From assembly GCA_016875635.1 (NCBI GenBank), contig VGPD01000007.1, forward strand, positions 902 to 64,901: DNA of 64,000 nucleotides. The letters are read 5' to 3'. Below the pieces are notes generated by a model that made no database searches, was not told the DNA's origin, and saw only the letters and a program-made list of their open reading frames with translations. Below, piece by piece: positions 1-64,000 of the stretch. The stretch's first letter is position 1; every line of letters starts with the position of its first letter. The stretch is from Chloroflexota bacterium. GTDB lineage: Bacteria; Chloroflexota; Dehalococcoidia; UBA2979. A program made the position numbers and the translations under genes.

Positions 1-108
1 CGCGAGATCGCGCCAGGGGACGGCACGGGCAGAATTCCCGGTCTATACTTGATTCACCCACCGCGCGACGCCAAGGCACCGGCGTCAGAACGAGACACGT
101 ACGTCCCC

Positions 109-588
109 ATGGGCGAACCAGACCGCCTCGAACGCGAGATCGAAGAGATCCTGGGGAAGATCGAGAACTTCCCGGCGCCTAATTCACGACGCGCCCGGAA
201 ACTCCGCACCCAACCGGTGGCAGATGCGTTCGCGCGACGGGTGCGTGCCGTCGTCCGAGATCTTTCGCGAATCTCGGTCTCCCAGGTGATGCTCTTCTCA
301 TTCCTCATCATCCTTGGCTCATTCTTCTTCCGCGGGGCCGGGGTCGTCACAGCGTGGGCCCTCTACGGTGGGGTCATTCTGCTCATCGTTTCCTTCGCGA
401 TCATGATGTTCGGAAACCGGGGCCGCTTATCCCGCAGCCACCAGAAGACGGTCTGGCGCAGTCGGAATGTGTCGTACGGCACCTATGCACGCCCCACCGT
501 AAGAGGACGTGTCGGCCAGCCCACCCCTACTCTGCTCATCCGGATCCGACGATGGTGGGCCCACCGCATGAATCGCAGTCGCCCGTAG
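109..588 (+). CDS. hypothetical membrane protein (charged N-terminus, two hydrophobic helices, basic tail)
   Basis: ORF 49..588. Hydrophobic stretches VMLFSFLIILGSFFF and ALYGGVILLIVSFAIMMF. ATG 109 is preferred over TTG 49, which overlaps a TATACT hexamer. No family recognised. Confidence 0.45.
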   Translation: MGEPDRLEREIEEILGKIENFPAPNSRRARKLRTQPVADAFARRVRAVVRDLSRISVSQVMLFSFLIILGSFFFRGAGVVTAWALYGGVILLIVSFAIMMFGNRGRLSRSHQKTVWRSRNVSYGTYARPTVRGRVGQPTPTLLIRIRRWWAHRMNRSRP

Positions 589-604
589 ACACCTCGATGC
601 CGGC

Positions 605-1918
605 ATGACCAGGCGCTCTCACCCCGTCATTGTTGTTGTTATGTCTCGATATCTTCTCGCGGCGACCACACTGGTGGCCCTGGTGGTCGTTGCCTGCAGC
701 GAGCAGGAGGCGGCGCCTCAAACAGCAGCGGCCGCCGAAACAGCCGTCGCCGCCAGCGCCTCCCCCTCGCCCGGCGCGAGCGGGACGGCTGCCCCACCGT
801 CGAATGCTGACCCGGACCGCGTCCTCGCCCACCTGAAGGTTCTGGCAGGCGAAATCGGCACCCGTGCCGCCGGTACTGACGGGGAACGGCGCGCCGCTGT
901 CTACATCGCTTCGACCCTCCGTGACGCCGGCTACGCGGTCACGGTCGAGCCCTTCACATTCGACCTGCGATACGACCTCTCTGCGGTTGGGATCCCGAAC
1001 GCCTCGCTGAAAGCCCTGGCGCTCACCGGCTCCCCCGAGGCGGAAGCACGCGGGATCGCCGTCCAGGCCGGCACGGGCCGCCCGGAAGACTTCAGCCTGC
1101 GCGAGGTCCGCGGCAAAGTCGTGGTCGTGGACCGTGGAGGGATCCCCTTCGGCCAGAAGGCCGCGAACGCCCAGGGAGCTGGCGCCGTCGCCCTCATCGT
1201 CGTGAACAATGAGGGCGGCGCTTTCAGAGGGACGCTGGGCGATGTGAAAGTCTCGATCCCGGTGGTGAGCGTGGAACACGCGGAACGTGCACGACTCGCG
1301 GACCTCGCTCAGGCCGGTTCGACCCTGACCGTCACCGCCGCTGCCGGCTCGAAGCAGACGCCCTCGCAGAACGTCGTCGGCCGCACCGGCGACAAGTGCG
1401 AGGCCTACCTGGGGGCGCACTACGACAGCGTGCCGGAGGGCCCCGGCGCGAACGACAACGCGAGCGGGACGGCGATGATCCTCGAACTCGCGCGCGCGAA
1501 CCGACGTCCCGGCCTCTGCGTGATCGCCTTCGGCGCGGAGGAATACGGGCTTTGGGGTTCGCAGTCCTTCGTGAAGCAGCATCCGACGACGGGTGTGCGC
1601 TTCCTGCTCAACTTCGACATGGTCGGCAAGATCACCGGCGCCCAGATCGTGGGGGACCCGGCGCTGCAGGAGAAGGTACTCGGACTGCTCAAGCAGGCCG
1701 GTAAGACAGGATTCCGCGCGGGGCAGTTCCCCCCGTTTGCCTCCTCCGACCACGCCTCGTTTGTCTCCGCGGGCGTCCCGGCGGTCACATTTCACTCCGG
1801 CGACGATCCCCTGATTCACGATCCGCGAGATACGACCGCGAACGTCGACCGAGCATCCATCGAAACCATGCTCATGGCAGGCGACATCGCTGTCGACGGA
1901 CTCATACCCGTCCGGTAG
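605..1918 (+). CDS. M28-family aminopeptidase with PA domain, probable lipoprotein
   Basis: Lipobox-like LVVVAC. M28 metal-ligand motifs GAHYDSV, GANDNASGTA, EEYGLWGS and SDHASF. Confidence 0.85.
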   Translation: MTRRSHPVIVVVMSRYLLAATTLVALVVVACSEQEAAPQTAAAAETAVAASASPSPGASGTAAPPSNADPDRVLAHLKVLAGEIGTRAAGTDGERRAAVYIASTLRDAGYAVTVEPFTFDLRYDLSAVGIPNASLKALALTGSPEAEARGIAVQAGTGRPEDFSLREVRGKVVVVDRGGIPFGQKAANAQGAGAVALIVVNNEGGAFRGTLGDVKVSIPVVSVEHAERARLADLAQAGSTLTVTAAAGSKQTPSQNVVGRTGDKCEAYLGAHYDSVPEGPGANDNASGTAMILELARANRRPGLCVIAFGAEEYGLWGSQSFVKQHPTTGVRFLLNFDMVGKITGAQIVGDPALQEKVLGLLKQAGKTGFRAGQFPPFASSDHASFVSAGVPAVTFHSGDDPLIHDPRDTTANVDRASIETMLMAGDIAVDGLIPVR

Positions 1919-1947
1919 GTTGCTGCGGTTGTCCCGCATCTGCGCCG

Positions 1948-2580
1948 GTGCCTACGATGCGAGGGCGCATGCTGACACGCCAACATCTTCGCCGCCCCGT
2001 GCTCATCGCACCGCTCGTCCTCGCGGTGTTGCTCTCGGCGGCCTGCGGAAAGACTGACCCGGCGCCGCCGCCGGGCCTGCCTACGGCATCCCCGCTCGCG
2101 ACGGTGCCGGAGCCGACGATCGTCCCCGCCGGATCGCGAACGCCCAACGGGGGCACCTCGACCTCGACCCCCGTGCCGACAACGACCGCGACGGCGACAC
2201 CAACCGCTGAAACGACCTACACAGTGGTCGCCGGGGACGCGATGTCGCTGATCGCGCAGCGGTTCGCGACAACCGCCGCGGCGATCCGTGCAGCGAACAA
2301 CCTGCCCAACGACGATGTACGCATCGGGCAGATCCTGAAGATCCCCCGTCCGGCCACCGGGACAGCCCCCACCCCGGGGCCCACGGTCGGCCCCCCGAGG
2401 CCCACCCCGCCACCGGTCACGGCTGATTCTTACGTCGTGAAGCCTGGCGACACCGCCTTCGGAATCGCGCTGGAATTCCAGGTCACCCTTGCGGAATTGG
2501 AGCAGATCAACGGCCTCCCCCCGGGCGGGCTGAACAACATCAAGGCTGGTGAGACAATCCGAGTCCCGAAACCGCGGTAG
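1948..2580 (+). CDS. LysM-domain lipoprotein (two LysM repeats, Thr/Pro-rich linkers)
   Basis: Lipobox LLSAAC. Two LysM units: YTVVAGDAMSLIAQRF...GQILKIP and YVVKPGDTAFGIALEF...GETIRVP. Confidence 0.85.
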   Translation: MPTMRGRMLTRQHLRRPVLIAPLVLAVLLSAACGKTDPAPPPGLPTASPLATVPEPTIVPAGSRTPNGGTSTSTPVPTTTATATPTAETTYTVVAGDAMSLIAQRFATTAAAIRAANNLPNDDVRIGQILKIPRPATGTAPTPGPTVGPPRPTPPPVTADSYVVKPGDTAFGIALEFQVTLAELEQINGLPPGGLNNIKAGETIRVPKPR

Positions 2581-2698
2581 AACCTGAGTCTGCGGATACT
2601 CGGACGCACCTGAATCTGAACCTGCGGATTTTCCGCAACTGAGGCGGCCAGATACGATGCCGCGTGGCCCCTCGCAGGGGTGTGGGGAGACCGCCCGG

Positions 2699-4243
2699 AT
2701 GACATTGATCGAACAGGCCCTGAATGACCTGACGCGGCTGAAGGCGAGCGCGGCGCTTGGCGGCGGCCCGGAGCGAGTCGAGGCGCAGCACGCCCGCGGG
2801 AAGATGACCGCCCGCGAGCGCATCGCGACGCTGGTCGACCCCGGCACCTTCGAGGAGATCGACGCGCTGGCCGCCGACTGGAACGATGAGGACGGCGAGC
2901 GGTTCTACGGCGATGCTGTCGTCACCGGCTGGGGCAAGATCGACGGACGTACTGCCTGCGTCTTCGCTCAGGACTTCACGGTGTATGGCGGTTCGCTCGG
3001 CGAAGTCGTCGGGATGAAGATCGCCAAGTTGATGGACGTCGCGATGAAATCCGGCGTCCCGATCGTCGGTCTGAACGACTCGGGCGGCGCGCGCATCCAG
3101 GAAGGCGTCTCGTCGCTGGGTGGGTACGGCGAGATCTTCTACCGGAACGTGCAGGCCTCCGGCGTCATCCCGCAAATCAGCGTGATCCTCGGGCCCTGTG
3201 CAGGCGGGGCCGTCTACTCGCCGGCACTGACCGATTTCATCTTCATGGTCGAGAAGACCAGCCAGATGTTCCTGACCGGCCCGGACGTCATCCTCTCCGT
3301 CACGGGCGAGCAGACGACCGTCGAGGAACTCGGTGGCGCGGCATCGCACGTCTCGAAGTCTGGCGTGGCGCATTTCTCGTTCAAGGACGAGCAGGAGTGC
3401 CTCGAGGAAGTCCGGCGCCTGCTCTCCTACCTCCCACAGAACAACATGGACGACGCGCCCTCGCAGGACACCGGCGACCCGATTGACCGGCGCCTCGACG
3501 ACATCATGAGCATCGTCCCCGGCGCCTCCGACAAGCAGTACGACGTCCGTGACGTGATCGAACGGCTCGTCGACAACGGCGAGTTGATGGAAGTGCACGA
3601 ATACTTCGCGCCGAACATCGTGTGTGGCCTGGGGCGGATCGGCGGCGCGGCGATCGGGATCGTCGCCAACCAGCCGCTCTACCTCGGGGGCGTGCTGGAC
3701 ATCGACTCCTCGCGCAAGGCGGCGCGGTTCGTGCGCTTCTGCGACTCGTTCAACATTCCGATCGTGACGCTGGTCGACGTGCCGGGCTTCCTGCCGGGCG
3801 TGTCGCAGGAGTACGGCGGGATCATCTCCCACGGGGCGAAACTCGTGTACGCATACGCGGCCGCGACGGTACCGAAGGTCACGGTGATCCTGCGGAAGGC
3901 GTTTGGCGGCGCATACGACGCGATGGGCTCCAAGCACCTGGGCGCGGATGTGAACTACGCTTGGCCCACGGCGGCCATCGCGGTCATGGCCGGAAGCCAG
4001 GCGGTGAACATCGTCAGCCGGCGCGAGATCGCCTCGGCGGCCGACCCGGACGCTGAGCGCAAGCGCCTCATCGACGAGTACGCCCAGCGGCTGGAGCACC
4101 CCTACATCGCGGCGGCCAAGGGCTACATCGACGACGTGATCGACCCTCGAGACACCCGCCTGAAGGTCGCCCACGCGCTGGAGATGCTCCGCACGAAGTC
4201 GGTCCAGGTGCCCGGCAAGAAGCACGGGAACATCCCCCTGTAG
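2699..4243 (+). CDS. pccB: acyl-CoA (propionyl/methylmalonyl-CoA) carboxylase carboxyltransferase beta subunit
   Basis: Full-length similarity to carboxyltransferase beta chains (GKMTARERI, SGGARIQEG, GPCAGGAVYSPALTDF, AFGGAYDAM). Start moved from 2657 to ATG 2699 (MTLIEQ...). Confidence 0.85.
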   Translation: MTLIEQALNDLTRLKASAALGGGPERVEAQHARGKMTARERIATLVDPGTFEEIDALAADWNDEDGERFYGDAVVTGWGKIDGRTACVFAQDFTVYGGSLGEVVGMKIAKLMDVAMKSGVPIVGLNDSGGARIQEGVSSLGGYGEIFYRNVQASGVIPQISVILGPCAGGAVYSPALTDFIFMVEKTSQMFLTGPDVILSVTGEQTTVEELGGAASHVSKSGVAHFSFKDEQECLEEVRRLLSYLPQNNMDDAPSQDTGDPIDRRLDDIMSIVPGASDKQYDVRDVIERLVDNGELMEVHEYFAPNIVCGLGRIGGAAIGIVANQPLYLGGVLDIDSSRKAARFVRFCDSFNIPIVTLVDVPGFLPGVSQEYGGIISHGAKLVYAYAAATVPKVTVILRKAFGGAYDAMGSKHLGADVNYAWPTAAIAVMAGSQAVNIVSRREIASAADPDAERKRLIDEYAQRLEHPYIAAAKGYIDDVIDPRDTRLKVAHALEMLRTKSVQVPGKKHGNIPL

Positions 4244-4476
4244 GCGGCTGAGGGGCCTCCCGGCGGCCTCCCCGGTCCGCGCGCCGCTATCCGCCGCGGG
4301 CGGTATACTCCGGCCGCCGCACGGCATGCCCCATTCCCGGGCCCAACGGGCCGCCTCGCGTGACGTCGCGCGGCGGCAGTCGCGGGAAGGGGGCCGCGTC
4401 CGCCTCCTGACCCCGTCAGGGCGAGGTGTGCGCGGCGACCAGAGGGCCGCTTCAGCCTCGTCGGAGGAGCGCCCCT

Positions 4477-5694
4477 ATGGCCAAGATCGCAGTGAAGAAC
4501 GCCGTCGCCGAACTCGACGGCGACGAGATGACCCGCATCATCTGGGGGTTCATCAAGGATCGGCTGATCCTCCCCTACATCGACATCAAACTCGAGTACT
4601 ACGACCTGAGCATCCAGTACCGTGACCAGACCAACGACCAGGTCACCGTAGACGCGGCGAACGCGATCAAGCGGCTGGGCGTGGGTGTGAAGTGCGCCAC
4701 CATCACCCCCGACGAGGCGCGCGTCGAGGAGTTCGGGCTGAAGGAGATGTGGAAGTCCCCCAACGGGACGATCCGCAACATCCTGGGCGGCACCGTCTTT
4801 CGCGAGCCGATCATCTGCACGAACATCCCGCGCCTCATCCCGGGCTGGACCGAGCCGATCGTCATCGGCCGCCACGCCTACGGCGACCAGTACCGCGCCA
4901 CCGACGTGAAGCTGAAGGGCGCCGGGACGCTCTCCATGACCTTCGCACCCGCGGACGGCAGCGCGCCGCAGACGTGGGAGGTCATGAAGTTCACCGACGA
5001 CGCCATCGCGATGGCGATGTACAACACGGACGAGTCGATCCGCGGGTTCGCACAGGCGTGCTTCAACTACGCCCTGCAGCGCAACTACCCGATGTATCTC
5101 TCCACGAAGAACACGATCCTGAAAGCCTACGACGGCCGCTTCAAGGACATCTTTGAAGAGGTCTACAACCAGGAGTTCAAGGCGCGGATGGACGCGCAGA
5201 AGCTCACCTACGAGCACCGGCTGATCGACGACATGGTCGCCTCCGTCCTCAAGTGGAGCGGCGGGATCGTCTGGGCGTGCAAGAACTACGACGGCGACGT
5301 CCAGTCGGACATCGTCGCGCAGGGTTTCGGGTCGCTGGGCATGATGTCGTCTGTCCTCCTGACCCCGGACGGCGCCACCGTCGAGGCCGAGGCGGCGCAC
5401 GGCACGGTCACGCGCCACTACCGCGAACATCAGGCTGGGCGCGCCACCTCCACCAACCCGATCGCCTCGATCTTCGCGTGGACCCGCGGCCTCGCGCACC
5501 GGGCCAAGCTCGACGACAACCGCGACCTCGCGGCGTTCGCGGCGGCGCTGGAGAAAGTCTGCATCGCCACGGTAGAGGGGGGCCAGATGACAAAGGACCT
5601 CGCGATCCTCGTCGGGCCTGACCAGCCGTGGCTCACCACCCAGGAGTTCCTGGCGGCGCTGGACACCAACCTCCAGGCCGCGATGAAGGCGTAG
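4477..5694 (+). CDS. icd: NADP-dependent isocitrate dehydrogenase, eukaryote-like homodimeric type
   Basis: [23 protein letters not shown]... is typical of IDH1/2-like enzymes. GGAGG-type SD precedes ATG 4477. About 405 aa. Confidence 0.9.
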
Positions 5695-5772
5695 AGCCCG
5701 GGCACGCGGTAGCACAGAAGCGCGACCTCGGCGGAACGTTTCCGACGCGAGGCTGCGGAGAAGGGAATCTCG

Positions 5773-6705
5773 ATGCGCCAGAAAGTGACGATCGTCGGCG
5801 CCGGCAACACCGGAGCCACGATGGGCCAGATCCTTGCGGCCCGCGGTTATGCGGATGTGGTGCTGATCGACATCGTGGAGGGCCTGCCCCAGGGGAAAGC
5901 CCTCGACATCGCGGAGTCCGCGCCGTGGTCCCGTACCTCGGCATCCATCCGGGGTACGAACGACTGGGCTGAGACCGCCGGATCCGAGGTGGTGGTGATC
6001 ACCTCGGGTGTCGCACGCAAGCCGGGGATGACGCGCGAGGACCTGCTCAGCGTCAACGCCGGTATCGTGCGGTCGGTCGTCGCCCTGGCCGCGAAGCACT
6101 CACCCAACGCCACACTGGTGATCTTCGCCAACCCGATGGACGCGATGTGCCATGTCGCCATCGAGGCCTCCGGGTTCCCAAGGGAGCGTGTCGTCGGCCA
6201 GGGCGGCATGCTTGACACCGCCCGCTACCGCACGTTCATCGCAATGGAGACGAAGACCTCTGTCAAGGACGTCTCGGCATGGGTCCTCGGCGGCCACACC
6301 GAGGCGACGATGGTTCCGCTGATCTCGAACGCGACCGTCGGCGGAGTACCGCTGGCGCAGTTGTTACCGGCGGCGCAGGTCGAGGCCGTAGCGAACCGCG
6401 CGAAGCGCGGGGGCGCGGAGATCGTGGACCTGCTGAAGACAGGATCGGCGTTCGTCGCGCCGGCGGTCGCCACCATCGAGATGGTGGACTCCATCCTGCT
6501 CGACGAGCAGCGGATCATCCCCTGCTGCGCGCTGCTGGACGGCCAGTGGGGCATCATGGACGCCTTCGTCGGCGCCCCGGTGCGCCTCGGCAAGGGCGGC
6601 ATCCAGCAGGTGTTCGAGATCCCCGTCTCCAATGCGGAGCGCGAGGCGATCGTCGCGGCTGGCGTCGCCGTGAAGGAACTGGTCGCCGCGACCCCGAAGG
6701 GCTAA
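5773..6705 (+). CDS. mdh: malate dehydrogenase (LDH-like family)
   Basis: Rossmann motif IVGAGNTG. The substrate loop [12 protein letters not shown] carries Arg, as in MDH rather than LDH. Confidence 0.9.
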
Positions 6706-6709
6706 TCCG

Positions 6710-8095
6710 ATGGCGATGCGTACCGAAACCGACACGTTCGGCCCGATCGAGGTCCCCGGGGACAGGTACTGGGGCGCGCAGACGCAGCGTTCCCTGGAGA
6801 ACTTCAAGATCGGCATCGAGCGGATGCCCCGCCCGCTGATCCGCGGCATGGGCATCGTGAAGTACTGCTCCGCCGAGGTGAACGAAGACCTCGGCAAGAT
6901 CGACGCGGAACGCGCCGGCGCGATGAAGCGCGCGGCACAGGAAGTGATCGAGGGCGTCCTCGACGACCACTTCCCGCTCGTCGTCTGGCAGACCGGCTCC
7001 GGCACGCAGAGCAACATGAATGTGAATGAGGTCATCTCGAACCGCGCCATCGAGATGATGGGCGGCGTGATGGGGTCGAAACAGCCCGTCCATCCGAACG
7101 ACCACGTCAACATGTCGCAGTCCTCAAACGACACCTTCCCCGGCGCGATGAGCGTGGCGGCGGCCGAGCAGATCGCGCACCACCTGATCCCCGCCCTCGC
7201 CTACCTCCGCGACGCGCTCGCGGTTAAGATGCGCGAATTCGACAGCATCGTGAAGATCGGCCGCACTCACCTGATGGACGCGGTGCCGCTGACGCTGGGC
7301 CAGGAGTTCTCCGGCTACGTCCAGCAGGTCACCTACGGCATCGCGCGCGTCGAGTCCGTCCTGCCGCGACTGTACGAGCTGGCGCTCGGCGGCACCGCCG
7401 TCGGCACCGGACTGAACACCCACCCGGAGTACGCCGTGCGTGTGGCGGAGAAGATCCGCGCGTACACGGGGCTGCCCTTCGTCACCGCGCCGAACAAGTT
7501 CGAGTCGCTGGCCGCACACGACGCGCAGGTCGAGCTCGCCGGCCAGTTGAACACGATCGCGACGTCGCTGATGAAGATCGCCAATGACATTCGCATGCTC
7601 GGCTCTGGCCCGCGCGCGGGCCTCGGGGAGTTGATGCTGCCGGAGAACGAGCCGGGGTCCAGCATCATGCCGGGCAAGGTGAACCCCACCCAGTCCGAGG
7701 CAATGACGATGGTCTGCGCGCAGGTGATGGGCAACGCGGTCAGCGTCTCCATCGGTGGCGCCACCGGCCACTTCGAACTCAACGTCTTCAAGCCGGTGAT
7801 CGTCTACAACAACCTGCAAAGCATCCGCCTGCTGGGCGACGCAGCGCGGTCGTTCACGGACAACTGCGTCGTGGGCATCGAGGCGAACGAGCGCCGCATC
7901 CGTGAACTCATGGAGTCCTCGCTGATGCTGGTGACCGCGCTCAACCCGCACATCGGCTACGACAATGCGGCCAAGATCGCGAAGAAGGCACACCACGAGG
8001 GCACCACGCTCCGCGAGGCGGCCCTGTCGCTCGGCCTTGTCACGGACGAGCAGTTTCGCGAGTGGATCAAGCCCGAGGCGATGACGCGGCCGTAG
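6710..8095 (+). CDS. fumC: class II fumarate hydratase
   Basis: Signature [16 protein letters not shown]. Full-length fumarase/aspartase family architecture. Confidence 0.95.
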
Positions 8096-8104
8096 GTCTG
8101 GCGG

Positions 8105-8305
8105 TCAGTTGCGGCGGGCCGAGTGCCGCTGCTCCCACGCGAGGAAGAAGCCGACCGTCAGGCCAGCGGCGACGCCAAGCGCCAGGCTGGCGAACGCAAA
8201 GGCGACGGCGATCCCCACAGCGGCGCCAGCCACCACGGGCGCCCAGTATCCCGGCAGATGGATCCGTTGCCCGCGCCGGCGAGACTCCGGACCACGCCTC
8301 GACAT
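8105..8305 (-). CDS. small hydrophobic protein, 66 aa, directly downstream of sdhB
   Basis: High GC3 in this frame. Single or double TM segment WAPVVAGAAVGIAVAFAFASLALGVAAGLTVGFFLAW. Lies 33 nt after the sdhB stop on the same strand. Confidence 0.4.
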   Translation of the reverse strand: MSRRGPESRRRGQRIHLPGYWAPVVAGAAVGIAVAFAFASLALGVAAGLTVGFFLAWEQRHSARRN

Positions 8306-8337
8306 ATGCGGCGGCCCGCCGAACCGCTGGGTGAGAG

Positions 8338-9081
8338 CTACTTCTTGCCGAAGAGTTTCCGGCCGATCGCGCGGATCGGGTCGTAGTACTCATCCACCCG
8401 ACGCTCTTTGAGCGGGATGATCGCGTTGTCCGTGATGTGGATGCCTTCCGGACAGACATCGGTGCAGCACTTGGTGATGTTGCAGTAGTCGAGACCAAAA
8501 CCGTGGGCCACGGTGGCCGACTTCGGGTTCTGGTCCAGCGGGTGCATCGCCACGTTCGCCAGTTGCACGAAGAAACGCGGGCCCGCGAAGTTTCCCTGGT
8601 TTTCCGGGTGGTCACGGATGACGTGGCATACGTCCTGGCAGATGTAGCACTCGATGCACTTGCGGAACTCTTGCTCGCGGTCGATGTCGATCTGCTGCAT
8701 CCGCCGGTGGCCTGACGCGTCCGGACCACTGAGCTTCAGCTCCGGCATCGTCTCCGCCACGCGGTAGTTCCATGAGACGTCCGTGACCAGGTCGCGGATG
8801 ATGGGGAACGTCTTCAGCGGCGCGATGGTGATCGTCTCACCGTCGATGAAGGTGCCCATGCGGGTCATGCACTGGAGCTTCGGCTTGCCGTTGATCTCCG
8901 CGCTGCAGGAGCCGCACTTGCCGGCCTTGCAGTTCCAGCGGATCGCGAGGTCGCCCGCCTGCGTCGCCTGCAAGCGATGCACGACGTCCAGCACCACCAT
9001 GCCTTCTTCGTACTCGACGTCGTACTCGACGTACTGGCCGCTGTCGTCGCCACGCCAGACCTTCAGATGTGCTTTCGGCAT
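8338..9081 (-). CDS. sdhB: succinate dehydrogenase/fumarate reductase iron-sulfur subunit
   Basis: 2Fe-2S motif CKAGKCGSCSAEINGKPKLQC. Cys clusters CIECYICQDVC and CNITKCCTDVCP. Confidence 0.92.
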   Translation of the reverse strand: MPKAHLKVWRGDDSGQYVEYDVEYEEGMVVLDVVHRLQATQAGDLAIRWNCKAGKCGSCSAEINGKPKLQCMTRMGTFIDGETITIAPLKTFPIIRDLVTDVSWNYRVAETMPELKLSGPDASGHRRMQQIDIDREQEFRKCIECYICQDVCHVIRDHPENQGNFAGPRFFVQLANVAMHPLDQNPKSATVAHGFGLDYCNITKCCTDVCPEGIHITDNAIIPLKERRVDEYYDPIRAIGRKLFGKK

Positions 9082-9085
9082 GGCG

Positions 9086-10873
9086 CTACTCCTCGAACAG
9101 CTTCTTCAGTTCGTCGGGCATCACGGGCAGCGGCTCCTGGGCGACACTGACGGCCGAGCCGCGGAGCCGGACGACCACGTTCACCTGGCTGAACTCGCCG
9201 CTGGTACTCGGGAAATCGTCGCGGGTGTGACCGCCGCGGCTCTCCTTGCGCTCGATCGCGGCCATGGTGATGGCCTCCGACACGCACAGCATATGCTCCA
9301 TGTCCAGCGCGAGGTGCCAGCCCGTGTTGTACTGGATGTGGCCTTCCACCTGCACACGCGACAGGCGATCCTTCAACTCCGCGATCTTCACCAACGCCTG
9401 GCGCATCTCGCTGTCGGTGCGGATGATGCCCACGTTCACATGCATGCACTCTTGGAGTTCACGATGGAGCGTGTACGGGTTCTCCTGTCCGCCCTCGAAC
9501 GGCTTCAGGATCGAGGCGGAGCGCTCGGCGATCGCGCCTTGATCCACGGACGGCTGGCCGGTGAGGCCGAGCGCGTACTTCGCCGCGCTCTCGCCGGCGC
9601 GCCGGCCGAAGACGACGAGGTCGGACAGCGAGTTGCCGCCCAGACGGTTCGAGCCATGCATGCCGCCGGCCACCTCGCCCGCGGCGTACAGGCCCGGGAC
9701 GGTCGAGGCCGCCGTCTCCGCATCCACGCGGACGCCGCCCATCGCGTAGTGCGCGGTCGGGCCAATCTCCATCGGCTCCTTCGTGATGTCCACGCCAGCC
9801 AGTTGCATGAACTGGTGGTACATCGACGGCAACCGACGCTTGATGTAGTCCGCGCTGCGTCGCGAGGCGATGTCCAGGAAGACGCCACCATGCGCCGTGC
9901 CACGGCCCGCCTTGACCTCAGAGTTGATCGCGCGGGCGACCTCGTCGCGGGGGAGTAGGTCCGGCGTCCGCCGGGCGTTGACCTTATCGTCGTACCAGCG
10001 GTCCGCCTCCGCCTCCGTGTCGGCCGTCTCCGCCGCGAACATCGGCGGGATGTAGTTGAACATGAACCGCTCACCGCTGGTGTTCTTCAGCGTGCCGCCG
10101 TCTCCGCGGACGCCTTCCGTCACCAGGAGGCCGCGCACAGACGGCGGCCAGACCATCCCGGTGGGATGGAACTGCACGAACTCCATATCGATCATGTCTG
10201 CGCCGGCCTGCATCGCGAGCGAGTGGCCGTCGCCCGTGCCCTCCCATGAGTTGGAGGTGATCGAATACACCTTCCCGAGGCCGCCGGTCGCGATCACAAC
10301 CGCCTTCGCACGGAACAGGACCATCCGGCCGGATTCGCGCCAGTAGCCGAGCGCGCCCGATATCCGGTCGCCGTCCTTCAACAGACGGTTGACCGTGCAC
10401 TCCTGGTGGACCTCGATGCCCCGATGCACCGCATGCTGCTGGAGCGTGCGGATCATCTCGAGGCCGGTACGGTCGCCGACGTGCGCCAGGCGCGCGTAAC
10501 GGTGGCCGCCGAAGTCGCGCTGCAGGATACGGCCGTCTGGAGTGCGATCGAAGAGGGCGCCCCACTCCTCGAGTTCCTTCACGCGGTCAGGGGCCTCCTG
10601 GGCGTGGATCTGGGCCATGCGCCAGTTGTTCAACATCTTGCCGCCGCGCATCGTGTCGCGGAAATGGACCTGCCAGTTGTCCTCCGAGTAGACGTTGCCC
10701 ATCGCGGCGGCGATGCCGCCCTCAGCCATGACGGTGTGCGCCTTGCCGAGGAGCGACTTGCATACCAACCCGGTCCGCGCGCCCAGCGCGGAGGCCTCAA
10801 CGGCCGCGCGCAGTCCCGCGCCACCCGCGCCAATGACCAGCACGTCGTATTCGTGGGTCTCGATATCCGCCAT
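9086..10873 (-). CDS. sdhA: succinate dehydrogenase/fumarate reductase flavoprotein subunit
   Basis: FAD motif DVLVIGAGGAGLRAA, plus HPTG and HYAMGG. Start moved to ATG 10873 (MADIETHEY), which lies after the sdhC stop. Confidence 0.92.
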   Translation of the reverse strand: MADIETHEYDVLVIGAGGAGLRAAVEASALGARTGLVCKSLLGKAHTVMAEGGIAAAMGNVYSEDNWQVHFRDTMRGGKMLNNWRMAQIHAQEAPDRVKELEEWGALFDRTPDGRILQRDFGGHRYARLAHVGDRTGLEMIRTLQQHAVHRGIEVHQECTVNRLLKDGDRISGALGYWRESGRMVLFRAKAVVIATGGLGKVYSITSNSWEGTGDGHSLAMQAGADMIDMEFVQFHPTGMVWPPSVRGLLVTEGVRGDGGTLKNTSGERFMFNYIPPMFAAETADTEAEADRWYDDKVNARRTPDLLPRDEVARAINSEVKAGRGTAHGGVFLDIASRRSADYIKRRLPSMYHQFMQLAGVDITKEPMEIGPTAHYAMGGVRVDAETAASTVPGLYAAGEVAGGMHGSNRLGGNSLSDLVVFGRRAGESAAKYALGLTGQPSVDQGAIAERSASILKPFEGGQENPYTLHRELQECMHVNVGIIRTDSEMRQALVKIAELKDRLSRVQVEGHIQYNTGWHLALDMEHMLCVSEAITMAAIERKESRGGHTRDDFPSTSGEFSQVNVVVRLRGSAVSVAQEPLPVMPDELKKLFEE

Positions 10874-10905
10874 TTCGCCTCCGGGACCTGCGCCAGGCGC
10901 GTCCG

Positions 10906-11676
10906 TTAGAAGTTGGACCAGGTGTTGAGGTCGGTGAGCACGCCGTTGGCGACCAGATGTACATACAGGTCGGCCAAACCGACGCTGATGAGACTTGCCC
11001 ACGCCCACCCCTTGTGGTGCTCATTCGCAAGCGACAGGATGTCCCACGCCTTGCGGCGCGTGCGTGTGTAGTTGCTGCACGAGAAGCAGTCGAGGCCCCC
11101 GCCGATCAGGTGCCGGAGTGAGTGACAGCTGAGCGTGTACATCATCAGCAGGAAAGCGTTCGCCGTGAGGATCAACGAACCGACACCGACGCCCAGCCCC
11201 TCGCCATCCAGCCAGAACGCCTTGAGCGCGCCGTACCAGAGGATGGGGATGAAGACGAGCGCGACATAGAGGAAGAGCCGGTGCGCGTTTTGCAGGATGA
11301 AGGGGAACTTGCTCTCGCCGGAATACGACTTCGCTGGCTCAGTGACCGCACAGCCGGGAGGGCTCATAAAGAACGAGCGGTAGTACGTGCGGCGGTAGTA
11401 GTAGCAGGTGGTGCGGAACCCCAGCGGCGCCCAGAGGATGAACACCGCCGGGGAGATCCATTCGGGCACCCAGCCCGGCTTGATCAGCGGTTCAAAGAAT
11501 GGCGAGAGGTAGGGCCCGGCCTCGAAGTGCCACGAGTTGCCCAGAATCAGGGCCGACACCGTGGAATAGATGACGAAGGCCAGCAGGCCCCCGCCGAAGA
11601 GCGCTGGCTCAATCCACCAGCGGTCGACCCGTTGCGTCTTGCCGTAGCGCCGCTGAATGTCGGTGGCCTGCGCCAT
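10906..11676 (-). CDS. sdhC: single large SDH membrane-anchor subunit (mycobacterial Sdh1-like, about 5 TM)
   Basis: First gene of the sdh operon. Polytopic, 256 aa, with Cys/His cluster SCHSLRHLIGGGLDCFSC. Sizes of the A, B and C subunits match the three-subunit Sdh1 type. Confidence 0.7.
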   Translation of the reverse strand: MAQATDIQRRYGKTQRVDRWWIEPALFGGGLLAFVIYSTVSALILGNSWHFEAGPYLSPFFEPLIKPGWVPEWISPAVFILWAPLGFRTTCYYYRRTYYRSFFMSPPGCAVTEPAKSYSGESKFPFILQNAHRLFLYVALVFIPILWYGALKAFWLDGEGLGVGVGSLILTANAFLLMMYTLSCHSLRHLIGGGLDCFSCSNYTRTRRKAWDILSLANEHHKGWAWASLISVGLADLYVHLVANGVLTDLNTWSNF

Positions 11677-11892
11677 ACCCTGCGCCTCTCATCATCCGGC
11701 GGAGACGCCTCCGAAGGTGCCGCGCCTTGTCAACTACCCCGCCAGAGTCCCCGGCGTGACTGACTATTGTGGGAACCGTACCCACGGTCAAGTCTGCCGA
11801 GCGTCCACGCCCCTCGAATCTCGAACCTCGCCGGATACTACCGCGTCCCAAGACGCCCCCACACGCTTCCCGCAAGGTTCAAGCGCCCCAGA

Positions 11893-12441
11893 TCAGACGC
11901 TGGCCCGCCGCCGGTACTGGTCGTAGAGCGTGAGGGCGATCAGGGTCTTCGAGTCCTCGATCTCGCCCGACGCGACGGCAGCCTGGACCTCCTCCAGCGT
12001 GAGGCGGCGCGGCTCGTCGATGAACTCGTCGTGATCCTGGGGCAGGGGGTCGTGGCGCAGGTCGGTCGCCAGGTAGTAGTGGATATACTCGGAACAGAAG
12101 CCCGGCGCCATCCACGCCCCGCCCAGCCGTACCAGCCGACCGGCGGCGTAACCGGTCTCCTCGCGCACCTCGCGGGCGGCTGTCGTATCCGGATGCTCAC
12201 CCGCCTCGCGGGTTCCAGCGGGGATCTCCAGCAGCACGCGGCCGGCTGGGTGGCGGTACTGCTCCACCATCAACCAGCGCCCCTCGGAGTCTTCTACGAC
12301 TAGGGCGACCGCACCGGGGTGCCAGACGACAGCCCGGTCAACCTCGGTGCCGTCCGGAAAGTGGATCGTGTCCCGTGTGATGCGGAGGTATCCCACCTCG
12401 ACGAGGGGTTCGGAACGGACGAGGTCGGCGGTGTCAGCCAC
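11893..12441 (-). CDS. NUDIX hydrolase (ADP-ribose pyrophosphatase-like)
   Basis: Nudix box GTREAGEHPDTTAAREVREETGY. Confidence 0.85.
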   Translation of the reverse strand: MADTADLVRSEPLVEVGYLRITRDTIHFPDGTEVDRAVVWHPGAVALVVEDSEGRWLMVEQYRHPAGRVLLEIPAGTREAGEHPDTTAAREVREETGYAAGRLVRLGGAWMAPGFCSEYIHYYLATDLRHDPLPQDHDEFIDEPRRLTLEEVQAAVASGEIEDSKTLIALTLYDQYRRRASV

Positions 12442-12452
12442 ACGAAACCTGT

Positions 12453-12968
12453 CTAGCCACGCAGCGGCGAAGTAGCCACGTCGATCACCATTGCGATCTC
12501 ATCGCAGCCGGGGAACTTCGGGCAGCGATAGCATTCGTTCCAGACCTTGCGTGGCAGGTTCATGACGTCCGCCTGCGACCAGCCGAGCCGTTCGAAGAAC
12601 CCCGGTCGGTAGGTCAGTGCAAAGAGCCGCTCCAGGCCCAGCGCGCGGCCTTCCTCGACGCATGCCCGAACCAGTGCGGCGCCGGCACCTCGCGACTGCT
12701 GGCTCTCCTGCACCGCGAGCGACTTCAACTCGGCGAGATCCGACCAGGTGATGTGGAGCGCAGCGCAGCCGATCACCTGACCGGCAACATCACGCACGAC
12801 AAAAAAATCGCGGAGGTTCTCGTACGTCTCGCCCAGGGTGCGCGGCAGCATCTGGCCCTGGGCCGCCCAGAAGTTCACCAGGCGATGGATCCCCTCCGCA
12901 TCATGCACGGTCGCGCGGACGACCTGGACGTCAGCGGGGGGCGGCGCATCTGGGGTGTCGGTCGCCAT
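12453..12968 (-). CDS. GNAT N-acetyltransferase, short N-acetylglutamate-synthase-like form
   Basis: Acetyl-CoA motif QESQQSRGAGAALV. C-terminal KVWNECYRCPKFPGCDE is typical of the short ArgA-like family. Confidence 0.7.
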   Translation of the reverse strand: MATDTPDAPPPADVQVVRATVHDAEGIHRLVNFWAAQGQMLPRTLGETYENLRDFFVVRDVAGQVIGCAALHITWSDLAELKSLAVQESQQSRGAGAALVRACVEEGRALGLERLFALTYRPGFFERLGWSQADVMNLPRKVWNECYRCPKFPGCDEIAMVIDVATSPLRG

Positions 12969-12993
12969 CGGTTCAGTTTACCCCGCTCGTCCG

Positions 12994-13881
12994 CTAGGCG
13001 GTCGGGCCGTCCGGGGCCTCCATGACATGGTCTGGCCGCAGCCAGCCGAGGCGTCGGGCGAGACTGGCGTAGAACTGGTTCTCTGCGCCCAGCCGGACGA
13101 AGTCGACTGAACGTGGGGAGACGGTGACCTCGACCACCGTCCCCGATTCGACCGGCCGGTGGAGAAGGCCATCGGCCGTCATCAACGCCTCCTCCCCGCG
13201 CTCGACCGAGAGACGGAGGCGGGCGCCCTCCGGGAGAACGAGCGGGTTCGCACGCGTCAGGTGCGGGGCCACCGGCACCACGATGATCTCGGACGATGTC
13301 GGCGGCAGGATCGGGCCGCCGACGGAGAGGGCATACCCCGTCGACCCGGTCGCCGTGGCGATCACCAGGGCATCTGCCCGGTACTCCGCAAGCAGGACGC
13401 CGTCGACGCTGGCACCGATGGAGACCGTCCGGCCAAGGGTGCCGCGACCGATCACCACGTCATTCAGGGCATGGACCGGCTCCGCCTCGTCCACATGGGT
13501 CTGGAGCATCGCGTGCCGTTCGAGTCGCGCCTCACCACCCAGGACGCGACGGAGGTCGACCAGTGCGTCCGGCTCAATCGTCTCCGTGAGGAATCCGAGG
13601 CGGCCCATGCGCACGCCGAAGATCGGGACACGCGCCTGCGCGGCAACGGCTGCGGCTCGCAGCACCGTGCCGTCCCCGCCTACGCAGACGAGGAGCGCCG
13701 CGCCGCGCAGCCGCTCGATCACCGCGGCGTCGAATGCGGCGTCCCCCTCCGGCAGCGCTTCCGTCCACGCCCGCCGTCCACCCTCGCGGGCGACGACGAC
13801 GAGGGCCTGCGCGACCGCTTCGGCGCCCGCGACGGCGGGGTGGTAGGCGACCGCCACTGGGCCGTCCACGGTAAAGGTCAC
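12994..13881 (-). CDS. nadK: NAD+ kinase
   Basis: GGDGTVLRAA motif and ATGSTGYALS region. Overlaps tlyA by 4 nt. Confidence 0.9.
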   Translation of the reverse strand: MTFTVDGPVAVAYHPAVAGAEAVAQALVVVAREGGRRAWTEALPEGDAAFDAAVIERLRGAALLVCVGGDGTVLRAAAVAAQARVPIFGVRMGRLGFLTETIEPDALVDLRRVLGGEARLERHAMLQTHVDEAEPVHALNDVVIGRGTLGRTVSIGASVDGVLLAEYRADALVIATATGSTGYALSVGGPILPPTSSEIIVVPVAPHLTRANPLVLPEGARLRLSVERGEEALMTADGLLHRPVESGTVVEVTVSPRSVDFVRLGAENQFYASLARRLGWLRPDHVMEAPDGPTA

Positions 13882-14657
13882 GAGGCAGCCTCCAGTTCAG
13901 GGACATGCAGCCAGAGGAAGAACTCGCGGTTCCCGGCCGGGCCAAGAAGCGGAGAGCGGACGACACCACGCACGCGCAGCCCGATCTCGATCGCGGCGAG
14001 CGCCACCTTCGCAATACACCCGGCATGGACGACCGGATCGCGGACGACGCCACCCTTCCCTACCTGCTCACGACCGGCCTCGAACTGCGGTTTCACGAGG
14101 ACGAGCAGGTCGCCACCAGGACGGATGGAGCGTGCGAGTGCCGGGAGCACGGCGGCCGCTGAGATGAACGAAACATCCATGACTCCGAGGTCGGCGGGCG
14201 GGTCAAGCGGCGTGAGGTCACGGGCGTTCGTCCGCTCGACCACCTCGACCCGCTCGTCGTCGCGCACCTTCGAGGCAAGTTCGCCGTAGGCAACGTCCAC
14301 GGCCACAACACGCGCCGCGCCCCGTTGGAGCAGGCAGTCCGTGAACCCCCCGGTAGAGGCGCCCACATCAAGGCAACGCAGCCCCGCGACGGCGATCCCG
14401 GTGCGCTGCAGGGCGTGGTCGAGCTTATCGCCGCCGCGAGAGACGAACCGCGGCCCCTGTTTCACCTCAATGGTGGCGTCCGGGGCGACCGGCTCAGCCG
14501 GGCGCAGGGCCAGGCGGCCATCCACCGTCACTTCACGGGCCAGCACCAGGGCGCGCGCCCGGTCACGGCCGGGGGCCAGCCCACGCTCGACCAGCAGTGC
14601 GTCGAGGCGCTGTTTCTTGACGGGCTTCGCGGGGCGCGAGGCAGTAGGCGCAGTCAT
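13878..14657 (-). CDS. tlyA: TlyA-family rRNA 2'-O-methyltransferase (S4 + FtsJ-like domains)
   Basis: QRLDALLVERGLAPGRDRARALV (S4 domain) and DVGASTGGFTDCLL (SAM motif). Start moved to ATG 14657, downstream of the clpX stop. Confidence 0.85.
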   Translation of the reverse strand: MTAPTASRPAKPVKKQRLDALLVERGLAPGRDRARALVLAREVTVDGRLALRPAEPVAPDATIEVKQGPRFVSRGGDKLDHALQRTGIAVAGLRCLDVGASTGGFTDCLLQRGAARVVAVDVAYGELASKVRDDERVEVVERTNARDLTPLDPPADLGVMDVSFISAAAVLPALARSIRPGGDLLVLVKPQFEAGREQVGKGGVVRDPVVHAGCIAKVALAAIEIGLRVRGVVRSPLLGPAGNREFFLWLHVPELEAAS

Positions 14658-14721
14658 CGATGTGCCGTCCGGATCGACGCCGGGTGGCGTCGTAGGGGCG
14701 CAGGATACCGCAGGGAGCGGG

Positions 14722-16026
14722 CTAGGCGGATTCGAGGCCGCGCTCGCGCTCAATCTCGACCTGGCTGCCGGAGGCGGTCAGGAGCAGGGGGCGCTGGCGG
14801 TTGATCACGGTCTCCGCGGAGACCACGCACTTCTTGATGTCCGGCCGGGACGGGATGTCGAACATCACGTCCAGCAGCGTCTCTTCAAGGACGGTGCGCA
14901 GCCCTCGCGCGCCGGTCTTCTGAGCCAGGGCGCGTTCCGCCACTGCCGTCAACGCGTCGTCCGTGAAGGAGAGTTCGACCCCGTCGAGCCCGAACAGGCG
15001 CTGGAACTGACGGGCCACAGCGTTCTTCGGCTGCGTCAGGATGGCGATCATCATCTCCACGTCCAACGGATCGAGCGTGGAAAGCACCGGCAGGCGGCCG
15101 ACGAATTCCGGGATCAGCCCAAACTGGAGGAGGTCGTCGTGCGAGACGTGACTCAGGATCGCGGCGCGCTCCGCCTCGATCTCGGCGCGCGGCCGCGTGT
15201 CCTGCGTGAAACCGAGGTTGCGCGTGGTCTGCCCTGTCCGCTTCGCAACGAGCTTTTCAAGGCCCTCGAAGGCCCCGCCGCAGATGAACAGGATGTTCGC
15301 CGTGTTGATCTGGATGAAGTCCTGGTGCGGGTGCTTCCGGCCACCCTGCGGCGGCACCGAGGCGACTGAGCCTTCGATGATCTTGAGCAATGCCTGCTGC
15401 ACGCCCTCACCCGACACGTCGCGAGTGATCGACGGGTTGTCGGACTTCCGCGCGATCTTGTCGATCTCGTCGATGTAGACGATGCCGCGTTCAGCCTTCT
15501 GGATGTCAAAGTCAGCGGCCTGGATGAGGTGAAGGAGGATGTTCTCCACATCCTCGCCGACGTACCCCGCCTCGGTCAGCGCGGTGGCGTCGGCGATCGA
15601 GAACGGGACGTCCAACGTCCGGGCCAGAGTGCGTGCGAACTCGGTCTTGCCGGTGCCGGTCAGGCCGATCAGCAGGATGTTCGACTTGTCTAGCTGGATA
15701 TCCGCCTGGGGCGGAGAGTCGATCCGCTTGTAGTGGTTGTAGACGGCTACGGCGAGGACACGCTTCGTGCGGTCCTGCCCGACGATGTATTCGTCCAGCA
15801 GGCGGACGAGTTCCTGAGGAGTCCGCAGCTTGTTGCCGGAGCCCTTGGCCGCCTTGGCGCCGCCCGAGGCTTCCTCGTTGATGATCTCCTGGCAGAGGTC
15901 GACGCATTCGTCACAGATATAGACGGCGCCGGGGCCCGCGATCAGGCGTTTGACCTGATCCTGGTTCTTCCCGCAGAAGGAGCAGTTGTACTGCACTCGG
16001 CTGCCACGCGTGGTGCTACCGGCCAT
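14722..16026 (-). CDS. clpX: ATP-dependent Clp protease ATP-binding subunit ClpX
   Basis: Zinc finger CSFCGK...CDEC and Walker [12 protein letters not shown]. Confidence 0.97.
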
Positions 16027-16131
16027 GCGTCCCCCGGAACTTCCCCCGCACGCTGGCCGGTATCCCCGGCCTGGCCCTCTGCCCAGTCGGGCTGGCTGCG
16101 AAGCCTGCCCGTCCTCAACCCCTACCGCAGG

Positions 16132-16770
16132 TCAGGCCTTGCGGGAGAGGATTTCGTCCACCAGCCCGTAGGCCTTGGCCTCGTCAGCCGTCATGTAGAT
16201 ATCGCGGTCGGTGTCGTGCTTGATCTGGTCCAGCGTCTGGCCTGTGGCGTCAGCGAGGATCTGTCGGATCTTCGCATTGTTCCGGAGCAGCTCTCGGGCC
16301 GCGATCTCAACGTCGGACGCCTGGCCACTCCCCCCGCCGAGCGCCTGGTGCATGTGCACCGTCGCGTTCGGCAACGCGTACCGCTTCCCCTTTTGCCCCA
16401 CAGACAACAGCACCGTCCCCATCGAGGCGGTCACCCCGACGGCAATCGTGCTGACGTCCGCACGGACCAGGTTCATGGTGTCCAGGATCGCCAGCCCCGC
16501 ATAGATCATCCCGCCCGGAGAGTTCACGTAGAGCGAGATGTCCCGCTCCGGATCCTCCCGGTCAAGGAAGAGCAACTGCGCGACGATCGAGTTCGCCACC
16601 TGGTCATCGATCGGCGTCCCGAGGAAGATGATCCGCTCCTTGAGCAGCAAGGAGTAGATGTCGTATGCGCGCTCTCCTCGTGCCGTCGTCTCTACGACCA
16701 TCGGCACAATGTTCTCCGGCTTGAGGAATCCGGGAGAGAAATCCTGCATTTGGGGGGTGCGGTCGGTCAT
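16132..16770 (-). CDS. clpP: ATP-dependent Clp protease proteolytic subunit
   Basis: Catalytic-Ser context GVTASMG. Full-length ClpP similarity. Confidence 0.97.
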
Positions 16771-16791
16771 CGGTGCTTCCTGTCCAGAATC

Positions 16792-18222
16792 CTAGTCGTT
16801 CGAATCTGCCGGGGCGTCGGTCGTGCCCTCACCCACCGTTTCCGCCTCGTCGGCGTGGGACGCGTTAGCCTCAGCTCCCGCCCGGCGGCGCCGGCTCTGA
16901 CGCTGCGGCTTGGCGGAAGCCTCCTCGGGCTGAGTACAAATCGCCTCCAGCCGTTCCACGGCCAGCCGCGTCTGCAGCTGGTTCCGGATCGAGACCCGGC
17001 CGTCCGGCGTGTCGAAGAGGTTGCGGATCGCCGCCTGGTTCTCCGGGGTGGAGCCGGTCATGCCAACCACTAGCGAGTCGATCTCCGCATCCACCTGCTC
17101 GTCCGTGGGGGCAATGCTCTCCTGGTCAACCAGCTGGCCGAGGACGAGCCCACGCCGGACGTTCAGGTCCGCCTGCTCGCCAAAGGCCTCGCGGACCTCC
17201 TCCTCGGTGCTGCCAATCGCGTTCAGCCAGTTCCGCAGGCCCTCTTCCGAGTGCGAGGCGTGATTCGACTCACGGTCGATCAGTCGGTCGATCTCGCGTC
17301 GCACCAGCACTTCGGGATAGTCGATGGTCGCCGTCGCAACCAGCAGGTCGATGATCTCGTTGTGGTATTCCTCGCGCGCATTGTGCTCGAGGTTCTTGCG
17401 CAGGTCGCCCTCAACCCGTTCACGGAGCGCGGCGACCGTGCCGATCTCCTCGTCGCCAAGCGACTTCGCGAATTCGTCGTCGAGCTCCGGCAGGACCTCC
17501 CGCTTCACTTCGTGGATCGTGACCTGGTAGGTCGCCTTCTTCCCGCGCAGCTCCTCGGCGGAGAAGTCGTCCGGCAGGTTGAACTCCACCGTGTGGGGCC
17601 CGCCGGCGCTGAGGCCGACGAGACGCTCCACGAAACCCGGCAACGAAACCACCGAGTTCTTCCGGACCGGGAACTCCGCGTCGGTCTCCTCGTGCGGTTC
17701 ACGCTGACCTTCGACGGAGACGGAGACGTCCGCCCTGATGTGGTCGTCCCAGTCCACGGGACGCTCGACGGGCTCAAGGACGGCGTACTGGCGACGGAGG
17801 TTGAGCAGCGTCTGCTCCACCTGCTCCGGGTCTACGGTGACCTCGCGCATCGAAGCGCGGAGAGAGGTGTAGCTGCCCAGGTCCACTTCTGGACGGACGG
17901 GGACAACGGCCGTCACGACCAGCGGCTCGGTCGACTTCAGGTCGAACTCGGGCTGGTCGATGGCGTCGACCTGCTGCTCCTCGATGGCGTGGGAGTAGAC
18001 CTCAGGGAGCAACTCCTGGAGGGCCTCCTGCAGCAGAGCGGCGGTTCCGATATGGCGTTCGAGCATCTTGCGCGGGACATGGCCGGGGCGGAACCCGGGG
18101 ACGCGCACCTGGCGGGAGACGCGCGACACGGCACGTTCCATGTGTCGTTCCACGGTTTCCGCGTCAACCGTGATCTCCAACGAGACACGTGCGTTCGGTA
18201 GACGTTCAGCAGTGATGGTCAA
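16792..18222 (-). CDS. tig: trigger factor
   Basis: N-terminal RVPGFRPGHVPRKMLE motif. tig-clpP-clpX synteny. Acidic C-terminal tail. Confidence 0.93.
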   Translation of the reverse strand: MTITAERLPNARVSLEITVDAETVERHMERAVSRVSRQVRVPGFRPGHVPRKMLERHIGTAALLQEALQELLPEVYSHAIEEQQVDAIDQPEFDLKSTEPLVVTAVVPVRPEVDLGSYTSLRASMREVTVDPEQVEQTLLNLRRQYAVLEPVERPVDWDDHIRADVSVSVEGQREPHEETDAEFPVRKNSVVSLPGFVERLVGLSAGGPHTVEFNLPDDFSAEELRGKKATYQVTIHEVKREVLPELDDEFAKSLGDEEIGTVAALRERVEGDLRKNLEHNAREEYHNEIIDLLVATATIDYPEVLVRREIDRLIDRESNHASHSEEGLRNWLNAIGSTEEEVREAFGEQADLNVRRGLVLGQLVDQESIAPTDEQVDAEIDSLVVGMTGSTPENQAAIRNLFDTPDGRVSIRNQLQTRLAVERLEAICTQPEEASAKPQRQSRRRRAGAEANASHADEAETVGEGTTDAPADSND

Positions 18223-18389
18223 CGGCGTGCGTTCCCTCGCTCGATCGACGCCGTCGCGGTCACTCAGATGCCGTCACGACGGGCGTGATACCCCTGTCCG
18301 CGCGGGCTGCCGCGGTGAATTCAATATAGCACGCAAGCCGATTCAGACCGCCGTCAGGGAAACCCCTATGAGGCGACGACAGATAGCCG

Positions 18390-19352
18390 CTAGCGCCCTC
18401 GGATCGCGTCGTTCAGGGCGTCGCCGAGGAGTGCGAAGGCGAAGAGGAGCAGCGTCACGATGACGCCAGGGACCAGCAACAGATGGGGGCTGGCCTGGAA
18501 CGTGCGCGTCCCCGAGCCTTCGAACAGCATCGCCCCAAAGGAGGCGGCGGGCGGCTGCACCCCCACCCCGAACCAGGTCAGCACGATTTCCGAACCGGCA
18601 ATGCCCCCCAGCGTGGCGGACAGCGACAGGATGATCAGGAAGGAGACGTTCGGCATGAGGTGCTGCAGGATCACCCGGCGGGGAGAGGCCCCGAGAGACT
18701 CCGCCGCCATGATGTAGTCCCGTTCACGAAGCTGGAGCACCTGGGCCCGGATCACCCGCGCCGTGCCCACCCAGAAGAACAGGGAGAGCGCCGAGAACAC
18801 GAGCATGTACGAAGGGAACCCGGACGCCACCAGCCCGTCGAACGGCGTATGCCCCTCCACCCACCTGGTCCAGCCGATGACACGCGGCCCGAGGGTAGCG
18901 TTGATCAGGATCAGCATCACGAGAGACGGCAGCGAGGAGAACACGTCACCCACGCGCATGATCAACGTGTCCACCCACCCACCCCGGTATCCCGCGAGCA
19001 GCCCGAGCGTGTTGCCGATGAACAATCCCCCGGAGAGCACCACCGCCGTCGTGACGATGAGCGTCGTCCGCGAGGCGTACATGGCGCGGCTCAACTCGTC
19101 CCGCCCAAGGCGGTCGGTCCCCAGCAGGTGATCGCGGCTCGGCCCTTCGACTGGCCGGTCAAGGTTGGTCTGCGTCGGCGGGTAGGGCGCGAGCAACGGC
19201 GCCAGAATGCCCGCCCCGTAGATCACACTGATGATCACGAGCGAGATCATCGCCAGACGCTTCCGGCGCAGCCGTCCGAGGACGATCCGCCACTCGCTCG
19301 TCCCCGCCACGACCGGCCGCGGGGCGCCCTCAGCTGCGGCGGACGCGGTCAT
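18390..19352 (-). CDS. ABC transporter permease (Dpp/Opp C-type)
   Basis: Polytopic, with an EAA-like loop AAESLGASPRRVILQHLMPN. Confidence 0.85.
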   Translation of the reverse strand: MTASAAAEGAPRPVVAGTSEWRIVLGRLRRKRLAMISLVIISVIYGAGILAPLLAPYPPTQTNLDRPVEGPSRDHLLGTDRLGRDELSRAMYASRTTLIVTTAVVLSGGLFIGNTLGLLAGYRGGWVDTLIMRVGDVFSSLPSLVMLILINATLGPRVIGWTRWVEGHTPFDGLVASGFPSYMLVFSALSLFFWVGTARVIRAQVLQLRERDYIMAAESLGASPRRVILQHLMPNVSFLIILSLSATLGGIAGSEIVLTWFGVGVQPPAASFGAMLFEGSGTRTFQASPHLLLVPGVIVTLLLFAFALLGDALNDAIRGR

Positions 19353-20332
19353 CCTCGCGACGATCCGATGCGCACGCGGGGATCGACGAAACCGTAGGCG
19401 ATCTCCGCGAGCAGGTTCATCAAGACGAACGCCGCGGCGAAGATGACGGTCGTCGCGAGGATGACGTCATAGTCACGGCTGACCACTGCTTCGAACGTGA
19501 ACCGGCCGATGCCGTTGATCCCCAGTAGCGTTTCCACAAACAGGGCGCCTTCGATCACGCCAGCCAGGGCAAACCCGACCACCGTGATCAGCGGGAGCAG
19601 TGAGTTCGGCAGAACGTGACGGAACTGCACGGCGGCCTCGGACAGCCCCTTCGCGCGCGCCGTGCGGACGAAGTCCTCCAGGTTCACCTCCAGCGCGCTC
19701 ACGCGGACCAGGCGGGCGACCGAGACGAAGCCGGGGAGCGTGAAAGCAACCAGGGGGATGTACAGGTGCGGGTCGGGGATCGGGATGGCGATGACGCCAG
19801 CCACCCACCAGATGTCGAACACGCCATCCCAGCCGCCCACGGGCAACCAATCAAGCTGGACGCCGAACAGCCAGATCAGCGGCGGGATGATCACCAGCAC
19901 GGGGATCGCCTGGAGGAACAGCAGCGTCCCGATGATCGCCGGGTCGATCCATGAACCCGCAAACCGCGCCGCCAGCAGCCCCGTCGGGATCCCGACGGCG
20001 AAGATGATGACGAGCGCGATCAACCCCAGCTGCGCCGAGATCCACATCCGCGGGAAGATCAACTCCGAGACGGAGAAACCCTTCTGCAGATAAGACTCGC
20101 CGAAGTCCCCCTGGACCGCCTTTTCGAGCCAGCGGACGTACTGGACCACCACGTTTGAATCCAGGCCGCGGTCCTTGCGGATCTGATCGAGCACCTTCGG
20201 GTCACGCACCTGCCCGGCGGTCACGCTCACCGGATCGCCGGGGCCGAAACGGGCGAGCGCAAATGTGCCGAATGAGACAAGGAACAGCACAACGGGCAGC
20301 CAGAGCAGCCGGCGGACGACGTACGCGCCCAT
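19349..20332 (-). CDS. ABC transporter permease (Dpp/Opp B-type)
   Basis: N-terminal YVVRRLLWLPVVLFLVSFGTFAL and loop ARAKGLSEAAVQFRHVLPNSL. 4-nt overlap with the next permease. Confidence 0.85.
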   Translation of the reverse strand: MGAYVVRRLLWLPVVLFLVSFGTFALARFGPGDPVSVTAGQVRDPKVLDQIRKDRGLDSNVVVQYVRWLEKAVQGDFGESYLQKGFSVSELIFPRMWISAQLGLIALVIIFAVGIPTGLLAARFAGSWIDPAIIGTLLFLQAIPVLVIIPPLIWLFGVQLDWLPVGGWDGVFDIWWVAGVIAIPIPDPHLYIPLVAFTLPGFVSVARLVRVSALEVNLEDFVRTARAKGLSEAAVQFRHVLPNSLLPLITVVGFALAGVIEGALFVETLLGINGIGRFTFEAVVSRDYDVILATTVIFAAAFVLMNLLAEIAYGFVDPRVRIGSSRG

Positions 20333-20362
20333 CAGTCACCCTTTCCCACGCTACAGCCTCTG

Positions 20363-22006
20363 CTACCGGGCCAGCTCGACGAAGCGGAGACGCGGCACCA
20401 CCATCGGCGGTTCGAACCAGTTCTTCACAGAGTCCTTGACCACCACATGCGCCTGGGAGAAGTAGAGCGGCAACCACGCGGCGTCGTCCAGGATCTTTTT
20501 CTCCACCTGCCGGTAGAGATCGAGCCGGCGGTTCGCGTTCGCCTCGGTACGGGCGGCGTCGAGCAACTTGTCGACCTCGGGATTCTTGTACCCGACATCG
20601 TTCAGTGGCGAACCGGAATGGAACTTGACGTCCAGGATGTCCTCGGGGTCCGGATAGTCCATGATCCAGCCGGCATTGAACGCCTGCAGCCGCCCCGCGT
20701 CCTGGTCCGCAAGGAACGTGGCAAAGTCCGTCTGCCGAATGCTGATGGTCAGCCCGATCTTTTTCCACAGCTCGAGGAACGCCTGCGTGTCGATACCCGC
20801 CTCGGCGCCGGCCCCGACCTCGCTGATCTCTATCGGGGGCATCTTGCCGGCGTACTTGGACTTCGCCAGTTCCGCCTTTGCCGCCTCGATGTTGTACGAG
20901 AGCGTCTTGTCGTCCGGGGTGTATCCAGGCATTTCCGGCATCAAGATCCCGGTCGCCGGCTGCAGCATGTTCTTGAACGTGACTTCCGCGACCCGTTTGC
21001 GGTCGATAGCCATACCCATCGCCCGACGGACAGCCACGTCGTCGAACGGCGGGACGCCGTTATTGAACGCGATGTATGCGATCGAGAACTGCGGCCAAGC
21101 CTTGTAGACTTTGTTCAGGTCGCTTTTCGAGTCGCGTGCGCGGTCAATGTCATTAACGGAGATATTCGCGATATCGAGTTCGTTGTTCTCGAAACGGGTC
21201 AGGGCGGAACCCCCGGAAAGGAGGTAGTTCACTTCCTTCAGCTTCGGGGTACCGAGGTGGAACTTCGCGTTCGCCTCCAGCACGATCCGCTCGCCCAGTC
21301 GCCACTCCATCAGCCTGTACGGCCCGGTGCCATTCGGCTTGCGCGACCAGTTGCGCGGGTTGCTCTCGATCTGGCTCTTGTCCACAACAAACGCCGTGGG
21401 GTAGGTCAATTTCGCCAGGAAGTACGGCTTGGCGGCATCGATCGTGAACCGCACATGACGGTCATCGATGACCTGCACACCCTTCACGTCTTTCGCGACG
21501 CCGGCGAAGTGCTCTCGCACACCGAGGATGTCGCCGAGGTACGCGAGGGCAGTGGGCGAGGCCAACTCCTTCGAGGACGCTCGCTCGATCGAATACTTGA
21601 CGTCCGTCGCTGTGACCTTCCGGCCGCTGTGGAACACGGCATCAGCCCGCAGCGTGAACGTGTACTGCTTCCCGTCCGGGGAGATGTCGACCTTCTCCGC
21701 CAGGTCCATCTCGATGTCCAGCTTCGGGGAGAGCGTCACGAGGCCACCGAATATCTCGACGATGTACTCGGCGGAGGTCGCGTCGCCGGCGATGTGCGGG
21801 TCAAGCGTGACCGGGTCGGTGCCGGGAAGACGCAACGCCCCTTTGGCATCACCCCCACCTGTCCTCGTTCCCGATGAGGTCGTGGTGCCGCTCCCGCTGT
21901 CCTCGCTCTTGCCCCCGAGGAGCAAGACAGCGGAGAGGCCGCCGACAACGAGGACGAGCGCAGCGAGGACGCCGAGCAAGACGGCGAGCAGACGGTTCTG
22001 GCTCAT
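20363..22006 (-). CDS. ABC transporter substrate-binding protein, family 5 (peptide/nickel type)
   Basis: N-terminal TM anchor followed by an SBP_bac_5-like body, about 547 aa. First gene of the transporter operon. Confidence 0.85.
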   Translation of the reverse strand: MSQNRLLAVLLGVLAALVLVVGGLSAVLLLGGKSEDSGSGTTTSSGTRTGGGDAKGALRLPGTDPVTLDPHIAGDATSAEYIVEIFGGLVTLSPKLDIEMDLAEKVDISPDGKQYTFTLRADAVFHSGRKVTATDVKYSIERASSKELASPTALAYLGDILGVREHFAGVAKDVKGVQVIDDRHVRFTIDAAKPYFLAKLTYPTAFVVDKSQIESNPRNWSRKPNGTGPYRLMEWRLGERIVLEANAKFHLGTPKLKEVNYLLSGGSALTRFENNELDIANISVNDIDRARDSKSDLNKVYKAWPQFSIAYIAFNNGVPPFDDVAVRRAMGMAIDRKRVAEVTFKNMLQPATGILMPEMPGYTPDDKTLSYNIEAAKAELAKSKYAGKMPPIEISEVGAGAEAGIDTQAFLELWKKIGLTISIRQTDFATFLADQDAGRLQAFNAGWIMDYPDPEDILDVKFHSGSPLNDVGYKNPEVDKLLDAARTEANANRRLDLYRQVEKKILDDAAWLPLYFSQAHVVVKDSVKNWFEPPMVVPRLRFVELAR

Positions 22007-22123
22007 TCAACCTGGCCTTCCGGGCGGGCGACGCGTCAGGCCTCGCGGCGTCCACTGGGGCGGAGCGAATCGAAGCATATCGCAGCGGCACCGGCAGCGG
22101 TGGCCAGTCCGAGGCGTCCTGGC

Positions 22124-23971
22124 TTATTCGGTAGACGCGGCCCCCGCCCGTTGCTCCGCCAGCGCCTCCTCGGCGTCCGGGGCCAACCGGATGTGGACGT
22201 CGCGCAGCTGGCGCTCAGAGACCGGGGCGGGCGCTCCCGTCATCGGGTCACCAGCGGACTTCGTCTTCGGGAATGCGATGACCTCCCGGATGTCCCGCTC
22301 ACCGGCGAAAAGCGCGACGGTACGGTCGATGCCCGGAGCGATGCCGCCATGGGGCGGTGCGCCGTAGGAGAACGCCTCCAGCATGTGGCCGAACTTCAGC
22401 TTCGCCTCGTCCAGCGTCAGGCCGAGTGTCCGCAACACCGCGAGTTGCACTTCACGCGAATGGATACGGATCGAGCCGGAACCGATCTCCTGGCCGTTGC
22501 AGACGATGTCGTAGGCGTGCGACCGAACACTACCGGGATCGCGCTCCAGAAGGGGGATGTCGTCGGTGAACGGCGAGGTGAAGAGGTGGTGGACGGCGCT
22601 CCACTTCTCCTCGTCTGCATCCCACTCGAACGCCGGGAACTGCGTCACGAACAGGAAGGAGAGCGCCGCAGGGTCAGCAAGACCTCGCTGTTCCGCGACC
22701 GTCCGGCGCAGCAGGTCCAGCACCTTCGAGCTCAGCGCGTCCGGTCCTGCCGCGATGAGCAGCAGGTCGCCCCGGCGTGCCCCGCAGGCCTGGCCGAGGG
22801 CCGCCGCCTGCTCCGGCGTGAAGAATCGCGCCGCCGGCGACTTCACCTCGTCCGCGGTCAACCCGTCCAGCGGGCCCTCCCCGGCAAACTGGAACCAAAC
22901 GATCCCGGACGCACCGGCCGCCCGCGCCAACTCGACGTATTCGTCGAGTCCGCGACGGCCGACGTCCGCGCCGCTGGGCACGGCGAAACCGCGTACGCGC
23001 CCACCCGCTTCGATCGCCTGAGTGAACACACGGAATTCGGCGGTGCGGACGAGACCCGTGAGGTCATGGAGTTCGAGCCCGTACCGGAGGTCGGGCTTGT
23101 CGGAGCCATATCGCTCCATCACCTCCGCGAAGGTGAAACGAGGGAACCGCGCGGGGATCGTCCACTCCGGACGGACCTCCTCAGCCAGCCGGTGGTAGAG
23201 GTCTTCCGTGAGGTCGAGGATGTCCTCTTCCTCGACGAACGCCATCTCCACGTCCAACTGGGTGAACTCAGGCTGACGGTCGGCCCGGAGGTCCTCGTCG
23301 CGGTAGCAGCGCGCGATCTGGAAGTACTTGTCCACGCCGCCCACCATCAGCAGCTGCTTCCACTGTTGCGGGCTCTGCGGCAGTGCGTAGAACGAGCCGG
23401 GGTGCACACGGCTGGGCACGAGGTAGTCGCGCGCGCCCTCCGGTGTGGCGAGATTGAGGACGGGCGTCTCCACTTCGATGAAGCCGCGCTCGTCCATGAA
23501 GTCACGCATCAACTTCACCACACGGTGGCGCAGGCGCAAGTTCCCCGCCATCCGTTCGCGACGCAGGTCGAGGTAGCGGTAGCGCAGCCGCGTCACCTCG
23601 TCGACGTTGGTCTCCTGGTTGACCGGAAACGGCGGCGTCTCGGCGGCGTTGAGGATCTCCGCGGACGCGGCCAGCACTTCGATGGCGCCGGTGGACAGCT
23701 CCGGGTTTTCCGTACCCGCGCGGCGCGCGGTGACCTCACCATGGATGCCGAGCACGTATTCGTTCCGGACTTCCGCTGCCACCGCCGAGGCCGCAGGCTC
23801 CTGTTCCGGGTGGAACACAACCTGCACCAGCCCCGTGGAGTCGCGCAGGTCGAGGAAGATCAGACCACCGTGATCCCGCCGGCGATGCACCCATCCCGCG
23901 AGCGTCACTTGCTCGCCGGCGTGCTCCGCCCGCAGTTCACCGCATCCGTGGCTCTTCAACACCTCGTGCAC
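22124..23971 (-). CDS. aspS: aspartate--tRNA ligase
   Basis: OB-fold start GWVHRRRDHGGLIFLDLRD, class II motifs, GAD insertion. GTG start at 23971. Confidence 0.95.
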   Translation of the reverse strand: MHEVLKSHGCGELRAEHAGEQVTLAGWVHRRRDHGGLIFLDLRDSTGLVQVVFHPEQEPAASAVAAEVRNEYVLGIHGEVTARRAGTENPELSTGAIEVLAASAEILNAAETPPFPVNQETNVDEVTRLRYRYLDLRRERMAGNLRLRHRVVKLMRDFMDERGFIEVETPVLNLATPEGARDYLVPSRVHPGSFYALPQSPQQWKQLLMVGGVDKYFQIARCYRDEDLRADRQPEFTQLDVEMAFVEEEDILDLTEDLYHRLAEEVRPEWTIPARFPRFTFAEVMERYGSDKPDLRYGLELHDLTGLVRTAEFRVFTQAIEAGGRVRGFAVPSGADVGRRGLDEYVELARAAGASGIVWFQFAGEGPLDGLTADEVKSPAARFFTPEQAAALGQACGARRGDLLLIAAGPDALSSKVLDLLRRTVAEQRGLADPAALSFLFVTQFPAFEWDADEEKWSAVHHLFTSPFTDDIPLLERDPGSVRSHAYDIVCNGQEIGSGSIRIHSREVQLAVLRTLGLTLDEAKLKFGHMLEAFSYGAPPHGGIAPGIDRTVALFAGERDIREVIAFPKTKSAGDPMTGAPAPVSERQLRDVHIRLAPDAEEALAEQRAGAASTE

Positions 23972-24234
23972 CTCGCGGCTCGCGCCCCGGCGATCTGCCA
24001 GGGTGATCCGCCGCAGTGTCGCACGCTGCGCCGGGAGGTTCGAGGACAGGCACGTCGCTAGCTGTTTCCGAAGAATTGCTCGGGGGTGATCTCCAGCGCC
24101 ACCCGCTTCGCCTCATCCAGCTGCTTCGAAAGGGCCGCCAAGTCGGCGTCGGGGCGGGAGCGGATTGCCCATCGCGGCGCGGACCGAGGCGATCACGGCA
24201 TCCCGGGCCGGGCCACCGGGGATACCATCGACCG

Positions 24235-24453
24235 TCCTCCGAGTTCGGAGACAAGTACCCGGTCGCGGATGCCACGGTCGCGGTGGACAGCCTGAACGTC
24301 GATTGGGACGCGCAGGCCGTGAAGTCGGCGGCGTCGTACCTCAAACTCACGGGCTTCTCGTGCCAGGGACTCATCGATCAGCTCTCGTCGCAGCACGGCG
24401 AGAAGTTCACCGTGGCTCAGGCGAGGCACGGCGCCACGCAGGCTGGTTTATGA
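24235..24453 (+). pseudogene. 5'-truncated Ltp-family (host cell surface-exposed lipoprotein) fragment
   Basis: Only the last ~70 codons of ORF 24016..24453 have high GC3. They read ATVAVDSLNVDWDAQAVKSAASYLKLTGFSCQGLIDQLSSQHGEKFTVAQARHGATQAGL, a typical Ltp repeat. No signal peptide or lipobox upstream. Confidence 0.6.
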
Positions 24454-24605
24454 TGAGAGTCGCCCATTGACCGCCGCCGCCTTCCTCGCCTCGATCTTCC
24501 TCGGCTGGTTCATCCTCGGCGCCGCCGGCATGACCATGTGGATCAACCGACCGAAGCCACCACGCGGTGGCCATCGGATTCCTTCGGATCTGCGCCCCCT
24601 CGCAC

Positions 24606-24635
24606 TTGACACAGTCTATACGTATCGTATAGACT
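24606..24635 (+). promoter_or_regulatory. sigma-70-like promoter (TTGACA-16 nt-TATAGA) with embedded perfect inverted-repeat operator
   Basis: TTGACA at 24606-24611 and TATAGA at 24628-24633. Inverted repeat AGTCTATACG-TAT-CGTATAGACT at 24613-24635. ATG 24642 lies 8 nt after the -10, so the mRNA is probably leaderless. Confidence 0.6.
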
Positions 24636-24641
24636 CCGTGC

Positions 24642-25106
24642 ATGGAGATCAGGCTCACCGGACACGCAGACAGCCGCATGAACGACGCGGGCCTCACCCG
24701 CGAAGATGTAGTCTTCATCATTGAGTCGGGCTCGGTCGTCGAGCAGGGCGTCACGGCGTCCCTGCACGAAGCGACCGTCCGAGGTATCCCGTTCCGGGTG
24801 GTGGTGAAGCGAGACTCCGACCCACCGCTCGTGATCACCGTCTTCGAGGTGTACCGATTGAGGGAGACAACCATGCGTATCGAATACGACGGCGAGGCGG
24901 ACGTCCTCCTCGTGCACCTCGCAGAGAACCCCGGCCATACGCGGGGGAAGCAGATCGACGAGCGCCGGATCGTCCACTACGACGACAGCGACCGGCCCGT
25001 CGAGATCGAGCTGCTCTTCGCGTCCCAGGGCGTCGACGTCTCAGGACTCCCGGAGTCCGAGGCGCTCGCCGACCTGCTGCGGTCCTTCCCCCGCCTCGTC
25101 GCGTGA
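24642..25106 (+). CDS. fused DUF4258-like (toxin-like) / DUF2283-like (antitoxin-like) protein; internal start at 24873 could give a free DUF2283 module
   Basis: Residues 1-72 (RLTGHADSRMNDAGLTREDVVFIIESG...PPLVITVF) are DUF4258-like. Residues 78-154 (MRIEYDGEADVLLVHL...DRPVEIELLFAS) are DUF2283-like. No stop between them. SD GAGGGAG lies 6 nt before ATG 24873. Confidence 0.7.
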   Translation: MEIRLTGHADSRMNDAGLTREDVVFIIESGSVVEQGVTASLHEATVRGIPFRVVVKRDSDPPLVITVFEVYRLRETTMRIEYDGEADVLLVHLAENPGHTRGKQIDERRIVHYDDSDRPVEIELLFASQGVDVSGLPESEALADLLRSFPRLVA

Positions 25107-25315
25107 GTGGCGAGGATGTGTCCTCCTGGCTCCCGTCCGCCCGCGAGAGGCTCGGGCTGAGCCAGGCTGAGCTCGCCGACCGCCTCGGTGCCTCTGCGAA
25201 CACGGTCGCGCGGTGGGAGCGCGGGGAGTTGAAGGTGCGCCTGGCGCCGATGCTCCGGCTCGCCCTCGAGGCTCTCGCCCGGCCAGCGTCACGGGTGAGC
25301 CGGCCGCGCGGGTGA
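25103..25315 (+). CDS. XRE-family helix-turn-helix transcriptional regulator
   Basis: HTH LGLSQAELADRLGASANTVARWERGE. GTG start overlaps the upstream stop (GTGA). Confidence 0.8.
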   Translation: MSGEDVSSWLPSARERLGLSQAELADRLGASANTVARWERGELKVRLAPMLRLALEALARPASRVSRPRG

Positions 25316-25316
25316 C

Positions 25317-25367
25317 CGGCGGGAGCGGACCGGCGCGGCGGGGGTTGGCTGACCGGCGCTCCCGCCG
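25317..25367 (+). terminator. long GC-rich hairpin after the XRE gene (possible terminator, no U-tract)
   Basis: 11-bp arms CGGCGGGAGCG and CGCTCCCGCCG, immediately after the stop at 25315. Confidence 0.3.
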
Positions 25368-25424
25368 TCACCACCCACCCTTGCTCATCGAGGCCAGAGG
25401 TCTAAGGGGCAGATGGCGCGCGTA

Positions 25425-25874
25425 CTACCGCTTCGGATTCTTCAGCGTCTCGACCGTCGTCGTCGTCGGACGGCTTTTCGCTTCCTTCACGGCGATGAAC
25501 TCACCGTTCCTCGCGTCGCGGCCAATCTTTCGGATCCCAGGCATGTCACTGTCCTCTGCACTACGCGCTCGTTTCGGGCCGGGGTTGGACTCGGACGGAG
25601 CACATCCGCTCCGCCCGAGTCGCCCGGCTAGGCGGCCCGTCCCATAGATCACAAGCTGCTTCCGACCATCCGGGATCAGCAGCGCGACCTTTGGCTGACG
25701 GCGCGTGTTCGTCCACTTCGCCCGGTCGCTCGTGACCGAGATCAGGATGTGCGCGCGGTCGAAGCGATAGTTGACCATCGACAGTTGCGGAGAGCCATCC
25801 CGCTTGCCGGTGCCAAGCACCGCCAACTGGTGGCCCTCCAAGTACTGGCGCTGCTCATCGGTGAATTCCATCAC
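25425..25874 (-). pseudogene. chimeric ORF: N-terminal ~85 residues of a PPOX-class (pyridoxamine-phosphate-oxidase-like / F420-type split barrel) protein, continued in frame into an unrelated short basic module
   Basis: EFTDEQRQYLEGHQLAVLGTGKRDGSPQLSMVNYRF...VALLIPDGRKQLVIYG is PPOX-like, but the C-terminal half of the barrel is missing. The last 40 codons (ATG 25544, MPGIRKIGRDARNGEFIAVKEAKSRPTTTTVETLKNPKR) have high GC3 and look like an independent small gene. Confidence 0.5.
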
Positions 25875-25901
25875 GCCTCCTCAAGTCCCGGTCGAGTGAG
25901 G

Positions 25902-26906
25902 CTATCGCCCGAGGCGCAGCCGTCGCCATCCACCCCGCTGCGCCACGGTGCCGCCGAGGGCGGTCCCGAGACCGACCAGCGCCAGAATGATGATCGCCGC
26001 CATCGCACCTTCGAACGTCCGGAAGACGACGATGCCGATGTACTCGTACAGCGTGAGCGCCGCGAAGACGACGGCGACACGCTGCCGCGCCACGACCGCC
26101 GCGACGGCCAGCCAGACCGCGTACGCGAACAGCAACCCCTCGTACGCCCCGCCCTCGCCGATCGCGAGGACGACACCTGCCACATTCGCGACCGCCAGCG
26201 CACCGATCTGCCACCAGATGCGCGCGGTGCGATCCAGCCGAAGGGTGGCCTCCGTGAACGCGAGCGCGGCGAGCAGGAGGCCCAGCACCACCATCACCTG
26301 CGCTCCGGCCGTCCCCGGTCCTTCGCTTCTGGCGTCGCCCATCCACCAGCCGAAGACACCACCACCCCAGGCGATCGCGACGGGGACGCCGAGCGCGGCG
26401 AGCGGCGCCGGGAGGCTTCGAGCAGCGGCGTAGCCGGCGACCGCACCGACGGCCGAGGTGAGGAAGAAGGCCGTCCGCATCTCGGCCGGCGTCGAGTCGT
26501 CGCCCAGCCAGCCAACCGCGCTACTGGCCTGCAGCGAGGCCGCGTACCAGAGGACGGCAGCGCTGAACCCCAGCGCGTCCGCCGCCGCCGTCCCCCCCGC
26601 CTTCGCAAGCAGCCACGCCAGCGCCGTCCAGCCAGCCGCAACGGCCACCATCACCCCGAACCGTGACCAGCCGGACATGCCATCGAGCACGGTGAAGTAG
26701 ATGCCGAAGACGGCGCCGAGGGCGACGAGCGAACAGGCGTACTGGAGCAGAACGCCACCGCTCAGGCCTCGCGCGGCCGGGACCGGGGCCAGCGAATCGA
26801 TCCCCTCGTGCGCGGCGATCGCGCCAGCCTGCTCGGCCGAGATCAGGCCGGCTTCAGCCCAGCGGTCCAGCGAATCCACGAGGTCGCGCTCATCGAGGTG
26901 GCCCAT
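25902..26906 (-). CDS. DUF2157-like polytopic membrane protein
   Basis: N-terminal soluble segment LDRWAEAGLISAEQAGAIAAHEG followed by about 9 TM helices. Confidence 0.65.
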   Translation of the reverse strand: MGHLDERDLVDSLDRWAEAGLISAEQAGAIAAHEGIDSLAPVPAARGLSGGVLLQYACSLVALGAVFGIYFTVLDGMSGWSRFGVMVAVAAGWTALAWLLAKAGGTAAADALGFSAAVLWYAASLQASSAVGWLGDDSTPAEMRTAFFLTSAVGAVAGYAAARSLPAPLAALGVPVAIAWGGGVFGWWMGDARSEGPGTAGAQVMVVLGLLLAALAFTEATLRLDRTARIWWQIGALAVANVAGVVLAIGEGGAYEGLLFAYAVWLAVAAVVARQRVAVVFAALTLYEYIGIVVFRTFEGAMAAIIILALVGLGTALGGTVAQRGGWRRLRLGR

Positions 26907-26979
26907 GCCAGGAATCGTACGGCGTGCACCGCCGGGACGGCGGATGGAGCGGGCGGGGGGCGGCTGTTACCCTCGGTAC

Positions 26980-28215
26980 ATGGCCTCGACAAGCCCCGTG
27001 GGACAGCAGACAGTACGGATGTCGGGGGGAAAGCCTGCGCTCGCCCTCTACCTCCACATCCCGTTCTGCTCGTCCAAGTGCGGCTACTGTGACTTCAACT
27101 CCTACGAGGGGCTGGAGCACCTCGTCCCGGAGTACACCCCGGCGCTGGTCCACGAACTCGAGCTCTGGGCGCCCGCCGCCCGCACCTTCGGCGTAGACAC
27201 GGTCTTCTTCGGCGGCGGCACTCCCAGCCTGACCACGCTCGATGACATGAGCGCGATCGTTGCCGCCGTCCGCGAACAGTACGACATCGCTCCAGACGCC
27301 GAGTGGACGCTGGAGGCGAACCCGACCGAACTCACACGCGAACACCTCGAAGGGCTGCGCCACCTCGGCATCAACCGTCTCTCGATGGGCGTCCAGTCGA
27401 TGCGACCGGATGAACTGGAACTGCTGGAGCGCGCGCACACGCCGGAACGCGTCGTGCAGGCCGTCGAAGACGCACGCGCAGCGGGATTCGACAACCTGAA
27501 CCTCGACCTGATCTTCGGGTTGATCGGCCAGCGCCCCGAGCACTGGCAGGAGACGCTGGAGCGTGTCCTCCAGTTCCGCCCCGAACACCTCTCCTGCTAC
27601 GCCCTCACCGTGGAGCCCGGCACCGCGCTCTACTACCGGGTGCAGAAAGGCCAGCTCCCCGACCCCGACCCTGACATCGCCGCCGAGGAGTACGAGTGGA
27701 CGCGAGAACGGCTCGCACGCGACGGGTACCAGCAGTACGAGATCTCCAACTGGGCGAAGCCCGGCCGGGCGTGCCGCCACAACCTCGTCTACTGGCGTGC
27801 GGAACCGTACCTCGGGTTCGGGGCGGGCGCGCATTCGTTCTTCGCCGGGCAGCGCTTCGCGAACGTCGACGCCCCCAACCGGTATGAGGAGGCCGTGGCC
27901 GCCACGGTGGAAGCGCGCGCCACGACGGGCAGCGCCGCCATGCAGCAGATCGCGGGCGGCGAGACGCCTGACCACACGACCCAGATGGCGGACGCGATGA
28001 TCCTCGGCCTGCGTCTGATGGAGGGCGTCGGGCTCGAAGAGTTCACCACCCGCTTCGGTGCGAGGGTGGAGGATGCGTTCGCGGACGCCCTCGCAAAGCA
28101 CACGCGCCTCGGACTGATCGAGGTGGCAGACGGCCGGCTGCGGCTCACGTCGCGTGGACTGCTGCTCTCCAACGAGGTCTTCGTGGACCTGCTGCCGGAC
28201 CCGCCTGAGGAGTGA
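26980..28215 (+). CDS. hemW: radical SAM heme chaperone HemW (oxygen-independent coproporphyrinogen oxidase-like)
   Basis: LYLHIPFCSSKCGYCDF radical-SAM CxxxCxxC motif and HemN_C-like tail. Start moved from 26701 to ATG 26980, beyond the divergent gene. Confidence 0.88.
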   Translation: MASTSPVGQQTVRMSGGKPALALYLHIPFCSSKCGYCDFNSYEGLEHLVPEYTPALVHELELWAPAARTFGVDTVFFGGGTPSLTTLDDMSAIVAAVREQYDIAPDAEWTLEANPTELTREHLEGLRHLGINRLSMGVQSMRPDELELLERAHTPERVVQAVEDARAAGFDNLNLDLIFGLIGQRPEHWQETLERVLQFRPEHLSCYALTVEPGTALYYRVQKGQLPDPDPDIAAEEYEWTRERLARDGYQQYEISNWAKPGRACRHNLVYWRAEPYLGFGAGAHSFFAGQRFANVDAPNRYEEAVAATVEARATTGSAAMQQIAGGETPDHTTQMADAMILGLRLMEGVGLEEFTTRFGARVEDAFADALAKHTRLGLIEVADGRLRLTSRGLLLSNEVFVDLLPDPPEE

Positions 28216-28218
28216 CGC

Positions 28219-28497
28219 ATGGCGGTGCAGGTCTATCGCTGCTCCCACTGCGGGCGCGAAGTCCTCGTCCGCATCGCCGCGCCGATGACCGAGGCTGAAG
28301 CAGCCCGCCGCCGCGAGGAAGAGATGCGGCCGGTCGTCTCGGGGCCACAGGGCCCCAACTCCTGGAGCGACCGCCTCCGCGACTACATCTGGCTCGGCCT
28401 CTCCGGCCTCGGCGAGATGGTGCCGCGCGAGGAAGTCCCGGCCGAGTGCCCCGCCTGCCGCCGCACGACGCTCGCGGTCGCCCGGGTCATCGAGTAG
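28219..28497 (+). CDS. small zinc-ribbon-like protein (CxxC ... CxxC), function unknown
   Basis: CSHC at residues 8-11 and CPAC at residues 77-80. High GC3. Packed 3 nt after hemW and 7 nt before selB. Confidence 0.5.
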   Translation: MAVQVYRCSHCGREVLVRIAAPMTEAEAARRREEEMRPVVSGPQGPNSWSDRLRDYIWLGLSGLGEMVPREEVPAECPACRRTTLAVARVIE

Positions 28498-28504
28498 CTA
28501 CCGC

Positions 28505-30358
28505 ATGTTCGTCGTAGGCACCGCCGGCCACGTGGACCACGGCAAGTCCACGCTCGTCCACGCCCTCACCGGCATCGACCCCGACCGGCTCCGCGAGGAG
28601 CAGGAACGCGGGATGACGATCGAACTGGGCTTCGCCTGGCTCACGCTGCCTTCCGGCCGGGAGATATCCATCGTCGACGTCCCCGGCCACATCCGCTTCG
28701 TGCGCCACATGCTCGCCGGGATCGGGGCGGTCGACCTCGCGCTGCTCATCATCGCCGCTGACGAAGGGGTGATGCCGCAGACGCGCGAACACCTCGCCCT
28801 CCTCGACCTGCTGGAGGTGCGGCGCGCCCTCGTCGTCCTCACCAAGTGCGACATGGTGGACGACGCATGGGCCAGCCTGGTCGAGGAGGACGTCCGGGCG
28901 ACGCTCGAGGGCACGACGCTCGAAGACGCCCCCGTCATACGGGTCTCGGCGGTGACCGGCGCTGGCCTCGACACGTTGCGCGCCGCCATCGATGACGCGC
29001 TTCAGGCTGCGCCCCCGCCGCGCGACATCGGACGCCCGCGCCTCGGTATCGACCGCGTGTTCACCATGACGGGGTTCGGCACCGTGGTGACCGGCACGCT
29101 GCTGGACGGCCGCCTCCGCACCGGCGACACGGTGGAGGTCGTCCCTGGCGGACGGAGCCTGCGCGTGCGCGGTCTGCAATCGCACCGCCGGGAGGTCGAG
29201 GAGGCACTGCCGGGCACACGGGTGGCCGTGAACCTCGCCGCCATCGGCACGGACCACCTCACCCGCGGACAGGCGCTGGCCGCACCGGGCCACCTGGAGG
29301 CTGCACGCGCCCTCGACGCGCGGATCCGCGCACTCCCCGGCGAGACGATGCGCCACAACCTGCGGGTCACTATTCACCTCGCGGCGGCAGAGGCGCCTGC
29401 TCGCCTCCGCCTGTTCGGCGCGGACGAGGTGGCCGACGGCGCCGAGGGCTGGGCGCAGATCGTCCTCGCGGGGCCAATCGCGGCCGCACCCGGTGACCTC
29501 TTTGTGGTGCGCCTCGGAGACCAGACGCTGGGGGGTGGGCGCGTCGTGGAGGTCAACGCGCCACGCCATCGCCGAACAGACCCCGCCGTGATTGACCGGC
29601 TGGCCTCGCGCGCCCTCGGCACCCCTGAGGCGCGCGTGCTTGCGGCGCTCGAGCGGATCGAGCCGTGCTCCGCTGCCGCGCTGGAGCGTGCCGCCGGACT
29701 GTCGGCGGACGAGGGACGGCTCACGCTCGACGCATTGATCGAAGCGGAACTCGTGCACCGCCTCACGCCCGCCGCCGGTGAGCCGATCCTGGTAAGCGGC
29801 GTCACGCTCGCACGCTACGAGGAGACCGCGCGCCGTGCGCTCGCCGCCTACCACATGGCCCACCCCCTGCGCTTTACCATGCCGCGGGAAGAGGTGCGGG
29901 GCGCGCTCAACGTTCCTCAGCGCGAATTCGGCGCCATCCTGGGCGCCCTCGCCCCCGGCATCGAGGCGCGCGGTGAGGGCGTGGTGGAGGCTGGATGGGA
30001 GCCGCAGCTATCGCCCCAGCAGCTGGCCGCGGTCGACGCCGCCGCGGGCGCCCTCGCCGCGGGCGGGCTGCAACCCGACCGCATCTCCTTCGAGCCGGCT
30101 ATCGCCGCGTACCTGGTGGAAGCAGGGCGCGCGGTCGATTGCGGCGACGGCGTGCTGCTCGACGCCGCGGCATTCGAGGGCGCTCGGGAGCACGTCATGG
30201 AGGCGATGCGCGCCCGGGCTACGCCTATGACACTGGCGGAGACCCGCGACCTGCTCGGCGTGTCACGACGAAATGCGCAGGCCATCCTCGAAACGCTCGA
30301 CCGCCAGGGTGTGACGATGCGCGTAGGCGACGGCCGGACGCTGAGGGCTGTCCGCTAG
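28505..30358 (+). CDS. selB: selenocysteine-specific translation elongation factor
   Basis: G motifs GHVDHGKST, DVPGH and TKCD. About 617 aa with a C-terminal winged-helix region typical of bacterial SelB. Confidence 0.9.
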   Translation: MFVVGTAGHVDHGKSTLVHALTGIDPDRLREEQERGMTIELGFAWLTLPSGREISIVDVPGHIRFVRHMLAGIGAVDLALLIIAADEGVMPQTREHLALLDLLEVRRALVVLTKCDMVDDAWASLVEEDVRATLEGTTLEDAPVIRVSAVTGAGLDTLRAAIDDALQAAPPPRDIGRPRLGIDRVFTMTGFGTVVTGTLLDGRLRTGDTVEVVPGGRSLRVRGLQSHRREVEEALPGTRVAVNLAAIGTDHLTRGQALAAPGHLEAARALDARIRALPGETMRHNLRVTIHLAAAEAPARLRLFGADEVADGAEGWAQIVLAGPIAAAPGDLFVVRLGDQTLGGGRVVEVNAPRHRRTDPAVIDRLASRALGTPEARVLAALERIEPCSAAALERAAGLSADEGRLTLDALIEAELVHRLTPAAGEPILVSGVTLARYEETARRALAAYHMAHPLRFTMPREEVRGALNVPQREFGAILGALAPGIEARGEGVVEAGWEPQLSPQQLAAVDAAAGALAAGGLQPDRISFEPAIAAYLVEAGRAVDCGDGVLLDAAAFEGAREHVMEAMRARATPMTLAETRDLLGVSRRNAQAILETLDRQGVTMRVGDGRTLRAVR

Positions 30359-31635
30359 CTGGCAGGCTGCTTTACTGCCTCGCGACGGCGTCCGAAGAAG
30401 CGGGCCAGGTCGCCCTCTTCCCAGGCGACGAGCAACTGCGACGCGATGCCGATGCTGGAATAGGTGCCGGCTGCGACACCGACGAAGATCACCAGCAGGA
30501 ACGAAGCGATCGTCGTGCCGCCCAGCACGAGCATCGTCGCCACCGTCAGCAGGACCGTCGTCGAAGTGTTGATCGAGCGGGCGATGGTCTGCACCAGCGC
30601 CGCGTTCACGTTGGACGAGAACGGGGCATGCGGCGACTGTCTCACGTTCTCGCGGATCCGGTCGTACACGACGATCGTGTCGTGGACGGAGAACCCGATC
30701 ACGGTCAGCAGGCCCGTAACGAACATGAGGTTCACTTCCACATGGAAAAGTTTGGAGAACAATGAGAACGCGCCCAGCGTAATGATCACGTCGTGCAGAA
30801 GCGCCACGATCGCGCAAACGCCGTACCGGAACGGCCGCGGCAACGACGCGAATGCGAACGCGATGTACGCCATGATGAACAGGGTGGTGACCGCCACCGC
30901 GATCGCCGTGTTCCGCACCGCCACGCGCGACACGGTCGCCGACACCGATGCGAACTCGCGCACCTCGAACTCGCCGAAGCGGTCGCGCAGCCCGTTCTCG
31001 ATCACGGTCTGTTCGCCACGGTCAGGCTGCGGCACAGCCTCCTTCGGCTTCTCTTGGTAGTCGCTGACATCCTTCGCTGCCACATACCCGGAGACATCAC
31101 CGACCAGCAGTTGGAAGAGGTCACCCTCAGCGCAGCCCTTGAGGATCTCGACGACGTCCACCCGGTCGCCGGCCTTGGCCGTGCCTAGCTTCTGGGTCCC
31201 GATCTTGCAGGCTCCGGCGCGATCGACATCAAGCAGATCGAGCGAACCCGTTGCTCCCTGCGCCCCCATCACGGCCGTCCCGATCACCTTCAGCGGCTCC
31301 GGGCCGACGGGCGCCGGCGTCGCGGAGGCCTTCGGCTTCACCTCCGTGAACGACCCCGGTGGGAATTGCAGTTCCCGGGTCCGGATCAGGTACTCGGTAC
31401 TACCTACCGTCTGCTGGATGCGGGCTTCATCGTGCCCGAGGTCGGCGTACGCACGCCGCAGGTCCTCCTGCGACACGGATTTCGAGAACCGGATCAGCGC
31501 CGTCGACCCGGCGGTGAACTCGATCCCCGGCCTGAACGTCGGCGGGATTGCGAGGACGATTAACGCCAGCAACGCGGTCACGCCGCTGATGAGGAATGAC
31601 CACTTACGTGTGCCGACCAGGTCGAGCGTCGTCAT
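30355..31635 (-). CDS. secF: protein translocase subunit SecF with a ~110-aa insertion in the periplasmic/extracytoplasmic domain
   Basis: SecF N-terminus (KWSFLISGVTALLALIVLAI, GIEFTAGS) and C-terminal 5-TM core. 426 aa versus roughly 300 typical. Confidence 0.9.
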   Translation of the reverse strand: MTTLDLVGTRKWSFLISGVTALLALIVLAIPPTFRPGIEFTAGSTALIRFSKSVSQEDLRRAYADLGHDEARIQQTVGSTEYLIRTRELQFPPGSFTEVKPKASATPAPVGPEPLKVIGTAVMGAQGATGSLDLLDVDRAGACKIGTQKLGTAKAGDRVDVVEILKGCAEGDLFQLLVGDVSGYVAAKDVSDYQEKPKEAVPQPDRGEQTVIENGLRDRFGEFEVREFASVSATVSRVAVRNTAIAVAVTTLFIMAYIAFAFASLPRPFRYGVCAIVALLHDVIITLGAFSLFSKLFHVEVNLMFVTGLLTVIGFSVHDTIVVYDRIRENVRQSPHAPFSSNVNAALVQTIARSINTSTTVLLTVATMLVLGGTTIASFLLVIFVGVAAGTYSSIGIASQLLVAWEEGDLARFFGRRREAVKQPAS

Positions 31636-33053
31636 GCACGTGCCCCTTCGGCCGCGGCACTCGGCTCCGGCACAAACCAGTCATGGCGGCGGGAGATCCT
31701 CGTCCCTACGAAGAGGTGCAGCAAGATCCGCGTGACGGTGATCGCGGAGAACATCGACACCCCCACACCGACTGCCAGCGTGAACGCGAAGCCCTGCACC
31801 AGTGGCGCGTCGAACGTCCCGAGCAGCGGCACCTCAAAGCCGCCCCCAAGGACGTAGAGGATCAGGCATGTGATGAGCGTCGTGACATTGGAGTCGCGGA
31901 TCGAAGGCCACGCCCGGGAGAAGCCGGCGTCGATCGCGGCGGCGTACGAGCGGCCGGCACGCAATTCTTCCTTCATCCGCTCGAAGATCAGGATGTTCGC
32001 GTCCACCGCCATGCCGATCGACAGCACGAACGCACCGATCCCGGCGAGGGTCAGTGTGACGGGGATCAACTTGAACAGCGCAATCGACAGCAGCGTGTAC
32101 ACGACCAGGGCGACCGTGGCGATGATCCCCGGGAATCGGTAGTAGAGGATCATGAACAGCGCCACCAGAAGGAGGCCGATCTCGCCGGCCAGCACAGAGC
32201 GGTGGACCGAGTCCTTGCCGAGCGTGGCGTCGACGCTCTGCTCCTGCAGCACCGTCAGTTGCAACGGGAGTGCACCGGCATTCAGCTGGATGACCAGGTC
32301 CTGCGCACGTTCCAGTGTGAGCCCGGTGATGCTCCCGCGGTCCGAGATCACGCTCTGCACCACCGGCGCGGACAACTGCTCGTTGTCCAGGAAGATCGCG
32401 ATCTGCTGGCCGATGCGACGCTCCGTGATCTGACGGAAGATCTCGCCGCCATCTCCCTGGAACTCAAACCCGACGCCCGGGCGGCCGGCCTGGTCGAACT
32501 GCACGTACGCGTTCGACTTCAAGTACCGCCCAGTCAGTGCTAGCCGCTGGCCGTCCACATCGCCGGTGGCCTGCTGCCACTCGCCGGCCTCATCGCACAG
32601 CCCAACGTCCGCGGCGTTCGCACCGGCGGGCTCGCAGAAGCGCAGTTGCGCCGTCCGCCCCAGCAGCGCCCGTGCGCGCTTCGGCGTCAGCCCCGGCAAC
32701 TGCACCGCCAGGTTGCGGTCGCCCTGGCGCGAGATCTCGGATTCGGAGACGCCAGACGCGTCCACGCGCTTGCGGAGCACGCGCATGGTGCCCTCGAGCG
32801 CGTCGTCCACGTTCCCCTGGAAGTCCTCGGGCACTTCCGCACGCAACAGCAACCGGGTCCCGCCCTGGAGGTCGAGGCCCAGACGTAGTGTGCGCCGCTC
32901 GAATGAGCCGATCTCGATGCCCTTCCCGGCGGGCCAGGGGATCCCACCGGGGAGGAACTCCTTCGGGGTGGAGGGCCAGATGAGGTAAAGCGACGCAGCC
33001 GCCAGGAGGATGACGAAGGTCACGGGAAGGAAGCGGCGGACGCGACGCATCAC
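31632..33053 (-). CDS. secD: protein translocase subunit SecD
   Basis: LGLDLQGG motif and C-terminal RND-like TM bundle. 4-nt overlap with secF. Confidence 0.93.
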   Translation of the reverse strand: MMRRVRRFLPVTFVILLAAASLYLIWPSTPKEFLPGGIPWPAGKGIEIGSFERRTLRLGLDLQGGTRLLLRAEVPEDFQGNVDDALEGTMRVLRKRVDASGVSESEISRQGDRNLAVQLPGLTPKRARALLGRTAQLRFCEPAGANAADVGLCDEAGEWQQATGDVDGQRLALTGRYLKSNAYVQFDQAGRPGVGFEFQGDGGEIFRQITERRIGQQIAIFLDNEQLSAPVVQSVISDRGSITGLTLERAQDLVIQLNAGALPLQLTVLQEQSVDATLGKDSVHRSVLAGEIGLLLVALFMILYYRFPGIIATVALVVYTLLSIALFKLIPVTLTLAGIGAFVLSIGMAVDANILIFERMKEELRAGRSYAAAIDAGFSRAWPSIRDSNVTTLITCLILYVLGGGFEVPLLGTFDAPLVQGFAFTLAVGVGVSMFSAITVTRILLHLFVGTRISRRHDWFVPEPSAAAEGARA

Positions 33054-33098
33054 AGGTGCTTTCGCTAGTCGAGGTTCTGCCGTGAAGCGTACCCCGGG

Positions 33099-33614
33099 CT
33101 AGCGGCGGCGGCGAGCCGGAGCTGGCGTGACCGGCACAGGCTCCGGTTCCTCGTCGTCGTCCTCGTCGTCGTCCTCGTCCCAGTCGTCCTCGTCGTCGTC
33201 GTCTTCCTCGTCGTCGTCTTCGTCCCAGTCGTCCTCCTCGTCGTCCTCGTCCCAGTCGTCCTCGTCGTCGTCCTCGTCCCAGTCGTCCTCGTCGTCGTCA
33301 TCCTCGTCGTCCCAGTCGTCCTCATCCTCGTCGTCCTCGTCGTCCTCATCCTCGACATCGTCGTCCTTCGTGGGAACTTCGTCCGAGAGACGGCGGCGCG
33401 CTTCAGCAGGGCGTTGCGCAAGGACCCCAGTGGGGCCACCCAGGACCGGCAAGTCAGGGAGTTCGATAGCCGGCAGCCGTGCGAGCACCTGCCGAACGAG
33501 GTCAAAGACCTCCGTCCGAAGGTGAGGAGGGGGCGTGGGGCGGAGCGTCCTCGGCACGGTGGTATCCCTCTCGCGTGCACTACCAGTGCGGCGAACCTCG
33601 CCGCCAGGTGTCAT
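33099..33614 (-). CDS. poly-acidic repeat protein (73-residue Asp/Glu tract with five periodic Trp), function unknown
   Basis: Codons GAG/GAC/TGG give nearly 100 % GC3 in this frame only. ATGA overlap with the yajC stop. Tract residues 84-156 read ...DEDDWDDEDDDDEDDWDEDDDEDDWDEDDEEDDWDEDDDEEDDDDEDDWDEDDDEDDDEE. Confidence 0.65.
   Translation of the reverse strand: MTPGGEVRRTGSARERDTTVPRTLRPTPPPHLRTEVFDLVRQVLARLPAIELPDLPVLGGPTGVLAQRPAEARRRLSDEVPTKDDDVEDEDDEDDEDEDDWDDEDDDDEDDWDEDDDEDDWDEDDEEDDWDEDDDEEDDDDEDDWDEDDDEDDDEEPEPVPVTPAPARRRR
33147..33365 (-). repeat. imperfect tandem coding repeat (about 27-nt GAC/GAG-rich units ending in TGG)
   Basis: Reiterated gtcgtcctcgtcccagtcgtcctc units on the + strand. 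Confidence 0.8.
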
Positions 33615-33925
33615 GAACTGGTGGTGGACGCCGGCCCACCTGCGTCAACCGAGGGGACACGTCGAGTGACCGACCCAACGGCGGCCGCAGTCCCGCGGAG
33701 CAGCAGCCCCGGCGCGGCCTCCAGCACGATCTCCGTCTCGCGATCCTCCTGCGTATTGATCTCCCGCACGATGGCATAGAAGCCACCGGACGTCAGCACC
33801 TCGTCGCCGACCTGCAGGCTGGAGATATCGCTCCGGTGGCGCTTCTGCTGCTGGAGGACCGGCCGGAGGAGGATGAAGTAGAAGGCGCCGATCACGATGA
33901 ACAGGACGAGGATGTACTGGTCCAT
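33611..33925 (-). CDS. yajC: preprotein translocase subunit YajC
   Basis: Single TM followed by LLRPVLQQQKRH...LQVGDEVLTSGGFYAIV. Confidence 0.9.
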   Translation of the reverse strand: MDQYILVLFIVIGAFYFILLRPVLQQQKRHRSDISSLQVGDEVLTSGGFYAIVREINTQEDRETEIVLEAAPGLLLRGTAAAVGSVTRRVPSVDAGGPASTTSS

Positions 33926-34441
33926 CTACGCCTCCTCATCTCCTTCTCGGCCGTCCGGTGTCGCGCGGGGAGCGGTCAGTTTGACCAGGTCCGTCTTCGC
34001 GTTCAGCCGGTCAATGTACAGCAGGCCGTTCACATGGTCGGTCTCGTGTTCCAGAGCCTGCGCCAGCGTGTCGCCTTCCGCCTTCACACGCACCTCGCGC
34101 CCGTTCTCGTCCAGCGCCTTGACGACGACGGTGAGTGAACGCGTCACCGTGCCCCGATAACCGGGGACCGAAAGACATCCTTCATCCAGACGGCGGTCAC
34201 CGCTGCGCTTAATCACCTCCGGGTTGATGAGCGCGAACGGCTCCTCATCCGGCATTCCGATGACGACCACCCGCAGGCCGACACCGATCTGAGGTGCGGC
34301 GATGCCGACGCCATGCGCGGCGTACATCGACTCCGTCATATCAGCGATCAGGCGACGGATCGAGTCATCGACCCTCGAGACCTTCTTCGCGGGCTTGCGC
34401 AGCACCGGGTCGCCTAGGTAGCGGATCGGGCGCACCGTCAT
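33926..34441 (-). CDS. def: peptide deformylase
   Basis: Motifs GIAAPQIG, EGCLSVPG and HETDHVNG. Confidence 0.95.
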   Translation of the reverse strand: MTVRPIRYLGDPVLRKPAKKVSRVDDSIRRLIADMTESMYAAHGVGIAAPQIGVGLRVVVIGMPDEEPFALINPEVIKRSGDRRLDEGCLSVPGYRGTVTRSLTVVVKALDENGREVRVKAEGDTLAQALEHETDHVNGLLYIDRLNAKTDLVKLTAPRATPDGREGDEEA

Positions 34442-34570
34442 CGGCCACGTCTCCCCGTCATCGATCCCGTCTTTCGAACCGTCTCAAGCCCGTGAGACCG
34501 CGACGGATTGTAGCGTGCCATCCCCGGCTATCCGTCAACTCTCGCGTATCGGCGCTGGACTGGCCAGTGC

Positions 34571-37279
34571 CTAATCGAGTGTGAGTGGGTCAACGTCGAT
34601 CGCCCAACCCGGCGGCAGGGTGTCCAGATCACGCAACAGGTCAGTCGGATCATCGGCGCTGCGGACGATCACCGACCAGCGATACCGTCCTCGCACCCGG
34701 GCGACACCTGGCACCAGCGGCCCGATCACCTCCACTCCCGGACGTCCGGCCGCCAACGTGCGCAACTCCTCCGCGAATCGCGCGGCCTCTTCGATGGCAT
34801 ACGTCGCATTGGCGTGTGTGAAGAGCAACCGCACCAGCCGGCGGAACGGCGGGTGGCCATGCTCGTGCCGCCACGCCAGCTCCTCCTGGAAGAACTCGTC
34901 ACCCCGATACTGCGCCGCCGCGAGGATGGAAGGATGTTCCGGCTGCAGCGTCTGGACGATGACGCGACCGTCCCGCTCCGCACGTCCCGCGCGACCCGCC
35001 ACCTGCACCAGCATCTGGTATGTGCGTTCCCGAGAGCGGAAGTCCGCCTCTCGCAGCGTGTAGTCGGCGAGTACCACGCCCACCAGTGTCACGAGTGGGA
35101 GGTCGAGCCCCTTCGCCACCATCTGCGTCCCCACGAGCACGTCGCCCTCGCGGATGAATTCCTGCAGGATCGCCTCATGCTGCTCCAGCGTTCTTGCCCG
35201 GTCCCGGTCCCAGCGCACGACCCGCGCCGTGGGATAGTGCCGTCGTACCTCCTCCTCCACACGCTGCGTGCCGGCACGTACCGGCCGCAGGACAAGCCCA
35301 CAGCCCGACTCCATACACCTCGGCGGGGCGGATCGCGAGCGGCCGCAGGTGTGACAGATCAGGCGCCCACCCTCGTGCAGGGACATTGCAATGTCGCACG
35401 AGGAACACACGGGCGAGTGCCCCTTCGGGCACAGGAGATAGGCCGCCAGGCCCCGCCGATTCAGGAAGAGGACCGCCTGCTCTTCGCGATCCAGCACCTC
35501 CCCCAGCGCCTCCACCAGTTGAGGCGAAAACAGATGTGTCGAACCTCGCATGTCGACGATCTCGACCTCGGGCAGGGTCGCCTGGGGCCACAATCGCAGG
35601 TGCCCGTCCGTATCGGCCGCCGGGCGCATCCGGCGGGGCAGGTCGAGGCGGGTCAGCTGCCCCTCCTCTGCCGCCAACCAGCGTTCCGCGTCCGGTGTCG
35701 CCGACCCCAGGACGAGCGCCGCGCCCGTCCGCCGGGCGAGTTCCAGCGCCACCGTCCGGGCGTCGTACCGCGGCGTCGGATCGTGCTGCTTGTAGGTCCA
35801 CTCGTGAAACTCGTCGATCACGATGAGGCCCAGGTCCGGCTGGGGCGCGAAGATCGCGCTGCGCGAGCCGATGACCACGTCGTATGCACCGGACGCGATC
35901 GCCTGCCATTCGTCGTACGCCTCGCCCAGGCTCAGGCCGGAATGCAGCACGCCTACTTTCCCGGGGAATCGTTCCGCAAACCGCCGCACCGTCTGCGGCG
36001 TCAGCGATATCTCCGGCACCAGCACGATTGCGTGACGCCCGCGCGCGACGGTGTGCCGCAAAGCGTCCAGGTAGACCTCCGTCTTGCCAGAACCAGTCAC
36101 GCCGTTTAGCAGGAACCCCGTACCCTCGAAGGCATCGATCCCCGCGCGGATGGCCGCCGCCGCATCACGCTGCTCCGCAACCAGCTCCACCGGGGGCCGC
36201 ACGATGACGTCAAGGGTGGCCAGCGGGTCACGGCGGTCGAGCACCTGCTGCACCTCGACCAGCCCCGCCTCGACCAGCCGGTCAACCCCCGCGCGCGCCT
36301 CCCGTCCCGCCGTCGCCGCGAGCCCGCGCAGCGGTAACACGGGGTCCTCGCGCGATTCCGCACGGGTTGCCAGCAACTCCAGCGTGGCTACCGCTGCATC
36401 CTCGACGGCGCCGCGTGAGAAGCGCCGCAACAGACGGGGGACCTCCCGCGAGTCGATGGCCAACCGGACAGCCTCGACCTCTCGCGCGAGCACCCCGTCC
36501 TCGAGCAGCGTCTCGACCGCCGGCGCGCCACGTGCTTCGCGGGCGACCAACTCGAACGGCGTTGGGCCATGCTCCTGCACAAAACGCACCGCCCGCGCGC
36601 GCCGGGACGCGCGTCGCCCTTCGATCGCGTCCGCAAACTCCCTGGCCCGGTCCGGCGTGACCCGCAGTCGAACGACCTCCGCGATCCGCGCGTGGCCGCG
36701 GGGCCGATCGAGCGAGTAGTGGCGTTCCGCGAGTCCCCGACGCACGAGGAGCGACAGCGCCGGCTCGAACGACCGCGCCGGGACACGCCCTGCCACACGC
36801 TCCCGCAACTCGTCCGCGTCTCGCGGCTCGGCGTCGAGCGCTTCGTACACGGCCTGCTGTCGCTCCGAAAGCGCGACCGCCGCGCCGTCACCACGCACGT
36901 ACGCCGTCCGCGGGCGCTCCCCGGCGCCTGGCGGCAGAAACAGCGCGTGCGCCTCCCATGGAGGGGCGAGGTAGTACCGCTGAAGCCACGCCGCCAGTGC
37001 CATCCGCTCCGGGGAGACTCGAGGCGCGCCCTCCACCGGCGCTTCCAGAGGCCGTACCGCCTCCGGGTCATACCCCGGTGTGTCGAACGGCCCCTCCACC
37101 ACGATCCCCTGGAAGGTCTGCTTCCCGAACGGGACGTGGACCATCTCGCCAGGGGCAATCGCACGCCCGGCCGGAACGGAGTAGGAGAAGGTGAGGTAGG
37201 TCGGCCGACCGGAGTTGACGGCCACCTTCACGTAGCGTGGCCGCGCCCGCTGCTGGTCGGTGATCGTGGTGGTCGGCAT
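34571..37279 (-). CDS. priA: primosomal protein N' (replication restart helicase PriA), unusually long
   Basis: Walker A GVTGSGKTEVY, DExH VIDEFHEW, and a Cys-rich zinc insertion CPKGHSPVCSSCD...CHTCG. 902 aa. Confidence 0.92.
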   Translation of the reverse strand: MPTTTITDQQRARPRYVKVAVNSGRPTYLTFSYSVPAGRAIAPGEMVHVPFGKQTFQGIVVEGPFDTPGYDPEAVRPLEAPVEGAPRVSPERMALAAWLQRYYLAPPWEAHALFLPPGAGERPRTAYVRGDGAAVALSERQQAVYEALDAEPRDADELRERVAGRVPARSFEPALSLLVRRGLAERHYSLDRPRGHARIAEVVRLRVTPDRAREFADAIEGRRASRRARAVRFVQEHGPTPFELVAREARGAPAVETLLEDGVLAREVEAVRLAIDSREVPRLLRRFSRGAVEDAAVATLELLATRAESREDPVLPLRGLAATAGREARAGVDRLVEAGLVEVQQVLDRRDPLATLDVIVRPPVELVAEQRDAAAAIRAGIDAFEGTGFLLNGVTGSGKTEVYLDALRHTVARGRHAIVLVPEISLTPQTVRRFAERFPGKVGVLHSGLSLGEAYDEWQAIASGAYDVVIGSRSAIFAPQPDLGLIVIDEFHEWTYKQHDPTPRYDARTVALELARRTGAALVLGSATPDAERWLAAEEGQLTRLDLPRRMRPAADTDGHLRLWPQATLPEVEIVDMRGSTHLFSPQLVEALGEVLDREEQAVLFLNRRGLAAYLLCPKGHSPVCSSCDIAMSLHEGGRLICHTCGRSRSAPPRCMESGCGLVLRPVRAGTQRVEEEVRRHYPTARVVRWDRDRARTLEQHEAILQEFIREGDVLVGTQMVAKGLDLPLVTLVGVVLADYTLREADFRSRERTYQMLVQVAGRAGRAERDGRVIVQTLQPEHPSILAAAQYRGDEFFQEELAWRHEHGHPPFRRLVRLLFTHANATYAIEEAARFAEELRTLAAGRPGVEVIGPLVPGVARVRGRYRWSVIVRSADDPTDLLRDLDTLPPGWAIDVDPLTLD

Positions 37280-37329
37280 ATCTCGATCCTATCGAGGCCG
37301 GGCACACCGGATAACCCGAGCACGAACGA

Positions 37330-37350
37330 AGGCCGGGCATCGCCCGGCCT
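37330..37350 (-). terminator. intrinsic terminator-like hairpin after rplS
   Basis: AGGCCGGGC-atc-GCCCGGCCT, followed on the minus strand by TTCGTTCGTGCT. Confidence 0.5.
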
Positions 37351-37377
37351 GACATCGCATGCGCAGGCGCAGGGGGA

Positions 37378-37731
37378 CTAGCCTCGACGGGCTTCCTTCA
37401 CGCGAGCGGCGCGGCCGGTCAGGCCGCGCAGGTAGTAGAGCCGGCTGCGGCGGACGTGACCCCGACGGGTCACGGCCAGCGAGTCCAGGCGCGGGCTGTT
37501 CATCGGCCAGGTACGTTCGACACCCACGCCCGAAGCGATGCGCCGGACGGTGAAGTTGCCCGCCGGGCCCTCCTTCATCCGGATCACCACACCCTCGAAG
37601 GGCTGGAGACGCTCGCGATCACCCTCGACGACGCGGGCCTGCACCCGGACGGTGTCCCCGACGGCGAACTCGGGCAACGCCGCCAGGGCGGGGTTGCGTG
37701 GCTGGGTCAGCGTGGCGAGGTCGATCGACAT
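37378..37731 (-). CDS. rplS: 50S ribosomal protein L19
   Basis: [29 protein letters not shown]...[14 protein letters not shown]. Confidence 0.97.
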
Positions 37732-37782
37732 GGCAGTTGTCCTGTGTCCTGAGATTCGGGGCGGCAGCCGAGCCGCGGAGGG

Positions 37783-38580
37783 TCAGTCTACCCGGCTCGT
37801 CTCCGTACCGTCGAGGGCAGACGGCTGGGCCGCCTCCAGAGGCTGGCTGTCCAACCACACCCGTTCCTGGGGGGTCAGACGCGCGAGGGCAAGTAGGTCG
37901 GGGCGGCGCAGGCGGGTACGCAGGATCCGGAGACGGCGGCGCCATTTCGCTATCTCGGCATGGTGGCCGGAAAGGAGGATTTCGGGCACCGACCATCCAC
38001 GGAACTCCGCCGGACGGGTGTACTGGGGATACTCCAGCAACCCTTCGTCAAACGACTCCTCCTCAAGCGAGCCCTCACTGCCGAGGACACCCGGGATCCG
38101 GCGCGACACGGCGTCGATCACGACCATCGCCGGAAGTTCCCCGCCAGAGACCACGAAGTCGCCAATCGAGACCTCCATATCCACGGCGTGCTCCAGCACT
38201 CGCTCGTCCACCCCCTCGTACCGGCCGCAGATCAGGATCAGCCGAGGATGGCTGGCTAGTTCCTCGACCAGCGCCCGGTCAAGCCGGCGGCCCTGAGGGG
38301 ACATGAAAATCACCGTTGCGCGGGGCTCCGCCAGCGGCTGCACCGCCTCGATTGCCTCAAACAACGGCCCCGGCCGCATCACCATCCCCGGCCCGCCACC
38401 GAACGGTGCGTCGTCCACGGTCCGATGCCGGTCGTGCGTCCAGTCCCGCAGGTCATGCACGTGGACCGAGACCAGCCCCGAGGCCTGCGCCCGCCCCATG
38501 ATTGACTGATCGAGCGGCCCCGCGAACATTCCGGGGAAGATCGTCAGCACATCGAAGCGGATCTCGCTGACCGCGGTCAC
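37783..38580 (-). CDS. trmD: tRNA (guanine37-N1)-methyltransferase
   Basis: [24 protein letters not shown] and [18 protein letters not shown] start at 38580 overlaps the mogA stop (GTGA). The upstream 114 codons of ORF 37783..38925 overlap mogA and were rejected. Confidence 0.9.
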
Positions 38581-39101
38581 GACGGCCCCTGGAGCCGCCC
38601 GTGCGTACCAGCGCTCTCCTCCGCGTCGCCTCGCAGCGAGGAGCAGGCATGGTCCAGGATCGGGAGCAGCACCGTCAGATTCTCCCGCGCGCCTCGTTCT
38701 GACCCCGGTAGATTCACGATTAGCGTCTGACCTCGCACGCCGCAGACCGCGCGAGACAGCATCGCCGTCGGGACCACCGCCAGACTCGCCGCGCGCATCG
38801 CCTCCTCCATGCCGGGGACGCGATAGTCGATCACGGTGAGCGTCGCTTCCGGCGTGCGGTCGCGCGGCGAGAGCCCCGTCCCGCCGGTCGTCACGGCGAC
38901 GGCGACACCTGCTTCGTCCGCCCACCGGCTGAGCAGCGTCGCAATCTGCTCGGGCTCATCCGGCAAGAGTGCGTGCTCCACTACCTCGAATCCGGCTCCC
39001 GCCAGAAGCGCGGACACAGCCGGCCCGGCCGTGTCCACGCGCTGCCCGCGCGAGCCAAGGTCGCTCACGGTCAGTACGGCGGCGCGGTGGCGGATCGGCA
39101 T
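38577..39101 (-). CDS. mogA: MogA/MoaB-family molybdenum cofactor biosynthesis protein
   Basis: [19 protein letters not shown] and NLPGS motifs. Confidence 0.85.
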
Positions 39102-39173
39102 CGAGGGCTCCGGGGTGCAACGGGATCGTACAGCCGTCGTTACGGGCGTGCCGAGGGGGAAATCGGACGAAAA

Positions 39174-39242
39174 GTGGGGAGAAGTGTTGCAAGATGTGGT
39201 GCAGAATGGTACCTTCGGTCACGGTGTGGGGAGGAGTGGGGA
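39174..39242 (+). promoter_or_regulatory. candidate MraZ operator: three GTGGGGA repeats upstream of mraZ
   Basis: GTGGGGA at 39174, 39226 and 39236. The last two are exactly 10 bp apart, and the last ends 47 nt before the mraZ GTG. Confidence 0.5.
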
Positions 39243-39288
39243 AACTCAATCCTCTCGTCCGTTCCGAAGGTGACGAGGAGTCACGGTT

Positions 39289-39711
39289 GTGTACTTCTTC
39301 GGCACTTTCGAGCACTCCATCGACGAACGCGGCCGCTTAGCAATCCCCGCCCGCTATCGGTCCGCGTTCGTCGACGGTGGTGTCCTCCGGCCAGGCCCAG
39401 AAGGTGGCCTGGAGCTCTACACCAACGCCGGCTTCGACACCCAGTTCTCGACTCGTCTCGCCGAAGCGACCGGAAACAACTCGCCGGACGCCCGTCGCCT
39501 TCGGCGCGGTTTTATGTCTGTTGCCTACCCGGTCGAACTCGGCAATCAAGGTCGCATCCTGATTGAGCGCCAGTTGCGAGATTCCGCGATGTTGACAGGA
39601 AAAATATTGATCATCGGATGTGGCGATTACCTGGAATTGTGGCATCCTGACCGATGGGCCCAGGAACTTGCCCGCATTGCCGCCCTCCAGGCGGAGGCGG
39701 ATCGGGAGTAA
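39289..39711 (+). CDS. mraZ: transcriptional regulator MraZ
   Basis: FFGTFEHSIDERGRLAIPARYR, duplicated SpoVT/AbrB-like halves. GTG start. Confidence 0.93.
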   Translation: MYFFGTFEHSIDERGRLAIPARYRSAFVDGGVLRPGPEGGLELYTNAGFDTQFSTRLAEATGNNSPDARRLRRGFMSVAYPVELGNQGRILIERQLRDSAMLTGKILIIGCGDYLELWHPDRWAQELARIAALQAEADRE

Positions 39712-39713
39712 AG

Positions 39714-40673
39714 ATGTCGTCCGAACGTGCCCCCCAGCACGATCCCCGACACGAACCGGTGATGTTTCACGAGGTCGTGGACGCGCTGGCCGTGCATGCG
39801 GGCGGACGGTACGTCGACGCGACCGTCGGCCTCGGCGGACACGCGCGCGTGATCATCGAGGCCGCCCAGCCGGGCGGACGCCTGCTCGGGATCGACCGCG
39901 ACCCTCAGGCGCTCGCCATTGCCGCCGAACATCTCGCCCCGTTCGGCGACGCCGTCGTGCTCGCCCGCGGGGAATTCACCGAGATCGCGCAGATCTGCGA
40001 GGAACGCGGCTTCACCCCGGTGGACGGCATCCTGATCGACGCCGGCGTCTCTTCATTCCAGCTGGACACTCCCGGTCGAGGCTTCTCGTTCCGGCGCGAC
40101 GAGCTTCTGGACATGCGCATGGATCCGGATGGCCCGGTGACCGCTGCCGACATTGTGAACACCTCCGATGAGGCTGATCTGGCAGCGATCATCTTTGAGT
40201 ACGGGGAAGAGCGAAGGAGCCGCCGGATTGCCCGCGAGATCGTGGCGCGGCGCCCCTTGCGCACGACGAGCGACCTCGCCCGCGCCGTCGAGGCCGCTGT
40301 GGGACGACGGGGGCAGGACCGGATCCACCCGGCCACGCTCACCTTCCAGGCCCTTCGGATCGCGGTAAACAACGAACTCGACCAGCTCGAGACCGCCCTG
40401 GAGGCCGCGCACCTGTTGCTGGCGCCGGGCGGGCGGCTCGTCGTGATCTCGTTTCACTCGCTGGAAGACCGCATGGTGAAGCAGTTCATCCGCGAACACA
40501 CCAGGGATTGCATCTGTCCGCCACGACAACCGGTCTGCACCTGCGACCACCGCGCCACCCTGCGCGACGTCGCGAAAGGCGGCCGCACCGCCTCGGACGA
40601 TGAGGTCGCGCGGAATCCGCGTGCCCGCTCCGCGCGCCTGCGCGCAGCGGAGCGTCTGGTGGAGGCCGCCTGA
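39714..40673 (+). CDS. rsmH: 16S rRNA (cytosine1402-N4)-methyltransferase
   Basis: HEPVMFHEVVDAL, DATVGLGGHA and FHSLEDR motifs. ATG 39714. Confidence 0.95.
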   Translation: MSSERAPQHDPRHEPVMFHEVVDALAVHAGGRYVDATVGLGGHARVIIEAAQPGGRLLGIDRDPQALAIAAEHLAPFGDAVVLARGEFTEIAQICEERGFTPVDGILIDAGVSSFQLDTPGRGFSFRRDELLDMRMDPDGPVTAADIVNTSDEADLAAIIFEYGEERRSRRIAREIVARRPLRTTSDLARAVEAAVGRRGQDRIHPATLTFQALRIAVNNELDQLETALEAAHLLLAPGGRLVVISFHSLEDRMVKQFIREHTRDCICPPRQPVCTCDHRATLRDVAKGGRTASDDEVARNPRARSARLRAAERLVEAA

Positions 40674-41194
40674 TGACCTCACTCCCCAACGTCCGCAAGC
40701 CGCGTGTCTCCAACCCGGTGTCGCCGATGCGCACCGGTGCCGCCACCGTGATCGCCCGGCCGGGCGGCGTCATCCGTCAGTTGCCGGAGGGCTGGGGTGT
40801 CGTCCGCCAGCGCATCTCCCGCACGATGCTGGCCGGACTCGCACTGTTGACGGTCGCGGGGGTCGGCATCTTCCAGGTCCTGCAGACCTCAAATGTGGCC
40901 AGTACCGGGTATGAGGTGCGACGGCTGGAAGGCGAACGGACAGACCTCGACGCGGAGATCCGCCTGCTCGAGGCGCAACTGGCCTCCAGCGCCAACCTCG
41001 AATACCTGCGCAAGACAGCGTCCGAACGCCTGGGTATGACACCCGCCGCCAACCGGCTGCGGATCAGCGTGGACACCCCGGCGCCCGACGTCGTGCCGCT
41101 GCCGCGTCGCTATGTCCCCGTCGTCGAAGAGCAACCCGCGCCGGAGCGGTCATGGTGGGACACCTTCGTCGATGCGATCCCCGGGCGACGTTAG
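40673..41194 (+). CDS. ftsL: FtsL-like cell division protein (single TM + coiled coil), long N-terminal tail
   Basis: Position between rsmH and ftsI. TM LAGLALLTVAGVGIF, then a coiled-coil segment LEGERTDLDAEIRLLEAQLA. Confidence 0.7.
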   Translation: MTSLPNVRKPRVSNPVSPMRTGAATVIARPGGVIRQLPEGWGVVRQRISRTMLAGLALLTVAGVGIFQVLQTSNVASTGYEVRRLEGERTDLDAEIRLLEAQLASSANLEYLRKTASERLGMTPAANRLRISVDTPAPDVVPLPRRYVPVVEEQPAPERSWWDTFVDAIPGRR

Positions 41195-41248
41195 GACGCA
41201 TTCGCTCACGCGCGGTCCCCGCGTGATAGCAGGAAGGATGAACCCGGC

Positions 41249-42994
41249 ATGAACACCGGTCGGGGACACAACCTCACCTGGCGTCACCGCGGCATCGCGC
41301 TGCTGGTCTTCCTCATGTTCGCAGCCGCGATCGTCCGACTCTACACGGTTCAGATCAGGGACCATGAGAAATTCGTGAGGGAGGCGGCGATCACCCGTCA
41401 GGGCGCAGTGAACATCCCCGCGCCGCGGGGGGCCGTGCTGGACGCCACCGGTTATCCCCTCGCGACCTCCATCGACACCTGGGACGTCTATATCGACCGC
41501 GTGCAGTGGGGGTATCAACCGGCGGCCGCCCGTGAAGCGGCCCAGGCACTCGGCGCGTTCTTTGGCCTGAACCCGGACGACCTCCTCCGGCTGGGCATGG
41601 AGGCACGAGGCGGCGATGTCCTCGTCCAGCGCCAGATGGACTACGCGCGCGGACTCTCACTCCGCACCGCTGACCTGTACGGCGTCCGCCTCGAACCCAG
41701 CCAGGTCCGCGTGTACCCGGAAGGAGACATCGCGGGGCAGCTCCTTGGCTTCGTGGGACGCGACGGCAAGGGCCTCTGGGGCGTGGAGGCGGACTTCGAC
41801 CACTATCTCCGAGGCAAGGACGGGATCCTTTCCACGGAGCGGGACGCGCTCGGCCGCCCGATCGCCTTCAGCGCGCGGCACGAGCGGGCGGCCGTGGGCG
41901 GCGGCGAGGTACAGCTCACGATCGACCGATTTGTGCAGGCGATTGCCGAACGCGCACTCGAAGACGCGATGAAGAAGTACCACGCGCGCAGCGGCCAGAT
42001 CATCTTGATGGATCCGCATACCGGCGCGGTCCTCGCCATGGCATCCCGACCCTCGATCCGGCTGGGCGCCGTCAATCTGGACGACCCCAAACTGCCGGAG
42101 CTCGTCCGCGGCCGCCCGATCACGGACCTGTACGAGCCGGGCTCCGTGATGAAGATCCTGACCACCGCCATGGCGATCGACCAGGATCTCGTCACGCCAG
42201 ACTCGACGTACAACGACACCGGGTCCGTGGAGGTCAGCAAGTACCGCATCCTGAACTGGGACTTCTCTGCGAACGGCACGACCACCGTGCGCAAGTACCT
42301 GCAGAAGTCATTGAACACGGGCTCCGTCTGGCTCGGGCAGAAGATCGGGCCGGACAGGTTCTACGACTACGTGAAGGCATTCGGCCTCGGTGAATCGACC
42401 CACGTCGGCCTCTCCGGCGAAGCCGAGGGTACCTACCGGACGCCCAACGACCCGAACTGGTACGCGGTCGACCTTGCGACGAACTCGTACGGACAGGGTC
42501 TCGCCACGACGCCGCTCGCGATGCTCACGGCGGTGAATTCCATGGCGAACAAGGGCATGTTGATGCGGCCATACGTGGTCTCCAAGATCGTGACCGAAAG
42601 CGACGTCCGTACGTTCGAGCCGGTGCGGGTGCGCCAGGTTGTTTCGCCGCAGGCCGCGGACACAATGATGGGCCTGCTGCATGACGTGGTGGACGGGGTG
42701 GAGTTTCACGGCGCACAGGTACCGGGTTACCAGGTCGCGGGGAAGACCGGCACGACCCTCCTCTCCATCCCAACCGGATACGACCTGGACTCCACCATCG
42801 CGTCCTTCGCCGGCTTCATCCCCGCGCAGGATCCGAAGGTCTCGGTGCTCATCAAGATCGACCAGCCGGCGGGCGGCCTGAACCTGGGCGGCCAGGTGGC
42901 CGCACCCGTCTTCGCGACCGTCGCCGAACAGGTGATGAAGTACTACGCGATCGCTCCCGCGGCCCCTCAGAAAAACTTGGTGCGGGCGCCATGA
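41249..42994 (+). CDS. ftsI: peptidoglycan D,D-transpeptidase FtsI (class B PBP)
   Basis: SxxK (GSVMK), SxN (SLN) and KTGT motifs. N-terminal TM. Confidence 0.92.
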   Translation: MNTGRGHNLTWRHRGIALLVFLMFAAAIVRLYTVQIRDHEKFVREAAITRQGAVNIPAPRGAVLDATGYPLATSIDTWDVYIDRVQWGYQPAAAREAAQALGAFFGLNPDDLLRLGMEARGGDVLVQRQMDYARGLSLRTADLYGVRLEPSQVRVYPEGDIAGQLLGFVGRDGKGLWGVEADFDHYLRGKDGILSTERDALGRPIAFSARHERAAVGGGEVQLTIDRFVQAIAERALEDAMKKYHARSGQIILMDPHTGAVLAMASRPSIRLGAVNLDDPKLPELVRGRPITDLYEPGSVMKILTTAMAIDQDLVTPDSTYNDTGSVEVSKYRILNWDFSANGTTTVRKYLQKSLNTGSVWLGQKIGPDRFYDYVKAFGLGESTHVGLSGEAEGTYRTPNDPNWYAVDLATNSYGQGLATTPLAMLTAVNSMANKGMLMRPYVVSKIVTESDVRTFEPVRVRQVVSPQAADTMMGLLHDVVDGVEFHGAQVPGYQVAGKTGTTLLSIPTGYDLDSTIASFAGFIPAQDPKVSVLIKIDQPAGGLNLGGQVAAPVFATVAEQVMKYYAIAPAAPQKNLVRAP

Positions 42995-44388
42995 ACACCC
43001 CGGCGCTGGACGCGGCCTTCGTCGCCCGGGCCCTCGGCACGCGCCTGCGCGCGCTCGAAGGCTCAGCCACGATCGAGTTCACACGAGCCGTGGTGGACTC
43101 ACGCGAGGTACGCCCGGGCGACCTGTTCGTCGCGCTGCCGGGGGAGCGCACGGACGGGCATGATTTCGCGGCTGCCGCTGTGCGCGCGGGCGCCGCGGGG
43201 TGCCTGCTCTCACACCCCGTCGAGGGTGTGGGCGGTGTCGCCTCGTTCGTGGTGGACGACACGCTCGCTGCGCTCCAAGAACTCGGTGCGGCATGGCGGG
43301 CGATGCTACCGGTGCGCGTCACCGGCATCACCGGGAGCGTCGGGAAGACCACCACGAAATGGATCACCGCCGCCGTCCTGGCCGCGCGGTACCGCGTCCA
43401 GGCGAACCCCCTCAACTACAACAACGAGGTGTCCGTCCCGCTCTGTCTGTTGGAACTCCGGCCCGAGACGGAGCGCACCGTGATCGAGATGGGGATGTAC
43501 ACAAGGGGGGAGATCGCCCTCCTCTGCCGGTGGGCGCGTCCGCACACCGGCGTCGTCCTGAACGTGGGCCCCGTCCACCTCGAACGCGCCGGAAGCATCG
43601 AGACGATCACTCAGGCCAAGCGCGAACTGCCGGAGGTGCTCCCCCCGGACGGTGTCGCCGTCCTGAACGCTGACGACGAGCGCGTACGGTCGATGGCGCC
43701 CCATACGCGAGCGAGGGTCCTCTGGTTTGGCACCGCTGGCGACGCCGAGGTCCGGGGTTACGACCTGATCTCGCAAGGGCTCGACGGATTCGACTGCACC
43801 ATGACGCATGCCGGCGCGTCCCGTCGGGTGCGTGTCCCGCTCGCGGGCGCGCATCTGCTCTCCAACGCGCTCGCCGCGGCCGCCGTCGGCCTTTCGGACG
43901 GCATGAGTCTGGACGATGTCTGTGAGGCGCTGACACGGATGGACGTGCCTTCCCGAATCCGCGTGGTCACCCTGCGCGACGGCATTCGCCTCTTCGACGA
44001 CACATACAACGCGCAGCCGGCCTCGATGCGCGCCGCGCTTGACCTCCTTGCGGAGACCCCGGGCCGGCATCTCGCGCTGCTCGGCGACATGCGCGAACTC
44101 GGCCCGGCGTCTCGCGCCGAGCACCGGTTGGCCGGGGAACACGCCGGGCGCGTGGCCACCCTCGTCCTGACGACGGGCGAAGAAGCGCGTGTTCTGGGCG
44201 AAGCCGCCGAAAGCGCCGGTGCGAGGACGCGCCACTGTGCGGACCGCGAGGACGCTACAGCTGCCCTGCTCGCGGAACTCCAGCCCGGCGATGTCGTCCT
44301 AGTGAAGGGTTCTCACGCGCTTGGCCTCGAACATGTCGTAGCCGCGCTGGAAGCCGCCCTCGGCCGTCCCGAAGGAGATGCCGCGTGA
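42991..44388 (+). CDS. murF: UDP-N-acetylmuramoyl-tripeptide--D-alanyl-D-alanine ligase
   Basis: GITGSVGKTTTK, and NYNNEVSVPLCLLEL, which is diagnostic for MurF rather than MurE. Confidence 0.9.
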   Translation: MNTPALDAAFVARALGTRLRALEGSATIEFTRAVVDSREVRPGDLFVALPGERTDGHDFAAAAVRAGAAGCLLSHPVEGVGGVASFVVDDTLAALQELGAAWRAMLPVRVTGITGSVGKTTTKWITAAVLAARYRVQANPLNYNNEVSVPLCLLELRPETERTVIEMGMYTRGEIALLCRWARPHTGVVLNVGPVHLERAGSIETITQAKRELPEVLPPDGVAVLNADDERVRSMAPHTRARVLWFGTAGDAEVRGYDLISQGLDGFDCTMTHAGASRRVRVPLAGAHLLSNALAAAAVGLSDGMSLDDVCEALTRMDVPSRIRVVTLRDGIRLFDDTYNAQPASMRAALDLLAETPGRHLALLGDMRELGPASRAEHRLAGEHAGRVATLVLTTGEEARVLGEAAESAGARTRHCADREDATAALLAELQPGDVVLVKGSHALGLEHVVAALEAALGRPEGDAA

Positions 44389-45371
44389 TCGAAGCCCTCC
44401 TCTCCGGTACGGGCGCGTTCCTGCTGGCGCTCCTCCTCGGGCGCCCGACGGTCGCCTGGCTGCGCGCGAAGAAGGTCGGGAAGTCAATCTCGGTCGACCA
44501 ACCGTCCACCCACATGGTGAAGGCCGGCACTCCCACGATGGGAGGGGGTTTCATCTGGGGCTCCGTCGCCATTGCCACCCTCACCACGAACTTGTTCGAG
44601 TGGCAGGACGGCTCCCTCGTCCTGGAGCGGCGTTCGATGTTGCTACCGCTCCTGGCGGTGATCGCGATGCTCGCCGTCGGCGTCGTCGACGACCTCGGCT
44701 CACTGGTCGGGGGCGCGCGACGCGGGCTGTCATGGCGGCTGAAGTTCGTGCTGATCGCGATCCTCGCGGTCGCGGTGTCAGCCACGATGTACTGGGGCCT
44801 GGACGCTCAGAGTGTGAACGTCCCCTGGGCGGGACAGTACGAACTTGGTTATGTCTACTTGGGAATTGCCTTCTTGGTCGTCTTCGGGACGACCACCTCG
44901 GTCGCGATCACGGATGGGCTGGACGGGCTGCTGGCCGGGCTCGCAGCATTCGCCTTCGGGGCGTACGCGGTCATTGCCTTCGCGCAGGGCCAGGAATTCC
45001 TTGCCGTCTTCTGTCTGAGCGTGGTTGGGTCGCTGCTTGGGTTCCTCTGGTACAACGCGCATCCCGCCCTGGTCTTCATGGGCGACACGGGGGCGCTCCC
45101 CCTCGGAGCGGCGTTGGGGGTCGTGGCCCTGATGACGGGGCACTGGCTGCTGTTGCCGGTCATCGGCCTGGTGTTCGTGGCCGAGGCTCTGTCGGACATC
45201 CTCCAGATTGGCTACTACAAGCTCACCGGCGGCCAGCGGCTGTTCCGAAAGACCCCCCTCCACCACCACCTGGAATTGATCGGCTGGTCCGAACCCCAGG
45301 TCGTGATGCGCCTCTACCTGTTCGGAATGGCAGCGGCGATGGTCGGTATCGCGCTGGCGTTGTCTATCTAA
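44385..45371 (+). CDS. mraY: phospho-N-acetylmuramoyl-pentapeptide transferase
   Basis: KAGTPTMGG, AITDGLDGL, and PLHHHLELIGWSE. Confidence 0.95.
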   Translation: MIEALLSGTGAFLLALLLGRPTVAWLRAKKVGKSISVDQPSTHMVKAGTPTMGGGFIWGSVAIATLTTNLFEWQDGSLVLERRSMLLPLLAVIAMLAVGVVDDLGSLVGGARRGLSWRLKFVLIAILAVAVSATMYWGLDAQSVNVPWAGQYELGYVYLGIAFLVVFGTTTSVAITDGLDGLLAGLAAFAFGAYAVIAFAQGQEFLAVFCLSVVGSLLGFLWYNAHPALVFMGDTGALPLGAALGVVALMTGHWLLLPVIGLVFVAEALSDILQIGYYKLTGGQRLFRKTPLHHHLELIGWSEPQVVMRLYLFGMAAAMVGIALALSI

Positions 45372-45450
45372 TGGGCGCGCCAGCCGTCTCTGGCTGGCCG
45401 GTCAGATACGGGCTGTGGTATACCGTGTGGATAACAACGGCTTACCCGCT

Positions 45451-46854
45451 ATGACAGATATGCCAAATAAGCAGAATCTGCGAGGTGCGCGTGTCACGGT
45501 CATCGGCCTCGGCATCGAGGGGATCGACCTTGTGCGATTCCTCGCGGCCGAGGGCGCGCGGGTGACCGTGTCCGACATGCGGACGGCGGACCAGTTGCAG
45601 GACGCGCTGAACGCCATCGCGGATTGCGACGCGACCCCCTCGCTGGGGGTCAACCGGCTGGAGGACGTGATCGAGGCTGACGCGGTCTTCGTCTCACAGG
45701 GTGTGCCGTCCACGCTCCCCGCGCTCATCGCAGCGCACGAGCGCGGTATCCCGCTGTCCTCGATGCTCCAGTTGTTCCTCGAACGGTGCCCCGCGCCGGT
45801 CACCGGAATCACTGGTTCATCCGGCAAGACGACGACGACTTCTCTCACGGGAGCGATGCTGAACGCCTCCGGCCAGGACTACGTCGTCGGCGGCAATATC
45901 GGCGTAGGCCTGCTCTCGCTGCTCCCGGAGATCACGCCGACCACACGGGTGGTCGCGGAGATGTCGCACTCCCAGCTGGAGCGTGCGCGGAGCAGCCCAC
46001 ACGTCGCCTGCGTCACCAACGTCACCCCGAACCACCTCGACCGGTATTCCTGGGAGGGATACATCGAGTTAAAGCGGAACATCGTCCGCCACCAGACCTC
46101 AGACGACATCGCGGTGCTCAACTACGACAACGAAATCTCGCGTTCGTTTGCCGCGAGCACTCCGGCGCGTGTCCTGCACACGTCCCGCTTCGAGGCGATC
46201 CCCGGCGACGGCGCGGTGCTGGACAACGGCGTCCTCGTGCGCGTCCTCGACGGCGCGCGCGAGACCGTCGTCCCGCGCTCTGAAGTCGCACTCCGCGGCG
46301 AGCACAACGTGGAGAACCTGTTGCTCGCGACGGCCGTCGCATCGCAGATCGGGTGCTCCGCCGCCAACTGCGCCGACACGGCGCGTACGTTCACCGGAGT
46401 CCTCCACCGCCTGGAGCCCGTGGCTACGGTGGGGGGCGTGCTCTGGGTGAATGACTCGATCGCCACCACTCCGGAGCGGACACTCGCCGGGCTCCGCGCA
46501 TACACGGAGCCGCTCGTACTCCTCGTCGGCGGACGCGACAAGTACCTGCCCAACCGGGAGATGGCAGCAGGGGCCGTACGCCGCTGCCGCGCAGTCATCG
46601 CGTTTGGCGAGTCCGGCGACCTGTACGCGGACGCCGTCCGCGAGGCCGCCCGCGAGGCCAGCGTCGACATCCCGATCAGGCGCGTCGAACAGGTCGAGGA
46701 CGCGGTGACCGCCGCGCATTCGCTCGCGCGCGCCGGGGACGTGGTCCTGTTTTCGCCTGCGGGCACCTCGTTCGACCGATATCGCAATTTCGAGGAGCGC
46801 GGCGAAGCGTTCCGTGTGGCGGTGCGTGCCCTCGCGCAGGCGGGGGGCCGCTGA
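45451..46854 (+). CDS. murD: UDP-N-acetylmuramoylalanine--D-glutamate ligase
   Basis: VIGLGIEGI and GITGSSGKTTT. Start moved to ATG 45451. Confidence 0.9.
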   Translation: MTDMPNKQNLRGARVTVIGLGIEGIDLVRFLAAEGARVTVSDMRTADQLQDALNAIADCDATPSLGVNRLEDVIEADAVFVSQGVPSTLPALIAAHERGIPLSSMLQLFLERCPAPVTGITGSSGKTTTTSLTGAMLNASGQDYVVGGNIGVGLLSLLPEITPTTRVVAEMSHSQLERARSSPHVACVTNVTPNHLDRYSWEGYIELKRNIVRHQTSDDIAVLNYDNEISRSFAASTPARVLHTSRFEAIPGDGAVLDNGVLVRVLDGARETVVPRSEVALRGEHNVENLLLATAVASQIGCSAANCADTARTFTGVLHRLEPVATVGGVLWVNDSIATTPERTLAGLRAYTEPLVLLVGGRDKYLPNREMAAGAVRRCRAVIAFGESGDLYADAVREAAREASVDIPIRRVEQVEDAVTAAHSLARAGDVVLFSPAGTSFDRYRNFEERGEAFRVAVRALAQAGGR

Positions 46855-48053
46855 TGGCCATGCGCCGCACCGCCCGCCGCGAGGATCGGCCGTCCCACGC
46901 ACCGGACTACCTTCTGCTGACCGTCGTCCTCTTGCTCTCGGTGATCGGCATCATCGCCGTCTATTCCGCCTCGTACGCGCTGGGCGAACGGCAGTTCAAC
47001 GACCCGAACTTCTTCGTGAAGCGCCAGGCGATTTTCATGGTGGCCGGACTGTTGATCATGGCCGTGACCATGCGTCTCCCGTACCACGCGCTGATGCGCC
47101 TGAGTCCGCTCGTCATGCTCGCCGCGGTCGCCGGGCTGGCGCTCGTCCTGGTGCCGGGCATCGGGTACGAGCAGAACGGCGCGCGGTCGTGGATCCGCAT
47201 TGGCGGCATCCCGCCGCTGCAGCCCTCGGAGTTCGCGAAGTTCGGCGTCATCGTCTACCTCGCCGCGTGGCTCACGGCGAAGGGCGACCAGTTGAGGGAC
47301 TTCTCGCTCGGAGTCGTCCCCTTCGTGGCGATGGTTGGATTCGTGGTTGCCCTGATCATGCTGGAGGGCGACCTGGGCACAACGATCGTGGTGGGCGCGA
47401 TCACCGGAACGCTGTTCTTCATCGCGGGCGCCCGCCTGACGCACACCCTCACGCTCGCGACGAGCGCCGTGCTGGCGGCAGGCGTGCTGCTGGCGACGGG
47501 CGACCAGTACCGGATGGACCGCCTGACCTCGTTCCTGCACGCGGAGAACGACCCGCAGGGCACCGGATTCCACACCCTGCAACTGCTGGTCGCCTTCGGC
47601 TCGGGCGGCATCGACGGGTTGGGGCTCGGCGTCTCCCGGCAGAAGTTCTTCTACGTCCCGGGCGCGCACACGGACGGCGTGCTGGCAATCATCGGCGAGG
47701 AACTGGGCTTCATTGGCACCTGCATGGTGATCGGCCTCTTCATGCTGCTGCTGGCGCGCGGCTGGATGATCGTGAAGCGCGCGGATGGCCAGTTCGGCTC
47801 GCTGATGGCGGCCGGAATTCTGGCGTGGATCGCCTTCCAGGCGCTGATCAACATCGGCGGCGTGACCCGGCTCATGCCGCTCACCGGCATCCCGCTCCCG
47901 TTCGTCTCGTACGGCGGCACCGCGCTGCTCGCGATCTTCGCCGCCACGGGCGTGCTGCTCTCGATCAGCCGGTACACTGTGGAGCCCGCTCCGGCCCGCA
48001 CGCCAGTTGCCGCCTCGCGCCGGGCGACGCCCTCCCCGGGGGGTGCACGATGA
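46854..48053 (+). CDS. ftsW: SEDS-family peptidoglycan polymerase / lipid II flippase FtsW
   Basis: Polytopic SEDS pattern (PSEFAKF, TDGVLAIIGEELGF, PFVSYGGT). dcw position. Confidence 0.9.
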   Translation: MAMRRTARREDRPSHAPDYLLLTVVLLLSVIGIIAVYSASYALGERQFNDPNFFVKRQAIFMVAGLLIMAVTMRLPYHALMRLSPLVMLAAVAGLALVLVPGIGYEQNGARSWIRIGGIPPLQPSEFAKFGVIVYLAAWLTAKGDQLRDFSLGVVPFVAMVGFVVALIMLEGDLGTTIVVGAITGTLFFIAGARLTHTLTLATSAVLAAGVLLATGDQYRMDRLTSFLHAENDPQGTGFHTLQLLVAFGSGGIDGLGLGVSRQKFFYVPGAHTDGVLAIIGEELGFIGTCMVIGLFMLLLARGWMIVKRADGQFGSLMAAGILAWIAFQALINIGGVTRLMPLTGIPLPFVSYGGTALLAIFAATGVLLSISRYTVEPAPARTPVAASRRATPSPGGAR

Positions 48054-49138
48054 AGAAGTTTGGCCTCGCGGGCGGAGGCACGGGCGGACACGCCTATCCG
48101 GCGATCGCGGTCGCCGAGGCGCTGCGCGCCGGCGCGCACGCGGACACCACCGAGGTCGTGTACTACGGCACCCGCAACGGTCCGGAGCGCCGGGCCGCTG
48201 GCGATGCCTCGATCCCGTATCGCGTGGTCCCCGCGAGCCAGGTGCGCGGGCGCTCCCCGATCCGAGTGACGACCGGGCTCTGGCACCTGTGGCGGGGCAC
48301 TCGCGTTGCCGCTGCCCTGTTACGCGAGGACCGTCCAGACGCCGTCTTCGCGACCGGCGGGTACGCAGCAGCACCGATCGGTCGTGCCTGCCGCGCCGAG
48401 GGCGTCCCCCTCGTCGTCTTCATCCCGGACGCCTACCCCGGCTGGGCCGTGCGGTTCCTCGCGCGGTACGCGACGAAGGTCGCGTGCGCGGTCGAGGCGG
48501 CTGTACCCCATCTGCCACAGGACAAGACGGTCGTGACGGGATACCCGGTGCGCCGCCAGTTCCTGGACGCGACACGCGAGGAGGGGATCCAGCGCTTCGG
48601 CCTCGACCCTTCGCTCCAGACCGTGCTGATCGCCGGCGGGTCGCTCGGGGCACACACGATCAACCTCTCGGTCGCGGAGTCGATTCGCACGCTGCTCGAC
48701 CGGGCGCAGTTGCTCCATATCTGCGGACGCGACGAGGAACACTGGCTGGCGCGCGAGCGCGAGAAGCTCCCGGAGTGGCTGCGCGCTCGCTATCACCTCA
48801 TCGCCTACACAGACGAGATGGCCTACGCGATGGCCGCCTCCGACCTGGCCGTGACTCGGGCGGGTGCATCGACACTCGGCGAGTTGCCAATGGCGGGGCT
48901 GCCGGCCGTGGTGATCCCCGGCGCCTTCTCGGACCAGCACTACAACGCCGACTACCTCTCGGACCGCGGAGCAGCCACGACGCTCCCGCACTCGGAGGTG
49001 GAGCGCCTCGGGCCGCTCGTCATCGAGTTGCTGGACGACGAAGCGCGACGCGAGACGATGGCGACGGCGATGCGCGCGCTGGCGCGCCCGGACGCCACCG
49101 AACGGCTGGCCACGCTTCTGCGGGAGGTGGCCGCATGA
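48050..49138 (+). CDS. murG: UDP-N-acetylglucosamine--N-acetylmuramyl-pentapeptide GlcNAc transferase
   Basis: GGGTGGHAYPAIAVAEAL. ATGA overlap with ftsW. Confidence 0.93.
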   Translation: MKKFGLAGGGTGGHAYPAIAVAEALRAGAHADTTEVVYYGTRNGPERRAAGDASIPYRVVPASQVRGRSPIRVTTGLWHLWRGTRVAAALLREDRPDAVFATGGYAAAPIGRACRAEGVPLVVFIPDAYPGWAVRFLARYATKVACAVEAAVPHLPQDKTVVTGYPVRRQFLDATREEGIQRFGLDPSLQTVLIAGGSLGAHTINLSVAESIRTLLDRAQLLHICGRDEEHWLAREREKLPEWLRARYHLIAYTDEMAYAMAASDLAVTRAGASTLGELPMAGLPAVVIPGAFSDQHYNADYLSDRGAATTLPHSEVERLGPLVIELLDDEARRETMATAMRALARPDATERLATLLREVAA

Positions 49139-50574
49139 TCGGCATGAAGCCACGCCAGCAGCCGCGCAAAGGCCATGAGGTGATCCCGGCCCGCGTCCAC
49201 CTCGTGGGCGCCGGGGGGATCCACATGTCCGCGATCGGCCAGATCCTCCGCCACCGCGGCGTGCAGGTGACCGGCTCCGACCTCACGTTGTCAGAGCACA
49301 CGCGCAGGCTGGAGGCGCTGGGCGCGCATGTCTACACCGGCCACGCCGCGTCGCAGATCGGCGACGCCCTGCTCGTGGTGACGACAGCTGCCGCGAAACC
49401 AGACAACCCGGAACTCGTGGAGGCCCGCGCACGAGGTGTCCCGGTCATCCTCCGCGCCGAGATGGTGCAGCGGCTGATCGCGGACCGAGACGTCCTCGCG
49501 GTCGCGGGGACGCACGGCAAGACCACGACCTCGTCGATGCTGACGCTGATGTGCGTGCGCGGCGACCTGGACCCGCTCGTGCTCCTCGGCGGCGATGCGC
49601 GTGACCTGGACGACGCGAACTGCCGCGACGGCGACGGGCGCGTCGCCGTGGTCGAAGCGGACGAGTACGCCGAGGCGTTCCTGCAGTACGACCCGCGCAT
49701 TGCCGTGATCACCAACATCGAGGTCGACCACCTCGACTATTACGTGACGGCGGAACGGTACCGCGAGGCGTTCGAGCGGTTCGTTGCACGGGTGCGCAAG
49801 GACGGGACGCTGATCGTCTGCGCGGACGCGCCCTGGGCGCTGGAACTCGGACTCGCCCGACGTGCCGCTGGCGCGCACGTCGAGCGCTACGGCCTCGACA
49901 CCGACGACGCCGAGTGGCGCGGCACGCGGGTGCGCGGGAACGACCGTGGCGGCCTGGACTGCACGGTGAGCCTGAACGGCACTGAGCTCGGCCGGCTCTC
50001 GATCAGCATCCCCGGACGGCACAACCTGCTGAACGCCCTTGGCGCGCTGGCCGCGGCGATGCGCGCCGGCGTCGACTTCCACCGGGCAACCGCGGCGGCC
50101 GCCGCCTTCACGGGTGCGCGCCGGCGGTTCGAAGTGAAGGGTGAGGTCTTCCTCGACGGCGGCCCCGTCACGGTGGTGGACGACTACGCGCACCATCCGA
50201 CCGAGGTGCGCGCAACGGTGCTTGCTGCCCGCCAGCGCTTCGCCGGGCGGCGACTGGTCGGCTGCTTCCAGCCGCACACCTACACCCGCACCGTCTACCT
50301 GCTGGACGAGTTCAGGACCTGCTTCGAGGGCCTTGACGCGCTGTACATCCTCCGCACCTACGCCGCGCGCGAGGACCCGGACCGCGGAATGGATGCGCTG
50401 GCGCTCGCCTCCCAGATCGCGAAGCCCGCGCCGATCACTCTCGATTCCTTCGAGGAGGCGGCGACGCGCGTGGCTGCCGACCTGCGGCCGGGCGATGTCT
50501 TCATCACGCTGGGCGCCGGCGACGTGACCGACCTCGGCCCGATAGTCCTCGGCGCATTGGAGGCCCGGCGATGA
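49135..50574 (+). CDS. murC: UDP-N-acetylmuramate--L-alanine ligase
   Basis: VHLVGAGGIHMSAIGQIL and GTHGKTTTSSM. ATGA overlap with murG. Confidence 0.93.
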   Translation: MIGMKPRQQPRKGHEVIPARVHLVGAGGIHMSAIGQILRHRGVQVTGSDLTLSEHTRRLEALGAHVYTGHAASQIGDALLVVTTAAAKPDNPELVEARARGVPVILRAEMVQRLIADRDVLAVAGTHGKTTTSSMLTLMCVRGDLDPLVLLGGDARDLDDANCRDGDGRVAVVEADEYAEAFLQYDPRIAVITNIEVDHLDYYVTAERYREAFERFVARVRKDGTLIVCADAPWALELGLARRAAGAHVERYGLDTDDAEWRGTRVRGNDRGGLDCTVSLNGTELGRLSISIPGRHNLLNALGALAAAMRAGVDFHRATAAAAAFTGARRRFEVKGEVFLDGGPVTVVDDYAHHPTEVRATVLAARQRFAGRRLVGCFQPHTYTRTVYLLDEFRTCFEGLDALYILRTYAAREDPDRGMDALALASQIAKPAPITLDSFEEAATRVAADLRPGDVFITLGAGDVTDLGPIVLGALEARR

Positions 50575-51647
50575 CCGCGACCACCCTCCAGCGGCTGGCA
50601 GTGATCTTCGGCGGCCGCTCCGCGGAGCACGAGGTTTCCGTGGTCTCCGCGCGCGGCGTGATGCGGGAGGCCGACCCGGCGCGCTTCGAAGTGGTGCCAT
50701 TCGGCATCACCCGCGGGGGCGCGTGGCTCACGCCGGAAGAAACGCGCCTGCGCCTTGCGCGCGTCGAAGCCGGCGAGCGGCGCGACCTCGGCGACGAACC
50801 CGGTGAAGGCGTCTTCGCCTACCCGGAGGTCGTGGCCGCGCTGCGCACGATCGACATCGCGTTCCCGATCGTGCATGGCACGTTCGGCGAGGACGGCACG
50901 ATGCAGGGGTTGCTGGAGATGGCGGAGTTGCCGTACGTCGGCCCCGGCGTCGCTGCTTCCGCCACCGGAATGGACAAAGAGCTGATGCGCGCGGTCTTCG
51001 CCGCGAACGGCATCCCGCAGGCTCGCTACATCGTGCTCCGCGACGCCGAGACACGCGACGCAGGCCCGGAGACCACGCGCCGGATCGAGCGCGAGATCGG
51101 CTTCCCCTGCTTCGTGAAGCCGGCGAACGGCGGCTCCTCCGTCGGTGTGAGTAAGGCGCGTTCGCGCGAGGACTTCGAGGGGGCACTCGCGGAGGCCGCG
51201 CGCTTCGACCGCAAGATCCTGGTGGAGGCGGCGCTGACCGGGCGCGAGGTGGAATGCGCCGTCCTCGGCAACCGCGACCCGCAACCATCACCCCTCGGCG
51301 AGATCCGCCCGAGCACGGAGTTCTACGACTACACCGCGAAGTACCTCGACGATTCCGCGGCGTTGGTCGTGCCGGCCGAGGTGGACGCACCGACGACCGC
51401 CCGCGTGCAGGATCTGGCGGTGCGTGCCTACCGCGCACTCGACTGCGCCGGGCTTTCCCGCATCGATTTCTTCGTGGAACCGACGGGCGACGTGAAGTGC
51501 ATCGAGGTGAACACGCTGCCCGGGTTCACGCCGATCTCGATGTACCCGCGCCTCTGGCAGGAAGCAGGCATCTCCTACCGCGATCTCATCTCGCGCCTGG
51601 TCGACCTCGGCATCGAACGGTTCGAGGAGGTGCGTGCCCGTGCGTGA
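50571..51647 (+). CDS. ddl: D-alanine--D-alanine ligase
   Basis: VIFGGRSAEHEVS, ATP-grasp core, EVNTLPGFT. Confidence 0.95.
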   Translation: MTATTLQRLAVIFGGRSAEHEVSVVSARGVMREADPARFEVVPFGITRGGAWLTPEETRLRLARVEAGERRDLGDEPGEGVFAYPEVVAALRTIDIAFPIVHGTFGEDGTMQGLLEMAELPYVGPGVAASATGMDKELMRAVFAANGIPQARYIVLRDAETRDAGPETTRRIEREIGFPCFVKPANGGSSVGVSKARSREDFEGALAEAARFDRKILVEAALTGREVECAVLGNRDPQPSPLGEIRPSTEFYDYTAKYLDDSAALVVPAEVDAPTTARVQDLAVRAYRALDCAGLSRIDFFVEPTGDVKCIEVNTLPGFTPISMYPRLWQEAGISYRDLISRLVDLGIERFEEVRARA

Positions 51648-52701
51648 CCTCTTCCGGAACCTGCAATGGCCAGGCCGTCGTCCGTCCCGCCGCCCGGCGG
51701 CGCGCCGTTCCTCGCTGGGCGAGGCGCGCTACGGCGTCGCCCCCCGCCGGTTCGAGGCTTCTCGCGCCGAAACGCCTCGGCCGCGCGCCCAGCGCCCGCC
51801 GGTCTCGCGACGGGCGTTCGGCCTCATCGTCGGGGCGGTGGCCAGCGTGTCTCTGGTCAGCGCCGGCGGATGGTGGCTGCTCTCCAGCGACACGATCCGC
51901 GTCCAGCAGGTGCGGGTAACCGGTGCGGAAGTCGCCTCCGTGGAGGAAGTGACGAAGGCGGCGGGCCTCACGGGTCATTCGATGGTGCGGCTGGACGCGA
52001 AGCGAGCTGGCGACGCGGTGCGGGCCCTGCCGTCCGTGAAGGACGTGCGGATCACCCGCGACTGGTTCCACACGGTGAAGGTGGACGTGACGGAACACCA
52101 GGCCTTCGGCTACTGGCAGTCTGGCGCGCAGCGCATCGTGGTGGACGAAGAGGGTCGCGCCCTGCAGGCATCGCGCCCGGCGCCGCACACCGCACCGACG
52201 ATCGTGGAGCTGGGTGCTGATGTCTCGAAGGGCGCCGAGGCCGATGTGGACACGGTGCGGCTGGTGGCCCGCCTGCTCCGCGACGGCACGTTCGAGCGCA
52301 TCGGCAAGCAGCCGAAGGCATACCTGTTCAGGGCGGACCGGGGCCTCACGGTGATCGCGGGCGGGCATCCGGACGTGATCTTCGGCGACTCCTCCAACTA
52401 CGACTTCAAGGTGCAGTCCTGGATCGCCCTCGCTGACCGGCTCAAGCAAGAGCCGCCGAAGGAGACGGTGCAGGAGATTGACCTCCGCTTCGGGCGGAAC
52501 ATTGTGTTGCGTGCCCCCGCACCCCCGACCGCCACACCCGGTCAGGGACGCGCCACGCCCACAGGTACGCCCGTCACCCCCACCGCGACGCCGGGGCCGG
52601 GAACCCCGACTCCCGCGGGCGGAACCGCGCGACCGGCCTCAACGCCGGCCGCGGGGGGGAGTCCAGCCCTGGGCGGGGCGCCGACCGTGGGAGGCCGCTA
52701 A
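51634..52701 (+). CDS. ftsQ: cell division protein FtsQ (POTRA), Pro/Thr-rich C-terminal tail
   Basis: TM VASVSLVSAGGWWLL, POTRA segment IRVQQVRVTGAEVAS. dcw position. Confidence 0.8.
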   Translation: MPVRDLFRNLQWPGRRPSRRPAARRSSLGEARYGVAPRRFEASRAETPRPRAQRPPVSRRAFGLIVGAVASVSLVSAGGWWLLSSDTIRVQQVRVTGAEVASVEEVTKAAGLTGHSMVRLDAKRAGDAVRALPSVKDVRITRDWFHTVKVDVTEHQAFGYWQSGAQRIVVDEEGRALQASRPAPHTAPTIVELGADVSKGAEADVDTVRLVARLLRDGTFERIGKQPKAYLFRADRGLTVIAGGHPDVIFGDSSNYDFKVQSWIALADRLKQEPPKETVQEIDLRFGRNIVLRAPAPPTATPGQGRATPTGTPVTPTATPGPGTPTPAGGTARPASTPAAGGSPALGGAPTVGGR

Positions 52702-53939
52702 TGGGCAGCCACAGCATCGCCGCCATCGATGTGGGGACCACCAAGGTCTGCACGATCGTTGCGGAAGTCACACCGCAGGGAGAGTTGCGGATTCTGGGCG
52801 TCGGCGTCGGGCCGTCCGCCGGACTCGACAAGGGGGCGGTGAACAACATTCAGGCCGCCATCGAGGCGATCGCCTCGTCTGTCGAACGGGCGGAACGGGC
52901 GAGCGGGGCGAAGATCCTCTCTGCCCACGTCGGTGTCGCCGGCCCGCATATCTCGTCGATGAACTCGCGCGGGATCGTCGCGATCACGGATCCCCGTCGC
53001 CCGATCGGCGACGGGGACGTGCACCGTGCCCTCGAAAGCGCGCGGATCGTGAACGTCCCGAACAACCGTGAGGTGATCCACGTCGTCCCGCGCTACTACG
53101 TGGTGGACGGCCAGGATCATGTCATCGACCCCACCGGGATGTTCGGCTCCCGGCTGGACGTGGAGACGCACGTCGTCACCTCCAGCGCGGGTGCGCTGAA
53201 CAACCTCGTGCAGTGCGTGGAGGGTGCCGGCGTCCGGGTGGAGTCACTCATCCTCGAGCCGCTGGCGAGCGCCGAGGCGGTCCTGACGGACGAGGAGATG
53301 CGCCAGGGTGTGGCGTTGATCGACATCGGCGGCGGCACGACGGACATCGCGGTCTTCGTCGATGGAGCGGTCACGCACACGGCGGTGCTGCCCATCGGGG
53401 GCGTCCACATGACGCGTGACCTTGTGGTGGCGCTGCGCGTCCCCCAGCCGTCGGCGGAGCAGGCGAAGAAGCGGTTCGGCCATGTCATCCCCTCGTTCAT
53501 CGAGGAGGAGGAGCAGGTCGAGCTGGAGGCGTTCGGCTCGGACGGCAACAAGTACGCCTCGCGCCGTTTCATGGCGCAGGTGCTCCAGGCCCGCACCGAG
53601 GAGTTGCTGGAGCTCGCGCTGGCGGAGATCAAGCGGGGCACCGACCCGGAGATGCTCTCCGCCGGTGTCGTCCTTGCGGGCGGGGCTTCCGGCCTCGGGG
53701 GCATCGACATGCTGGCGAGCGACGTACTGGGGCTGCCCGCGCGAATCGGTCGCCCGCGTCACCTGGCCGGGCTCTCGGACATCCTGGACGACCCCGCCTA
53801 CGCCACGAGCGTCGGGCTCCTGAAGTGGGCCCTCAAAGAGCAAGAGATCATGTTCCGCTCGTCGCCGGTCCCCGTACCGGCGCTGGGCGGTGTGATGAAG
53901 CGGTTGGCGCACCTGATGCGTCTCATTCTGCCGCAGTAG
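52701..53939 (+). CDS. ftsA: cell division protein FtsA
   Basis: Actin-fold motifs AAIDVGTTKV and LIDIGGGTTDIAVF. Confidence 0.95.
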   Translation: MGSHSIAAIDVGTTKVCTIVAEVTPQGELRILGVGVGPSAGLDKGAVNNIQAAIEAIASSVERAERASGAKILSAHVGVAGPHISSMNSRGIVAITDPRRPIGDGDVHRALESARIVNVPNNREVIHVVPRYYVVDGQDHVIDPTGMFGSRLDVETHVVTSSAGALNNLVQCVEGAGVRVESLILEPLASAEAVLTDEEMRQGVALIDIGGGTTDIAVFVDGAVTHTAVLPIGGVHMTRDLVVALRVPQPSAEQAKKRFGHVIPSFIEEEEQVELEAFGSDGNKYASRRFMAQVLQARTEELLELALAEIKRGTDPEMLSAGVVLAGGASGLGGIDMLASDVLGLPARIGRPRHLAGLSDILDDPAYATSVGLLKWALKEQEIMFRSSPVPVPALGGVMKRLAHLMRLILPQ

Positions 53940-53963
53940 GCGGCAGGGACGCAGGCGAGGAGC

Positions 53964-55631
53964 ATGGCGATGTCGAACAGCAACGAACCACAGGCGATGG
54001 GCGCTGGCACGCTCTTCGACTACTTGGCCGCCGCCCGACGGGCATCCCAGGACGCGCCGTCCGACGGCCCCGGACAGTACGAGGCGTTCGCGGCCCCGGT
54101 GATCGGCGCACCGGCATCCTCATCCGAGGCCTCCGCCCCGACTCCTGCCGCAGAGCCTTCCGCGCGCAACCTCGACCTCACCGTTGAGCCGCCGCGGCCG
54201 GACACGCGTTCCGAGTTCGACACCCCGTCCTGGTCCCGCGGGGCACACCGTCCCGCGGTGGTGGACGAGTCGACCGAGCCGCCCCCACCGCCGATGGCGG
54301 TCAGCGCGCCTCCCGTCCCGATCGCGCCGATCGTCATCGCCCAGCCCTCGGCTGAGGCGATGACAGAGAAGCCGAAGGCAGAGCACGCACCGCGGCCCCA
54401 CCCGCACCCCCGCCCGCGAGAGACGCAGGCATCCATCCCGGAGGAAACCAGCAGCACGACGGCATCCGAGCGGAGCACTCCTCCCTCGGCCGGCCCGACG
54501 GCTGGGAAAGGCAAGGCCGTGAAGTCGAACAGTCAGGAGCGAAACATGAAAAGCGTGGACGGCCTGCCCCCGATCAAGGTGGTGGGCGTGGGCGGCGGCG
54601 GCAGCAACGCCGTGAACCGCATGATCAGCGCCCGGCTGCCGGGCGTGCAGTACGTCGCCATGAACACCGACATGCAGGCGCTGGAGCACTGCGAGGCAGA
54701 GGTCCGCGTGCGCATCGGCGACCGCCTCACCCGCGGCCTGGGCGCCGGCGCTGACCCGCTGCGCGGCCAGCGATCGGCGGAGGAGTCGCGCGAGGGCATC
54801 GCGGAGGCGCTGGCCGGGGCGGAGATGGTCTTCGTCACCGCCTGCCTCGGCGGCGGCACCGGCACCGGCGCCGCCCCTGTGGTGGCGGAGGTCGCCCGCG
54901 AGATGGGCGCACTCACCATCGGCGTGGTCACCAAGCCGTTCTCCTTCGAGGGCGCCAAGCGCCGCCAGCAGGCGGAGGAGGGCGTCCGCGACCTTGAGGG
55001 GAAGGTGGACACGCTGATCGTGATCCACAACGACCGCCTCCTCCAGATGGGGGACGACAAGATCTCCATCACCGAGGCGTTCGCGATGGCGGACGACGTA
55101 CTGCGCCAGGGCATCCAGGGGATCAGCGAACTGATCACCACCCCCGGCCTGGTCAACCTGGACTTCGCGGACGTCCGCAAGATCATGACGGACGCCGGCC
55201 CCGCCCTGATGGCGATCGGCTCCGGCCGAGGCGAGAACCGCGCCACGGACGCCGCCCGCCAGGCGATCTCCAGCCCGCTCCTGGAGGTGGACATCACCGG
55301 CGCCCGCGGCGTCCTGTTCAACGTCACTGGCCCCCGCGACCTCGGCCTGCGCGAGCTCGACGCTGCCGCACGGGTGATCGCCAGCGTGGTCGACCCGGAG
55401 GCGGAGATCATCTTCGGCACCAGCCTGGACGACTCCCTCAAGGACGAGGTGCGCATCACCGTCATCGCCACCGGCTTCTCCGGGGTGAAGAAGATGCCGC
55501 TGCGCCACCTGCTGGACGAACAGCCCGAGCCGATCAAGCTGGGCCAGATCCGTCCTGACCCGACGGCCTCGGACGCGCTCACCGAGTCCGACCTGCCAAC
55601 GTTCCTGCGCCGCTCCTTCCCCACCCGGTAG
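53964..55631 (+). CDS. ftsZ: cell division protein FtsZ; the ORF carries a 194-codon low-complexity N-terminal extension (canonical start candidate ATG 54546)
   Basis: Core motifs [13 protein letters not shown] and [13 protein letters not shown]. The extension is in frame with high GC3. SD-like sequences precede both 53970 and 54546. Confidence 0.9.
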
Positions 55632-55653
55632 GGCGCGCTTTCACGGCATCGAG

Positions 55654-55686
55654 GAAGGGCGGCCGTTTGGCCGCCCTTCTGTTTCT
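55654..55686 (+). terminator. rho-independent terminator after ftsZ
   Basis: GAAGGGCGGCC-gttt-GGCCGCCCTTC followed by TGTTTCT. Confidence 0.85.
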
Positions 55687-55921
55687 CCGCGTTTCACACG
55701 CTCCGGCGTCGAGGCGTTTCACGTGCGGGCAACGCGAACGAATTTGACACGCCTCGGCACTCGGTCAACTTCCGCCCACAGCGTTGGGGACAACTTCGGT
55801 GCAAGCGTGTGGATGCGCCCGGTTGTCGCCGTGGCCTCTACCGCGCATAGTCCAACATCCGGGGGTGCTCCCTCCCCCTCCACTTGAGTCCCTCTCCCCC
55901 GAGGAACATGAGCACACACCT

Positions 55922-56515
55922 ATGAAGTGCCCGTTTTGTGGCCATGCCTCGACGAAAGTCATCGACTCCCGCGCCGTCGAGGCGGGCATCCGCCGTCGCC
56001 GCCGCTGCGAGTCCTGCGGCGAGCGGTTCAGCACGCAGGAGCAGATGCAGCGCGCCATCGTGATGGTGGTGAAGAAGGACGGCCGCCGCGAGGAATTCTC
56101 GCGCGAGAAACTGCTCTCCGGCCTTCGCATTGCCGCTCGCAAGCGCCCGCTCCCCACCGGAGCGGTCGAGGCGATCGTCGAGGACATCGAGCAGCGGCTC
56201 GCCGGCAGCAGCCGGCCCGAGGTGCCCAGCCGCGTCATCGGCGAGATGGCGATCACCCGGCTGAAGCGGCTGGACCCGATCGCCTACATCCGCTTCGCCT
56301 CCGTCTACCACCAGTTCGTCTCGCTGGACGAGATGCTGGAGGAACTCAACCGCATCGCGCGCTCGCCCATCGGCCTCGACCCGGAGCAGGCGCGGCTGTT
56401 CGAGGATGACCTGGATGCCATCGCCCGCGGGGAGGCGCCGTCCGTCCCGCTCGACGAGGACGACCTCGAACCGATCTCGCTGGACGCCCACCGCGCCGCG
56501 GCGCCGTCTCGCTAA
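55922..56515 (+). CDS. nrdR: transcriptional repressor NrdR (zinc ribbon + ATP-cone) with a ~40-aa acidic C-terminal extension
   Basis: MKCPFCGH...CESCGERFST and an ATP-cone. Upstream in-frame codons of ORF 55784 were rejected because NrdR proteins start at MxCPxC. Confidence 0.93.
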   Translation: MKCPFCGHASTKVIDSRAVEAGIRRRRRCESCGERFSTQEQMQRAIVMVVKKDGRREEFSREKLLSGLRIAARKRPLPTGAVEAIVEDIEQRLAGSSRPEVPSRVIGEMAITRLKRLDPIAYIRFASVYHQFVSLDEMLEELNRIARSPIGLDPEQARLFEDDLDAIARGEAPSVPLDEDDLEPISLDAHRAAAPSR

Positions 56516-56539
56516 CCCTCGCACTCGCTCACCTGCAGT

Positions 56540-56566
56540 GACGCCCGGCCTCACCAGCCGGGCGTC
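56540..56566 (+). terminator. GC-rich hairpin after nrdR (weak or no U-tract)
   Basis: GACGCCCGGC-ctcacca-GCCGGGCGTC, followed by GTTGTC. Confidence 0.4.
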
Positions 56567-56672
56567 GTTGTCGGCGTGTCTGACGATCCCATCGCCACCA
56601 CGTTCCCGGCATCGACACGCCTCCGCCCCACACCGCCGTACCATCAGGCATGCACCGCCCTTGATCGCGCGA

Positions 56673-56692
56673 TATAGAACCGATGTTCTATA
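56673..56692 (+). promoter_or_regulatory. perfect 8-bp inverted repeat TATAGAAC-CGAT-GTTCTATA containing a GAAC-N4-GTTC (Cheo/LexA-box-like) core, 31 nt upstream of nrdJ
   Basis: Read directly from the sequence. The right arm overlaps a TATACT hexamer at 56689-56694. Confidence 0.5.
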
Positions 56693-56722
56693 CTCCATGC
56701 CCCGAGTGAAAGGGATCCCTCG

Positions 56723-58552
56723 ATGGTCGTCGCGGGACTAAGGACATCGCCGGTCGCGCTCTCCGAGAACGCGCGCGTCGTGCTGGAGAAGCGCTACCTG
56801 CTGCGCGACGCCGAGGGCCGTCTCGCCGAGACGCCCGAGGGGATGCTCGCGCGGGTCGCCCTCGCGATCGCGGCGGCGGAGCCGGAGGCGGAGCGTGGCG
56901 CGTGGGCGCAGCGCTACTACGACGCGATGGCGGCGCGCCGCTTCCTGCCCAACTCCCCCACCCTGATGAACGCCGGCACCGGCCGCGGCACCCTCGCCGC
57001 CTGCTTCGTCCTGCCCGTCGAGGACACCCTCGAGTCGATCATGGCGACGGCGACCGCGGCGGCGATGGTGCAGAAGTACGGCGGCGGCACCGGCTTCTCC
57101 TTCTCCCGCCTGCGCGGCGTCGGCGAGCCGATCGCCACCACCCACGGCGCCGCCTGCGGGCCCGTCTCCGTCCTCGTCCACTACGACGACGTGTCGAGGT
57201 TGGTCACGCAGGGCGGGAAGCGCGACGGCGCGAACATGGGCGTGCTGCGCGCCGACCACCCGGACATCCGCGAGTTCATCCACGCGAAGGACGACGGCGT
57301 CACCGCCACCCGCTTCAACATCTCGGTCGCCGTCACCGACGAGTTCATGGCCGCGGCCACCTCGGAGGGCGAGGGGCGGCGGTTCACCCTGCGTGACCCG
57401 CGCGACGGCGCCCCCCGGGGCGACATCGATGCCGGCACGCTGCTGAACGAGATCGCGCAGTCGGCGTGGCGCACCGGCGACCCCGGCCTGATCTTCCTCG
57501 ACACCATCAACCGCACCAACCCGACGCCCGCGCTCGGCGACATCGAGGCGACCAACCCCTGCGGCGAGGTCCCCCTGCTGCCCTGGGAGGCCTGCACGCT
57601 CGGCTCGCTCAACCTCGCTGCCTTCTGGGACGCCACCCGCCGCGACCTCGACTGGGACGCGCTCGCGGAGACCGTCCGCCTCGCCGTGCGCTTCCTCGAC
57701 GGCGTGGTGGAGGTCAACGAGTTCCCGGTGCCGGAGATCACGGCGGCGGTGCGTGGCAACCGGAAGATCGGGCTGGGCGTCATGGGGTTCGCGGACCTGC
57801 TGATCGCCGCGCGGCTCCCGTACGCCTCGGAGGGCGCGCTCGGGCTGGCGGCGCGCGTCTCACAGTTCATCGCGCGCGAGGCAGACGAGGCGAGCGCGGC
57901 GCTGGGCGAGGAGCGCGGGCCGTTCCCCAACTGGGCGGCCTCGGTCTACCGCGACGGCCCGCGTTACCGAAACGCGACGCGCACCTGCATCGCCCCCACC
58001 GGCACGATCGCGATCATCGCCGGCGCCTCCTCCGGCATCGAGCCGCTCTTCTCGCTCGCGCACGTCCGCCGCATGGGCGACGGCACCCTGCTCCCCGAGG
58101 TGAACGAGGCGTTCCGCGCGGAGGCGGAGGCCAGCGGCTACGCCTCAACCGACCTGCTCGAGGACCTCGCCGGCGGCGTCCTGCTCTCCGACTGCGACGA
58201 GGTGCCCGAGGACATCCGCGCCCGCTTTGCGACGGCGCACGAGATCGACGCCGAGTGGCACGTCCGGATGCAGGCGGCCTTCCAGCAGCACACCGACCTG
58301 GCCGTCTCCAAGACCGTCAACCTCCCGCACGAGGCCACCCCCGCCGATATCCTCGCCACCTACGTCCTCGCCCACCGCCTCGGCTGCAAGGGCGTCACCG
58401 TCTACCGCGACGGCTCACGCGCCCTCCAGGTCCTCGCCCACACCTCGGTTTCGGCGGTCTGCCCGGACTGCGGCCAGCCCCTCGCCGTCCTCGAAGGCTG
58501 CGCGAAGTGCCCCGCCTGCGGCTACGCGAAGTGCGAAGGCGGAGAGGTATAG
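56723..58552 (+). CDS. nrdJ: adenosylcobalamin-dependent (class II) ribonucleotide reductase
   Basis: VLEKRYLLRD, PNSPTLMNAG, ACFVLPVEDTLESI, TNPCGE. C-terminal zinc-finger tail CPDCG...CAKCPACG. Confidence 0.92.
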   Translation: MVVAGLRTSPVALSENARVVLEKRYLLRDAEGRLAETPEGMLARVALAIAAAEPEAERGAWAQRYYDAMAARRFLPNSPTLMNAGTGRGTLAACFVLPVEDTLESIMATATAAAMVQKYGGGTGFSFSRLRGVGEPIATTHGAACGPVSVLVHYDDVSRLVTQGGKRDGANMGVLRADHPDIREFIHAKDDGVTATRFNISVAVTDEFMAAATSEGEGRRFTLRDPRDGAPRGDIDAGTLLNEIAQSAWRTGDPGLIFLDTINRTNPTPALGDIEATNPCGEVPLLPWEACTLGSLNLAAFWDATRRDLDWDALAETVRLAVRFLDGVVEVNEFPVPEITAAVRGNRKIGLGVMGFADLLIAARLPYASEGALGLAARVSQFIAREADEASAALGEERGPFPNWAASVYRDGPRYRNATRTCIAPTGTIAIIAGASSGIEPLFSLAHVRRMGDGTLLPEVNEAFRAEAEASGYASTDLLEDLAGGVLLSDCDEVPEDIRARFATAHEIDAEWHVRMQAAFQQHTDLAVSKTVNLPHEATPADILATYVLAHRLGCKGVTVYRDGSRALQVLAHTSVSAVCPDCGQPLAVLEGCAKCPACGYAKCEGGEV

Positions 58553-58730
58553 GCGTGGCACACGACCGATCGATTTTGCTGCGTGCGTCGACTGAACGGG
58601 CCCTCAGTCTCCCCTCGTGACACCCCCCGCGTCCAAGACCCACTCGATACCCACCCCACGCCCCCGACTAACCTGAACTGCCACCGCTCGGTTTTGAAGA
58701 GGCGAGCCCCGATCTTGCCCGGTGCTATCG

Positions 58731-59276
58731 CTAGGGCGTCCAGCCGGGCAACGCCGCTGCCTGCTTCACCCATGCCGCCAACTGCACCTCGTCGAGTTCG
58801 TCGTCTTCGTGGATGTCGAGGTAGCGCACGTCCTGGTGCTTGCTGGGGCCGGGCGGGGCAGGTCGCAGCGATGCGCCGTTGAAGAAGGTCACCTTTACGT
58901 AGCGGGTGAAGACGTGGAAGGAGAGGAACCAGCCCTGGCCCTCGACGCCGTAGAACGGCGAGTTCCACTTCACGGCCTTGCGCACCCCGGGCACGTTTCG
59001 CACGATGAGCGCGTCGAGCCGTTTCCCGACGTCGCGCTTCCAGTCCGGCATCGCTGCGATGTACGCCTGCACCGGGGTGTCACCGTCCGCCTTCGCGATG
59101 CGCGGGTTGCCGCCTGAGAGGAGGACGGGAGCCTGCTCGCCTGTCCGCGCCCTGGCCGGCCTGGCCTCGCTCGCCGGACCTCGTTTCGCGGTCGGGGATG
59201 CGGACTTAGTGGGCGGCTTACGGGGCGGGTTTGCGCGCGACGTGCCCTCGGCCTTCGGTTTCGCTCTGCCAGGCAT
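58731..59276 (-). CDS. DUF1801 (YdhG-like) domain protein with Lys/Pro/Ala-rich basic N-terminal tail
   Basis: VQAYIAAMPDWKRDVGKRLDALI...AVKWNSPFYG...YVKVTFFNG. Start set at ATG 59276, after the upstream gene's stop. Confidence 0.7.
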   Translation of the reverse strand: MPGRAKPKAEGTSRANPPRKPPTKSASPTAKRGPASEARPARARTGEQAPVLLSGGNPRIAKADGDTPVQAYIAAMPDWKRDVGKRLDALIVRNVPGVRKAVKWNSPFYGVEGQGWFLSFHVFTRYVKVTFFNGASLRPAPPGPSKHQDVRYLDIHEDDELDEVQLAAWVKQAAALPGWTP

Positions 59277-59364
59277 CGCCACATGTCCTTCACACGTCGC
59301 TGGAACGCCCGAGATGGTACCCGCTGACATGGCCCTCCCCCTCGGGGAAGGACGAAGCCGCTCG

Positions 59365-60264
59365 CTACCCCTCGATCGCGTCCAGCGCCGCGTCGAAACG
59401 CCAGGCATCGCCGGAGCGGGAGATCCGTCCGACGGAGGGCGAGCCGAAGTGGCTGCCCAGGACGAGCGTGCCGGTGTCCGCGTAACGGGCGAGGAAGGCT
59501 CGGCGGCCAGCGGCGCCCGCTGCCTTGTCCCGGTCGAGGCCGGAGGCAAGGTCAGGGAACGCGCACTGGATCGGGGAGTGCATCACGTCGCCGGTGATCA
59601 CGGCGCGCTGGCCGCGCGATTCGATCTCGATGCAGACGTGGCCGGGGGTGTGGCCGTGCATCGGCACGAGGCGCACATCGGGGCTCACGACATGGTCGAC
59701 GGGGACGAAGGCGGCGAGGCCTGCCGCGACGACCGGACGGACGGAGTCGGACAGCAGCTGTTCGGTGGCGGACTCCGTCAGCGAGACGGAGTTCCAGTAC
59801 CCGTATTCCGGCCGGACGAAGAGATGGCGTGCCTGCGGAAACGTCGGCACCCACTCACCGCCCTCGAAGCGCGTGTCCCAGCCGCAATGGTCGACGTGGA
59901 TGTGCGTGCAGAGGACGTGGTTGACGGCCTCGGGCGTCACGCCGAGGGCCGCCAGCCGGGCGAGGTACGGCGTGTCGAGGTGATGGAACTGCGGGATGCC
60001 CCCGGCACGATCCTTGCCGTTCCCGACACCGGTATCGACGAGCATGACCGCCGACGGCGTCTTCACGACGAAGGTGTGGATGCTCTGGAGGAGAAAGCCG
60101 TCCGCGTTCTGGAAGTGTGGCTGCAGCCACTCCGAGCAGGGGGCCGTCGCCTCCCGGGTCACGTCCGGCAGCAGCCAGCGGACCGAGGTGGGGAGGACGA
60201 GCTCGTCCACCCGCTCGATGGTGACGTCGCCGACGCGGATCACGGGGCCATCTGCGGTTGCCAT
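59365..60264 (-). CDS. MBL-fold metallo-hydrolase (lactonase-like)
   Basis: HxHxDH motif THIHVDHCG. Downstream HGHTPGH and GDVMH ligand motifs. Confidence 0.85.
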   Translation of the reverse strand: MATADGPVIRVGDVTIERVDELVLPTSVRWLLPDVTREATAPCSEWLQPHFQNADGFLLQSIHTFVVKTPSAVMLVDTGVGNGKDRAGGIPQFHHLDTPYLARLAALGVTPEAVNHVLCTHIHVDHCGWDTRFEGGEWVPTFPQARHLFVRPEYGYWNSVSLTESATEQLLSDSVRPVVAAGLAAFVPVDHVVSPDVRLVPMHGHTPGHVCIEIESRGQRAVITGDVMHSPIQCAFPDLASGLDRDKAAGAAGRRAFLARYADTGTLVLGSHFGSPSVGRISRSGDAWRFDAALDAIEG

Positions 60265-60348
60265 GGGAGCACCTCCACCGACGGCATCGTAGACCCTTCA
60301 CGTACTCCCTCTCGAATATCCGCTGCCCCGCCCGTCTACACTACTGAT

Positions 60349-60648
60349 ATGGCGCGCCGCGATCCCCCACCCGAGTTCGAGAACGCCTCATGGCGCGAGA
60401 CGCTGGAGATCATCTGGATCGTCTTCCAAACGCTCGCGATGCCTCTGGCGTTCATGGCGGGCACTCTTGGCCTGCTCGTCTGGATCCTGCTCGCGTTGCT
60501 ATCGAACGTGTGGACGGTGATCTTCCCGCTCGGGATCTTTGGGGTGGTGATCCTCTGGTTCGTGCGGCGCGACCGCCGGGAGGCGGCAAAGCTGATTGCG
60601 GAGCGCGACGGCCTGGCCCCGCCCGGCCCGCGGCGCCCGGGCCTCTAG
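60349..60648 (+). CDS. small membrane protein (99 aa, 2-3 TM)
   Basis: C-terminal portion of shadow ORF 58978..60648 with high GC3. Hydrophobic IIWIVFQTLAMPLAFMAGTLGLLVWILLALL and VIFPLGIFGVVILWF. Lies 5 nt before yggS. Confidence 0.5.
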   Translation: MARRDPPPEFENASWRETLEIIWIVFQTLAMPLAFMAGTLGLLVWILLALLSNVWTVIFPLGIFGVVILWFVRRDRREAAKLIAERDGLAPPGPRRPGL

Positions 60649-60653
60649 GCGCC

Positions 60654-61373
60654 ATGGCCTCCACCGGCACCCTCGACATCAGCGCGAACGTGGCGGCCGT
60701 CCGCGCTCGGATCGCGGAGGCCTGCGATCGCGCCGGACGCGACCCGGCCACGGTGACGCTGGTTGCCGTCTCCAAAGGCCACCCGGTGGCCCTCGTCCGC
60801 GCCGCCGCCGAGGCCGGCTGCCTCGACCTCGGCGAGAACCGGGCGCAGGAGTTGCTCCCAAAGGCGGCCGAGGCGGCCTCATCGGGGCTCATCCCGCTCC
60901 CCCGATGGCACTTCATCGGTCACCTCCAGCGGAACAAGGTGTGGGACGTGCTGCCGCACATCGCGGCGCTGCACTCGCTGGATTCGGTCGACCTCGTGCG
61001 GGAGATCGAGCAGCGCGCCGGCGGCCTCGATGCGGGCATCCGACTCCCCCGCTACCCCCTCCCCTGCTACCTTGAGGTCAACGTGGCCGGAGAGGCGCAG
61101 AAGCATGGCGTCACGCCCGACGCTCTGCCCGATCTGCTGCGGGCGGCTCAGGCCTGCGAGGCGATCGAGGTGCGCGGCCTGATGACCGTCGCGCCACACC
61201 TCGGAGACCCGGAGCGGGTGCGACCTGTCTTCCGCGCGCTGCGCGCGCTGGCGGAGGCGCATGGACTGGACGAGCTCTCGATGGGGATGACCGAGGACTA
61301 CCCGGTCGCCATCGAAGAGGGCGCGACGGTGGTGCGGGTCGGGCGCGCGATCTTTGGAGCGCGGCCCGCGTAG
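60654..61373 (+). CDS. yggS: YggS-family pyridoxal-phosphate homeostasis protein
   Basis: TLVAVSKGHP (PLP lysine), HFIGHLQRNK and ELSMGMTEDY. Confidence 0.9.
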   Translation: MASTGTLDISANVAAVRARIAEACDRAGRDPATVTLVAVSKGHPVALVRAAAEAGCLDLGENRAQELLPKAAEAASSGLIPLPRWHFIGHLQRNKVWDVLPHIAALHSLDSVDLVREIEQRAGGLDAGIRLPRYPLPCYLEVNVAGEAQKHGVTPDALPDLLRAAQACEAIEVRGLMTVAPHLGDPERVRPVFRALRALAEAHGLDELSMGMTEDYPVAIEEGATVVRVGRAIFGARPA

Positions 61374-61413
61374 AGGCCGCCCGCCGGGTGACGGGTGCGG
61401 GCCAGGGGGCGTC

Positions 61414-62214
61414 ATGCGAATCGGAATCATCGGCGGCGGTTTCATGGGGGAAGCGTTCCTCCGCGGCCTCGTGCGCGGAAACGTCGCCACACCGAACGAC
61501 ATCGCGGTCGCGGAGGTCTCGCCGGCGCGCCGGACGGCCCTCGCGGAACACGGCGTGCGTGTGACCGAGGACGCCCAGAGCGCGGCCATCGGCGCAGAGG
61601 TCGTGCTGATCGCGGTAAAGCCGCAGGACCTTGCTACCGCCGGGGGCTCGCTCCAGGGCGCGATCGCGAAGGACGCCGTGGTCATCTCCATCGCCGCCGG
61701 CGTCCGCCTCGACGACGTCCGGCGCTTCACCGCCCACCGCGCCTGCGTCCGGGTGATGCCGAACCTCCCCGCCGCCATCGGGGAGGGCGCCGCGGTCTAC
61801 CTCGTCGCCCCCGAGGTCTCCGCCGCCCAGCGCACACGCGTCCGCGAGGTCGTGGCCGCCGTCGCGAAGGTCGCGGTCGAAGTCCAGGATGACGACGACG
61901 TCGACCTCGCGACCGCGATCCACGGATCCGGGCCAGCCTACGTCTACCTGTTCATCGAGTCGCTGGTGGAAGTTGCCGTGCGGCTGGGGATGAAGCGCCA
62001 CGACGCAGAGCAACTGGTCCTCGCGACCGTCTCCGGATCGGCGGCCTACGCGATCGAGACCGGGCAGCACCCGGCCGTCCTGCGCAACGCCGTCACCTCG
62101 CCGGGCGGCACGACCGCTGCCGCGCTCGCCGAACTCGAGGCCGCGGGATTCCGCACGGCCATCGATTCCGCCGTGGACGCCGCGTTCGAGCGGGCGCAAG
62201 AGCTGGGGGAGTAA
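61414..62214 (+). CDS. proC: pyrroline-5-carboxylate reductase
   Basis: IGIIGGGFMGEA and SPGGTTAAALAELE. Confidence 0.92.
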   Translation: MRIGIIGGGFMGEAFLRGLVRGNVATPNDIAVAEVSPARRTALAEHGVRVTEDAQSAAIGAEVVLIAVKPQDLATAGGSLQGAIAKDAVVISIAAGVRLDDVRRFTAHRACVRVMPNLPAAIGEGAAVYLVAPEVSAAQRTRVREVVAAVAKVAVEVQDDDDVDLATAIHGSGPAYVYLFIESLVEVAVRLGMKRHDAEQLVLATVSGSAAYAIETGQHPAVLRNAVTSPGGTTAAALAELEAAGFRTAIDSAVDAAFERAQELGE

Positions 62215-62217
62215 CGG

Positions 62218-62472
62218 ATGCAGACGCTCGTCACGGTGGTGGCATACCTGGTGCAGTTCCTGGGGTTCGCCATCTTCGCCCGGTCGATCATCTCCTGGTT
62301 CCCGATCGACAAGAACGGTCCGGTGTTCCAGGCGCTGGCGGCGATCACCGACCCGATCCTCGAGCCGCTCCGCAAGGTCATCCCGCCGATCGGCATGATC
62401 GACATCTCGCCGATGGTCGCGATGCTCGCGCTCTTCTTCCTCGCGAACGTCCTCACGAGCCTCGCCTTCTAG
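62218..62472 (+). CDS. yggT: YggT-family membrane protein
   Basis: ARSIISWFP...TDPILEPLRKVIPPIGMIDISP. Confidence 0.88.
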   Translation: MQTLVTVVAYLVQFLGFAIFARSIISWFPIDKNGPVFQALAAITDPILEPLRKVIPPIGMIDISPMVAMLALFFLANVLTSLAF

Positions 62473-62486
62473 CGAAACGCCGTGGG

Positions 62487-62807
62487 CTACGCCTCGCCCT
62501 CCGGCGGACCGTCGTAGCCCACGCGTCGCCACACCTCAGCGACCTCCAGGCCCTCGATCTCGACGACTTTCGACTTCGACGTCTGCCCGCCGACGATCCG
62601 CACGGCGCGCGTCGCGATGCCGAGGCGCTTTGCGAGCACGCGCGTAATCGCCTCGTTCGCCGCGCCGTCCACCGGCGCCGCCGTCACGCGGACGAGCAAC
62701 GCGCCCATCCGCATCCCGACCACCACGTCTCGTGAGGCCCGCGGGACGACACGAAGCGCGATGCGCACACTCGGAAGGCCGGGTTCAGGACGCGGGCGCA
62801 GCGGCAT
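62487..62807 (-). CDS. DUF167 (YggU-like) protein; true start may be GTG 62768
   Basis: LRVVPRASRD...VRVTAAPVDGAANEAITRVLAKRLG...GQTSKSKVVEIEG. GC3 is lower in the first 13 codons. Confidence 0.8.
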   Translation of the reverse strand: MPLRPRPEPGLPSVRIALRVVPRASRDVVVGMRMGALLVRVTAAPVDGAANEAITRVLAKRLGIATRAVRIVGGQTSKSKVVEIEGLEVAEVWRRVGYDGPPEGEA

Positions 62808-62925
62808 TGGTCATTCCTCCACCATCGGACCTCGCCGCATCGTGCGCCCCTGGGCCGCTGTCCGTCGAGGTCGCCGAACCATCGGGGACAGCCCGTTTGT
62901 CTTTGGCGAAGCTACGGGCCTAGGA
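62730..62925 (+). ncRNA. tentative M-box (Mg2+ riboswitch)-like leader of mgtE
   Basis: M-box-like elements in the expected order: GTGAGGC (62732), CGGCATTGGTCA (62802), GGCGAAGCTACGGG (62905). A closing 7-bp pairing AGGCCCG (62735) with CGGGCCT (62915). Judged by eye only. Confidence 0.25.
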
Positions 62926-63038
62926 TGAGAGACAGGTGGCAAGCGCCGCCGGAGGGTTGAGATGGGCGATACGAACGGTCCGAGTATTCGCTAGTCGCCC
63001 CGGCGCGTCATGCCTCGCCGTGGGCGAGGAGGCGCGCG

Positions 63039-64000
63039 ATGACCCAGTCACACGACGACGCCGAATTCGCGGTGCTCCCGACGGAGGAAGCCTCCTCCCC
63101 CGCCGAGCAGTGGCTCGCCGTGCCCTCGGACGAGCGCGTCTCCACCTTCCAGGCACTCCCGCGCGCCGAGGCAGCCGAGGTCTTCCAGGCGCTCGACCCG
63201 TCTGAGCAGGTGGTGCTGCTGGACGCCCTCCCCGTGCAGGAGCGTCGTATCTGGATCCGGCTGCTCCCGCTGGACGCCACGGCGGACGTGATCCAACACG
63301 CCGGCAACGACGAGGAACGCGTCGCCCTCCTCGACCTCCTCGACCCCGTGACGCGGGTGGAGGTCCAGGCCCTGCTCGCCTACGCGGACGACGAGGCCGG
63401 CGGGAAGATGAACCCTCGGTACGCGCGCCTGCGCCCGGAGATGACCGTGGAGCAGGCGAGCTTCTACGTCCGTCACCAGACCGGACGCCAGATCGACCTG
63501 ATCTACTACCTCTACATCGTGGACGACCACGACCACCTGGTGGGTGTCCTCTCGTTCCGCGACCTGCTGACCGCGCGTCCGCAGGCCCGCATCGGCGAGA
63601 TCATGCGGCGCGACTTCACGGCGGTGCACGAGGACGACGACCAGGAGACGGTGGCGCGCGTCCTCCAGAACGCCGGCCTCTTGGCGATCCCGGTCGTCGA
63701 CGACGCGGGCCGCATGAAGGGCATCATCTCCGCCGACGACGTGCTGGACGTGCTGCAGGACGAGGCGACGGAGGACATCCAGAAGCTGGGCGGCGTCGAA
63801 GCCCTCGACCTGCCGTACTCACGCACCGGTGTCCTCACGCTGGTGCGGAAGCGTGCCGGTTGGCTCTCCATCCTCTTCGTGGGCGAGATGCTGACCGCGA
63901 CCGCGATCGGCTTCTTCGAGCATGAGTTAGAGCGGGCGGTGATCCTCGCGCTCTTCCTGCCCATGATCATCTCAAGCGGCGGCAATACCGGGTCACAGGC
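63039..64000 (+). CDS. mgtE: magnesium transporter MgtE (5' part; continues beyond the window)
   Basis: No ORF-track entry because there is no stop in the window. Manual translation gives MTQSHDD...N-domain, two CBS domains (IYYLYIVDDHDHLVGVLSFRDLL, AIPVVDDAGRMKGIISADDV) and the TM start with PMIISSGGNTGSQ. SD GAGGAGG lies 7 nt upstream. Confidence 0.9.
   Translation, partial: MTQSHDDAEFAVLPTEEASSPAEQWLAVPSDERVSTFQALPRAEAAEVFQALDPSEQVVLLDALPVQERRIWIRLLPLDATADVIQHAGNDEERVALLDLLDPVTRVEVQALLAYADDEAGGKMNPRYARLRPEMTVEQASFYVRHQTGRQIDLIYYLYIVDDHDHLVGVLSFRDLLTARPQARIGEIMRRDFTAVHEDDDQETVARVLQNAGLLAIPVVDDAGRMKGIISADDVLDVLQDEATEDIQKLGGVEALDLPYSRTGVLTLVRKRAGWLSILFVGEMLTATAIGFFEHELERAVILALFLPMIISSGGNTGSQ

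Follow-up and report, generated by a model that had tools for sequence, protein, structure and literature searches.

Why are a toxin-like and an antitoxin-like module, usually the products of two genes, encoded here in a single reading frame? We addressed this question for a locus in a 64-kb stretch of Chloroflexota DNA (contig VGPD01000007.1; hereafter the window), in which a DUF4258-like module runs into a DUF2283-like module and is followed by a gene for an XRE-family regulator. The fusion is real, and apparently a one-off variant of an event of a known type. The reading that we favor, with a probability of roughly 60%, is that a Dehalococcoidia chromosome acquired, by horizontal transfer, a three-module type II toxin-antitoxin (TA)-like cassette, in which the fusion is a young, probably near-neutral stop-loss allele. 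The DUF4258 module would be the presumed RNase toxin of this cassette, the DUF2283 module its presumed neutralizer, and the XRE protein its presumed repressor.

The fused reading frame and its unfused relatives

The fused gene consists of the following parts.

24642..25106, plus strand: fused 154-aa ORF, DUF4258-LRETT-DUF2283, a single uninterrupted frame with two Pfam domains
24642..24857, plus strand: toxin-like module (DUF4258), codons 1-72; PF14076, E 2.4e-9
24858..24872, plus strand: five-codon linker, TTG AGG GAG ACA ACC, from the junction alignment with loci L047 and L003
24873..25106, plus strand: antitoxin-like module (DUF2283) with its own Shine-Dalgarno sequence and ATG; PF10049, E 4.5e-7

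A Pfam scan placed DUF4258 (PF14076) at residues 5-69, with 36.0 bits against a gathering threshold of 25 bits, and DUF2283 (PF10049, YuzE-like) at residues 79-128, with 28.5 bits against a threshold of 23 bits. The matches covered profile positions 1-71 of 71 and 1-49 of 49, respectively, and each half scanned alone was assigned to the same family (30.4 bits for the DUF2283 module). Both domain assignments of the preliminary description thus exceeded the curated thresholds, and its statement that one module continues into the other without a stop codon was correct.

We compared this ORF with two unfused cassettes. One, L047 (Logan SRR14825527), is a three-gene cassette with 81% nucleotide identity; the other, L003/L006, lies on a 7,781-bp contig of a Dehalococcoidia MAG (JBINOK010000507.1 and JBFWQJ010000140.1), in surroundings (an amidase and many small genes) that look prophage-like. 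In both L047 and L003 the gene order is DUF4258, DUF2283, XRE, with coupling between the end of DUF2283 and the XRE gene. For the toxin module of the window, identity is 81% with the separate 72-aa gene of L047 and 57% with P0010 of L003; for the antitoxin module it is 87% with the free-standing protein P0172 and 68% with P0003.

The toxins of L047 and L003 stop at a TAG after codon 72, which is followed by a spacer of 11-13 nt, such that the junction reads CGA TAG tggagcagacc ATG in L047 and CGC TAG gagggcaccgccc ATG in L003. In the window, codon 73, TTG (24858-24860), occupies the position of this stop codon, and a Shine-Dalgarno sequence, GAGGGAG (24860-24866), is found 6 nt 5' of the internal ATG at 24873. 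The alignment shows that the LRETT linker descends from a stop codon and an intergenic Shine-Dalgarno spacer, and that the internal ATG with its own Shine-Dalgarno sequence, already pointed out in the preliminary description, represents the ancestral start signals of the antitoxin. Either the insertion of one T at an ancestral TGA, or a substitution in the stop codon (TAG to TTG) together with a 1-nt indel in the spacer, would explain how the fusion arose. The junction string of the fused allele is CGATTGAGG; the unfused alternatives are CGATGAGG or CGATAG. We propose that the three genes of the ancestor were separate, as they are in L047 and L003, and that the toxin stop was lost here and the frames were joined, so that every toxin molecule would be made already attached to its neutralizer through the 5-residue LRETT linker. 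The internal Shine-Dalgarno sequence and ATG should still yield additional free DUF2283 protein.

A single T inserted in a TT dinucleotide would suffice to join the frames, and sequencing or assembly could in principle have placed a spurious T at 24858/24859 between two truly separate genes; the toxin gene of another fetched locus, L005, does show obvious frameshift-type errors. We consider such an artefact very unlikely, given that the identical 154-aa protein and 100% identical DNA were obtained from three separately built assemblies, that a run of only two T residues is not the kind of homopolymer that invites errors, and that two changes rather than one would be needed if the ancestor had TAG like both orthologues. 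L001 and L002 contain the same fused-ORF DNA without any difference, so that at least three assemblies agree. The three assemblies with the fusion (the source contig, Logan SRR7990526 and JGI 3300020193) match at every position over up to 3.9 kb and therefore represent one clonal population, not independent lineages; the fused allele was seen in that population only.

We also surveyed homologous loci. DUF4258 and DUF2283 were both present in 39 of the 66 fetched loci, and in most of these the DUF4258 gene was directly upstream of DUF2283. The pairing spans Chloroflexota, candidate-phyla bacteria and DPANN archaea, and thus has, across distant genomes, the adjacency and co-orientation by which type II TA pairs are recognized. 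The preliminary description had held that the two modules are normally encoded by two adjacent genes, and the survey bears this out: a stop codon was present in all 12 pairs that we measured, with gaps of -4 to +20 nt. Among the fetched loci, no second frame contained both domains intact, and no other intact-domain fusion was found with HMMER on 1.84 billion representative proteins or with a word-indexed profile search on a collection of 5.8 billion proteins. A word-indexed homologue search with the fusion protein returned only the protein itself; the relatives came from the HMMER search of the representative proteins.

Two other fusions were recovered. P0152 has a 1-nt frameshift inside the toxin as well as a His8-to-Tyr change, and P0004 is missing the C-terminal half of the toxin. 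Because both have broken toxins, fusion in the DUF4258/DUF2283 family tends to accompany decay. DUF2283 is in addition fused to helix-turn-helix domains, of the XRE type in P0148/L067 and of another type in P0141 and L022, which fits a view of DUF2283 and XRE as the two halves of a classical antitoxin. In the survey, the presumed toxin, neutralizer and DNA-binding repressor behave as three separable units that lineages combine differently, with toxin and neutralizer fused in the window and neutralizer and helix-turn-helix fused in L067 and L022.

Promoter, palindrome and XRE gene

The expression signals and the third gene of the cassette are as follows.

24606..24635, plus strand: sigma-70-type promoter, TTGACA (24606-24611), 18 nt, TAGACT (24630-24635), from a promoter scan
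24613..24635, no strand: candidate operator, perfect inverted repeat AGTCTATACG-TAT-CGTATAGACT, read from the sequence
25103..25315, plus strand: XRE-family helix-turn-helix gene, 70 aa, candidate repressor; HTH_3, E 2.5e-9

This promoter was the sole promoter-like site in the 2.1 kb from 23900 to 26000, where 0.1 would be expected. The preliminary description had paired the same TTGACA with a TATAGA -10 element at a spacing of 16 nt. The TTGACA was retained, but TAGACT with a spacer of 18 nt is the better -10 element, both as the choice of the scan and by the spacers of the orthologues, which measure 15 nt with a TATAGA-type -10 and 17 nt with TAG(ACT/TAT). The arrangement TTGACA-17/18-TAG(ACT/TAT)-6-ATG, with a -10 of the TAGNNT type, is kept in L047 and L003. 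We scored a promoter as leaderless when the -10 lay about 6-7 nt 5' of the start codon, with neither a Shine-Dalgarno sequence nor a 5' UTR, and the promoter of the fused ORF has this geometry: the TAGACT ends 6 nt 5' of the ATG at 24642, with the same spacing in L047 and L003. The leaderless arrangement proposed earlier was therefore found in all three loci. It implies that TTGACA-18-TAGACT would drive a leaderless mRNA of the operon, whose first nucleotide would be the A of ATG 24642 or one beside it. By eye, the -10-to-ATG spacing is similar in L068 and L067.

The palindrome, with arms of 10 and 10 nt, extends over the promoter spacer and the -10 element. Perfect palindromes with 10-nt arms are not in themselves rare, with 4 hits at 3 sites in the 64-kb window compared with about 1.5 hits expected, but the 17-nt core, CTATACGNNNCGTATAG, occurs just once in the window (0.01 expected). 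L047 and L003 share the core CTATACG-N3-CGTATAG. Of the fetched loci, all 7 in which XRE is the third gene contained the core, compared with 0 of the 59 others. The perfect palindrome over the promoter that had been described earlier is thus exact at 24613-24635, and its core is both conserved and, among the fetched loci, restricted to XRE-bearing ones, making it a candidate operator for the XRE protein. We suggest that an XRE dimer, alone or with the DUF2283 protein, most likely shuts the operon by binding there. A reading of the palindrome as an RNA hairpin was dropped because it lies upstream of the predicted transcription start; Rfam gave no match in 23900-25900.

The GTG start of the XRE gene at 25103 overlaps the TGA of the fused ORF (25104-25106) as GTGA, a coupling that had been noted before and that is kept in L047; the XRE orthologues of L047 and L003 show the same overlap or coupling. 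The XRE protein matched PF01381 (HTH_3) with 37.5 bits against a cut-off of 23, and had weaker matches to the MqsA and Y4mF antitoxin helix-turn-helix models. Given the relatives L047 and L003 and the distribution of the core, the arrangement of promoter, palindrome and XRE gene is more than chance, and palindrome and gene form a ready candidate pair of operator and repressor. The lower local GC content of the preliminary description was right in direction and only mild in size (0.61-0.63 at 24500-24900, compared with 0.68 for the whole window).

The 1.4-kb insertion

The cassette is contained in an insertion together with several small ORFs.

24236..25636, no strand: lineage-specific 1.4-kb insertion with the whole cassette, from blastn against sister genome L069
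24235..24453, plus strand: ORF with an Ltp-type (superinfection-exclusion lipoprotein) domain at the left edge of the insertion; PF07553, E 4.7e-19
24467..24610, plus strand: small hydrophobic conserved ORF just upstream of the promoter, from tblastx with L047
25425..25544, minus strand: small convergent ORF, MPGIRKIGRDARNGEF..., with a homologue in L047 and no Pfam match

In the comparison with L069, collinear blocks ended at window position 24235 and resumed at 25637. The insertion splits a PNPOx-family gene after ...VIYGT. Three sister genomes, whose AspRS is 94-95% identical, do not have the cassette; their 135-aa PNPOx gene is intact and adjoins aspS. The cassette was most likely acquired horizontally through this insertion, as judged from the genome comparison. 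The 3' remnant of the PNPOx gene (24235 to 24059, minus strand) is frameshifted. An imperfect direct repeat, CCGTCC(T/C), is present at both ends of the insertion; no terminal inverted repeats were found at these ends. No relatives were identified in INPHARED phages, PLSDB plasmids or IMG/VR, and a phage or plasmid origin is thus not supported.

The Ltp ORF also matched PHROG superinfection-exclusion families (E 1e-25) and looks 5'-truncated. The small hydrophobic ORF (24467..24610) is 60% identical to its L047 counterpart over 48 amino-acid residues and had no Pfam match; its frame continues to 24724 in the window, where the real stop is uncertain, and the L047 version ends inside the palindrome. 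The convergent ORF (25425..25544) shares the frame of the truncated PNPOx gene.

Selection, predicted fold and precedents

We calculated dN/dS against L047 for each module and obtained 0.53 for the toxin module, 0.12 for the DUF2283 module and 0.105 for the XRE gene. These values are a clear sign of purifying selection on the DUF2283 module and the XRE gene. The toxin module retains His8, which is invariant in the family, and has His in place of Tyr42, which hardly varies within the close clade and is present in L047 and L003. Given the dN/dS of 0.53 and the change of Tyr42 to His, the toxin of the window may already be weakened.

AlphaFold2 modelled the fusion as two confident domains with a linker of low confidence between them (pLDDT 93.3, pTM 0.58), with no confident packing between toxin and antitoxin domains. 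The BECR fold is a compact alpha/beta fold in which N-terminal helices precede an antiparallel sheet; in the toxin model, two helices come before four strands, at pLDDT >95 over residues 1-70. The DUF2283 module modelled alone had a pLDDT of 92. In Foldseek, the toxin module matched HigB2 (5ja8) with a probability of 0.99 and a contact-dependent inhibition entry (7m5f) with 1.0, at weak E-values of 0.06-0.7. It also matched the RelE structures 2khe, 9g12, 3bpq and 3g5o with probabilities of 0.69-0.87, again at weak E-values. Target-normalised TM-scores of the BECR matches were 0.39-0.50. The DUF4258 module is thus predicted to have a RelE-like BECR fold. The DUF2283 model had no convincing match among solved structures, the best being an integrative model entry (9a77, GATB-YTPR; E 0.06), and profile searches against PDB sequences returned spurious hits only (dephospho-CoA kinase and designed repeat proteins) and no BECR-fold toxin. 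A relationship between the C-terminal half of DUF4258 and DUF2283, suggested by an EYD...RG...R.V pattern in a MAFFT alignment, was rejected at a profile-profile probability of 0.2% with one aligned column.

The preliminary description was right that neither DUF4258 nor DUF2283 is known to have an established mechanism. Its statement needs amending in that DUF4258 has been assigned to the RelE/ParE BECR-fold superfamily, in a study that calls the family undescribed (PMC11980606).

The raised dN/dS of the toxin and the loss of Tyr42, which is kept in L047 and L003, would also be seen in a decaying locus, where the toxin is already inactive or weakened, the stop loss is a further neutral lesion and the fusion protein has no role. 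Both other fusions, P0152 and P0004, are clearly degenerate, and the insertion is old enough for a frameshift in the PNPOx remnant. We regard this reading as possible but doubtful, since the secondary-structure elements of the toxin and His8 are intact, with pLDDT >95 over residues 1-70, and the promoter and operator are perfect. With L003 as outgroup and changes polarised by eye, derived changes in the toxin are split almost evenly, 4 in this lineage and 3 in L047, so the raised dN/dS is not specific to the fused allele. Purifying selection on DUF2283 and XRE, moreover, makes sense only if neutralizing and repressing are still needed. We prefer the near-neutral stop-loss allele, tolerated since neutralization of its toxin would continue, whether in cis or in trans.

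At the other extreme, the fusion could be a selected, working single-chain TA in which the leaderless start supplies tethered toxin, the internal start tunes the excess of free neutralizer, and the RNase-like toxin would be freed by cutting at LRETT, by breakdown of DUF2283 or by a phage protein that displaces it. This we judge unlikely. A more specific version, in which the tether was selected as a CapRel-like, trigger-activated switch, is slightly less likely still; it would fire when a protease cuts the linker or DUF2283, or when a phage protein displaces DUF2283, and free DUF2283 from the internal start would set the threshold. The two intact domains, the short linker and the retained internal Shine-Dalgarno sequence and ATG are compatible with such a switch, as are the precedents of CapRelSJ46 in phage defence (PMC9712102) and 195 BECR-fold fusions (PMC11980606) and the Ltp-type superinfection-exclusion domain on the same insertion. 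However, the Ltp ORF looks truncated, PADLOC gave no match for the fusion, the closest orthologue, L047, is unfused, and the allele was a singleton across the searches of 1.84 billion and 5.8 billion proteins. One or two mutations are enough to make the fusion, and selection need not be invoked. If a selected single-chain TA did turn out to be true, it would be a natural intermediate between two-gene TA systems and CapRel-type fused sensors.

Fused TA genes themselves are well documented. Among BECR-fold TA systems, 195 "mono-gene modules" have been catalogued, including 17 of DUF4258 with MqsA (Gerdes, mBio 2025, PMC11980606). The fused ORF, with both domains in one uninterrupted frame, is such a module, and the catalogued ones likewise have toxin then antitoxin in one ORF and arise sporadically from bicistronic ancestors (PMC11980606). 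Here, however, the partner is DUF2283 and not MqsA, HigA or BrnA, a pairing absent from Table 2 of that study (PMC11980606), the helix-turn-helix has a gene of its own, third in the cassette, and the start signals inside the ORF have been kept. Because such genes are so well documented and this one is a one-mutation singleton, the general lesson is modest. The usefulness of the fused version as a handle on the two families, anticipated in the preliminary description, lies in a comparison: the fused locus and the unfused L047 make a natural matched pair for comparing tethered and split DUF4258-DUF2283. L047 and L003/L006 have the same modules, order, promoter and palindrome, and the fusion, with TTG for the stop and an in-frame spacer, is found only in the population that the window represents.

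CapRelSJ46 reportedly has an N-terminal toxin and a C-terminal antitoxin that auto-inhibits in cis within a single polypeptide, and the order of the modules and the single chain are the same here. It is a fused toxSAS toxin-antitoxin phage sensor (PMC9712102). Its toxin is a RelA/SpoT-type pyrophosphokinase, unrelated to the BECR RNase-like fold predicted here, and CapRel fusions are widespread and conserved, unlike the present singleton.

The presumed division of labor in the cassette resembles that of other three-component systems. In omega-epsilon-zeta and paaR2-paaA2-parE2, neutralization and DNA binding reside on two small proteins, and the order is repressor, antitoxin, toxin. The split antitoxin roles would be shared, and operator-based autoregulation would be expected in the present cassette; the order here is toxin, antitoxin, repressor, and the families differ. 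In MqsR-MqsA the BECR-fold toxin comes first, and MqsA combines a toxin-binding zinc domain with an XRE-type helix-turn-helix that recognizes a promoter palindrome. The toxin-first order is the same in the window, whose XRE protein weakly matches MqsA helix-turn-helix models, but DUF2283 takes the place of the zinc domain and is joined to the toxin rather than to the helix-turn-helix.

The fused frame and its two domains

The reading with the best support makes this locus a toxin-antitoxin-like cassette of type II, acquired horizontally and made up of three modules: a DUF4258 toxin, a DUF2283 neutralizer and an XRE repressor. The operon would be transcribed without a leader, and the XRE protein would most likely repress the promoter through a palindrome. 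In the window lineage, loss of a stop codon would have tethered the toxin to its neutralizer, leaving the start signals of the latter in place. Toxicity, neutralization, repression, the leaderless start and internal initiation are what we infer. The fusion itself is probably a young, near-neutral allele.

Features in and around the cassette (window positions)
24235->24059, minus strand: 3' remnant of the PNPOx gene, frameshift already acquired
24235-24453, plus strand: ORF with an Ltp-type superinfection-exclusion domain (PF07553, E 5e-19; PHROG 15667)
24467-24610, plus strand, frame open to 24724: small hydrophobic ORF (TAAAFLASIFLGWFILGAAGMTMW...), immediately 5' of the promoter
24606-24611 and 24630-24635, plus strand: promoter-like site from a consensus scan, TTGACA and TAGACT with an 18-nt spacer
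24613-24635: palindrome AGTCTATACG-TAT-CGTATAGACT, an exact inverted repeat
25103..25315, plus strand: XRE-type helix-turn-helix protein, 70 aa (HTH_3, 37.5 bits)
25425-25544, minus strand: small convergent ORF (MPGIRKIGRDARNGEFIAVKEAKSRPTTTTVETLKNPKR) downstream of XRE, with a homologue in the unfused orthologous locus L047
25637-25871, minus strand: 5' part of the PNPOx gene, reading on into insert DNA

The fusion ORF (24642..25106) is a single 154-codon frame with no interruption. Pfam placed DUF4258 (PF14076) at residues 5-69, scoring 36 bits against a cut-off of 25, and DUF2283 (PF10049) at residues 79-128, scoring 28.5 bits against 23, as the preliminary description had proposed from the DNA. 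Separate scans of the two halves, a check it had suggested, returned the same assignments; NCBIfam had no model for either half.

The AlphaFold2 model of the fusion (block alignment) had a mean pLDDT of 93.3, with two confident domains joined by a low-confidence linker, and a pTM of 0.58, which leaves the inter-domain arrangement without confidence. Foldseek matched the N-terminal domain to HigB2, a contact-dependent inhibition entry (7m5f) and several RelE structures, with high probabilities but weak E-values (0.06 or above) and modest TM-scores. These model-based matches agree with the published assignment of DUF4258 to the RelE/ParE BECR-fold superfamily (PMC11980606). The DUF2283 module was modeled as five strands followed by a C-terminal helix (pLDDT 92), and no convincing relative of this model was found among solved structures. 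Neither family is known to have an established mechanism, and among literature mentioning DUF4258 or DUF2283 we found no study of either domain, but the first does have that superfamily placement.

On the main rival reading, which we judge less likely, the toxin has already lost its activity and the locus is decaying. Compared with L047, dN/dS was 0.53 for DUF4258, 0.12 for DUF2283 and 0.105 for XRE. The window toxin has exchanged Tyr42, nearly invariant across the close clade, for His, and has kept His8, which is invariant in the family. Derived toxin changes, polarized by reading the sequences with the orthologue L003 as outgroup, were about even, with 4 in the window and 3 in L047.

Separate genes in relatives and the origin of the fusion

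We scanned 1.84 billion representative proteins with HMMER and obtained 183 matches at E up to 0.001. Nearly all were free-standing DUF2283 proteins of approximately 75-85 aa aligning from query residue 78, and the remainder were free-standing DUF4258 proteins of approximately 72 aa lying along residues 1-72. A genome scan yielded 41 loci, the closest in Dehalococcoidia and the others in candidate-phyla bacteria and DPANN archaea, and a metagenome scan added 14. When stop-to-stop ORFs of the 66 fetched loci were scanned with HMMs built from our own alignments, 39 loci contained both domains, and in 12 measured pairs the gap between the two genes was -4 to +20 nt, in keeping with the expectation that the modules are normally adjacent separate genes.

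Both domains shared one ORF only in the window's own copies and in the P0152 group (137 aa, 5 contigs). P0152 has a 1-nt frameshift within the toxin, whose true C-terminus, YIKIITCYFLK plus stop, is found in the +1 frame; the protein also has Tyr in place of His8, the residue invariant in the family. A further fusion, P0004 (134 aa), has lost all of the toxin beyond about its first 45 residues. Since one toxin is frameshifted and the other truncated, the window fusion is the only one found with two intact domains. The 5 contigs with the P0152 allele (L049-L052) are low in GC and come from several ENA samples, so a fusion allele whose toxin is broken can evidently survive in a population. Read by eye, the P0004 fusion (L068, ~600-1224) apparently lies immediately upstream of a tRNA gene cluster. 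The DUF2283 module also aligns with another protein, P0002 (3,152 aa), at 9 separate places, so P0002 looks like a giant protein built with DUF2283-like repeats in tandem.

The closest relatives have the same three modules but as three separate genes. L047 (Logan SRR14825527) has 81% nucleotide identity to the window across 24468-25287, and at the amino acid level its toxin is 81% and its antitoxin 87% identical; the toxin of L003/L006, from a Dehalococcoidia MAG, is 57% identical to that of the window. Their toxins end in TAG, so that homologous loci do carry a stop between the modules, and aligning the junctions placed fusion codon 73 at the ancestral stop:

L047: ...TAC CGA TAG tggagcagacc ATG
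L003: ...TAC CGC TAG gagggcaccgccc ATG
Window: ...TAC CGA TTG AGG GAG ACA ACC ATG

The five linker codons, LRETT, correspond to the former spacer, and a Shine-Dalgarno sequence still stands 6 nt ahead of ATG 24873, just as first described. By one route, a single T inserted into an ancestral CGA TGA + 11 nt + ATG, the geometry of L047, would have removed the stop and joined the frames in one step; by the other, TAG would have become TTG with a 1-nt gain or loss in the spacer. Because one or two mutations suffice by either route, selection need not be invoked, and an adaptive, CapRel-like single-chain reading (cf. PMC9712102) seems to us improbable. An assembly or sequencing artefact at the junction, an early concern, is also unlikely, as two more assemblies, Logan SRR7990526 and JGI 3300020193, have this protein too, with 100% DNA identity, although the three represent one clonal population rather than independent lineages.

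Fused toxin-antitoxin genes are already well known, and this one would not surprise a specialist. A survey of BECR-fold fusions lists 195, including 17 DUF4258-MqsA (PMC11980606); a DUF4258-DUF2283 fusion is absent from its Table 2. Our literature search found no published description of a toxin/antitoxin/repressor cassette with a conserved operator. The window and its orthologue offer a natural fused-versus-split pair for two uncharacterized families. L067 combines DUF2283 and an XRE helix-turn-helix in one protein (P0148), encoded directly 3' of a DUF4258 gene, and P0141 and L022 combine it with a helix-turn-helix that, judged by eye, seems to be of a different type. Since DUF2283 is joined to the DNA binder in these and to the toxin in the window, the arrangements fit a scheme of three units, toxin, neutralizer and DNA binder, whose neighbors fuse differently by lineage.

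Promoter, palindrome and XRE gene

The consensus scan of 23900-26000 found one promoter-like site, with 0.1 expected. The last T of its -10 lies 6 nt ahead of the A of ATG 24642, which is not preceded by a Shine-Dalgarno sequence; from these two features, a leaderless mRNA starting at or next to this ATG would be the natural reading. The preliminary description had already named the TTGACA and proposed a leaderless transcript, but its -10, TATAGA after a 16-nt spacer, is less consistent than TAGACT after 18, because the orthologues would then have a spacer of 15 nt, against 17 for TAG(ACT/TAT). Both L047 and L003 keep TTGACA-17-TAG(ACT/TAT)-6-ATG and the palindrome core. Local GC, said to be below that of the flanks, was so only slightly (0.61-0.63 against a window mean of 0.68).

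The palindrome proved exact, as claimed. Perfect palindromes with 10-nt arms and short spacers are not rare in the window (4 matches at 3 sites, ~1.5 expected), but the 17-nt core CTATACGNNNCGTATAG is unique there even with 2 mismatches allowed (0.01 expected). Its position upstream of the predicted transcription start points to a DNA site, and for the same reason we rejected an RNA hairpin; Rfam had no matches around the cassette. Among the 66 fetched loci, the exact core occurred in 7 of 7 with an XRE third gene and in 0 of 59 others, which is the best available evidence that the XRE protein would read the palindrome.

XRE matches the MqsA and Y4mF antitoxin helix-turn-helix models more weakly than HTH_3. 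The gene starts at a GTG that shares bases with the stop TGA of the fusion, giving the reported GTGA, and L047 has this overlap again; in L047 and L003 the gene begins within or at the end of DUF2283. The recognition-helix region NT[VI]ARWERGEL is conserved among all three proteins. The gene caller missed XRE in L047 (5231-5440) and DUF4258 in L067 (1757-1987), calling antisense ORFs instead, so annotation-based surveys would under-count such cassettes in high-GC genomes.

The start of the DUF2283 module, 24873-24888 (ATGCGTATCGAATACG), is identical to part of the operator at 12 of 14 positions and has a small palindrome of its own, CGTAT-CGA-ATACG, in which the order of the half-sites is reversed. 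Since L047 keeps it only in part and L003 not at all, it is probably a by-product of the MRIEY codons.

A 1.4-kb insertion in the PNPOx gene

The host belongs to the Dehalococcoidia; its aspartyl-tRNA synthetase shares 95% identity with the enzyme of an NCBI Dehalococcoidia MAG. Three sister genomes (synthetase 94-95% identical) have DUF2157, an intact 135-aa PNPOx and aspS in that order, and lack the cassette. Alignment with one of them, L069, delimited a 1.4-kb insertion at 24236-25636 that splits PNPOx after ...VIYGT; the 5' part and insert DNA form a 148-aa chimeric ORF ending at 25425, and the convergent ORF, which has no Pfam match, is in frame with the truncated gene. An imperfect direct repeat, CCGTCC(T/C), marks both ends, where the sisters have a single CCGTGCC. 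No terminal inverted repeats or recombinase gene were found at the insertion, and no cassette relatives in isolate phages, plasmids or IMG/VR.

The Ltp-type domain starts exactly at the left edge, apparently without its N-terminal signal or lipobox part, and on that account may be what is left of a larger element, possibly one derived from a prophage. The hydrophobic ORF, a possible fourth gene, has no Pfam match and is 60% identical to its L047 counterpart (4597-4760), which stops at a TAG within the palindrome; in the window, owing to a 1-nt difference, the frame stays open into the toxin gene. Near the right end lies a hairpin, GACTCGGACGGAGC-ACATCC-GCTCCGCCCGAGTC (25588-25621), with 14-nt arms that are 93% complementary, which could be a terminator or a recombination site.
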